This document shows positions 1 to 64,000 of a stretch of 64,000 nucleotides of DNA, in pieces. Made by a program: the position numbers and the translations under genes. Location of the stretch: positions 11,652-75,651 of the forward strand of contig CANQGU010000003.1 in the NCBI GenBank assembly GCA_947623465.1, in the 5' to 3' direction. The notes beneath the pieces were generated by a model. The model saw nothing but the letters and a program-made list of their open reading frames with translations, had not been told where the DNA came from and did not search any database. Each line of letters begins with the position of its first letter. Position 1 is the stretch's first letter. This DNA is from an uncultured Clostridia bacterium (lineage in GTDB: Bacteria > Bacillota > Clostridia > TANB77 > CAG-508).

Positions 1-259
1 TTGGTTCTATTATAGTAGAAAACAAAATTTCCGGAAAATAATTAATATCAAATTTACCAGTAAAATATTGATAATATCTATGCCAATAATCTTTTGTTCC
101 ATATCTTTTACGAATTTCTTTTTTATTTTCTTTACTTATTTTTATATCTTTCCACAAATTTCTTTTTTTATAAATTTTTTTAATTTCGTAATAGTATATA
201 ACTATTCTATAATATATTGTATATAATTTATTTATTAATAATTTTATACCTTTTTTCAT
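1..259 (-). CDS. hypothetical protein, N-terminal part (ORF runs off the window start)
   Basis: ATG at 259..257, open to position 1 (MKKGIKLLINKLYTIYY...NYFPEILFSTIIEP). Absent from the ORF track because there is no stop in the window. Lies in the polysaccharide cluster. Confidence 0.4.
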   Translation of the reverse strand, partial: MKKGIKLLINKLYTIYYRIVIYYYEIKKIYKKRNLWKDIKISKENKKEIRKRYGTKDYWHRYYQYFTGKFDINYFPEILFSTIIEP

Positions 260-283
260 ATTAAACTTATTTCCCTTCTTAAT

Positions 284-1177
284 TTAATATAATCTTATCC
301 AATCTCCTAAAATCTTATCATATTCTTCAGGATGAAATCTTTCGTACCCAGCTTGAGGATAAAAAGTCATTTCTCCAAAATAAATTCTTCCATTTACTTC
401 ATAAAAATCTATCCTTAAAAATTTTATATCTTTTGCTAATTTTTTAGCTAGTTCTTTCATTTCTTCAAACTTTATAGGTTTTTTTAAATTTTTCTCTATA
501 TCACAATTTCCCTCTGTAATATCTAACTTATTCCATTCTATATCGAAATAAGTTTTTTTTAACTTTTTATATCTGTTTGAACAAACTAATACCATTTTGG
601 GTATTCCATTAATGCAAAAGAATTTATAATCTCTTAATTCTTTTTGTGTGCTTTCTTCCATATATTCTTCAACAATAATTCTTGGTTTAATATCATTATA
701 TATATATTCTCTATTAATATAGTAATAATTTTTATTTTGTGCTTTTTTTATTTTCTTTTTTGCCTTTCTTATATTTAAACTTTTTTTATCTTTGCAAATC
801 ACTATTCCTCCGCAATCATGTGTACATTTAATTACAAATTGATTTGGAAGTTTCTCAAAATCAATTTCATCAAAGTTATCATATATTCCTAATGTTGGTA
901 TTATGTATTCTTTTCCTATAATATTTGCAGCATATTTCTTTGCCTCATATTTATCTACCATTTTACTATATTCGGGATTTCTATCATATAACTTTAACCA
1001 TTGCATTTTTTCATTAAATGTAGATGGATTATCTATATCTAATTTTTTTCCTAATTTATGTTCATATTGTAATTTTAAATATTCCTTATCATCTAATCTA
1101 ATCAATCCTAATCTATCCATATAATATAATAGCATTTTTGGTTTTTTTATACATTCTAATATTTTCTTACAATTCAC
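284..1177 (-). CDS. ATP-grasp fold amidoligase, TupA-like (polysaccharide modification)
   Basis: 297 aa ORF. NPSTFNEKMQWLKLYD and a C-terminal FYEVNGRIYFGEMTFYP pattern are typical of the TupA-like ATP-grasp family. Confidence 0.7.
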   Translation of the reverse strand: MNCKKILECIKKPKMLLYYMDRLGLIRLDDKEYLKLQYEHKLGKKLDIDNPSTFNEKMQWLKLYDRNPEYSKMVDKYEAKKYAANIIGKEYIIPTLGIYDNFDEIDFEKLPNQFVIKCTHDCGGIVICKDKKSLNIRKAKKKIKKAQNKNYYYINREYIYNDIKPRIIVEEYMEESTQKELRDYKFFCINGIPKMVLVCSNRYKKLKKTYFDIEWNKLDITEGNCDIEKNLKKPIKFEEMKELAKKLAKDIKFLRIDFYEVNGRIYFGEMTFYPQAGYERFHPEEYDKILGDWIRLY

Positions 1178-1221
1178 TAAGAGTCACCTCATTATACAAA
1201 TTAAATTTATACTTATTTTTT

Positions 1222-2335
1222 TTAATAATATAATTTCTCTGTTTCTTTAATTATATCATTCCACTGATATTTATTTAATATATATTTTTGAATTGATTCA
1301 AAAGAAATATATTTCTTTTTATTTAAACTTTCTTCTATTTTTTCCTTTAAATCATCTATATTTCCTTTTTCAAAAATCGTAGCATAATCTCCTACAATCT
1401 GAGTATTTTCTTCTATATTACTCACTAAACAATTTCTTCCATAACTCATTGCCTCTAAAAGAGACAGTGGCATACCTTCTATATCACTTGGAAGGCAATA
1501 TAGATAGCAATTACTATATAATTCTTCAAGTTCTTCTCCCTGAACAAATCCTGTCATTATTATTCTATCATCTTCCGATGCCATTTTCTTTATTTTTTCT
1601 AAATAATCATTTGTATGACTTGCTCCCCCTGCAATTATTAATTTTTTTTCAGTATTGATTTGCTTAAATGCATCTATTAAATAATGTAATCCTTTTTCAG
1701 GAACAATTCTTGCTAAAAATAAAATGTAATTATTTTCATCTAACCCATATTTTTCTTTTATTATTTTTGGCTCTCTTAAAGTTGGTTTATTAACCCCATT
1801 CGGAATAAAATGTGTATCTCTATTATATGTCTCTCTAAAATATTTTTGTACTCCTTTAGATAGTACAATTATTTCATCTGCATACTTTACAGCTAACTTT
1901 TCCCCAAATTTAATATATTTTGTAGCAAAACCTCCCCATTTTGAACGCTGCCAATCTAATCCATGTATTGTAACTATTATTCTTTTTCTAAATAAATGCG
2001 GTATCCAAAGCATTGCGCAACTACCTTCTGCATGATAATGAATAACATCATATTTTCCAAATAAAACTCGTATACTTGCAAAAAAAGAATATATTAATGC
2101 ATCTATTCCTTTTTTATTTATTGTAGGAATTGTAATAATTTTTATACCTTTGTAATTTTTTATTTTCTTTTTATTACTATCAACTTTTTTATCTTGTACA
2201 TTTTTACCCATTCTGTTGTATACATCTACTTGATGTCCGTGTTGTACTAATCTAGTAGCCAATTCTTCTACTACTACTTCTACTCCGTCCTTCTCTTGAT
2301 GGGATTCTTTTATGCCCTATCATTGCTATTTTCAT
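1222..2335 (-). CDS. glycosyltransferase family 4 (GT-B); needs a +1 shift at in-frame CGG 2287..2285
   Basis: ATG 2335 gives MKIAMIGHKRIPSREG, then CGG. One base later the frame reads GVEVVVEELATRLVQHGHQVDVY and joins track ORF 1222..2262. This restores the canonical GT4 N-terminus with the EGG motif. Confidence 0.8.
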
Positions 2336-2385
2336 CTTCCAATTCCTACTCTCTATAAATTATCTTTTACATTTTATAATAAGTT

Positions 2386-3886
2386 CTAATTTATTTCAAG
2401 AACTTTAAATGTATTAAAATTGTTAATTGAATTATCTATCTTTGTATAATAATCTTTATTACATACTTTTTCACTTAAAACAATATATAATTTTTTTCCA
2501 TTGTAATTTTTAATATATTCTTGTACTTCTTCTTCGTTTTTTGCATCATTTATCAGTATTATTTTTTCATTTGGTTCTATTTTATAATATTTATATACTG
2601 TATGGTCCCCTTGAATCAAAATAATATCTTCGTTACTTGCATTTTCTTTTAAATAATTAATTACTCCTTTATAATCGTCTTTACAATAATAATAGTTAAA
2701 CCTAATATTTATTGAAGATATGAATAATATTATCAAAAGTACTCCTGCTACTATATTGTTAATTAACTTTAATTTTTGAGATTCAATTTTGTTTATATTG
2801 GATAGTATCTCTATTAATAATATAACATATACGGCAAATAAAGTTATCCAATGCCTTTCCCAAAATTGAAATTTAAATAAACATGAAAAAAGGAAAAAAA
2901 TTATTGCATATGCAAGTGTGCCTATAAGAAAAATTTTATTCTTCACTATTGTTTTTATATTTTTTTTATTAAAAAATATAATAAAATATGCTAGTGTGAT
3001 AATTATACTTACAATTATAGATAATACCCCAAATTTATTGAAGTTTCCTGCTCTTAAATCATTTCTTGATAATGCTATCCCCTGATATCCTAGAAAACAA
3101 TAAATTATATATGCTATATTTTTTAATCCTGGTATTGTCCATCCTCTTTCTGCACCACTTTTCATATATTTCATATATATAATTCCTAAAGCTAAATAAA
3201 ATGGAATAAATATTAAAAATATTTTCAAATGATTTTTTATATTTTTTCTGTCATTTATTAATACTCTTGTGACATACATCATATATGTAAAAGCAAATAT
3301 GAAATGTATTGCTATTCCTAATAAAAATACTGCATTTATTTTTATTAGGTTATTTCTTTTTCCAAAGTTTTCGTCAAAAAAAGTATAATATATAAATGCC
3401 ATTGAAACTGCAAGTAACATTATATATGGACCAATATCATTCATATAATATATAAATAATGGTTGTAATAATAAAATAAATAAAAATTTACTTGACAATC
3501 CTTTTTTATTTAAAATTTTATTTAAATAAATCAAAGCTATTATAGCAAATATAATATTGCAACTTCTCATTAAAAATTCGTTATTTCCAACTATTTTATT
3601 CCAATACCTAAAAAATAAAATTTGCAATATCTGTCTTTCTTGAAATCCTCTTTGAATTGTATCAGATAAATTTTCTTGCATTGCAGCATTTGTCCTTATT
3701 CCCTCATCTATCCATAAACTTGATTGTCCAACTGATAAGCAAAGTATACAAATAATTATAACCCATAAAAATATATTTTTATATTTACTTTCTAAATTCT
3801 TAATTTTTGTAAATATACCGGTGTGTGTGTGTGTGTGTGTGTGTGTGTACAGTTGCAACGTTTTCAGGCTCTATGTCATTTTTCAT
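2386..3886 (-). CDS. polytopic membrane protein, GT-C/ArnT-PMT-like glycosyltransferase candidate, with a 5' (AC)14 tract
   Basis: About 12 predicted TM segments with a WIDEG loop motif. SD GAAAGGAAG precedes ATG 3886. The leader MKNDIEPENVATV(HT)n ends on in-frame CGG 3820..3818, and a +1 shift gives GIFTKIKN... (track ORF 2386..3858). Confidence 0.6.
3821..3848. repeat. (GT)14/(AC)14 dinucleotide tract inside the 5' coding region
   Basis: Direct reading of the sequence. Encodes a His-Thr repeat on the minus strand. Confidence 0.95.
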
Positions 3887-3901
3887 TTTTTCTTCCTTTC
3901 A

Positions 3902-5015
<1,114 letters not shown>

Positions 5016-5033
5016 TTTTCTTCCTTTCATTGT

Positions 5034-6133
5034 CTATATTTTTATTTGTTTTCCTATTCTTTTTCCCATATTATATCTTGAATAGTTTTCTTCAAAATCT
5101 TTTCTTGCATTTATTCCAATTTCTTTTTGTTTATTTTCATCTTGCAAAATATTAATCAATTTTTCCACAAAATCTTTTTCATCTTTTTTCATTGCAAAGC
5201 CATTTATTCCATCTTTTATATACATTTCAAATAAAGTACTTGGTTTTGTTACAATAATCGGCTTATAATATGACATTGCTTTTAATAATACTGTATCTCC
5301 GAGATGCTATATTTCCATCTTGTATTGGTATAATCACAAGTTTGCATTTCGCAATATATGGAATATCAAATCTTATATCATTTCTTAATATTATGTTTTC
5401 GGGTAATTTTTCTGTGACTTTATATTCGTCACATGCAATAACTAATTTTTGCTCTTTAGGTAATTTCTTCCACACTTTGATTAAAAAATCATAATCCCTA
5501 TTTGACCTTCCTATTGATAATGAATAATTATCATACTCTACTTTAGTATTTTTATATTTTTCATATGTATCATCTATTCCAAACGGAACAACTATAAATT
5601 TTTCCATTGACAAATTAAAATCTTTACATGTTTTTTCCGCATAATTTCGTGATGGTACATGAATATAATCTATATATTTATTTTTAATGCAAAATCCCAT
5701 TAACTTCTTATATAATTTTCCCAATTTTCCTTTTTTCTCTTTATATGTGAAATTACATATAACTAGTAAATTACGCTTCTTTACTTTAAATAAATTACAA
5801 TAAAAAGCAAAGAATAATCCAAAGAATTGTTGCCAACACATAATAATGTTAAATTTTTTTCGACCGAATAAAAAATTTGATTGGATAAAATATATAAACC
5901 ATATATCTGTACAAATTAAATAATAAATTTCTTTTTCCATTACATTTTGCACTTTTTATATCAAATTTTAAGTTTGTTTTTTCTTCTATTCCCTTAATAA
6001 ATAGTTTTATTTCTTCTTCTTCACAATCTATTAGACAAATATTTCGTTTTTCATTTTTGGTAAAATTACCGGTGTGTGTGTGTGTGTGTGTGTGTACAGT
6101 ATCAACGGTTTCAAGCTTTTGCTTTAAATTCAT
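5034..6133 (-). CDS. glycosyltransferase paralog B, (AC)12 in frame (ON); two CGG +1 sites (5866..5864, 5301..5299)
   Basis: Three track ORFs (5849..6133, 5263..5952, 5034..5276) join into one protein if each in-frame CGG is followed by a +1 shift: ..PIKFFI-GRKKFNIIMCWQQ.. and ..DGNIAS-GDTVLLKAMSYYKPIIVTKPS.. (GT-B C-terminal domain). Confidence 0.7.
6072..6095. repeat. (GT)12/(AC)12 dinucleotide tract
   Basis: Direct reading of the sequence. Confidence 0.95.
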
Positions 6134-6149
6134 ATTATTCTCCCTCTTA

Positions 6150-7312
6150 TTATTTCATTTGACTTGCAATATCTTCATCAACTATTTCTTCTCCTGTTTT
6201 ATTCTTAAGTTGTTCCATAGAAACTTCAGATAAACCATTATTGATTTTAGCATGTAAATCACAAGTTGAACACTTGTCTAATTCTTCTTTAGTTACTTTT
6301 CCATCTCTAAAATCTCTAACAATTTTAAGCTCATACATAGAATACTTTTGTTTTTTAAAGAATCTTAAAAATTTATGTTTAATTACCCATAAAGCAGGTT
6401 TCCAAATATATTTATGCATTGCAGGACTTACCGAACCTATCATCCAACATTGTCTATCGCAATGTCTTACTTTGTTTCTTACATCTTCTGCTTGTTTCGA
6501 ATTCCATAACTCTTCCCAAGTTTGTTCATTTAAATTTCCCATTACTTCTTTATCTTTTGTTCCATTACATGGCATTACATCTCCATATGGATCTATAAAA
6601 AATGTATCAAATGCCATATCGCATGGTAATAATCTTTTTTGTCCAAATATGTAATTTATTAATCCATGATTAAAATATGCTCTAAACCATTTCTTTGGAG
6701 AATTAGATTTTAAAAGTTCATTTACTAAATTTTCAAATTCTTTTCCTACCATGATTCTGTCTTTTATTATGTTTTTTGCTTCAACAAAATAGAAGCTATT
6801 ATGTAGAGATGCTGTTGCAAATTCCATATTTAATTCATTTGATAAATTATATAATGCAACTAAATCTTTTGCATTTGCATCTTGAACTGTCATTCCAAAT
6901 CCAACATCTGGGTGTTTCATTTCTACTAATTTTTTTAATGTAGAATATCCTTTGTTAAATCCATCATTTAAACCTCTTATTTTATTGTTTGTTTCTTCAA
7001 GTCCTTCTATTGATATTCTTATTCCTACATTTGGAAATTCTTCACATAATTTTATTATTCTATCTGTAAAAAATCCATTTGTAGAAATCACTATTCTATC
7101 TGACTTTTTATATAACTCTCTTACAATGTCTGGTAAATCTTCTCTGATAAAAGGCTCTCCACCAGTTATATTTGTAAAATACATTTTTGGTAATTTTTTG
7201 ATTGTTTCTATACTTAATTCTTCCTCAGGTTTAGATGGAGCTTTATATCTATTGCACATTGTACATCTTGCGTTACATCTATATGTAACTATTACCGTAC
7301 CATTTAATTTTT

Positions 7313-7316
<4 letters not shown>
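6150..7316 (-). CDS. radical SAM protein with a SPASM-like C-terminal Cys cluster
   Basis: CNARCTMC (CxxxCxxC) near the N-terminus and a C-terminal Cys-rich region (CDMAFD..PCNG..CDRQC). Confidence 0.75.
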
Positions 7317-8443
<1,127 letters not shown>

Positions 8444-8468
8444 TATTCCTCCTCGTACAATTCTTATA

Positions 8469-9710
8469 TTACATTTTTAAATTTTCAAATATATTAATCA
8501 ACTTATTATAATGCTTATCAACTGAGTAAATATCTTTTAATTTTTGCAAATTGTTTTTTCCTATTTCTTTTACTAAATTATCATCATCTAATTTTAATAT
8601 TTGTTCTTTTATTTGATCTATATTTCCTAATTCAAAAAGAAATCCATTTTTTCCATCTTCTACTGTTTCAGTTAAACTTCCAATATTAGTTGCAATTACA
8701 GGTTTACCATAAGAAAATCCCTCTAATATTGTGTTTGGCAAGTTTTCATACCAAATAGATGGTACTAAAATAAATCTTGCATCTTGTATAATATTTTCTA
8801 GTTCTTGTCCTTGTTTAAAGCCTAAAAACTCTATATTTGTTATATTATTATTTTTTATATATTTTTTCAATTTTTTTGCTTCTTCTGTTGTATCATCACC
8901 CATTATTTTTAAAACATGATTATTATCTAACTTTTGATATGCTTTAATAATATATTCAACACCTTTTTCTTCTGTAATTCTTCCAAAATATAATCCATAA
9001 TTTCCAACTTTATTTGTGTCTACTTGTTTTTCTGGACAAAATGTCGGAATACATTCAATTTTATTTTTATCGAATCCATTATTCTTCAGTTTGTTTTTTA
9101 AAAACTTTGTTGGTGTTATTATTACATCAACATTTTTGTATATTTTTATTAATTTATGTATTTTCATAGAAAAAACTCTTATTAATGATGCAAATACAGA
9201 GTCTTTAACGCATTTTTTCTTTATACAACTTCTATATCCTTTTGTTAAACAATCTTCACATATTTTGTTGTTTTTCATAAAATCAAATCTAGGACATAAT
9301 AGAAAAAAGTCTGATAATCTAAGTACTACAGGCTTTTTCATTTCTTTTGCACCTTTTATTACACTTGGTGAAAGTTTATTTACAAAATGAAGTATATATA
9401 CTATATCTGGATTTGTATCTTTAATTATTTTTTTAATAGCTTTTTTAGTTTCAAATGAATATATACTTCTAGTTAACATTTGCCAAACTGTCTTTGGAGT
9501 TTTTTTACAGTCTTCAAAATAAACCGCATCTTTTCCTCCAATTGGCTCTGCAAAATATTTTTCATATTTTGTTTCTTTATTTTTATTTGATTTTATTGAA
9601 AAAGGAATAACTTCGTGTCCTTCTTCTTCTAATTTTTTTGTTATGTTAAACATATATTTTTCTGGACCACCAGAAATAAAATATCTATAGTTTACAAGTA
9701 AAATTTTCAT
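8469..9710 (-). CDS. glycosyltransferase family 4/1 (GT-B)
   Basis: 413 aa. C-terminal YENLPNTILEGFSYGKPVIATNIGS motif of GT1-type enzymes. Confidence 0.75.
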   Translation of the reverse strand: MKILLVNYRYFISGGPEKYMFNITKKLEEEGHEVIPFSIKSNKNKETKYEKYFAEPIGGKDAVYFEDCKKTPKTVWQMLTRSIYSFETKKAIKKIIKDTNPDIVYILHFVNKLSPSVIKGAKEMKKPVVLRLSDFFLLCPRFDFMKNNKICEDCLTKGYRSCIKKKCVKDSVFASLIRVFSMKIHKLIKIYKNVDVIITPTKFLKNKLKNNGFDKNKIECIPTFCPEKQVDTNKVGNYGLYFGRITEEKGVEYIIKAYQKLDNNHVLKIMGDDTTEEAKKLKKYIKNNNITNIEFLGFKQGQELENIIQDARFILVPSIWYENLPNTILEGFSYGKPVIATNIGSLTETVEDGKNGFLFELGNIDQIKEQILKLDDDNLVKEIGKNNLQKLKDIYSVDKHYNKLINIFENLKM

Positions 9711-9715
9711 TACTC

Positions 9716-10444
9716 TTAAGCTGCTCCCTCTTTTTTTATCATTTTTTTAATTGTCTTAAACAAAATTTTAGCATCTTTTTTCAAACTATGCGTATAAAAA
9801 TACAACATATCCATATCAACTCTATCATCAAATGTAACATCTGATCTTCCATTTATTTGCCAAAATCCTGTAATTCCTGGCTTACATTGAGTTATGTATT
9901 TATAATATCCATTCATATCTTCTTTTTCTCTTACTAAATATGGTCTTGGTCCTACTAAGCTCATTTCTCCTTTTAGTACATTTATAAATTGAGGAAACTC
10001 ATCTAAAGATGTTTTTCTAATAAAATTACCTATCTTTGTTATTCTTGGGTCATTTTTTAATTTTTTATATTTTTTATATTCTTTTCTTGCTTCTTCATTT
10101 TCTATTAAATATTGTTTTAATTTTTCGTCTGCTCCGACAATCATTGAACGAAATTTATACATTTTAAATAATTTGCCATTTTTTCCTATTCTTGTTTGTT
10201 TATAAAATAATGGTCCTTTATCTCCTGAAATATAATTTGCTATGTAAATGGCTATTGATAGTGGGATTAATAGTATTAACCCAAATATTGATCCTATTAT
10301 ATCTATGGTTCTTTTTATTGTTGCTTCTATTTTTATTTGAGTTCTGCTTCTATATAGTGTATCTATATGATATGGTATTAATTCTGTTGTTATATTGTTG
10401 TCTGCAACATATTCTTGTTTCACAGATTGCATTTCCATTTTCAC
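9716..10444 (-). CDS. undecaprenyl-phosphate sugar phosphotransferase (bacterial sugar transferase family)
   Basis: LDEFPQFINVLKGEMSLVGPRP motif with one N-terminal TM segment. Confidence 0.8.
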   Translation of the reverse strand: MKMEMQSVKQEYVADNNITTELIPYHIDTLYRSRTQIKIEATIKRTIDIIGSIFGLILLIPLSIAIYIANYISGDKGPLFYKQTRIGKNGKLFKMYKFRSMIVGADEKLKQYLIENEEARKEYKKYKKLKNDPRITKIGNFIRKTSLDEFPQFINVLKGEMSLVGPRPYLVREKEDMNGYYKYITQCKPGITGFWQINGRSDVTFDDRVDMDMLYFYTHSLKKDAKILFKTIKKMIKKEGAA

Positions 10445-10653
10445 TATCCCCCTTTTTACTTTTTTCTTTCACAAATCGTCGAAGTTTATTATATCATTTT
10501 TCAACATTTTTTGCAATAGTTTTCATTTAAAAATTACTGTAAAAATGGTTTCAAAATATATAAAAATAATGTCTTTATAATGTAATTGACATAAAAATAT
10601 ATCAAATAACGGATTCTTATATAGTATAACATATAACAAATCTTAAATTAATA

Positions 10654-12252
10654 TTAAACAGATTTTAAGTATGGAATCGCATATGCAAATACAAAAAATA
10701 ATCCAAGAATTACACTAAACATAGAATATACCCATGTGAGATTATGAGTTTTTTTATCTTCTTCAATGCTTATTTCTGAAGATGGACGAATATGTAATTC
10801 TTCAACAAATTCTTTGTTTTCTTTTGTAGCTGGTTTAATTTTACTACCTATAAACATAGCTAAAATACTTAAAATAACACCTATAAAAAATGGATCAAAA
10901 TATATTGGTAAAGTGATTCCTTTTAATGCAGAATAAGCTTTCGGTATAACACATCCTAAAAATCCTAATAACATTCCCCAAAATGCTCCTGTTTCACTTA
11001 CTTTTTTACTCCAAATACTTACAATTGCCACAGTGCCCCATGAACTTGCAATAACCGTACCACCAAAATACACGATCCAAAAAATTTGTTGCGGATTAAC
11101 AAAAGCAAGAACTAAAACTATTAAGCTTGCAATACACATTCCAATTCTAGAAACAAGTAGTTCTTTCTTTATAGAAGTATTTTGATATTTTGTAATTATG
11201 TCATTTGTTAATGATGACCCTATAAGCGATAAAAATGTCGAAGCAGAAGAAATCCCTGCTGATAAAATACCAGTTAACAAAATAACACCAATAATTGTTG
11301 GCATACAATTCATAGCAGCCCATATCATTGCCGTACTAGCATCAGTTAAATTAGGATTAATTTTATAGATAAATGCCGCAGAAAAATATAACATAGTAGT
11401 AACTGTTACAACACCTATAGATGCCCAAACAGAAGAACGCATTACTGTATGCTCATCTTTTGCCATAAGATATCTACTTGTTTGCCATGGACTTACCATA
11501 ACAACAATAGCCCAAACAATTCCATAAACAACTGCCCAAATTAAATTTTGGATACCAGATGGATACATATAATTCAAATTATTTGTCCATGAAATAATTC
11601 CAGGATTTGTGGTAGAATTAGCAAGTGCAACAATCCCTTCGTTCCAACCTCCAGCATGACTTACAATAAACGGAACTCCTATCAAAGCACCCACTAAAAA
11701 TACTAAAAACATAATTGTATCTGTAATAAGTACTCCTTTAGAGCCAGAATATACTGTAAAAATAGTGAAAGATAGCCAAGCTATCAAAACAGCCCATTTA
11801 TAATTTAATCCCGTAATTGTAGAAATCAATGTAGAAACACCTTGAATAGCTGAAAGTAAATAAGCAATTACTGCAACAATTAAAGTAATAGAAGCAAGCT
11901 TTCTAATCCTCTTAGAGTTAAAACGTTTTCCAAAATATTCTGGCAATGTATTTACTTTACTTCTTCTAATAAATTTTCCAAATAATCCTGCACCATATAC
12001 ATACCCAGAAGCTTGTAAAACTCCAACAATTAATATTCCCATAAAAAATCCACTATAAACTTCACCAGTATCTCCTAAAAATGCTCCCGTACTAAGAAAT
12101 GATGCAATAAGTGAACCAACAATAAGGATAGTAGGAGCTCTTCTTCCTGCAACATAATAGTCGTCTGTGTTTCTTACTTTTCTTCCTGCTATTATTCCAA
12201 TAGACATAAACACAAAAATAGCAATTATTAAACCAATTACATAAATATTCAT
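10654..12252 (-). CDS. sodium:solute symporter (SSS family)
   Basis: 532 aa, about 13 TM segments, SSS-like N-terminus (GRKVRNTDDYYVAGRR). Confidence 0.75.
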   Translation of the reverse strand: MNIYVIGLIIAIFVFMSIGIIAGRKVRNTDDYYVAGRRAPTILIVGSLIASFLSTGAFLGDTGEVYSGFFMGILIVGVLQASGYVYGAGLFGKFIRRSKVNTLPEYFGKRFNSKRIRKLASITLIVAVIAYLLSAIQGVSTLISTITGLNYKWAVLIAWLSFTIFTVYSGSKGVLITDTIMFLVFLVGALIGVPFIVSHAGGWNEGIVALANSTTNPGIISWTNNLNYMYPSGIQNLIWAVVYGIVWAIVVMVSPWQTSRYLMAKDEHTVMRSSVWASIGVVTVTTMLYFSAAFIYKINPNLTDASTAMIWAAMNCMPTIIGVILLTGILSAGISSASTFLSLIGSSLTNDIITKYQNTSIKKELLVSRIGMCIASLIVLVLAFVNPQQIFWIVYFGGTVIASSWGTVAIVSIWSKKVSETGAFWGMLLGFLGCVIPKAYSALKGITLPIYFDPFFIGVILSILAMFIGSKIKPATKENKEFVEELHIRPSSEISIEEDKKTHNLTWVYSMFSVILGLFFVFAYAIPYLKSV

Positions 12253-12275
12253 TTATTTCTTACCTTCTTTCTGTT

Positions 12276-12380
12276 TTAATGATGTTTCATTTTTTTATAA
12301 TCTATCCTAGTAATAACGCCATAAAATATAGCTCCAATTAAAAACCATATTCCAAAAGCGATTGATAATACTAATTCCAT
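12276..12380 (-). CDS. small membrane protein upstream of the symporter (possible symporter small subunit)
   Basis: SD TAGGAGGT plus ATG 12380. Product is the 34 aa MELVLSIAFGIWFLIGAIFYGVITRIDYKKMKHH. Not in the track because it is under 60 aa. Confidence 0.45.
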   Translation of the reverse strand: MELVLSIAFGIWFLIGAIFYGVITRIDYKKMKHH

Positions 12381-12393
12381 AATAATTTACCTC

Positions 12394-13176
12394 CTATATT
12401 AATTTACTAATTTTGTAAGAAATCTTTTTATAAAATTTTTCACCTATAGGTCCAAATAATTTGCGTATTTTTCTCGATTTTTTCAATCGTTTTATTGCAT
12501 TAGTCGGTAACAAAAAATACATTTGAGCATCAAATTTTGTATTACAAGGATTACATAGTCCGCATGGCCTACCCCCCCTTAATGGAGTATGGCAAAACCA
12601 AACGTGACTTATCACATCTTCATATCCCCATTTTTTTATATCTTCTATCATTTCTAAATTTGTTTTATCAAAAATCGGCAGTTTTAAATTTCCTATTATA
12701 AGATTCAACTCTTTTGAAGAATTTTCTTTATCAACAATATATCCGTCTCCTGTATTGATAAGTTTTCCATGTTTTAATATTGAATTACGAATAGGTGCAT
12801 GTTCGCCTAAAGCCTTTTCTATGCAAATTTCCAAACCAGTATATTCAGTTGCAAGGCATGCTAGCCATTCATGTTGTGCTCCCATATCTGCTTCTTTTTG
12901 AAACAATTCATAAGCTTTAGAAATTTCTTTATTTTTTGGAATACTTTCTAATTCTATTTGCTTAATAGGTAGTATTTTTGCTTTTGTTTCTTCTTTTTGC
13001 AATAATAAATTTAGTATTTCATCCATAGCTTTAAGTTCATATTTCATTGACTTTCGATTTTGATCTTTAACATAAATTGGTTGAATCGTCACATCTCTCA
13101 TTGACAATTCTATAATTCGATAAGTAGAATCAAAACCTCCTGTCCATAATACTTTAATCACATCTTCATTTTCCAT
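12394..13176 (-). CDS. PP-loop ATPase, QueC/ExsB-like
   Basis: N-terminal VLWTGGFDST (SGGxDS-like PP-loop) and a C-terminal CGLCNPC zinc motif. Confidence 0.5.
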   Translation of the reverse strand: MENEDVIKVLWTGGFDSTYRIIELSMRDVTIQPIYVKDQNRKSMKYELKAMDEILNLLLQKEETKAKILPIKQIELESIPKNKEISKAYELFQKEADMGAQHEWLACLATEYTGLEICIEKALGEHAPIRNSILKHGKLINTGDGYIVDKENSSKELNLIIGNLKLPIFDKTNLEMIEDIKKWGYEDVISHVWFCHTPLRGGRPCGLCNPCNTKFDAQMYFLLPTNAIKRLKKSRKIRKLFGPIGEKFYKKISYKISKLI

Positions 13177-13312
13177 ATTTTATCCCCACTTTCTCTTTAT
13201 CAATTATTAAATTAATATTTGCAATTTATTATTTTGAATTTTCAAAATTCATCAAAATTCGCTTGTTTAATATATCATATAAGATAAATTTTGTAAATAA
13301 TTATCATAAAAA

Positions 13313-13804
13313 TTATCTGTCTATTTTGTTTAAATTTACTTTATTACTTAATGTTTTTATTATTAATAAAATTATTAGCATTCCAAAAACAACCCCAAAA
13401 GTATCAATAAAAACATCACTTACCATAGGACCTCTACCCGGCACAAAACTCTGATGAAATTCATCTGAAATTGCATATAAAACACCTATTCCTAAACTAA
13501 ACCCTATTCTTTTGATTTGTTTTATTTTATATGTACTCATTAAGCTCATGCTTAAAATACCAACCAAAGTATAAAGTGAAAAGTGTGCTAACTTTCTTAT
13601 TATATGTTCTATTTTACCTAAAATTTCTTCTTTTTTATTTGGTTCTAATTTTTGTATTGATTCTATATTTTTGGTTACATCTTCCGTAATTTGTCTACTT
13701 AAACTACTAGATTGTTCTGCATCTTGATTTGAAAAATTAAATATGTTAGCAAACAAGGCTATAAGCATTGCAATCAATACTATTCTTAATATGTTTATTT
13801 TCAT
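13313..13804 (-). CDS. VanZ family membrane protein
   Basis: LAHFSLYTLVG ... DEFHQSFVPGRGPMVSDVFIDTFG pattern. Confidence 0.7.
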   Translation of the reverse strand: MKINILRIVLIAMLIALFANIFNFSNQDAEQSSSLSRQITEDVTKNIESIQKLEPNKKEEILGKIEHIIRKLAHFSLYTLVGILSMSLMSTYKIKQIKRIGFSLGIGVLYAISDEFHQSFVPGRGPMVSDVFIDTFGVVFGMLIILLIIKTLSNKVNLNKIDR

Positions 13805-14132
13805 TTTTTTCTCCTTGTATAATAATATTTAAATACTAATTTTTAATATAATTTTTTACTGCAAAAAAGTCAAGCTTTCATTGAAAAAAAGTCAAACTTT
13901 CATTGCAAATTAATCATATTATTCACTGCAATAAAGTCAAGTTTTTATTTCATATTAAATTTTACTAATAATATGTATAAAATATACTTTTTTTCTATTT
14001 TTTGACTTTGAATTTTTTTGCTTTTTATGTTAACATAATTGCGTAAGCATTATTTTTGAGTATCTACTTTAAAAAATTTAATTTTCATAAATATTTTACC
14101 AAACAAACTAGATGTGAAAGGAATGAATTTTT

Positions 14133-14378
14133 ATGATAAATTTCAAAAAAACATTTGATAATTTTGATAAAACAGGATTAAAAATTATGAAAATAGGAAT
14201 TAAAACATGTTTTGTAATTTTACTATTTTCAATATTTTTATTAAGTGTTTATATGTGCTCACATAATCTTTTTTTATACAATTTAGGAATAGTCATTTTG
14301 AAATTAAGTACATATTTTATAGTTGAATTTATAGTTTGTGGAGTTGTTGCAGATAAAATAAAAAAACAGATTGATTAA
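14133..14378 (+). CDS. hypothetical small membrane protein
   Basis: 81 aa ORF with two hydrophobic segments and GAAAGGAATG upstream. Confidence 0.35.
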   Translation: MINFKKTFDNFDKTGLKIMKIGIKTCFVILLFSIFLLSVYMCSHNLFLYNLGIVILKLSTYFIVEFIVCGVVADKIKKQID

Positions 14379-14517
14379 ATTTAAAAGTAAAAATAAAAAG
14401 AGTAGATTAAAACTCTTTCCTAAATGGTAAGCGTTTTTTCTACTCTTTCCCCATAAGCTTATATATTCCCTCTTTATATAAAAATAAAGAAGTTGGCAAA
14501 ATTAAATAATATAATTA

Positions 14518-14766
14518 CTATATAGCATAAATAGCTCCTAATGCAATGCAAAGTACAACAAGAATTATTCCTAAAATAACTGTCCACTTTTTTTGTTTTC
14601 CTTCTTTGGTGTTTGCTTTATTTTTTTCAAAGAAGTTACTTGTTGAATTTCCTGTTATTGTTGCAGATAATCCTGCATCTTCTTTAGATTGTATCATTGC
14701 AAGGATTATTAAAGCTAAACATACTATAAAATAAATTACAATCAATATACCTTTTACTATTTGCAT
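14518..14766 (-). CDS. secG: preprotein translocase subunit SecG
   Basis: 82 aa with two TM segments. The N-terminal half reads ...IILAMIQSKEDAGLSATITG, as in SecG. Confidence 0.7.
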   Translation of the reverse strand: MQIVKGILIVIYFIVCLALIILAMIQSKEDAGLSATITGNSTSNFFEKNKANTKEGKQKKWTVILGIILVVLCIALGAIYAI

Positions 14767-14788
14767 TTATTATTCCTCCTTGATGGAT

Positions 14789-14980
14789 TTATTGTTCATT
14801 TTTATCTTTTTTCTCCACTATTTGTTTTCCATCGTAATATCCACAATTTGAGCATAATGTGTGTGGTAATATTGGTTCTCCACAATTTAAACATTTTGCA
14901 AATTTTGGTGTTTCTAATTTCCATGTTGATCTTTTAGTGTGAGTTCTTGCTTTTGACCATCTTCTTTTTGGTTGTGCCAT
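14789..14980 (-). CDS. rpmF: 50S ribosomal protein L32
   Basis: MAQPKRRWSKARTHTKR plus a CxxC...CxxC zinc knuckle. Confidence 0.85.
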   Translation of the reverse strand: MAQPKRRWSKARTHTKRSTWKLETPKFAKCLNCGEPILPHTLCSNCGYYDGKQIVEKKDKNEQ

Positions 14981-15131
14981 TTATATTCCCTCCTCTTGTT
15001 TATCTGATATGCTTTATATCAATTTTTTTATTACCTTTTTTATATTCATACTTTACGATTATACATTTTTTTTTCGCATTTGTCAACCAATTTATTAAAT
15101 ATTTTTGCTATTTACTGTATTTTTTCTCTAC

Positions 15132-16641
15132 TTACCTATCCATATCGAAGCTTTTATCTTGTTCAACAATATCATTTGTCACCGCTTCATCATTTTGCAA
15201 AATACTTATATTTGGCGTTAGATTATTTTTTACATTATCAACTTTAAGCCCGCTTCTAAAGCTTTCTTTAAAGTTTCTATAATTATTTAACGGCTTTTCA
15301 TATTTTGCTTTTTTCTCTCTTTTATACCTTTGTTCAAATTCTTTTGAATAGCTAGTAGGAACCCAAAAAATATTTTGGTCATTTTCATCATAAATATAAT
15401 CCAAATCTAAAATTACCCAATCACCGCTTCTTTAAAACCTCAACCTCATTATCCTCTTGAAATCCCAAATTTTTATAAAAAACCTCATCTATTCCATCAA
15501 AATACACCTTATTATCTCTAAGCAATCTTCCTACATTTTCCGGTTTTGCATCAGACCATATCATACCATCTTTTCTAACATCTTTATAAACTTGATATAA
15601 TTCTTCTTTACTTACTTCTTGACTAATATCACATAATTCTGCTATTGAAATACTTGACATTTTTTCAATACATTTTCTTTCATCAAAAAACCTAACTAAA
15701 TGTTTAAGAAACCTTTTAGAATTTCTTGGAATTTTATATACTCCCGGCTTATTTCCAACTTTAATTATTTTACTTCCAATAGAATAAACAGTATTATATG
15801 AACCTTCTCCTTTCCATTTTATGTCACATATATTACAATTTTCATTTTTCAAAACATCTTGTAAAAAAATTTTTGTTGTTTCCTCTATTTCTTTTCTTTC
15901 TTGCTCCATATATTTATTTACTTCTAAATTAAGTCTATTAAATCCTAACATTTCCTTTACAACACTATCAATTTTTGTGTTTATTATTTTCTCCATACTA
16001 GTTAAATCTATTTTACAATTTGATAAAAGAGTTAATGTTTTAATAGGTGAATCTGTAAGTTGTATTAAATCTCCCATATATTGATGTAAAATTTTATTAT
16101 CTATTCCGTCTGATATCAATTCTCTTATGTACCAATAAACAACACTTGGAGATAAATTTCCATTTTGAAAAGCATTATTCAAAACTTCCATATATTCATT
16201 TCTCATTTTGCTTTTTATTCTATAGTTATATGCAAATATATTTTCAAAATCTAATTTATTTTTATCAACATTATTATAAAATTGTTCAAATTTACCACTA
16301 AATAAAATTTCAGCATCTTCTAAGTTTGTAATGTAATAATCTATTCTTTTTATTTGATTTTTATTACATTGATTTATTAAATTAATAAAATCTTCCATAT
16401 ATATATTAATTTTTTTTAAAACAAGTCTTTGTAAATAATCTTTTCTTTTGCTAAGATCATTAAAAAATTTCAAAAAATTTGAAATTGACATAATTTTTAA
16501 AAGACTTCCAAAATTTTCTAAAATATAATTTGCTGTATCATCATTTCTATTGTAATTTATTTTATTTAAAGCAACTATTATTGTATCTATATCCATATAA
16601 AATTCTTCTTCAATCATCTTTTTTATTGAAGCGTCAATCAT
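15132..16641 (-). CDS. protein-kinase-like fold protein with a helical N-terminal domain; joined by a +1 shift at CGG 15426..15424
   Basis: Track ORFs 15421..16641 and 15132..15404 are joined: ..EVEVLKK-CGG(TGA in frame 0), and the +1 frame reads GDWVILDLDYIYDEND. The catalytic-loop-like WSDAKPENVG lies before the site and the DxD (DFG-like) ILDLD after it. Confidence 0.55.
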
Positions 16642-16897
16642 TTTTTTCTCCTTCTATGTAATTTTTTCCTTTTATTAAGCTTTATTTTATATTATAAAAC
16701 TTTTTTGTTCTATTTACAAGTATTTATGTAAATTTCTTTTTGAACCTTCTTGTATACCTCAAAAAGTGAAATTTATATGAAGTCTCTTTTATATATGTAA
16801 CTTTTTCTGCTTTTTTACATATACTATGTTTGATAAGATTTTATAACTAAATTTAATATTTTATATATTTTACTTTTTTAAGAAAGGTGGATTTAGT

Positions 16898-18745
16898 ATG
16901 TGTGGAATTGTTGGTTTTGCAAACTTTAGAAAAGAATTGCCAAACAAAAAAGATGTAATAAATGATATGGTTCAAACTTTGTCAAATCGTGGACCTGACG
17001 AAGAAGGTGTTTATTTAAATAAAAATGTTGCACTTGGGCATAAAAGGCTAATTGTTATTGACCCAGATGGTGGAAAACAACCTATGATAGAAAAATATTC
17101 TTTAGGCGAATATGTAATGGTTTATAATGGGCAAATATACAATACAAAGGAACTAGCAGAAGTTTTAACTGAAAATGGTTTTTCTTTTTATGGACATTCC
17201 GATACAGAAGTTCTTTTAAAAAGTTACATACATTTTGGAAAAGATGTTGTTAAATATTTAAATGGAATTTTCGCTTTTGCAATTTGGAACACTAAAACTC
17301 AGGAACTATTTTTAGCAAGAGATCATTTTGGTGTTAAGCCTTTATTTTATACAGAATTTGATGGTGGACTTATTTTTGGTTCTGAGTTAAAAGCTTTATT
17401 TAAATATCCTAATCTTGAAAAAATAATTGATTCACAAGGAATTTCTGAACTTTTCGGTATTGGACCTAGCCATACTCCGGGATTTTCTGTTTATAAAAAT
17501 ATATATGAAATAAAACCTGCTCATTTTGCAGTGTATAATTCTTCTGGACTTCATATTGAAAGATATTGGAAACTAGAAAGTAAGCCTCATTTAGAGGATT
17601 TTGAGGAAACATGTTCACATCTTAAATTTTTAGTTGAAGATGCTATTTCAAGGCAACTCGTTTCTGATATGCCTCTTTGTACATTTTTGTCTGGAGGTCT
17701 TGATTCTAGCATAATTACTAAGTTTACATCAGATTATTTAAAAGAAGAAGGACTCCCTCCACTAGATACTTATTCTGTAGATTATGTGGATAATGACAAA
17801 AATTTTGTTAAGTCTGATTTTCAGCCAAATTCAGATAATTATTATATTGAGCTTATGAATAATTGTACTTATAGCAAACATCATAAAGTAGTTTTGGATA
17901 CTCCTGAACTTGCAAAAGCGTTGGAAAATGCAATGATTGCAAGAGATGTGCCTGGTATGGCTGATGTTGATTCTTCTTTATATTTATTTTGCAAGGAAGT
18001 AAAAAAAGAGAAAACTGTTACTTTAATGGGAGAATGTGCTGATGAAATTTTTGGTGGCTATCCTTGGTTTTTCCGTGAAGATGCCTTAAGTTCCGGAACC
18101 TTTCCTTGGTCTATCGCAATTTCTGAAAGGCAACATCTTTTAAATCCTAATATTGCAAATAAAGTTAATTTGAAAGCTTATATTGATTTTAGGTATAATG
18201 AGAGTTTGTCTAATGTGGAGATTTTAGATAATGATTCTTTCGATACTGCCGAAAAGCGTAAGATTTCTTATCTTACTATGAATTGGTTTATGCAAACTCT
18301 TTTAGATAGGGCTGACCGTATGGGTATGGCAAGCGGTTTGGAGGTTCGTGTTCCTTTTTGCGATTATCGTTTAGCTCAGTATATGTATAATGTTCCTTGG
18401 GAAATGAAGGCTTACAAAGGTCGTGAAAAAGGTCTTCTTAGACATATTATGAAAGATGTATTACCTGAAGAAATTGTAGACAGAAAGAAGTCTCCTTACC
18501 CTAAAACTCATAATCCTACTTATTTAAAGGCTGTTAAACAGTTGCTTACTGATATTATGAAGGATAGTAACGCTCCTATTAATTTCTTGCTTAATAGGGA
18601 TTATATTTTGGATATTTTGAATTCTGATGGTTCTGCTTTTTCTAGACCTTGGTTTGGTCAATTGATGACTGGTCCTCAACTTATGGCGTACCTTTGCCAA
18701 GTAAATATGTGGCTTGAAATGTATCAGCCTAAGATTGAGATGTAA
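16898..18745 (+). CDS. asnB: asparagine synthase (glutamine-hydrolysing)
   Basis: MCGIVGF N-terminal nucleophile and the SGGLDSS PP-loop. 615 aa with no in-frame CGG. Confidence 0.9.
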   Translation: MCGIVGFANFRKELPNKKDVINDMVQTLSNRGPDEEGVYLNKNVALGHKRLIVIDPDGGKQPMIEKYSLGEYVMVYNGQIYNTKELAEVLTENGFSFYGHSDTEVLLKSYIHFGKDVVKYLNGIFAFAIWNTKTQELFLARDHFGVKPLFYTEFDGGLIFGSELKALFKYPNLEKIIDSQGISELFGIGPSHTPGFSVYKNIYEIKPAHFAVYNSSGLHIERYWKLESKPHLEDFEETCSHLKFLVEDAISRQLVSDMPLCTFLSGGLDSSIITKFTSDYLKEEGLPPLDTYSVDYVDNDKNFVKSDFQPNSDNYYIELMNNCTYSKHHKVVLDTPELAKALENAMIARDVPGMADVDSSLYLFCKEVKKEKTVTLMGECADEIFGGYPWFFREDALSSGTFPWSIAISERQHLLNPNIANKVNLKAYIDFRYNESLSNVEILDNDSFDTAEKRKISYLTMNWFMQTLLDRADRMGMASGLEVRVPFCDYRLAQYMYNVPWEMKAYKGREKGLLRHIMKDVLPEEIVDRKKSPYPKTHNPTYLKAVKQLLTDIMKDSNAPINFLLNRDYILDILNSDGSAFSRPWFGQLMTGPQLMAYLCQVNMWLEMYQPKIEM

Positions 18746-18753
18746 AACTCAAA

Positions 18754-18790
18754 ACTTGAAGTGACAGATTGGCACCTCAAGTTTTTTTCA
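18754..18790 (+). terminator. intrinsic terminator of asnB
   Basis: Stem CTTGAAGTG/CACCTCAAG followed by T7. Confidence 0.7.
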
Positions 18791-19045
18791 TTTTTTGAAC
18801 TGGTCTCAATTTGCGACCAGTTATTTCCTCTACCGTTTTTGTTTAAGGTCACAAATTGTCACCTTAAACATTTATATTACCCTTAAAGTTAAGAAAAAAC
18901 TAGATGCTACCGTACATCTAGTCCTCTCAAACATCTAATGAATATTTTTTGTTTACTTAATTAAGTTAAATATAGTATACTACTTTTTTTTAGTATATGT
19001 CAATCATTTTTATATAATTTTGTATATTCCTATTTTTCAAACATT

Positions 19046-19303
19046 TTACTGTGCTAACATTGTTTCAATTTCAGAAAATGCTTCATCTATTGAGCATACT
19101 TTTTCATTATCAGTATCTTTTATTCCTTCTTCTAATTTTTTTCTTAAATCTTTTTTATCCTTTATGATAAAATCTTGAGATTCATTATTGACAACATCTG
19201 TATATTTTAAATATTCTATAAATTCTATAACTTTATTTAAAAATTCTTCTGGTAATGTTTCTATCATATTATATAATTCTTGTTGTTTAATAGTCATACC
19301 CAA
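19046..19303 (-). CDS. hypothetical small acidic protein (antitoxin-like)
   Basis: 85 aa ORF. No motif that I can name with certainty. Confidence 0.3.
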   Translation of the reverse strand: MGMTIKQQELYNMIETLPEEFLNKVIEFIEYLKYTDVVNNESQDFIIKDKKDLRKKLEEGIKDTDNEKVCSIDEAFSEIETMLAQ

Positions 19304-19450
19304 CCTCCACTCTCTGTTTTATATAATATAACATATATAATTTAAAATTTATACAGTTTTTATAATTTTTTTAATTATTTTATTATCCACTAAGTAAAAA
19401 TTATAGTATATTTATATATATTTGACATATGTAAAAAAGTAGTATACTTA

Positions 19451-19765
19451 TTAGTTTGAATATACAATCTCTCCATATTCTAAAATATCATCTAAAAATC
19501 CACTTGTATCTTCTCCATCAATCAATAATATAGGTTCAATATCTGTTGATATATTTCTTCTTAATTTAAATAATTTTGCCATATCATCAATTATATCTTT
19601 TGATATACTGCTCCTTGGTACTACTACTGCAACATCTATGTCACTATCTTTTCTTGCATTTCCTCTTGCATAAGAACCATACAAAATTATTTTATTTACA
19701 ATCATATTTGCAACTACTAATTTACTATATTCTTTTACTAGTTGTTTAACTTTTTCTTTATCCAT
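19451..19765 (-). CDS. nucleotidyltransferase (MNT-type, minimal NTase)
   Basis: ILYGSYARGNARKDSDIDVAVVV motif. Overlaps the upstream HEPN gene. Confidence 0.75.
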   Translation of the reverse strand: MDKEKVKQLVKEYSKLVVANMIVNKIILYGSYARGNARKDSDIDVAVVVPRSSISKDIIDDMAKLFKLRRNISTDIEPILLIDGEDTSGFLDDILEYGEIVYSN

Positions 19766-20241
19766 AATATAAATTCCTCCGTTTCCTTTATAATTTTTTT
19801 ACATCTATCATTGCTTAATGCTTCATATAATTCTTGTTTCTGAGTAGGATATCTTGCCTCTATGTTTAAAGGTGATATAAGATCTAAAAAGTCTTTTTGT
19901 TCTTCACTCATTAAATTATATAAATTGCCTTCTTCAGCTAATCTTATTAGTTTATGAGTATATGGTGGTTGTTTTCCGTTTGTTTTTACATAATAAGCTT
20001 TAAATATTTTTTCTATTGCTTGATTACACATAAATCCTACATACAAATATCTTTTACTTTTTAACATTGCTTTTGCTGTTTCTAAATCATAATCAGCTAC
20101 TTCTATCCAATATTCTATTTTATCAAAATCTCCTATTTTAATCTCCTCCATTCTATTTATATCATAAGCATAATTATACATTTTTTCAGTATTCTTCATA
20201 TAAATCACGTCTATTATATTTACACATCTAGTATAACACAT
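19738..20241 (-). CDS. HEPN domain protein (partner of the MNT); start uncertain, probably the ATG at 20199
   Basis: HEPN-like helical protein (AKAMLKSKRYLYVGFMCNQAIEKIFKAYY) in an operon with the NTase. Confidence 0.65.
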   Translation of the reverse strand: MCYTRCVNIIDVIYMKNTEKMYNYAYDINRMEEIKIGDFDKIEYWIEVADYDLETAKAMLKSKRYLYVGFMCNQAIEKIFKAYYVKTNGKQPPYTHKLIRLAEEGNLYNLMSEEQKDFLDLISPLNIEARYPTQKQELYEALSNDRCKKIIKETEEFILWIKKKLNN

Positions 20242-20444
20242 ATTTTATTTTTTTTCCATACATATTAAAAATAATTCTGTCCTGTAAATTTATATTTATA
20301 GATAATTATATTTTATAATAAAAATGTGTCAACCTTTTTGTAAAATTTGTTAATTTTATTAAAATTCGTGATTTGCCATTTTCGAGCTTTCCTTAGATCC
20401 CCTAACAAAACCCACATGTGTCATTTTATGGCAGGCGACGACAC

Positions 20445-20521
20445 GGTCCTCAACTTATGGCATACCTTTGCTAGGTTAACATATGGCTTGAAATGTATCA
20501 GCCTAAGATTGAGATGTAAAA
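20445..20521 (+). repeat. duplicated copy of the asnB 3' end (compare 18671..18747)
   Basis: Near-identical 77 nt including the stop codon, followed by the same type of hairpin. Confidence 0.8.
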
Positions 20522-20599
20522 TACAAAACTTGAAGTCACAATTTGTGATTTCAAGTTTTATATATTTATTTTAAGATCGCAAATTGCGACCTTAAAGAT

Positions 20600-21556
20600 T
20601 TATATTGTGCCTTCTATTTGCTTTATATATTCAATATCTTCTATCTTTGAAATTGCAAAACACTTCTTTCCTAAATCTTTTAATGATGCTCCTATATGAT
20701 ATAAATCTTTATTATCTATGACTATAAATCTATCATGAAATTTGTTTGTATAAGATAATTTTAAACTTGGATATTGTGAATTAAATTTTTGTATATCTAA
20801 CTTTTTTATATTACTATTTGAAGATGTTAATATTACTACTTCTACATCTTTATTTTTCTTTGCTAGCATTTTTAAAATACTATCATCTATATAGTTATCT
20901 ATAATTAGAATTTTGTTTTGGGCAGTCTTTATAATATCTATTATTAAACTATAGGCATCATAGATTTGTCCATCAAAAAATATTTTTTGTTTGAATTCTT
21001 CTTGGTTTTGTTTTTGTAATGCATCAAAAATAAGATTAAATTTTTCATCATGACTTAACAGTCTTGCATCTTGTTCTAATAATTTATCTTTTATAGTATT
21101 TATTTCTTGAAAGACTTGTCCATTTGATAATATAAATTTTCTCATTTCTACAAAAGCATCCATAATGTTAATACTTACTTGAATAGCAATTTCATTTTTT
21201 AGTAATCCTGAAAGCATCGCTATTCCTTGCTCTGTAAATACGTATGGCAAATATCTTCTTCCTCCATAGTTTTCTTTTTCCAAACTTGAGGTTGCAATTT
21301 GCAACCTCAAGTTTTTTGTCTCAATTTCTGTTAATTGAAAACAAAAATTTTCTGGGAATCTCTCCTTATTTCTTCTTACTGCAAGATTAATATATTTTGT
21401 TTCATAATGATATAGCATTGCCACATCACTATCTAACATTACTTGTTTTCCTCTTATAGTATAAATTAAGTTCTTGATATTTTCTGTTGTATAATCTACC
21501 ATATTTGTTCCATCTTTTGTTACTATTAAACTATTATCTTGTTCTATAATAATCAC
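20600..21556 (-). CDS. ORF6N/KilA-N-type DNA-binding protein with a C-terminal nuclease-like region
   Basis: IRGKQVMLDSDVAMLY...FPENFCFQLT...NLRLQIATSS...GGRRYLPYVFTEQG pattern. Confidence 0.65.
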   Translation of the reverse strand: MIIIEQDNSLIVTKDGTNMVDYTTENIKNLIYTIRGKQVMLDSDVAMLYHYETKYINLAVRRNKERFPENFCFQLTEIETKNLRLQIATSSLEKENYGGRRYLPYVFTEQGIAMLSGLLKNEIAIQVSINIMDAFVEMRKFILSNGQVFQEINTIKDKLLEQDARLLSHDEKFNLIFDALQKQNQEEFKQKIFFDGQIYDAYSLIIDIIKTAQNKILIIDNYIDDSILKMLAKKNKDVEVVILTSSNSNIKKLDIQKFNSQYPSLKLSYTNKFHDRFIVIDNKDLYHIGASLKDLGKKCFAISKIEDIEYIKQIEGTI

Positions 21557-21834
21557 TCCTCTCGTTGTTTTTTATTATAGAACATTTGTTTTTATTTGTC
21601 AATAGATAATTACATTTTATAATGAAAATGTGTCAATCTACGACACTTTCCTCAGTTTATGGCTTATCTTTTCCAAGTACATATGTGGCTGTGGTTCCAT
21701 TTTGGAACCACATTTTATTAATTTTAATGGTAAACACAAAACTTGAGGTCACAAATTGTGACCTCAAGTTTTTTATATTTATTTTAAGGTTGCAACTTGC
21801 AACCTTAAAGATTTATATTAAGCAAAACTATTTA

Positions 21835-22290
21835 TTAAAAATACAAAAAATCACTATTGTCATAAAAAATTCCATTTTCTATTTCTTGTAAAACCTTTTC
21901 CATTTTTTTATCCATATTTTTCGGTAATTCTTTAAGATTAAACCATTCTAATTTTTCACATTTAGCAGGTTCGCCTATTTTTAAATTACCTTTATATTTT
22001 TCAGTGCCTATAACAAACTTTAAACAATTTCCCTTATAATGATGTAAAATATGTTTTATCTTTAAATCTTCTCTTTCTAGTTCAATATTCAATTCTTCTT
22101 TCGCTTCTCTTATCATAGCATTAATTATGTCTTCACCAGCATCAACATGTCCTCCAGGTAATTCGTAATTGCCATCGTTATATCCTGTATTCTTTCTTAA
22201 AGCTAGCAAAATTTCTTCTTTACCGTTCTCTTTGTTAATTTTTTTTAATAATAAATCAACTATTATCCTGCTTTGATATCTTTCTTCCAT
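21835..22290 (-). CDS. NUDIX hydrolase
   Basis: Nudix box GGHVDAGEDIINAMIREAKEELNI. Confidence 0.8.
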   Translation of the reverse strand: MEERYQSRIIVDLLLKKINKENGKEEILLALRKNTGYNDGNYELPGGHVDAGEDIINAMIREAKEELNIELEREDLKIKHILHHYKGNCLKFVIGTEKYKGNLKIGEPAKCEKLEWFNLKELPKNMDKKMEKVLQEIENGIFYDNSDFLYF

Positions 22291-22303
22291 AAATAATACC
22301 TCT

Positions 22304-23431
22304 TTATTTCAAGTTTTCTACATTTAAATTTTTTAATTCTTCTAATACAAATTTTCCATCTTTCATTATTAGTGTATTATCAAAATAAATTTCTCCACCA
22401 CCAAATTCTTTTCTTAATATTTTTACTATATCCCAATGAATTGCTGACCTATTTCCATTATCACTTTCTTCTAATGCCATTCCCGGAGTTAAGTGAAAAC
22501 TACCATTTATTTTTTCATCAAATAATGTATCACATATAGTATTATTAATATATGGATTTAATCCAAATGCAAATTCACCAATATATCTAGCTCCATCATC
22601 TGTATCAAGAATATCATTTAGTTCTTTACAATTTTCTTTAGAAGTTGCCTTTACTATTTTTCCATTTATAAAATCAAACCTTATATTTTCAAATATTATA
22701 TCATTATATTTTGTTTTAGTATTATATGTAATGTAACCATTAACACTATTCTTTACTGGACATGATGCAACTTCACCATCTGGTATGTTAAATGTACCAT
22801 AATATTTTTCAGCAGGAATTCCTTTTATGCTAAATGTTAAATCTGTTTCAGGTGCAATAATATGCACTTTGTCAGTCTTACACATTAGATTTTTTAATGG
22901 TTCCATCGCAATTTTCATTTTATTATAATCAAAATTGCAAACATTATAATAAAAATCTTTAAATTCATTTAATGTCATATTACTTTTTTTAGCAAAATAT
23001 TCATTTGGGTATCTTAAAATACACCATTTGGTATGTTTAACTCTTTGTTCTAAGTGTACTAGCGCAGTATAGTATTTGTTATAGATTTCTATTTTTTCTT
23101 GAGGAACTCCCTCTAAACTTTTATCTGATTTTGGTGCACTTATTCCTATGTATGCCTGCATTTTTTTCATTGTTTCATAATCTTTTTTTCCATATTCTAC
23201 TATATCTTCTTTCGTTGCATTTATTAAAAAATTTCTTAAGTTTTGATAATTAATTATATTTAAATGTGGTTTTGCATTTATTTCTTTAGCTTGTTTTATA
23301 ATTTCATTTGCTAGCTCTATTCCATCTTCTCCACTTACTTCTACTAATATATTATCATCTTTTTTTAATGAAATTGAATTGTGTATAAGATTATGTGCTA
23401 GTTTTATATTTCTACTATCCATTATTTTCAC
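22304..23431 (-). CDS. aminopeptidase, M29 (AmpS/PepS) family
   Basis: 375 aa. FHLTPGMA...SAIHWDIV C-terminal signature. Confidence 0.7.
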   Translation of the reverse strand: MKIMDSRNIKLAHNLIHNSISLKKDDNILVEVSGEDGIELANEIIKQAKEINAKPHLNIINYQNLRNFLINATKEDIVEYGKKDYETMKKMQAYIGISAPKSDKSLEGVPQEKIEIYNKYYTALVHLEQRVKHTKWCILRYPNEYFAKKSNMTLNEFKDFYYNVCNFDYNKMKIAMEPLKNLMCKTDKVHIIAPETDLTFSIKGIPAEKYYGTFNIPDGEVASCPVKNSVNGYITYNTKTKYNDIIFENIRFDFINGKIVKATSKENCKELNDILDTDDGARYIGEFAFGLNPYINNTICDTLFDEKINGSFHLTPGMALEESDNGNRSAIHWDIVKILRKEFGGGEIYFDNTLIMKDGKFVLEELKNLNVENLK

Positions 23432-23494
23432 TCCATTTGTTATTTAAATTTTTAAACCGGTCGCTAAAAAAGTAACCGGTTATTTGTCTTATAT

Positions 23495-23902
23495 TTAAAT
23501 ATCTTTAAAATTATTTTTTATGTATAATTCTACAAGTTGTATCATTTCCTTTGCAGTATCTATTTGCTCTTGTGTATTTTCTGCTTTAACAATAAATTCA
23601 TCATCATAATCTGAATCTTCTCTTACTTGTGAAGCTTTTGAAATTCTCCTTCCCATACTTTTTGGAAAAATTTCCGTATTTACATAGTTTTTATTAAAAT
23701 ATGCTTGTATATCTTTATGTCTTTTAAAATCAATCGGTTCTAATGCTAGAACTGCTTTTATTGCATGAAATATTGCATAATAAGCTCTGTTGTTAGCTGA
23801 CTTATATCTTTTCTTATTAAAAAGTAATTCTGCATCTTCTAATTCTTCTTTTGCTTGTTCTAATCTATGATTACTTAATTCTATCGATATTCTTGCGCTC
23901 AT
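23495..23902 (-). CDS. HEPN domain protein
   Basis: RAYYAIFHAIKAVLA... helical HEPN pattern. Has a 4-nt overlap with the upstream NTase. Confidence 0.7.
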   Translation of the reverse strand: MSARISIELSNHRLEQAKEELEDAELLFNKKRYKSANNRAYYAIFHAIKAVLALEPIDFKRHKDIQAYFNKNYVNTEIFPKSMGRRISKASQVREDSDYDDEFIVKAENTQEQIDTAKEMIQLVELYIKNNFKDI

Positions 23903-24276
23903 TTAAGTACAACTCCTTCCTTTTGCACATTCATATAAAATGGCAATGCTTCTAGCCAATAATTGAATTTATCTATATTTTTAACTAAAGGAGATAAAGC
24001 AAATTCAAAATTATTGTCCCACTCCATGTCATACGCATAATCCCATATTTTTTCACGATACTCTACAATTTCATCATCTGTTAAATCTGTTAAAATCATA
24101 ATATCTATATCTGAACTTTTTCTAAAATCTCCTCTTGCATAAGAACCATATAATATTATCTTTTTTACTCTATCACCTAGTATTTTATTAACTCCTTCAA
24201 CAAATTGTTGTAATATTAAATTTATTTTTTTTGGTATCTTCTTTTTCATATTTTTCACCTCTTTTATGATTACCAT
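23899..24276 (-). CDS. nucleotidyltransferase (MNT-type)
   Basis: ILYGSYARGDFRKSSDIDIMILTD motif. Confidence 0.75.
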   Translation of the reverse strand: MVIIKEVKNMKKKIPKKINLILQQFVEGVNKILGDRVKKIILYGSYARGDFRKSSDIDIMILTDLTDDEIVEYREKIWDYAYDMEWDNNFEFALSPLVKNIDKFNYWLEALPFYMNVQKEGVVLK

Positions 24277-24426
24277 TTTACTTATATTGTATGTTTTATC
24301 TAGATTTTATTATACTATTTATTTTATATTGGTGTCAATAGTTAGTCCATTAAAATGTAATTTGAAAACCCGAAGTGACAGTATGTCACCTCGGGTCTTC
24401 GAATACTACAAATTAAAGGCGGTAAT

Positions 24427-24783
24427 TCAATCAAATCTCTTGAAGATCTGATCAGTTTTTTTCTTGACTTTCTTGACTGCTTCCTTCATATAAGGAAACA
24501 TCAATTTGTCGTTTTTCTTCAATAACTGATAGATCTCTTCCAAGATATCTACGTCAATCATCAAAATGTCTTCTACTAAATGCTCAAACATCATCTTTAT
24601 ATCCCGATCTGCACCTCCTTCAGAGTTTGCAAAAAATTCTAATTGATACCGTTTGAACATTTTAGGATATACATATCTGTTTTTGTTATCAAGCATTATT
24701 GCTGATATTTTTCCACAACGAGTTCTTATAAAGATATGTACGTCCCCGCCTATAATTTCGTACTCCTTAATGCTCTTTTCCAT
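24427..24783 (-). CDS. hypothetical protein in compositionally atypical (more GC-rich) DNA; contains two in-frame CGG codons
   Basis: 118 aa ORF. CGG at 24651..24649 and 24606..24604 are in frame 0, and here the +1 frame stops within 3 codons. Confidence 0.4.
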   Translation of the reverse strand: MEKSIKEYEIIGGDVHIFIRTRCGKISAIMLDNKNRYVYPKMFKRYQLEFFANSEGGADRDIKMMFEHLVEDILMIDVDILEEIYQLLKKNDKLMFPYMKEAVKKVKKKTDQIFKRFD

Positions 24784-24921
24784 TAACTAATCTCTCCTTC
24801 TTGCCAAATTGGCTTTCCAATACATTGTTTACGAGTTGCATTTATATTAAACTGTCTAATGATATTAGAACAGGATTAAAAAGGTTGTATACTTATATAA
24901 TACCACATTTTTATGTTAATT

Positions 24922-25575
24922 TCAAGTTTGACTGCCTATATCATATCTTGGAAAAGGAGGTCTTGGTCCATATCCTGGTCCCGGTCTTGGTCCTGGATTA
25001 CAATTTGGTCCAAAACAGTTTCCTGGTCTACCTAATAATTCTCGTAAAATTAATATTCTTATTAAATCATTTAATCCATTATTTCTTTGCGCTCTATTTT
25101 CAGACGTAGAATCTCTAGTTTCTGTAGAAGTTCCTCTATTTTCTACAGTAGATGTTCTATTTTCTACTGTTGATGTTCTGTTTTCAGTATTTGGGGCTTT
25201 TCTAACTTCATTATTTACTGTAATGTTAAGCTCAATTCCATCATTTGTTTCTATGTTGTTATATACTTCATTTACCATGTCATCTATCATTTTTGGATTA
25301 GCTATACCACGGCATTTCATACATACTTTTTTTACCATAGGATATACCACTTTGTATATTTCTGGGTAACAATTTTCTAACTCATTTGCCTGCATCATAT
25401 TCATGTTTTGAGTGTTCATATTTCGATAGTTCATGTTTTGACCAAAATATCCGTATCCAAACATATTTGGATCTAGTCCTTCTCCATATTGATAATTTGA
25501 ATTATATTGATCATATGTATTTTGACATCCACATCCCGGGTAATTCATAAAATTTTGCATATATTCTTCGTACAT
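24922..25575 (-). CDS. hypothetical low-complexity N/Y/G/P-rich protein with heptad repeats (spore-coat-like composition)
   Basis: 217 aa with an internal ENRTSTV-type 7-aa repeat and a PGPRPGPGYGPRPP tail. Confidence 0.4.
   Translation of the reverse strand: MYEEYMQNFMNYPGCGCQNTYDQYNSNYQYGEGLDPNMFGYGYFGQNMNYRNMNTQNMNMMQANELENCYPEIYKVVYPMVKKVCMKCRGIANPKMIDDMVNEVYNNIETNDGIELNITVNNEVRKAPNTENRTSTVENRTSTVENRGTSTETRDSTSENRAQRNNGLNDLIRILILRELLGRPGNCFGPNCNPGPRPGPGYGPRPPFPRYDIGSQT
25094..25198. repeat. about five tandem 21-nt units inside CDS 24922..25575
   Basis: Units such as ctattttctacagtagatgtt and ctattttctactgttgatgtt, read directly. Confidence 0.7.
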
Positions 25576-25730
25576 AAAAAACCTCCTAAAATAATCTTGT
25601 TACATATTATTCTTAGGAGATTTTTTTGTTACAATTTATTTAAAATTTTGTCTAAAATTTTTTTTATTTAACTAAATTTTTTTCATACTCTATTTTAATT
25701 TTTTCTTTGCATTTTTTTAACTAAATTTTT

Positions 25731-27194
25731 TTATAATTTATTTACTATTTCTTTAAATTGTGCTCCTCTATCATACATATTTTTGAACATATCAAAACTT
25801 GTGCTAGCTGGTGAAAATAATACTACTTGTTTTGGCTCGCTGTATCTTTTTGCTAATATTACAGCTTGTGATAAGCTATCTGCCATATATATATTTATTT
25901 GTTTGTTTTGTCTTTCTTGTTCTTCTTTAACTTTATCATATATTTTTTCTGCTGTTTGCCCCATAAGTATTAAAGTTTTTACTTTATCTACAATTGGTTT
26001 TGCAATAGGTGTATAATCTAGATTTTTGTCTGCTCCGCCTGCAATTAATACTATATCTTCTTCAAAAGAATTTAATCCTGAGATTGTTCTTGATGGAGTT
26101 GAACTTGCAGAATCATTATACCATTTTGCTCCATTTATTTCTCTTACAAATTCTATTCTATGTTCTACACCTTTAAAGCTTTTTACTGTTTCTATCGCTT
26201 TTGTTTCATCAACTAATGAGTTTGTTGCTGCAAATGCTGTTGCCACATTTTCAAAATTGTGCATTCCTCTAATTATAAGCTCTTTTGTGTTTAATATATG
26301 TTTTCTTAAATTGTCGTCACATCTTTTTATTACATCAACATCTACAATGTATCCATTATCTAATTTTTCTTTACTGCTGAAAAATATTACTTTTCCTTTG
26401 GCTTCTTTTGCACAATTTCTTGTTATTTCATTATCATAATTTAAAATTAATATTCCATCTTTATCTTGATATTTAAAAATATTCTTTTTTGCATTTATAT
26501 ATTCTTCATAATCTTTATGCACATTTAAATGATTTGGAGTAATGTTTGTAATAACTGCAATGTCAGGACTTACATCCATATCCATTAATTGAAAACTACT
26601 TAATTCTAAAACTACCTTGTCTTCTGGCATAATTTCATTTAATTTTGTAAATAAAGGTGTTCCTATGTTTCCTCCTGTATGTACATTATATCCACCATCT
26701 TTTAAAATTTCTGAAATTAAAGTTGTTGTTGTTGTTTTTCCGTCACTTCCTGTTATTCCTATAACTTGACATGGACACATTTTGATTAAAAGTTCTATTT
26801 CTGTTGTAACTATAGCTCCTCTTTCTTCCTCTTCTTCTAGTTCTGGAATTGTTGGCAAACAACTTGGACTTCTTAGTATTAAGTCAAATCCTTTTAATTT
26901 TTTTAAGTAATTTTTTCCAAATGACATCCTCATTCCATAATCTGTTATTTTGTCTATTATATTTTTTGCAATTTCACCTATTTCTCTTTCATCAAATACT
27001 GTGACTTCTGCCTTTTTTTCATAAAAATAGTCAATTAAAGGAATATTACTTGTTCCTAAACCTATTATTGCTACTTTTCTTGATTTTATGTACTGTTCAA
27101 ATTCAATTAACCTTTCATTTTCATATTCCATTTTTAAAATCTTCCTTTCTTGTAAAATAATGGAATTATTTTTTAATTCTTTATCATTTTTCAC
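25731..27194 (-). CDS. murD: UDP-N-acetylmuramoylalanine--D-glutamate ligase (start may be the internal ATG near 27131)
   Basis: VAIIGLGTSN, GITGSDGKTTTT P-loop, NITPNHLNVH motif. Confidence 0.85.
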   Translation of the reverse strand: MKNDKELKNNSIILQERKILKMEYENERLIEFEQYIKSRKVAIIGLGTSNIPLIDYFYEKKAEVTVFDEREIGEIAKNIIDKITDYGMRMSFGKNYLKKLKGFDLILRSPSCLPTIPELEEEEERGAIVTTEIELLIKMCPCQVIGITGSDGKTTTTTLISEILKDGGYNVHTGGNIGTPLFTKLNEIMPEDKVVLELSSFQLMDMDVSPDIAVITNITPNHLNVHKDYEEYINAKKNIFKYQDKDGILILNYDNEITRNCAKEAKGKVIFFSSKEKLDNGYIVDVDVIKRCDDNLRKHILNTKELIIRGMHNFENVATAFAATNSLVDETKAIETVKSFKGVEHRIEFVREINGAKWYNDSASSTPSRTISGLNSFEEDIVLIAGGADKNLDYTPIAKPIVDKVKTLILMGQTAEKIYDKVKEEQERQNKQINIYMADSLSQAVILAKRYSEPKQVVLFSPASTSFDMFKNMYDRGAQFKEIVNKL

Positions 27195-27349
27195 ATTTTC
27201 TCTTATTTATATTTTATGTTTTTTTCCTGATTTAGTACATATTGTTAACATATTAACATATTTTTTTTATTTTTACAAGTTTAGGAAGTATGATTTTGAA
27301 AATTTGGTTAATAATATTATTATACCAAAATTAAACGGAGGTGTTTATT

Positions 27350-27463
27350 ATGTCAAACAATAATAACAAAAACAAAAATAACAACAATAATCAAAACCAA
27401 AATAACAACAACAATAACAATAAAAACAATTCAAATAATTCAAACAATAATAACAATCAATAA
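27350..27463 (+). CDS. 37-aa Asn-rich microprotein
   Basis: SD GGAGGTG 8 nt before the ATG. Product is MSNNNNKNKNNNNNQNQNNNNNNNKNNSNNSNNNNNQ, with a double stop and an intrinsic terminator downstream. Confidence 0.5.
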   Translation: MSNNNNKNKNNNNNQNQNNNNNNNKNNSNNSNNNNNQ

Positions 27464-27494
27464 TAAGATATTAAAAAATTTTTTTCAATTGAAT

Positions 27495-27535
27495 AAAAAC
27501 TGTTTCTATTTTTCTTTAGAAACAGTTTTTTCTTT
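27495..27535 (+). terminator. intrinsic terminator
   Basis: Stem AAAACTGTTTCT/AGAAACAGTTTT followed by a T run. Confidence 0.7.
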
Positions 27536-27580
27536 AAATTATTAATTTGTTTATCTAATTTATAACTCATTAACTTTTCA

Positions 27581-28093
27581 TTATGGTATTAGTGTTAATC
27601 CGAAAATTAAAACAATTACACCAAATCCTGTAAGTTCTTCATCTGTAAAAATGTCTTTATATAAATTTTTTGATTCTTCTACTGCTTGACGCACTTCTTC
27701 TGTATCTTCTATTATTTCTACTGTGTATGAGTTTATGTATTCTGCGGTAAAAAATACCATAAATTTTTTTGGTTGATTTACATATGTACCTTCAATTTTT
27801 AAATATTTTGTCCCTACTAATCTGTCTTTTTTATCAAAAATATTTACTTTTATATATTTTCCTTCTAGGTTGTTTTCGTTTGTACTCGTAATTTTTCCAT
27901 ATATTCTTCCATTTACTTTTGTTGATTGTGCTAGATCTATTTTTATTTGATTTGATAAGTTTCCTTTATTTGTTATGTTTTTATATGATGCATTTAACCC
28001 TATATAAATCATAGCTGTTGCAAAAATATAAAATCCAATAGCAATTAATAAATATGTTCCCAAAGTTTTTAATCTGCTCATTATTTCCCCCAT
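27581..28093 (-). CDS. hypothetical membrane-anchored protein
   Basis: 170 aa with N- and C-terminal hydrophobic segments. Confidence 0.4.
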   Translation of the reverse strand: MGEIMSRLKTLGTYLLIAIGFYIFATAMIYIGLNASYKNITNKGNLSNQIKIDLAQSTKVNGRIYGKITSTNENNLEGKYIKVNIFDKKDRLVGTKYLKIEGTYVNQPKKFMVFFTAEYINSYTVEIIEDTEEVRQAVEESKNLYKDIFTDEELTGFGVIVLIFGLTLIP

Positions 28094-28334
28094 TTTTATA
28101 ATATTTATATTTTTCCATCTTATGTTACTTTTTTATTATAACAAATTTTTCTATTTTTTTCAATCTTTTATGTTAATAAAATTTCCTTGCGTTTTCTTTT
28201 CTTACATACTTCTATAATATTGGTCTTTTTGGTTTGTTTTTTAGAAATTTATTTTATACCAAATATAGTGTACTGATTTTCAAATTTAATTTGTATAAAA
28301 TATATTTAATTGAAACGAAAGGATGATGTAATAG

Positions 28335-28515
28335 ATGGAGAAATTAGAAATACAAAAAACCGCAAAAACTAGTAATAGTGTAACTCGCACTATTCGAATT
28401 AGTCGGAGCAACATTTGACAAAATTAATGACATAGCAGATAAACACGAAATTAGTTTCAACTGTGTAATAAACCAAGTAATTGAATATGGTTTAAAAAAT
28501 ATTGCAGATGCTTAA
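28335..28515 (+). CDS. ribbon-helix-helix (CopG/Arc-like) protein; needs a +1 shift at CGG 28404..28406
   Basis: MEKLEIQKTAKTSNSVTRTIRIS, then CGG (frame 0 stops 4 codons later). The +1 frame gives GATFDKINDIADKHEISFNCVINQVIEYGLKNIADA, which is a beta-strand plus two helices typical of RHH proteins. Confidence 0.55.
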
Positions 28516-28531
28516 AATATTTTATTTTTAT

Positions 28532-28567
28532 AACCACCCGCGAAAACGGGTGGTTTGCTTTTTTTAT
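28532..28567. terminator. bidirectional intrinsic terminator
   Basis: Stem AACCACCCG/CGGGTGGTT with flanking T and A runs, between convergent genes. Confidence 0.7.
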
Positions 28568-28998
28568 TTTTTATATTCTTTATATTCTTCTATCGCTCTT
28601 TTGTGGTATGGAAGTTGTAACAATTTATTTGCATCTTTTAATTCTATTATTTTTAATTTACTATTTTTTTCTGTTGGTTTATTGATTTCTTTATCAATTT
28701 TTACAACATAGACATTAACTAAAGACTCCATATTTTTATTATTTCTTGTTACCCAAAAACAATCAATAACGCATAATTCTTCTATAGATATTATTTTACA
28801 CCCAGCTTCTTCCATAAATTCTCTTTTTAAGCATTCTAAATGTGTTTCTCCTTTTTCTATTCCTCCACCTATTAAAGATATTTCGTTTTCTTTTTCAGTA
28901 CAATACAATTTTTCATCCTTTTCTACTATTCCAAAACATGTTTCTCTAAAATCATATTTCTTGTTTTCTATTTTTTCGCCCATTGTTATTTTTTTCAA
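28564..28998 (-). CDS. NUDIX hydrolase
   Basis: Nudix box GGGIEKGETHLECLKREFMEEAG. Confidence 0.8.
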   Translation of the reverse strand: MKKITMGEKIENKKYDFRETCFGIVEKDEKLYCTEKENEISLIGGGIEKGETHLECLKREFMEEAGCKIISIEELCVIDCFWVTRNNKNMESLVNVYVVKIDKEINKPTEKNSKLKIIELKDANKLLQLPYHKRAIEEYKEYKK

Positions 28999-29069
28999 TT
29001 TTTATTTCTCCTTATTTTCTTATTATTTAATTTCAGTTGTCGATATTTTGTCAATAACAAAAATTACAT

Positions 29070-29098
29070 TTGACATTTCTTAAAAATCTGTGTATAAT
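29070..29098 (+). promoter_or_regulatory. consensus sigma-A promoter (TTGACA-17 nt-TATAAT)
   Basis: TTGACA at 29070-29075, a 17-nt spacer ending in TG, and TATAAT at 29093-29098. Confidence 0.55.
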
Positions 29099-29104
29099 AA
29101 GTAT

Positions 29105-29196
29105 AGGAAATGAACATACAGAAATGTGTGCTACCACTATATTATTGTGATAAACACTACATTGCCGTGCAAAGCAAAATGTAGTGTTTTTATTTA
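29105..29196 (+). ncRNA. candidate ~90-nt small RNA (antisense or antitoxin-type)
   Basis: Bounded by the consensus promoter and the hairpin AAACACTACATT/AATGTAGTGTTT plus a T run. Its 3' end overlaps the stop codon of the convergent small ORF 29194..29298. Confidence 0.4.
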
Positions 29197-29298
29197 TTCC
29201 TTATTCGTCCATACTATGTATATAACTGTCAATAAGGCTATATTTATAGTTAAAGAAATCATAAATCCTAAAATTAGGAATAGTAACAAATCTACCAT
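29194..29298 (-). CDS. 34-aa hydrophobic peptide (type I toxin-like)
   Basis: SD GAGGTGG plus ATG. Product is MVDLLLFLILGFMISLTINIALLTVIYIVWTNKE. An upstream TTGAAA-17-TATAGT promoter would give a ~95-nt leader. Confidence 0.4.
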   Translation of the reverse strand: MVDLLLFLILGFMISLTINIALLTVIYIVWTNKE

Positions 29299-29676
29299 AA
29301 ATACCACCTCACTTTCTCATAGCAAATCGCTATGTAGCAAAGTGGCAACACTCACATCTGCTTTTTTATTCATTTCCTATGCAAAATACTATACAATATT
29401 TTTTTACATATTTCAAGCGAACATTTATAAATTTTTTCTATAAATTGAAAAAATATTTTTAGAATCATATATTTATGTATTTTTAAATTTTTATTAAAAA
29501 TAACAGATTTTAATCTATTTTTTAATACAGATTTCTATGAGTTTTTGTTTTACTTTCTTGCATTTGATATGATAATATTGTAAAATATTAACTATGAGAA
29601 ATAAAAATAATATTTTTTTACAATGATGATATAGGGGAGAAAGAAAAAATATGAAATCAAAAAAAGTACACTAATA

Positions 29677-30186
29677 TTGTTTGCAATAGTTATTTTGTTT
29701 ATATTAAGTATAGGCATAATTATATACATTAAGAATACAAAATTGATAAGTAATTTTAATTATGATGAGTATTATGGTATTGAACAATTAAATATATTAG
29801 AAATTGAAATATTAGGGAACAAACAAGATAAGGTAATAAATAATTCTAATTTGAAAAAAGAAATAAAAGATAATATACTTAATATTTTAAATTCATCAAA
29901 AACAATAGAAATTCTTGATTGGACTCAATGGGAGAAGAATAACCTTTATAATAAATTAAGCGATAATGAAGATAAAGAGTTACAAATACGTATTTCTGGC
30001 GATAATAATCAAAATAACGTATCTGATATAGGAGAATATTTTATTATATCATTCAATAATTTGGATAAAGAATATTATATAGATTATGCTATTACTAAAA
30101 TAAATGGATCTAGTGTAAAAGACCAAAAAGTAATAATAAAAAAAATTTCTAAAGAACAGTATGACTATATATTAAGTTTGTTATAA
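29677..30186 (+). CDS. hypothetical secreted or membrane-anchored protein (possible true start ATG 29651 through the A7 tract)
   Basis: 169 aa ORF from TTG with an N-terminal hydrophobic anchor. Confidence 0.4.
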   Translation: MFAIVILFILSIGIIIYIKNTKLISNFNYDEYYGIEQLNILEIEILGNKQDKVINNSNLKKEIKDNILNILNSSKTIEILDWTQWEKNNLYNKLSDNEDKELQIRISGDNNQNNVSDIGEYFIISFNNLDKEYYIDYAITKINGSSVKDQKVIIKKISKEQYDYILSLL

Positions 30187-30321
30187 TGATATTTTATATT
30201 TTTTGCGAATTTTAGTTTGCTATTAACTATGTTTTTAATTTAACATAATTTTTATATTTTGCAATACTTTTTGAAAAGAAATCTGCCACCAGTGGCAAAT
30301 TTCTTTATATAAATTATAATG

Positions 30322-31158
30322 TTATTTATTTTTTAAGCTTTTCTTATTATCCTTTTCCAATTGTTTCAAACTTTTTTTAGGAGTAGGCAATTCTTCTGGC
30401 ATAGTTCCTCCAGCTTCTTTTATTGCTTTTCTTACTATTTTTCCAATTTTATTATGAGTATAACAAGCTTTCTTTTCAGTATCAACTTTATCTCTTTTTA
30501 ATCTTGATTCTGTTTGCGTGATGCGAAACAAATTAGCTGCCAGTTCTTCACTTCCCATATTATCTAAAATATCTTCTCTATATCTTAATCCTTTCCTTTT
30601 TGCAATATCATCAGCTGTTTCTCCATTATATAAACCTTTATATCCAGCATTATGAAATTTATCAAAATTCTTAACTCCTGCATTTTTAGCGGTTTGATTA
30701 AGTGAATAATTTCCTTTTCTTGTTAAGTTTCTTTGGTAAAATCTCTTTTCATCTTCTGTTAATGAAGTATACTCTTTTTCGCTAATTTCTTGTTTTCTAG
30801 TTTGAACTGCAAAATATGTTTGTGCTAATGCAACAATTTTTAGTCTTGGATTAGCATTTTGAGCTATAAGATAGCAAGCATATCGCGTTAATTTATAATC
30901 CTTTTGTTTTCTTTTTGCGCCAGAACCTATTTCTACCATTTTGTTGTCAACAACGAAATGGTCAATGTCAGCTATTTCAGAGTTTTGACAAGCTATCTTT
31001 GCTTTTTCAATTACTGCATCAAAATATCTCCAGTCTTTATAACTTAAAACTTTCATTAACTCTCTTGCATACCAAAATTCAATACCATTTTCATCAATGT
31101 GTTTTATATCTTCAAAAGTCTTATTATTATAATTTTCTTTTTTTTCTAGTTCTTTCAT
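30322..31158 (-). CDS. dinD: DNA damage-inducible protein D (DinD-like)
   Basis: FEDIKHIDENGIEFWYARELMKVLSYKDWRYF N-terminal signature. Confidence 0.65.
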   Translation of the reverse strand: MKELEKKENYNNKTFEDIKHIDENGIEFWYARELMKVLSYKDWRYFDAVIEKAKIACQNSEIADIDHFVVDNKMVEIGSGAKRKQKDYKLTRYACYLIAQNANPRLKIVALAQTYFAVQTRKQEISEKEYTSLTEDEKRFYQRNLTRKGNYSLNQTAKNAGVKNFDKFHNAGYKGLYNGETADDIAKRKGLRYREDILDNMGSEELAANLFRITQTESRLKRDKVDTEKKACYTHNKIGKIVRKAIKEAGGTMPEELPTPKKSLKQLEKDNKKSLKNK

Positions 31159-31316
31159 TTATAAATATCTCCTTTATTCTATTATTTTTATATTATAATA
31201 TCTCATATGAATTATTTTTCCTATTTATATCATAAATTTGCTATAAATTCAATTATTTTCCAAATATTACTCAATCCATTATTGTCTTTTTCTGCCACTC
31301 ACTCATACACAATAAA

Positions 31317-31700
31317 TTATAAAAAGACTTTATACTGATTATATTTATCACATAAACTTAAAGTACTAACATTTTTTATACTTGTTTTTGGAATTAAATA
31401 CATATCTTTTTCTTCAGTTAAAATAAAAACTAAATCTATATTGGTATTTAAAATTGTTTTATAAGTTTTTCCTTTTGTTCCACCACAACTTTTTAAAGCT
31501 ACTTGATAATTTCCTCCTTTTGCTATACAACCTGTTGACTTTACTTGAACCCTTTGTAATAAATTATTTTTTTCCACAATTAAATCGTAATCTTGTGTAT
31601 CATTTAATGGTATTGAAACAGTATATCCTTTTGTTGCAAAATAAGCTATTGCCATACCTAATCCACTATTTCCTTTTTCTTTATTACTAAAAAAATGCAT
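31317..31700 (-). CDS. PD-(D/E)XK endonuclease of the group-I-intron-associated type
   Basis: 127 aa. GLGMAIAYFATKGYTVSIPLNDTQDYDLIVE...VQVKS arrangement (D...D/ExK-like). Confidence 0.5.
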   Translation of the reverse strand: MHFFSNKEKGNSGLGMAIAYFATKGYTVSIPLNDTQDYDLIVEKNNLLQRVQVKSTGCIAKGGNYQVALKSCGGTKGKTYKTILNTNIDLVFILTEEKDMYLIPKTSIKNVSTLSLCDKYNQYKVFL

Positions 31701-31753
31701 TTTACTCTCCTTTTTGTTATTATTACTGTTTTATCATATTTATAGTTAAAAAT

Positions 31754-32671
31754 TTATTCTTTCGTATTATTCTTTTCTTTTAATTTCCTTAAGCTTTTTT
31801 CATTTATCTGACTTTTTTTTGTTAATTTATTATCATCTACATATTTATAATTTAATGCATTTTGTTTTGTTATTACAGTTCTTCCTAATTCTTTTTCTAA
31901 ATCATTGCGAGTATGCTTGGCAATTTTTCCACCACGCTTTGCTATTTCTCTATTTTCTTTTAATCCATAAGGTTTATGTTCTTTCGCAAGTTCTCTTGCT
32001 GCAATTTCTCCTAAATCTGTTAATTCCACTTCTATATCTGTCATATTATCTCTTAATGATTCTTTTCTAATTCCTTTATATTCTTTATATTCACTATCTT
32101 TCATACCAGACCATTCTTGATATATTTCATTTGTAAGTATTCCATATTCATAATCTTTTGTTATGCCATTTTCTTTCCATATATCAGTCAATTTACGTCT
32201 ATCTACAACTCCTGTTAGTCTTGCCTTGATCCATTTGTCATCATAACCTTTGGCTCTATAATAATCTACTGCGCGGTTTACTGCAATTTCTGGATCAAAT
32301 ACTTCATCTATTCTTTCCTTTCCCATTTGAGCAAGCCATAGTTTAAAAGGTTCTGCCTTTGGACTTGGTACAGATTCAATAAGTCTTAAAATTCCTTTTG
32401 TATCTAATACATCATGACTATAATATTTTCCATCTTTAGATTTTAGTTTGAGTTGACTACAATTTGTAGTCAACTCAGAACCTTCTTTCTTTAAACGAGT
32501 CTTTAATACAGACCAATATTTTCTTGGCTCTTTACTATCAGTCAAAGCATTAATTACATCAACTACACTAAAGAAGTATTCTTCTTTTTCTGCATCCCAA
32601 ACACTTCTTATCTCTTTTCCTTCAAAAAGTTTTGAAATTGTTTCTAATTTATTATCTTTCATTAACAACAC
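31754..32671 (-). CDS. Bro-N domain protein (phage antirepressor-like)
   Basis: FEGKEIRSVWDAEKEEYFFSVVDVINALT...RKYWSVLK pattern. Confidence 0.6.
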   Translation of the reverse strand: MLLMKDNKLETISKLFEGKEIRSVWDAEKEEYFFSVVDVINALTDSKEPRKYWSVLKTRLKKEGSELTTNCSQLKLKSKDGKYYSHDVLDTKGILRLIESVPSPKAEPFKLWLAQMGKERIDEVFDPEIAVNRAVDYYRAKGYDDKWIKARLTGVVDRRKLTDIWKENGITKDYEYGILTNEIYQEWSGMKDSEYKEYKGIRKESLRDNMTDIEVELTDLGEIAARELAKEHKPYGLKENREIAKRGGKIAKHTRNDLEKELGRTVITKQNALNYKYVDDNKLTKKSQINEKSLRKLKEKNNTKE

Positions 32672-32836
32672 ACCCTTTTATAAATATTTAGTTTTTACTA
32701 CATCTACTACTATTTATAAAACTACTTTTATTATTTTAACAAAACTATTGTTTGTATTATATTTCAAATTTTGTCATTTGTCAACATATTTTACTTTTTT
32801 GTACAAAAAAAAAAGCAGTTCGAATAGAACTACTTG

Positions 32837-33145
32837 TGGTGGGCAAGGATGGATTCGAACCATCGTACGCTCTCGCGGCCAGATTTCTTACTACTATAGT
32901 TTTCACTACCATTTACATGTTTGTAGTCTGGACTTTCTCTTTATCTTTACTTATAAAAGATACCAGGTATAAAGTCTCTACACTCGGAATTTCTTCCTAG
33001 CTCGGGATTATCATCAGCTTAACCTGTTAAGACTTCCCCGAATTAGCCTAGTTATCATCATATAATCACTTATATGAGCTGCAAATTTAGGTATTTGTTA
33101 CCAAAGACCACAGTCTGGTGCCATTAACCACTCGACCACTTGCCC
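32837..33145 (-). tRNA. tRNA-Tyr(GUA), type II, interrupted by a 223-nt group I intron (exons 33145..33110 and 32886..32837)
   Basis: The acceptor GGGCAAG/CTTGCCC, A73-CCA, T arm GATGG-TTCGAAT-CCATC, long variable arm CCGCGAGAGCG and anticodon stem CCAGA/TCTGG are all present. The stem halves are separated by 223 nt. The only join with a U before and a G at the end of the insert gives the loop CTGTAAA. Confidence 0.85.
32887..33109 (-). ncRNA. group I intron (IC3-like) in the anticodon loop
   Basis: The 5' exon ends in U and the intron ends in G. The core segments AATTCGGGGAAG, CCCGAGCTAGG and GTGTAGAGACT resemble the tRNA-intron (Azoarcus-type) catalytic core as I recall it. Confidence 0.7.
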
Positions 33146-33298
33146 ATTTTTGTGTTTTTTGCAAAACACTTTTTTATTATAAGCTTTATAAAACAATTTG
33201 TCAAGACTTTTTGTCAAATTTTTTAAACTCAGTCGCTAAATATCAAAACAGCTCATCTGATTAATAATAAAAGCGACTGAGCAATGCTCAGTCAAATT

Positions 33299-34196
33299 TT
33301 ATATAATACTTGCCCCTATCATACCAGCATCATTTCCAAATTCAGCGGACTCAATTACTATATCCTCTCTTGGGTTAAACAACAAATTTGAATTCAATAT
33401 TTTCTGTTTAAGAGGTTCTAGAAGAATATAATCATATCTAGCAAAACCACCGCCAATAATAACTGAATCAGGTTCAAAAATATTTATTAAATTAGATAAC
33501 CCCAAAGCCAAATCATTTATATATTCTTCCTGAATATCTAAAATTTTATCCCCTGCTTTTTTCATTTCAGCCCTTAAATCATGTCCAGAAATCTCATAAG
33601 ATAAACCTAATCTTTCTATAATTTTGCGTTTAAATGCTAAAATACCTGCATACTTTTCAAAGCATCCTTTTTTACCACAATTGCATAACAATCCATTTTC
33701 TTTTATTATCATATGTCCAAACTCAAAACCTTCAAAATTAGAGCCTTCCATTAAGCTTCCATTGTATATATATGCTCCTCCAATTCCTGTTCCAAGTGTT
33801 AAAAACAAAACATTTTTATAATTTTTGCATTTCCCAAATTTGTATTCTGCAAGGGCTGCGCATTTTGCATCATTTTTTACATTTACTTTTAGTCCTGTTT
33901 CTTTTTCAAGTTTTTCGGTTATATTATATTCCTTTATCCCTAAGTTAACAGATTTTAAAACAGTTCCTTTTGATATAGAACCTGCCATACCTAAGCCAAA
34001 TTTTTCAAATTCATATTTTTCTTTTAATTTATTAATTATTTCTACAATATAGCCGAATTGCAACTTCAATTAAATTTTCTTTTTCTTTTATTGTAAAGTC
34101 TTTTTCAAATTGTTCTTTTATTTTACCATTGTTGTCAACAACTCCAATTGACACGTGGCTTCCACCTAAATCTATTCCTATATTTACTTTCTCCAT
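33299..34196 (-). CDS. glcK: ROK family glucokinase; needs a +1 shift at CGG 34055..34053
   Basis: MEKVNIGIDLGGSHVSIGVVD...LIEVAI-CGG, and the +1 frame reads GYIVEIINKL...GLGMAGS...LGTGIGG...CNCGKKGCFE (the ROK motif). Confidence 0.8.
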
Positions 34197-34209
34197 AGTA
34201 AACCACCCT

Positions 34210-35553
34210 TTATAAGTACGCATCGAACAAGAAATTTCCCATGTAAACTTGAATCATTGGAACTACTACAACTATAACGAAGAATATTAAAATTACACCT
34301 ACTATTGAATACATAACTTGAGGTAAAGTTTTCATTACCTTTTCCATAGTATTTTCTATATCTATTTGCATATACTCAACTAATTTCTCCATCATTTCTG
34401 CAAGGTCAGTCTGCATACCTATTTTAAGCATCTCTGTAACCATAGGAGAAGCTAGCCCTGATTTTTCCAAAGGTTCAATCCAAGATTGACCTATAAGTAA
34501 GTTCTTTAATGAGTTTTCTAGTATTGAAAGCATAACATAGTTATTTACAACATTTTTACTTACTTCCATTGCCTCTTGTATTCTCATTCCATTTTTCAAA
34601 TTTAAAAGCATAGCTTTCATTATTCTTGAAAGATCAATTGAAAATATAAGTTTACCAAAAATCGGCATTGTATATTTAAAATAATGGAATCTATATCTTC
34701 CTTTAGGAGTATGAACATACCAAACTATTGCGGCAGTAACTCCTATAACTAGCATTAACGGTACCTGCCAATGAGTAACTGCATAATTTACAACATTTTG
34801 AAACCATATTGTTATTGCAGGAAGTGTAGATGAAGTTCCAACCTCATCAAATACTTTTTGAATTTGAGGTAAGGCAAATAATGTACCAACTATTAACATT
34901 ACAAATAGTAATACAAATTGAACTAAGTTTGGTATTAATATTCCTCTAAGTTTTCTACCAATTTTTTCTGTATCTTCCAAATATTCTCTAGCTTGATATA
35001 ATGCATTTTCTAGAGATCCTGATAATTCTCCAACCCTTATCATATTTATATATATGTATGGGAATACGTTTGAATAGTATTCCATTGTTTTGTACATATA
35101 ATCTCCTGCTTCAACACCTGCTAATATATCGTCTAATATATCAACTAAAGTTAAGTTTTCTGTACTTTCTATAATAGTAGATAAAGCATGTACGTTGTTG
35201 AAGTTTGCTTTTTTTAGTAGATAAAAGTTTTCTGTAAATATAGATAAGTCTCTTGATGTAACTTTTTGTTCTGTACCTAAGTATTTATTTATTTTATCTT
35301 TCCAAGTTAGTTGTCTTCTGTTATCATTTATATCAACTGTTGTATCAAGATCTTGTATAGAGGTTTTTATTGTTGATACATTTCTTCTTTTCTTTTTATT
35401 TGCATTTCTTCTGGTTGCAGTTTGAGTTACAGAAATAGGCTGTAAACCATTAGCTTTTAATTTTTTTATTAAAATTAATCTATTTGGTTCTTCAACTTTA
35501 TTACTAACTACTTGTCCTGTTTCAGTTAAAGCTTTATAGTTAAATGTTGCCAT
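34210..35553 (-). CDS. pilC: type IV pilus platform protein PilC (GspF family)
   Basis: 447 aa with duplicated GspF-type domains and three TM segments. Confidence 0.8.
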   Translation of the reverse strand: MATFNYKALTETGQVVSNKVEEPNRLILIKKLKANGLQPISVTQTATRRNANKKKRRNVSTIKTSIQDLDTTVDINDNRRQLTWKDKINKYLGTEQKVTSRDLSIFTENFYLLKKANFNNVHALSTIIESTENLTLVDILDDILAGVEAGDYMYKTMEYYSNVFPYIYINMIRVGELSGSLENALYQAREYLEDTEKIGRKLRGILIPNLVQFVLLFVMLIVGTLFALPQIQKVFDEVGTSSTLPAITIWFQNVVNYAVTHWQVPLMLVIGVTAAIVWYVHTPKGRYRFHYFKYTMPIFGKLIFSIDLSRIMKAMLLNLKNGMRIQEAMEVSKNVVNNYVMLSILENSLKNLLIGQSWIEPLEKSGLASPMVTEMLKIGMQTDLAEMMEKLVEYMQIDIENTMEKVMKTLPQVMYSIVGVILIFFVIVVVVPMIQVYMGNFLFDAYL

Positions 35554-35649
35554 TTTTTCCTCCTACATATCAAAATTTATATTCTTCTTACACTATCAAG
35601 TTTTATTTTGAATTGCATTTAAATATTGTTGCACTATCAAATTTTATTT

Positions 35650-36759
35650 TTATCTTCTTGCACTATCATGTTTTATTTTTAATTGCATTATTGTTCTGTT
35701 TAAAATCTCTATGTTCTTTTCTTCAATTTGAGCTTTTGCTTGATCTAATGTTATTCTTCCTTCTATAAATAAACTTGCCAAAGAATTTACTAAACCAATA
35801 CTTCCTTTTTCGCTATTACTTTGTATTGCATCTTCTATTTCTGATACACTTATTTTTTCTCTCCTAATTATACCTGCAACGATATTATCAACTACCATAA
35901 CTTCTGGAACTAGAACCAATTTATTATCCATATCAGGTAGTAATCTTTGAGATATAACAAGTTTTAAAATTGATGATAACATATATTTTATTTGTGATTG
36001 TTCTTTTACTTCATAGAAGTTTATCATTCTGTCTATTGTTTCTGCGCAAGATTTTGTATGTAATGTACCTATTACTAAGTGTCCTGATTCTGCCATTTCT
36101 ATTGCAGCTTCCATTGTAACTTTGTCTCTTATTTCTCCAATTACTAATATATCGCAGTCTTCTCTTAGAGAGTTTTTTACACCTTCGTGATAACTTAATG
36201 TATCTCTTGCTAACCCAACTTCTTTTTGAACAATTATTGATTTTTTAGAATGATGTTTATATTCTATAGGGTTTTCTAGTGATAATATTTTTTTATTTTG
36301 ATTTTCGTTTATTTCGTTTATTAAAGCACTTAATGTTGTACTTTTACCAGAGTTTGTTTTTCCTGTAACTAAAATCAAACCTTGTGTTTGAAAAGTCATT
36401 CTTCTTACAACATCTGGAACACCTAAAGATTCGTAAGTTGGTAATTCATTTTTTATAAGTCTTAATGTTGCAACAGGAACTCCTTCTGTTGATGAAATAT
36501 TTACCCTAAAACGAATTCCCCCATACTCGTAAAGAGTGTCTAATGCTCTTGTTTCTTTGTAAACTTTATCTGCTTCTATATTTCCCTTTACTAAAAAATC
36601 GTATATTTCTGTCATATCTTCTGGTGTTAAAATATTTTCACAGTCACTTGGAACTAACCTTCTTGCAATTCTAAGCATTGTTCTATTTTCTGGTATAAAA
36701 TGAATATCTGATGCATCTTTTTTTATTGCCTCATCGAAAATTTTATTAACATTAACCAT
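35650..36759 (-). CDS. pilT: type IV pilus retraction ATPase PilT
   Basis: GKTNSGKSTT Walker A, and ILVIGEIRD and GHLVIGTLHT motifs. Confidence 0.85.
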   Translation of the reverse strand: MVNVNKIFDEAIKKDASDIHFIPENRTMLRIARRLVPSDCENILTPEDMTEIYDFLVKGNIEADKVYKETRALDTLYEYGGIRFRVNISSTEGVPVATLRLIKNELPTYESLGVPDVVRRMTFQTQGLILVTGKTNSGKSTTLSALINEINENQNKKILSLENPIEYKHHSKKSIIVQKEVGLARDTLSYHEGVKNSLREDCDILVIGEIRDKVTMEAAIEMAESGHLVIGTLHTKSCAETIDRMINFYEVKEQSQIKYMLSSILKLVISQRLLPDMDNKLVLVPEVMVVDNIVAGIIRREKISVSEIEDAIQSNSEKGSIGLVNSLASLFIEGRITLDQAKAQIEEKNIEILNRTIMQLKIKHDSARR

Positions 36760-36773
36760 TTTCTTTTGTCCTC

Positions 36774-38423
36774 CTATATATTATTATAAATTATCAACTT
36801 TTTATTTAATTCATCAAGGTTTGTAATACCCTCTAAAACTTTGTTTACACCATCTATAATTAGTGGTCTATATTCTTTTTCCATTGCTGCTTTTCTTATT
36901 TCTATACTAGATTTTCCTTGTAAAATTAATTCTCTTATATCATCATCTATATTTAATACTTCAAATATACCAATTCTTTCATAGTAACCTGAACCATTAC
37001 ATTTATCACAGCCAACTGCATCATAAGTTTTTAATTTTTTCAAATCAAATTCTACATTATATTTTTTGCCAATCTTTTCAATAACTTCTTTTTCAAAGTC
37101 TGTAAATTCTCTTTCTTTTCTACAATTTGGGCAAAGTCTTCTTAATAATCTTTGAGATATTGAAGTTCCAAGTGTACTTGCTATATCGTAATCTGCTAAG
37201 CCCATTTTTCTAAGTCTTGTTACAACCTCTACTGCATCTAGTGTATGTATTGTTGATAATACATAGTGTCCTGTTTGAGAAGCTTGAGTTGCAATTTCTG
37301 CAGTTTCTTTATCTCTTATTTCTCCAAGTAGTATTACATCTGGGTCTTGTCTTAATATTGTTCTTAAACTGTCTGCAAATCTAACATTTTTCTCTATTTC
37401 TATTTGGTTAAGCCCCGGAATTCTAATTTCAACTGGGTCTTCTATTGTTGTTATGTTTACACTATCATCTTTTAAATAGTCTAATATACTATATAAAGTT
37501 GTTGTTTTACCCTCTCCTGTAGGAGCAGCCATTATTGTTAAAGTATTTCTTTTATTTACTGTTTTATTTAATTCTTCTTCAGAATATGGATATCCAAGGT
37601 CAAAAATATTTCTTATGCTGTCTGTCTTTTTAAGCATTCTTAAAACAAATTTTTCACCATATATATTTTTTTGTGAAGAAACACGGATATTAAAATTATC
37701 GTATAATAAAATTCTACCATCTTGTGATTCTTGCTTTTCTTGATGCATATTTGATATTGCTTTAAGTCTTCCTATTATTTGAGGTTGTTTATCTTTTGCA
37801 ATATTTGCCATTACATATAATTCACCATCTATTCTAAAACGGATTCTTACTGAATCTAATTGTGGCTCTATATGTATATCTGAAGCTCTTTTTTCAATTG
37901 CAAGTTTTATTATATTATCCAATAATTCTGTTACTGTACTTGCTTCTTCTATATCTTCTGTTACTTCTTCTGCATTTCCACTAAGACCTTCTATCATTTC
38001 CATTATGTTAGATTCTAATGCAATATATGGATCTAAAACTAGTCCTCTATTTAACACTAGCATCTTTACATTTTTCATATTATTTTTATTTTCAGCAATA
38101 TCTGCAAAAGCTATTTTTATTTTTCCTGATTCAATTGCAAAAGGCATTGCTTTATATTCTTTCATCATATCTATTGGGAGATAGTCTACAGGATCAAGAA
38201 ATAGTTTATGTTCTGTTAAATAAACTGTTTTTTCTCCAAGAATTTCTCCCATTTCTTTTAATAATTTTTCTGGTTCTACTTCATTTAATATATATAAAAT
38301 ATCACCTATTTTTTTCTTTGGATGTTCTGATTGATATTCAAGTGCTCTTTCAATTGCTTCTCCAGATACAACTCCACGTCTTACTAATTCAATTCCTAAT
38401 GGTTGTTTTCTATTATTTTCCAT
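36774..38423 (-). CDS. pilB: type IV pilus assembly ATPase PilB (GspE family)
   Basis: APTGEGKTTT Walker A, ILLGEIRD, GHYVLSTIHT and a tetra-Cys motif. Confidence 0.85.
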   Translation of the reverse strand: MENNRKQPLGIELVRRGVVSGEAIERALEYQSEHPKKKIGDILYILNEVEPEKLLKEMGEILGEKTVYLTEHKLFLDPVDYLPIDMMKEYKAMPFAIESGKIKIAFADIAENKNNMKNVKMLVLNRGLVLDPYIALESNIMEMIEGLSGNAEEVTEDIEEASTVTELLDNIIKLAIEKRASDIHIEPQLDSVRIRFRIDGELYVMANIAKDKQPQIIGRLKAISNMHQEKQESQDGRILLYDNFNIRVSSQKNIYGEKFVLRMLKKTDSIRNIFDLGYPYSEEELNKTVNKRNTLTIMAAPTGEGKTTTLYSILDYLKDDSVNITTIEDPVEIRIPGLNQIEIEKNVRFADSLRTILRQDPDVILLGEIRDKETAEIATQASQTGHYVLSTIHTLDAVEVVTRLRKMGLADYDIASTLGTSISQRLLRRLCPNCRKEREFTDFEKEVIEKIGKKYNVEFDLKKLKTYDAVGCDKCNGSGYYERIGIFEVLNIDDDIRELILQGKSSIEIRKAAMEKEYRPLIIDGVNKVLEGITNLDELNKKLIIYNNI

Positions 38424-38521
38424 AATAATACTTACTTCCTTTCTTTAGTTAATTACATTTTAATTATAATATATTTTTTTATAAAAGTCTTTACTTTTAT
38501 GAAATTACATAATATTTCCAA

Positions 38522-38977
38522 TTAAATGTCTACTTTAAAAGTATTTGAAAATGATCTATCATTTAATAAAAGATTTATTTTTATTGTTTCGTCTGCATAT
38601 TCGAATACCTTTTCCTCATTTTTTACATCTTTGCACAGCGCAATTTTTTTATTATCACTATTTCCTACTTTTATATAATAAATGCATCCATTTTTATTTA
38701 TATATTGATGTTCAGTTCCATCTGCAAATTCTATTATTAAAAAGTCTTCTTCTTCATTTTCAGCTGTCGATACAGATGTTATATTATTTGAATTTATGTC
38801 TTTTGTTAAATATGATAATACTTTGGAATATTGTTCTTCAGAGGTGTTTTTTTCTATCATAAGATTTGCTCTATTATAAAAATAAGTTGAAAAACTTCCT
38901 ATTATTCCTGCAACAATAATAAGTCCCAAAATATAAATAATTAATGATGTCATTGCTATACCTTTATTGGATTTCAA
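38522..38977 (-). CDS. minor pilin-like protein
   Basis: An N-terminal basic residue plus hydrophobic helix (KGIAMTSLIIYILGLII), within the pil cluster. Confidence 0.45.
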   Translation of the reverse strand: MKSNKGIAMTSLIIYILGLIIVAGIIGSFSTYFYNRANLMIEKNTSEEQYSKVLSYLTKDINSNNITSVSTAENEEEDFLIIEFADGTEHQYINKNGCIYYIKVGNSDNKKIALCKDVKNEEKVFEYADETIKINLLLNDRSFSNTFKVDI

Positions 38978-39069
38978 TTTGCGTATTCCTTTCTTATTTA
39001 ATTTTTTATTGACTTTTTATAGCTAGTCTTTAAAAATATTTAATTTTGTTTTGACTTTTATGATTTTGT

Positions 39070-39541
39070 TTAAGAATTATTTATAATTGTGCTTATATCT
39101 ATTGATTTTTCTTTATTTCCTACTGAATAAAATACAGTAACTTTTATTTTTTTTATTGTGTTTTGTGCTTGATTGTTATTATTTGTTAGAGCAATTTGTA
39201 TTTGGTAATGTTCTTCGTCATTTCCTTGAGCTTCATAATACATATAATCATAACCATCTTCTTCTGTATCATTGTTAGAATATTTAGATACATTATATTT
39301 TTCATTTAAATTTCCGAGTGAATTCACTTTCTTCTAAAGTAAGTCCATCAAATGAAGTTGATTTTGCAATTTCTATAACATCTGTTGCAATCTGCACAGC
39401 TTTTCCTTGTCTTCTTGCATAATTATTGTCTTTTAAAAAATTATATGCTACACCAAACATAACAGGAATTGTAGCTAAAAGGATAATTACTGCAATTGCG
39501 ACATCAAGTGTTGCAGCTCCTCTGTTTTTCTTTAGATTCAT
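39070..39541 (-). CDS. minor pilin-like protein; needs a +1 shift at CGG 39316..39314
   Basis: Track ORFs 39302..39541 and 39070..39327 join: ..LEESEFT-CGG, and the +1 frame reads GNLNEKYNVSKY.... The N-terminus RGAATLDVAIAVIILL is prepilin-like. Confidence 0.5.
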
Positions 39542-39565
39542 TTTGTTAGCATTCCTTTCTTATAA

Positions 39566-40375
39566 TTAATGATTTATAAAATATAAGTATCCTATAAAAC
39601 TCATAATATTGGCTATACCAAATAAATATCCAAATTTATATATTTCTAACATATTTTTGTGTTCTTTTTTTGATTTGTTTAAAGCATTTGATAAATAATG
39701 AATACATTTTACCAAACCAATCGCTATAAATGTAATTAATATAGTAGAAATTGTTACTATTTCGCCAGTATTTATTAACATTACGATTAATAACATTAGT
39801 ATTTGAAATAAATAACTTTCTTTTGCGTATTTTATTTGTTTTTCACAATCTATTATTAATAAAATTATTAATGTAACTAAATACATCACATATCTATATA
39901 TACTAGTTTGCCCCATTATGCATAGATATATTATGTATGCACAAGATACTGCAAAACTATAGTATAACACACTTTTTTCTATTCTTCTTTCTTCTTTATC
40001 TATTCCTGCAATTAAAAATATTGCAACTAAATAAAGTGCTATAAATGCAAATCTTATTATGTTTTTTAATGTTAAAGTATATATGCTTAATTTTAAACAT
40101 AATGCAATTAGCAAAAATGCTAAACCAAATGATATTTCTAGTATTAAATATCTTGGTCTTATTTTTTGCTTGCATTTTTTACATTTGCCACCTAAAAATA
40201 TGTAACTTAAAACTGGGATTAGTTCGAAAAATCCAAGTTTGTGTCCACAGTTTGGGCAAAATGAGTGAGTATATACTATGTCTATTTTTTTTGGTATCCT
40301 ATATACTGCGAGTGTGCAAAAGCTACCAAATAATGTTCCTATTATAAATATTATTATATAAAAAAAAACGTCCAT
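39566..40375 (-). CDS. pilD: prepilin peptidase (A24 family)
   Basis: N-terminal CPNCGHKL...GGKCKKCK zinc motif, polytopic. Confidence 0.8.
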   Translation of the reverse strand: MDVFFYIIIFIIGTLFGSFCTLAVYRIPKKIDIVYTHSFCPNCGHKLGFFELIPVLSYIFLGGKCKKCKQKIRPRYLILEISFGLAFLLIALCLKLSIYTLTLKNIIRFAFIALYLVAIFLIAGIDKEERRIEKSVLYYSFAVSCAYIIYLCIMGQTSIYRYVMYLVTLIILLIIDCEKQIKYAKESYLFQILMLLIVMLINTGEIVTISTILITFIAIGLVKCIHYLSNALNKSKKEHKNMLEIYKFGYLFGIANIMSFIGYLYFINH

Positions 40376-40453
40376 TTTTTATTGTATATGTTATTTTAAC
40401 ATATCTCCTCTTTATTTTTTTGTTTTTTATTTTTTATTTTTTATTTTTAAATT

Positions 40454-40484
40454 AAAGCATATGCATATAGCATGCATATGCTTT
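40454..40484 (-). terminator. stem-loop downstream of the major pilin gene (possible attenuating terminator)
   Basis: Stem AAAGCATATGCAT/ATGCATATGCTTT. There is no clear U tract on the minus strand. Confidence 0.3.
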
Positions 40485-40498
40485 TAATTTATTTAATA

Positions 40499-40966
40499 TT
40501 ATGTTGTAATTTTTGATGGTTCTGTCCATACAACCATTGAATTATTAGGATCAAAAGTAGCTTTAGTTTCCCATCCACTTAATTGTAATTTTAATGTTCC
40601 CGCTTCTTTTCCTAAATCTCCAGTAAATTCCATACCTTTTGGTAATTTACTTTTGCCATCAGTACCAACTAACTCATCAATAGCTGAATTAAGTGCGGTT
40701 GTTAAATCAGTTTCACCAGTAGCTTCTGTACCAGATCCACCATCAACATATTTATCTTTAAAGAATTTAGTTGCAGTTTGACTTACTGTTAAACTTATTT
40801 CATCAGCAGTATTCATTAACTTTGTTTTTACAGAAGCTTCTCTAGCATTTCCTAAAACTCCTCCTTCTCCTGAAAGCATTGCTATTGAAACACCTGCTAA
40901 AATTAATAGAACGATAATTGTAACAACTAACGCGATAAGTGTAATACCTTTTTGATTGTTTTTCAT
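40499..40966 (-). CDS. pilA: major type IV pilin (prepilin-type N-terminus)
   Basis: MKNNQKG/ITLIALVVTIIVLLILAG class III signal, 155 aa. Confidence 0.75.
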   Translation of the reverse strand: MKNNQKGITLIALVVTIIVLLILAGVSIAMLSGEGGVLGNAREASVKTKLMNTADEISLTVSQTATKFFKDKYVDGGSGTEATGETDLTTALNSAIDELVGTDGKSKLPKGMEFTGDLGKEAGTLKLQLSGWETKATFDPNNSMVVWTEPSKITT

Positions 40967-41041
40967 TGGTTTTCCTCCTTTATTTTATTTTTTTTATTTT
41001 GTCTTATACTAGATTTCTCTAATATAATGTTAAAAACTTGT

Positions 41042-41440
41042 TTATTTTGTGCCTGATTTATCAGAATAAACACTTGGCACTGTTCCGCTTTCTAATGTAT
41101 TTGTAGAATCTGTGCTTGATGAATTTCCATCAGGTTTTGCTTCTTCTGCATTGTATGGTCCAAATGGATTTGCTTTTCCCGGAACATAATCTTCTGTTGC
41201 TTGATAATTTTTTAAGTCTGAAGATGTTACTTCATATGTTAAAAGTATATCATCTTTACCCTCGTCTGAATCAACATCATCTTCAAGTAGTGTTTGTACA
41301 TCTTCGGTTGCAACATATGTTGTTACTTCTGGAACAACTTTTCTGTTTGGTATATATCTGTATAATAATATTGCTAAAACTAACATTGTAACCAAGCATA
41401 TTAAAAGCATTATAATTATTTCTTTTATTACTTTGCTCAT
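41042..41440 (-). CDS. hypothetical single-pass membrane protein of the pil cluster
   Basis: 132 aa with an N-terminal TM segment and an acidic extracellular part. Confidence 0.4.
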   Translation of the reverse strand: MSKVIKEIIIMLLICLVTMLVLAILLYRYIPNRKVVPEVTTYVATEDVQTLLEDDVDSDEGKDDILLTYEVTSSDLKNYQATEDYVPGKANPFGPYNAEEAKPDGNSSSTDSTNTLESGTVPSVYSDKSGTK

Positions 41441-41479
41441 AAAAGCCTCCTTATTTTTTGTATTTTTTCAATTTTTCTT

Positions 41480-42190
41480 TTAACTGTTTCCCTCAGGATC
41501 TTCTAAATAATCTCCTATTGTTTTCTCATCTTCTTCTGTAGTTTCTTCAGCATTTCCTTGTGTATTTTCTTCTTCTCCTTCTTTTGCTTCTTCTTTGTTT
41601 TCATCTTCTGTTTGGAATACAGAAATTGGTATACCTGTACAATCAAATGTTGCTGTTAACGTATTTCCAGGTGAAGTTATTGCAAAGTTTTCTATTTGAA
41701 ATCCTAATTTTGAATCATTTTCTATATCATATATAAAATCTGTAATTCCTGCGTATGATCCTCCAACATGGAACCTTAAATTATATAGGTTATTTTCTTT
41801 TTCTTCATCTGTAGATGATACATCTATTTTTAATGTACATCCTTCATCTTTGGCATAATTTCCTAATCTTGTCCACAAATATTCTATATCATATTTTTCT
41901 GTTTGTGTAACATAATTTGATGTTTGAGATGAAGAAAGTATTGCTTGATTTTCATATTCTGTTTTGGATTTTGTTAAATCATTTGCTGCACTTTTTATTT
42001 TGGTTTTGGATTTTTCGTATGTAATAATACTATCATTAGCTAATTCTTCGATTTTTTGGTCTATCTTTTTATTCTCTTCATGCAAATCCATAAATCCGTG
42101 TATGTCCACAGCACTTATTCCATTGATCATAAAAAATCCAGAAAATATTAATAATAAACAAACTACAACAATTAATAATATTTTTCTCAT
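41480..42190 (-). CDS. PilO-like pilus assembly protein
   Basis: N-terminal TM segment plus a coiled coil, positioned after pilN. Confidence 0.45.
   Translation of the reverse strand: MRKILLIVVVCLLLIFSGFFMINGISAVDIHGFMDLHEENKKIDQKIEELANDSIITYEKSKTKIKSAANDLTKSKTEYENQAILSSSQTSNYVTQTEKYDIEYLWTRLGNYAKDEGCTLKIDVSSTDEEKENNLYNLRFHVGGSYAGITDFIYDIENDSKLGFQIENFAITSPGNTLTATFDCTGIPISVFQTEDENKEEAKEGEEENTQGNAEETTEEDEKTIGDYLEDPEGNS

Positions 42191-64000: not shown

What the first reader, a model, noticed from the sequence alone, without database searches (positions are those of the whole stretch)
32837..33145. Group I intron splitting the anticodon loop of tRNA-Tyr(GUA)
All tRNA elements are present, but the two halves of the anticodon stem (CCAGA at 33118-33114 and TCTGG at 32883-32879) are 230 nt apart.

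Only one join satisfies both group I rules, a U at the end of the 5' exon and a G at the end of the intron. It yields the loop CUGUAAA, that is anticodon GUA, with the intron between anticodon positions 2 and 3.

The exons have the bacterial type II Tyr architecture: G1-C72, A73 and a long variable arm.

The 223-nt insert contains AAUUCGGGGAAG, CCCGAGCUAGG and GUGUAGAGACU. As I recall it, these resemble the P4-P6 and J6/7-P7 core of the small IC3 tRNA introns such as the Azoarcus tRNA-Ile intron.

To my knowledge, bacterial tRNA group I introns are classically reported in tRNA-Leu(UAA), tRNA-fMet, tRNA-Ile(CAU) and tRNA-Arg(CCU). A Firmicute tRNA-Tyr host would be uncommon, and if this is the only tRNA-Tyr gene then splicing is essential.
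Basis: partly seen in the sequence, partly recalled or inferred. Interest (0 to 1): 0.7.

Follow-up and report, generated by a model that had tools for sequence, protein, structure and literature searches.

The report
Self-splicing intron inside tyrosine tRNA gene
The only tRNA gene in this window, a tyrosine tRNA of an uncultured gut bacterium, is split in its anticodon by a 223-base group I (self-splicing) intron that recurs at the same spot in well over a hundred gut Firmicute species, is missed by standard annotation, and travels with a small DNA-cutting "homing" enzyme gene.

Summary
On the minus strand, 33145-33110 and 32886-32837 are the two halves of a type II tRNA-Tyr(GUA), and 33109-32887 is a 223-nt insert between anticodon bases 35 and 36.

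The insert is a group I intron of the small tRNA (IC3-like) kind.
- It matches Rfam RF00028 over the full model at 41.6 bits, E 4e-9. That is below the 50-bit gathering score, so default scans report nothing.
- My P1-P10 plus cloverleaf model is 95.7% paired on 110 sequences, against 37-44% in slid controls. 51 of 91 pairs show compensatory changes.
- Natural intronless genes exist. One (L221) is identical to the predicted ligated exons, and its alignment to the window breaks exactly at the predicted junctions.

Not in the original finding: window ORF 31317-31700 encodes an I-Ssp6803I-like PD-(D/E)XK endonuclease.
- Intact homologs occur in 53 of 105 intron-bearing loci, usually about 70 bp downstream of the tRNA and three times inside the intron.
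- None occurs in 88 intronless loci.
- This suggests collaborative homing.

No splicing experiment exists, and the whole-genome tRNA-Tyr count is untested. I found no published report in 10 searches. I file it as a new member of a known kind.

The parts
33176..33204 (-). Sigma-70-type promoter of the tRNA-Tyr transcription unit (TTGACA, 17 nt, TATAAT). It leaves a leader of roughly 24 nt before G1.
   Evidence: 12 of 12 consensus matches. This is a consensus match only.
33110..33145 (-). 5' exon of tRNA-Tyr(GUA): acceptor 5' strand, D arm, anticodon stem 5' strand and C32 U33 G34 U35. It ends in the splice-site U.
   Evidence: ARAGORN -i. The terminal U.G pair with the guide sequence is kept in 110 of 110 sequences.
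32887..33109 (-). 223-nt group I intron with no ORF.
   Evidence: RF00028 at 41.6 bits, E 4e-9, full model. Family HMM E 2e-65. Covariation. Precisely absent from the intronless allele L221.
33079..33086 (-). Internal guide sequence 5'-AUUU|GCAG-3'. GCAG pairs with exon CUGU (P1). UUU(A) pairs with 3' exon AAA(U) (P10).
   Evidence: Read from the sequence. The P1 pairs U.G, G-C and U-A are invariant in 110 of 110. Two P10 pairs are kept in 109-110 of 110. RNAalifold predicts P1 and its extension.
33087..33105 (-). Hairpin extension of the P1 loop (L1). It is dispensable: deleted in L031, L043 and L061. It is also where the endonuclease ORF is inserted in L023, L057 and L110.
   Evidence: (5 of 7 pairs with compensatory changes).
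33058..33077 (-). P2 hairpin, 8 bp, with a GUGA (GNRA) loop.
   Evidence: 8 of 8 pairs show compensatory changes. Also predicted by RNAalifold and by the single-sequence fold.
32986..33051 (-). P3 5' strand (33051-33047), J3/4, and the P4-P5-P5a-P6 domain (33042-32986). P6 has a GAAA loop. Contains AAUUCGGGGAAG and CCCGAGCUAGG.
   Evidence: Compensatory changes in P3 (4 of 5 pairs), P4 (1 of 7), P5 (1 of 2), P5a (3 of 3) and P6 (4 of 4). 88% identical to the NrdD intron of a Fusobacterium phage.
32963..32983 (-). J6/7 and P7 5' strand (GUGUAGAGACU, 32983-32973), J7/3, and P3 3' strand (32967-32963). P3 and P7 cross, forming the pseudoknot.
   Evidence: Invariant in the family, but it was part of the search pattern. 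Shared with tRNA-Leu and tRNA-Arg introns.
32942..32962 (-). P8 hairpin.
   Evidence: 6 of 7 pairs show compensatory changes.
32930..32941 (-). J8/7 (AAGAGAA) and P7 3' strand (AGUCC). P7 is GACU/AGUC plus G-C across a bulged A, the presumed guanosine-binding helix.
   Evidence: Read from the sequence. All four counted pairs are kept in 110 of 110. That is uninformative because these bases were in the search pattern.
32887..32927 (-). 3' domain: P9.0 (ACUAC/GUAGU) enclosing hairpins P9a and P9b (invariant GAAA loop), then AAG ending in the terminal G (omega-G) at 32887.
   Evidence: Compensatory changes in P9b (3 of 5 pairs), P9a (2 of 3) and P9.0 (1 of 5). 83-89% identical to tRNA-Leu, tRNA-Arg and crAss-like phage helicase introns. 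All 113 intron calls end in G.
32837..32886 (-). 3' exon: A36 A37 A38, anticodon stem 3' strand, long variable arm, T arm, acceptor 3' strand, A73 and encoded CCA.
   Evidence: Compensatory changes in the acceptor stem (5 of 7 pairs), T stem (3 of 5) and variable arm (2 of 3).
32813..32835 (-). Intrinsic-terminator-like hairpin plus a T run that closes the tRNA transcription unit.
31754..32671 (-). Bro-N domain ORF (305 aa) with its own 12-of-12 promoter at 32784-32756. It lies between the tRNA and the endonuclease gene and is absent from that spot in relative L038.
31317..31700 (-). Free-standing gene for a 127-aa PD-(D/E)XK endonuclease of the I-Ssp6803I type, preceded by a ribosome-binding site (AAAGGAGAG). 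Presumed homing endonuclease partnered with the intron.
   Evidence: Pfam PF11645 E 3e-18. 61% identical to the ORFs inside tRNA-Tyr introns of L023, L057 and L110. Profile against PDB 2OST E 4.7e-5. Distribution.

Best explanation
The window carries the resident tRNA-Tyr(GUA) gene of an uncultured, AT-rich (about 26% G+C) gut Firmicute. The gene is interrupted between U35 and A36 by a 223-nt ORF-less group I intron of the small tRNA (IC3-like) family.

The gene is transcribed from its own promoter as a precursor of about 330 nt. The inferred steps, following the established group I mechanism, are:
1. The intron folds into P1-P9 with the P3/P7 pseudoknot. The exons keep the anticodon stem.
2. 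The guide sequence AUUU|GCAG pairs with exon CUGU. This places the U.G wobble at the 5' splice site.
3. An external guanosine bound in P7 attacks after U35.
4. The guide then pairs with AAA(U) of the 3' exon (P10). The terminal G (32887) enters the G site, and the freed U35 3'-OH attacks.
5. This produces the 86-nt tRNA with loop CUGUAAA.

At the DNA level the intron belongs to a mobile module. A nearby gene encodes an I-Ssp6803I-like PD-(D/E)XK endonuclease. It probably cuts uninterrupted tRNA-Tyr genes at the anticodon, and the intron destroys that site. Intron and endonuclease gene would then be copied together into intronless alleles (collaborative, or trans, homing).

Shown here: the sequence, fold conservation, exact junction, presence/absence polymorphism, and intron-endonuclease association. 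Inferred: catalysis, in vivo splicing, and the endonuclease's target.
For: Intron identity:
- Full-length RF00028 match, E 4e-9. Relative L060 scores 59 bits, above the gathering score.
- ARAGORN -i calls tRNA-Tyr i(37,223).
- 119 species-level genomes hold the same intron. ARAGORN calls it at the same site in 112 of them. The other seven are cut at a locus end, interrupted by an assembly gap, or missed by ARAGORN.
- The hand-drawn P1-P10 plus cloverleaf structure is 95.7% paired, against 37-44% in slid controls. 51 of 91 pairs show compensatory changes, and 0 of 500 shuffles reach the observed values.
- RNAalifold independently recovers P1, P2, P3, P4, P5, P6, P8, P9a, P9b and the cloverleaf stems. 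41 of its 70 pairs show compensatory changes.
- The splice-site U.G pair is kept in 110 of 110 sequences. The terminal G is present in all 113 intron calls.
- The core aligns with tRNA-Leu(UAA) and tRNA-Arg(CCU) introns.

Junction and function:
- 17 natural intronless genes match spliced forms 100%. L221 matches the window's predicted product 86 of 86.
- The L221-to-window alignment breaks at 33110|32886.
- Exon stems show compensatory changes, which indicates purifying selection on the tRNA.
- Intron-bearing and intronless genes occupy the same tRNA slots.
- No second tRNA-Tyr occurs in the window or in any of the 119 loci.
- A promoter and a terminator flank the gene.

Endonuclease:
- establish the family.
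- 53 intact copies in 105 intron-bearing loci, against 0 in 28 closely related and 0 in 88 total intronless loci. Fisher p = 3e-8 and 5e-19.
- The only copy beside an intronless gene (L248) is truncated.
Against: - No RNA or biochemical data exist. Splicing is inferred.
- The Rfam score is below the curated gathering threshold (41.6 against 50), and nothing is reported in a default scan.
- The P7 and J6/7 bases were part of the search pattern, so their invariance carries no weight.
- All relatives are metagenome-assembled genomes.
- The shuffle control and the Fisher tests ignore phylogeny.
- 45 of 105 intron-bearing loci have no endonuclease gene. In the window the gene is 1.1 kb away, behind another ORF and a terminator.
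- The endonuclease's target is unknown.
- The single-sequence fold energy is only modestly better than shuffles (z = -1.9).
- The number of tRNA-Tyr genes in the source genome is unknown.
Confidence: 0.9

Rival explanations
1. The intron is real, but it does not splice on its own in the cell. It needs a host protein, such as an RNA chaperone or a tyrosyl-tRNA-synthetase-like cofactor, because the RNA is very AT-rich with short helices.
For: P1 is only 4 bp and P10 only 3-4 bp. G+C is 35%. The MFE z-score is only -1.9. Protein-assisted group I splicing is established in fungal mitochondria (PMC3984707).
Against: All core helices and both tetraloops (L2 GNRA, L9b GAAA) are conserved with covariation. 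From established knowledge, the equally small Azoarcus and Anabaena tRNA introns self-splice with 3-bp P1 helices. No candidate maturase is encoded in the intron.
Confidence: 0.15
2. The interrupted gene is a disabled copy (pseudogene), and a separate intact tRNA-Tyr gene elsewhere in the genome does the work.
For: Only 64 kb of the genome is visible. The whole-genome tRNA count could not be made.
Against: Exons and intron core are conserved with compensatory changes across at least 110 species. The gene sits in the canonical tRNA slot that intronless alleles occupy in relatives. It has a perfect promoter and a terminator. No intact tRNA-Tyr occurs in any of the 119 8-kb loci.
Confidence: 0.04
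3. The endonuclease gene is unrelated to the intron. It is a free-standing homing or selfish nuclease that targets the intergenic DNA downstream of tRNA-Tyr ('intronless homing'), or serves another role. It co-occurs with the intron only through shared ancestry.
For: 45 of 105 intron-bearing loci lack it. The association tests are not corrected for phylogeny. In the window it is separated from the tRNA by a Bro-N gene. Free-standing endonucleases that home without introns are known (PMC3984707).
Against: The same protein family (60-63% identity) is encoded inside the intron's P1 loop in L023, L057 and L110. There are 0 intact copies in 88 intronless loci against 53 in 105 intron-bearing loci. 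The one copy next to an intronless gene is truncated. The closest solved relative, 2OST, is by my recollection I-Ssp6803I, which is encoded in a tRNA-fMet intron and cuts the tRNA anticodon region (reference listed).
Confidence: 0.2
4. The insert is not an intron. It is an assembly chimera, or a non-splicing insertion such as a small transposon that has killed the gene.
For: The source is metagenomic.
Against: An identical locus appears in an independent assembly (L006). The same insertion point occurs in at least 119 assemblies from many studies. The group I fold shows covariation. There are no terminal repeats or transposase, and only one copy in the window.
Confidence: 0.01

Closest known systems
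Group I (IC3) introns in bacterial and plastid tRNA anticodon loops: tRNA-Leu(UAA) of cyanobacteria and chloroplasts, tRNA-Ile(CAU) of Azoarcus, tRNA-Arg(CCU) of Agrobacterium, tRNA-fMet of cyanobacteria
   Same: - Small size of about 200-250 nt.
- Inserted after a U in the anticodon.
- The guide sequence pairs with both exon ends.
- P2-P9 core with no P5abc.
- GNRA loops on P2 and P9.
- Near-identical core strings (AAUUCGG.GAA, GUGUAGAGACU, AGUCCAGACUACAAAC, UAUAGURGUAAG), shared with the tRNA-Leu and tRNA-Arg introns fetched here.
   Different: - The host gene is tRNA-Tyr(GUA).
- The insertion point is 35/36. In the examples fetched here, Leu is 34/35 and Arg is 36/37.
- The guide reads GCAG rather than GAG.
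- Most copies carry an extra hairpin in the P1 loop.
- The hosts are uncultured gut Clostridia and Bacilli rather than cyanobacteria or proteobacteria. Those are the only bacterial hosts listed in reviews PMC4033280 and PMC3984707.
I-Ssp6803I, the PD-(D/E)XK homing endonuclease encoded in the Synechocystis tRNA-fMet group I intron (PDB 2OST)
   Same: - Same Pfam family, PF11645.
- Profile match to 2OST at E 4.7e-5, covering the PL.D...YDL...VQVK catalytic region.
- Associated with a tRNA-anticodon group I intron.
   Different: - Only distantly related in sequence.
- In the window and in about 50 relatives the gene is outside the intron, downstream of the tRNA. It is inside the intron in only three loci.
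- The target is untested.
[quoted passage not shown]
   Same: - An ORF-less intron with a separate endonuclease gene close by.
- The endonuclease is present only where the intron interrupts the presumed target.
- Related loci have the ORF already moved into the intron. That is the step this model predicts.
   Different: - The known cases are in phages and in protein-coding genes. This one is chromosomal, in a tRNA gene, and spread over many bacterial species.
- The endonuclease family is different.
- Cleavage at the intron insertion site has not been shown here.

Membership tests
Group I intron (Rfam RF00028) | Statistically significant, full-length match to the family covariance model | tested here: met
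   41.6 bits, E 4e-9, model positions 1-253. This is below Rfam's operational gathering score of 50, so the default scan is empty. Relative L060 reaches 59.2 bits. The model ends its alignment 19 nt early, which lowers the score.
Group I intron (Rfam RF00028) | Conserved P3-P9 core with the P3/P7 pseudoknot, supported by covariation | tested here: met
   Compensatory changes in P2 (8 of 8 pairs), P3 (4 of 5), P6 (4 of 4), P8 (6 of 7) and P9b (3 of 5). P7 is fully paired, but its bases were in the search pattern and so are invariant and uninformative.
Group I intron (Rfam RF00028) | U at the end of the 5' exon forming a U.G wobble with the guide sequence in P1 | tested here: met
   U.G in 110 of 110 sequences. 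The adjacent G-C and U-A pairs are also kept in 110 of 110.
Group I intron (Rfam RF00028) | G as the last intron nucleotide (omega-G), and P10 pairing of the guide with the 3' exon | tested here: met
   All 113 intron calls end in G. Two P10 A-U pairs are kept in 109-110 of 110; the third pairs in only 26 of 110.
Group I intron (Rfam RF00028) | Guanosine-dependent self-splicing by two transesterifications | not testable with these tools
   Requires in vitro transcription and a splicing assay, or RNA-seq.
IC3 subgroup (small tRNA introns) | Located in a tRNA anticodon loop, about 200-250 nt, with no P2.1, P5abc or P7.1/7.2 | tested here: met
   The structure. Intron lengths without an ORF are 198-249 nt.
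IC3 subgroup (small tRNA introns) | Core sequence homology with established tRNA-Leu(UAA)-type introns | tested here: met
   86% identity over 64 nt, plus the aligned P4', P6 and P7 core, to a phage tRNA-Leu(UAA) intron. 84% identity to a phage tRNA-Arg(CCU) intron. The comparison with Azoarcus itself rests on memory only.
IC3 subgroup (small tRNA introns) | L2-P8 and L9-P5 tetraloop-receptor contacts | tested here: inconclusive
   L2 is GNRA (mostly GUGA). L9b GAAA is invariant. The P5 internal loop CUUAAC/GAUG is nearly invariant.
Bacterial tRNA-Tyr | After splicing: GUA anticodon, type II long variable arm, G1-C72, A73 | tested here: met
   ARAGORN on the spliced 86-mer. It is identical to a natural uninterrupted gene, L221.
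PD-(D/E)XK homing endonucleases of the I-Ssp6803I type (Pfam PF11645) | Family profile match above the curated cut-off, and similarity to the solved member | tested here: met
   66.6 bits against a cut-off of 26.1. Profile against 2OST E 4.7e-5.
PD-(D/E)XK homing endonucleases of the I-Ssp6803I type (Pfam PF11645) | Site-specific cleavage of the intronless allele at the intron insertion site | not testable with these tools
   Only indirect evidence: 53 intact copies in 105 intron-bearing loci against 0 in 88 intronless loci.
Collaborative (trans) homing module | An ORF-less intron plus a free-standing endonuclease gene linked to the same target gene | tested here: met
   In the window the gene starts 1,137 bp downstream of the tRNA. 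In 50 relatives it lies 51-270 bp downstream on the same strand.
Collaborative (trans) homing module | Intron and endonuclease gene co-converted into intronless alleles | not tested
   Needs population or experimental data. The presence/absence polymorphism is compatible with it.

The most novel reading that the evidence does not exclude
The tRNA-Tyr locus of uncultured gut Clostridia and Bacilli may be a natural series that shows how mobile group I introns are assembled. Every stage occurs at one orthologous site:
- intronless alleles;
- ORF-less intron alone;
- ORF-less intron with a free-standing I-Ssp6803I-like endonuclease gene about 70 bp downstream (collaborative homing, so far described only in two phage systems);
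- the same ORF captured inside the intron's P1 loop;
- decaying endonuclease remnants;
- an ectopic jump of the intron into the neighbouring tRNA-Thr(UGU), where it carries a different (HNH-like) ORF.

On this reading the window represents the free-standing stage, with a later Bro-N gene insertion between the partners.
Probability: 0.55. Interest if true: 0.75.

Novelty: new member of a known kind. Interest (0 to 1): 0.62.

Why it matters
**Annotation.** Default ARAGORN, and Rfam at its gathering threshold, report nothing here. By its authors' own statement, tRNAscan-SE is not designed to detect group I introns (PMC8450103). At least 119 gut Firmicute species would therefore appear to lack tRNA-Tyr. 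That distorts tRNA-complement checks of metagenome-assembled genomes and codon-usage inferences.

**Biology.** The finding extends bacterial tRNA group I introns to a new tRNA, a new anticodon position (35/36) and a new phylum. If this is the sole tRNA-Tyr gene, all protein synthesis in these abundant gut organisms depends on a ribozyme.

**Evolution.** Across many species, one locus shows the following states:
- the intron with a free-standing endonuclease gene;
- the intron with the endonuclease ORF embedded in it;
- decayed endonuclease copies;
- loci with no endonuclease gene;
- intronless alleles.

This makes the long-debated route by which introns acquire homing endonucleases directly testable.

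Tried and rejected
- **First genome scan.** I searched with the window's own 3' exon pattern (AAATCTGG N15 GATGGTTCGAATCCATC) and got 0 hits. The source genome itself is evidently not readable in that collection, and no relative shares this exact T arm and anticodon stem together.
- **Viral contig scan.** The scan for the intron's 3' end plus the AAATC exon also returned 0 hits. No phage copy of the tRNA-Tyr intron was found. The phage database gave only partial matches to other group I introns.
- **Exact-protein lookup of the ROK ORF.** This failed because the ORF is frameshifted. The PilT lookup showed that the window is known only from metagenome contigs.
- **Rfam on 56 kb of relatives.** With the stricter filters this missed all but one intron, so Rfam scores were not usable for a family-wide survey.
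- **NCBIfam.** It has no model for the endonuclease.
- **Literature.** Ten searches found no report of a bacterial tRNA-Tyr group I intron. One cyanobacterial paper claiming very short 'group I' tRNA introns (PMC5733544) is not comparable.
- **Ideas considered and rejected.** Pseudogene, assembly artefact and transposon insertion (see the rival explanations). I also rejected an archaeal-type, protein-spliced intron: there is no bulge-helix-bulge motif, and the fold is group I.
- **Not done.** I did not build a dedicated covariance model, because the nhmmer profile already showed a single copy in the window. The taxonomy lookup failed on the name syntax.
Full report
**1. Observation**

Read on the minus strand, window 33145-33110 is GGGCAAGUGGUCGAGUGGUUAAUGGCACCAGACUGU. 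Window 32886-32837 is AAAUCUGGCCGCGAGAGCGUACGAUGGUUCGAAUCCAUCCUUGCCCACCA. Between them lie 223 nt (33109-32887).

- ARAGORN in default mode finds no tRNA anywhere in the 64-kb window.
- Rfam at gathering thresholds also finds nothing.
- With intron search enabled, ARAGORN calls tRNA-Tyr(gta) i(37,223) at exactly these coordinates.
- The joined 86-mer is a tRNA-Tyr with G1-C72, A73, a 3-bp variable-arm stem and loop CUGUAAA.

I enumerated every join that gives a 7-nt loop. Only CUGU|AAA leaves a U before the intron and a G at its end.

**2. Is the insert a group I intron?**

A permissive Rfam scan of 32600-33400 gives RF00028 over the whole model (1-253) at 41.6 bits, E 4e-9.
- The score is below the 50-bit gathering score. 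This is why default pipelines stay silent.
- The model stops 19 nt before the true 3' end.

By hand I placed the following elements. Positions are in pre-tRNA numbering, where window coordinate = 33146 minus position.

| Element | Sequence or positions |
|---|---|
| P1 | CUGU/GCAG, with the U.G wobble at the splice site |
| P1-loop hairpin | dispensable extension |
| P10 | AAA(U)/(A)UUU, contiguous with P1 on the guide AUUU\|GCAG |
| P2 | GUGA loop |
| P3 | CUAGG/CCUGG |
| P4 | UUCGGGG/UCCCGAG |
| P5, P5a | short helices within the P4-P6 domain |
| P6 | GAAA loop |
| P7 | GACU/AGUC plus G-C across a bulged A |
| P8 | hairpin |
| 3' domain | three-way P9.0, P9a, P9b (GAAA loop) |
| omega-G | position 259 (window 32887) |

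**3. Relatives**

Phage databases gave only partial matches, all to other group I introns:
- a tRNA-Leu(UAA) intron in a 735-kb phage;
- a tRNA-Arg(CCU) intron in a Microcoleus phage;
- helicase introns of crAss-like phages;
- an NrdD intron of a Fusobacterium phage.

- All come from uncultured gut or rumen Clostridia, Bacilli, 'Clostridium sp. CAG...' or 'Tenericutes'.
- ARAGORN -i finds tRNA-Tyr(gta) interrupted at the same position in 112 of them.
- The remainder are the same gene, either cut by a locus end or an assembly gap, or missed by ARAGORN.
- No locus holds an uninterrupted tRNA-Tyr.

**4. Covariation**

On a MAFFT alignment of 110 distinct pre-tRNAs (A1), my structure gave these results:
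- 95.7% of cells paired, against 37-44% when the 3' partners are slid.
- 51 of 91 pairs with changes on both sides.
- No shuffle out of 500 reaching any of the observed measures.

Pairs with compensatory changes, by helix:

| Helix | Pairs with compensatory changes |
|---|---|
| P2 | 8 of 8 |
| P3 | 4 of 5 |
| P5a | 3 of 3 |
| P6 | 4 of 4 |
| P8 | 6 of 7 |
| P9a | 2 of 3 |
| P9b | 3 of 5 |
| Acceptor stem | 5 of 7 |
| T stem | 3 of 5 |

- The exon changes show that the tRNA itself is under selection.
- P7 never varies, but its bases were in my search pattern, so this says nothing.
- RNAalifold, run independently, recovered the cloverleaf stems, P1 with its extension, the P1-loop hairpin, P2, P3, P4, P5, P6, P8, P9a and P9b. 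41 of its 70 pairs are compensatory.
- The single-sequence fold recovers the same hairpins, with a modest z-score of -1.9.
- An alignment with the tRNA-Leu and tRNA-Arg introns shows the shared core: AAUUCGG.GAA, AUGG.AAU.CCGAGC, GUGUAGAGACU, AGUCCAGACUACAAAC and UAUAGURGUAAG. This supports the IC3-like assignment. The likeness to Azoarcus itself remains a recollection.

**5. The junction is confirmed by nature**

- Seventeen carry tRNA-Tyr genes 100% identical to the spliced form of intron-bearing genes.
- L221 is identical (86 of 86) to the window's predicted product.
- The L221-to-window alignment breaks exactly at 33110|32886.
- Intronless and intron-bearing genes occupy the same slots: Met-Tyr, Val-Thr-Tyr-Gln-Lys, or solitary.

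The interrupted gene is therefore the resident tRNA-Tyr, not an extra decayed copy. The intron is polymorphic among close relatives.

**6. Context in the window**

- The window is chromosomal, about 26% G+C.
- It carries FtsZ, ProS, a Mur ligase and type IV pilus genes.
- It is known only from metagenome contigs. One of these (L006) repeats the locus identically.
- The order PilC, ROK, tRNA-Tyr(intron), endonuclease, Bro-N/DinD-like is shared with L038, L097, L114 and L118 at 70-91% nucleotide identity.
- A 12-of-12 promoter (33204-33176) and a terminator (32835-32813) flank the tRNA.
- A family HMM finds one intron copy in the window, at E 2e-65.

**7. The endonuclease**

Three Bacilli loci (L023, L057 and L110) have introns of 602-606 nt. 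The extra DNA is an ORF of about 125 aa in the P1 loop, preceded by GGAGG.
- The ORF belongs to Pfam PF11645.
- It is 61% identical to window ORF 31317-31700, which scores E 3e-18 against the same family.
- A profile of 24 members matches PDB 2OST at E 4.7e-5.
- From memory, 2OST is I-Ssp6803I, the endonuclease of the tRNA-fMet intron. The paper describing an endonuclease specific for the tRNA-fMet anticodon region is listed.

Among 105 intron-bearing loci with at least 600 bp of downstream sequence:

| State of the endonuclease gene | Loci |
|---|---|
| Full length, 51-270 bp downstream (median 72), same strand | 50 |
| Full length, inside the intron | 3 |
| Full length, farther away | 2 |
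| Remnant only | 5 |
| None | 45 |

- Of the 55 full-length copies, 53 are intact and 2 carry one in-frame stop codon.
- Among intronless loci with at least 500 bp of downstream sequence, none of 28 close relatives and none of 88 overall has an intact copy. Fisher p = 3e-8 and 5e-19, not corrected for phylogeny.
- The only hit beside an intronless gene, L248, is truncated after 62 codons.
- In the window the gene starts 1,137 bp downstream of the tRNA. A Bro-N ORF with its own promoter has been inserted between them, compared with L038.

This pattern matches 'collaborative homing', which review PMC3984707 describes for two phage systems only. The target of the enzyme remains untested.

**8. 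Mechanism and comparison**

The inferred mechanism is standard group I self-splicing, as set out in the best explanation. It is followed by RNase P and 3'-end maturation of the ligated tRNA.

This is the same kind of element as the classical tRNA-Leu, tRNA-Ile, tRNA-Arg and tRNA-fMet introns. It differs in three respects:
- the host tRNA;
- the insertion point, 35/36;
- the host phylum.

Two reviews list only cyanobacterial and proteobacterial tRNA hosts (PMC4033280; PMC3984707). Ten full-text searches found no report of a tRNA-Tyr case. Subscription literature could not be searched, so prior description cannot be excluded.

**9. Verdict**

- It is a new member of a known kind.
- Interest is moderate to high, mainly for two reasons. 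Many gut genomes are affected by the annotation blind spot, and the locus displays several stages of intron-endonuclease association.
- Still unshown: splicing itself, whether this is the only tRNA-Tyr gene in the genome, and what the endonuclease cuts.

Noticed in passing
window 31317-31700 (-); L038:2911-3291, L097:1825-2199, L023:119-472 and about 50 other loci: A free-standing 127-aa PD-(D/E)XK (PF11645, I-Ssp6803I-like) endonuclease gene lies downstream of the tRNA-Tyr gene. It is homologous to ORFs embedded in the tRNA-Tyr introns of some Bacilli genomes. Intact copies occur in 53 of 105 intron-bearing loci and in none of 88 intronless loci.
   Followed up: yes
L082:5868-6570 (-), L083:1287-1987 (-), L096:5020-5720 (-): In three Bacilli or 'Mycoplasma' genomes the tRNA-Thr(UGU) gene next to tRNA-Tyr is interrupted after U36 (ACUUGU|...|AAUCAG). 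The intron core is nearly identical to that of the neighbouring tRNA-Tyr intron. It carries an HNH-like ORF (CPNCH motif) of about 400 nt in the P5 loop. This looks like an ectopic jump to a similar UGU|AA site.
   Followed up: partly
L031, L043, L061 (A1 columns 39-65); L023, L057, L110: The P1-loop hairpin is entirely absent in three species, leaving introns of 198-201 nt. It is also the site of the endonuclease ORF insertion in three others. It is therefore a dispensable peripheral element.
   Followed up: partly
L060:7560-8000 (-): A divergent tRNA-Tyr intron lineage whose core is closer to the tRNA-Leu type. It scores 59 bits on RF00028. Part of a PF11645-like ORF lies upstream within the intron. 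The tRNA 3' end reads CCCCAUCA rather than an encoded ACCA. The locus is cut at its end.
   Followed up: partly
window 33299-34223 (-): The ROK-family (glucokinase-like) gene upstream of the tRNA is split by a frameshift near 34032-34069. Its N-terminal 63 codons and C-terminal 256 codons are in different frames. The gene calls for the independent contig L006 show the same split. The gene is in one frame in L038, L097, L114 and L118. It is either a pseudogene or a shared assembly error.
   Followed up: partly
window 31754-32671 (-) and 30322-31158 (-): Two Bro-N domain ORFs lie downstream of the tRNA. The distal one is a DinD ('DNA damage-inducible protein D') equivalog at 340 bits, and it is conserved next to the endonuclease gene in L038 (91% nucleotide identity). 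The proximal one is an extra insertion with its own perfect promoter, separating the tRNA from the endonuclease gene.
   Followed up: partly
L248:60-480: An intronless tRNA-Tyr gene is followed by a terminator and an endonuclease gene truncated after 62 codons. It is the only endonuclease trace found beside an uninterrupted gene. This fits decay of the endonuclease before or after intron loss.
   Followed up: partly
whole window; L082, L096, L023, L038, L029, L031: Default ARAGORN, Rfam at its gathering threshold, and Rfam in E-value mode on a 56-kb batch all fail to report these introns. Genomes of this clade will therefore look as if they lack tRNA-Tyr in routine annotation.
   Followed up: yes
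L029:1546-1667 (-): An 80.8-bit match (E 6e-14, gathering score 83) to the plant microRNA family MIR7504 in a rabbit-gut Clostridia genome. It is probably a structured bacterial repeat or a chance hairpin.
   Followed up: no
window 33274-33294: A strong terminator-like palindrome, readable on both strands, sits between the ROK gene and the tRNA promoter. It isolates the tRNA as its own transcription unit.
   Followed up: no
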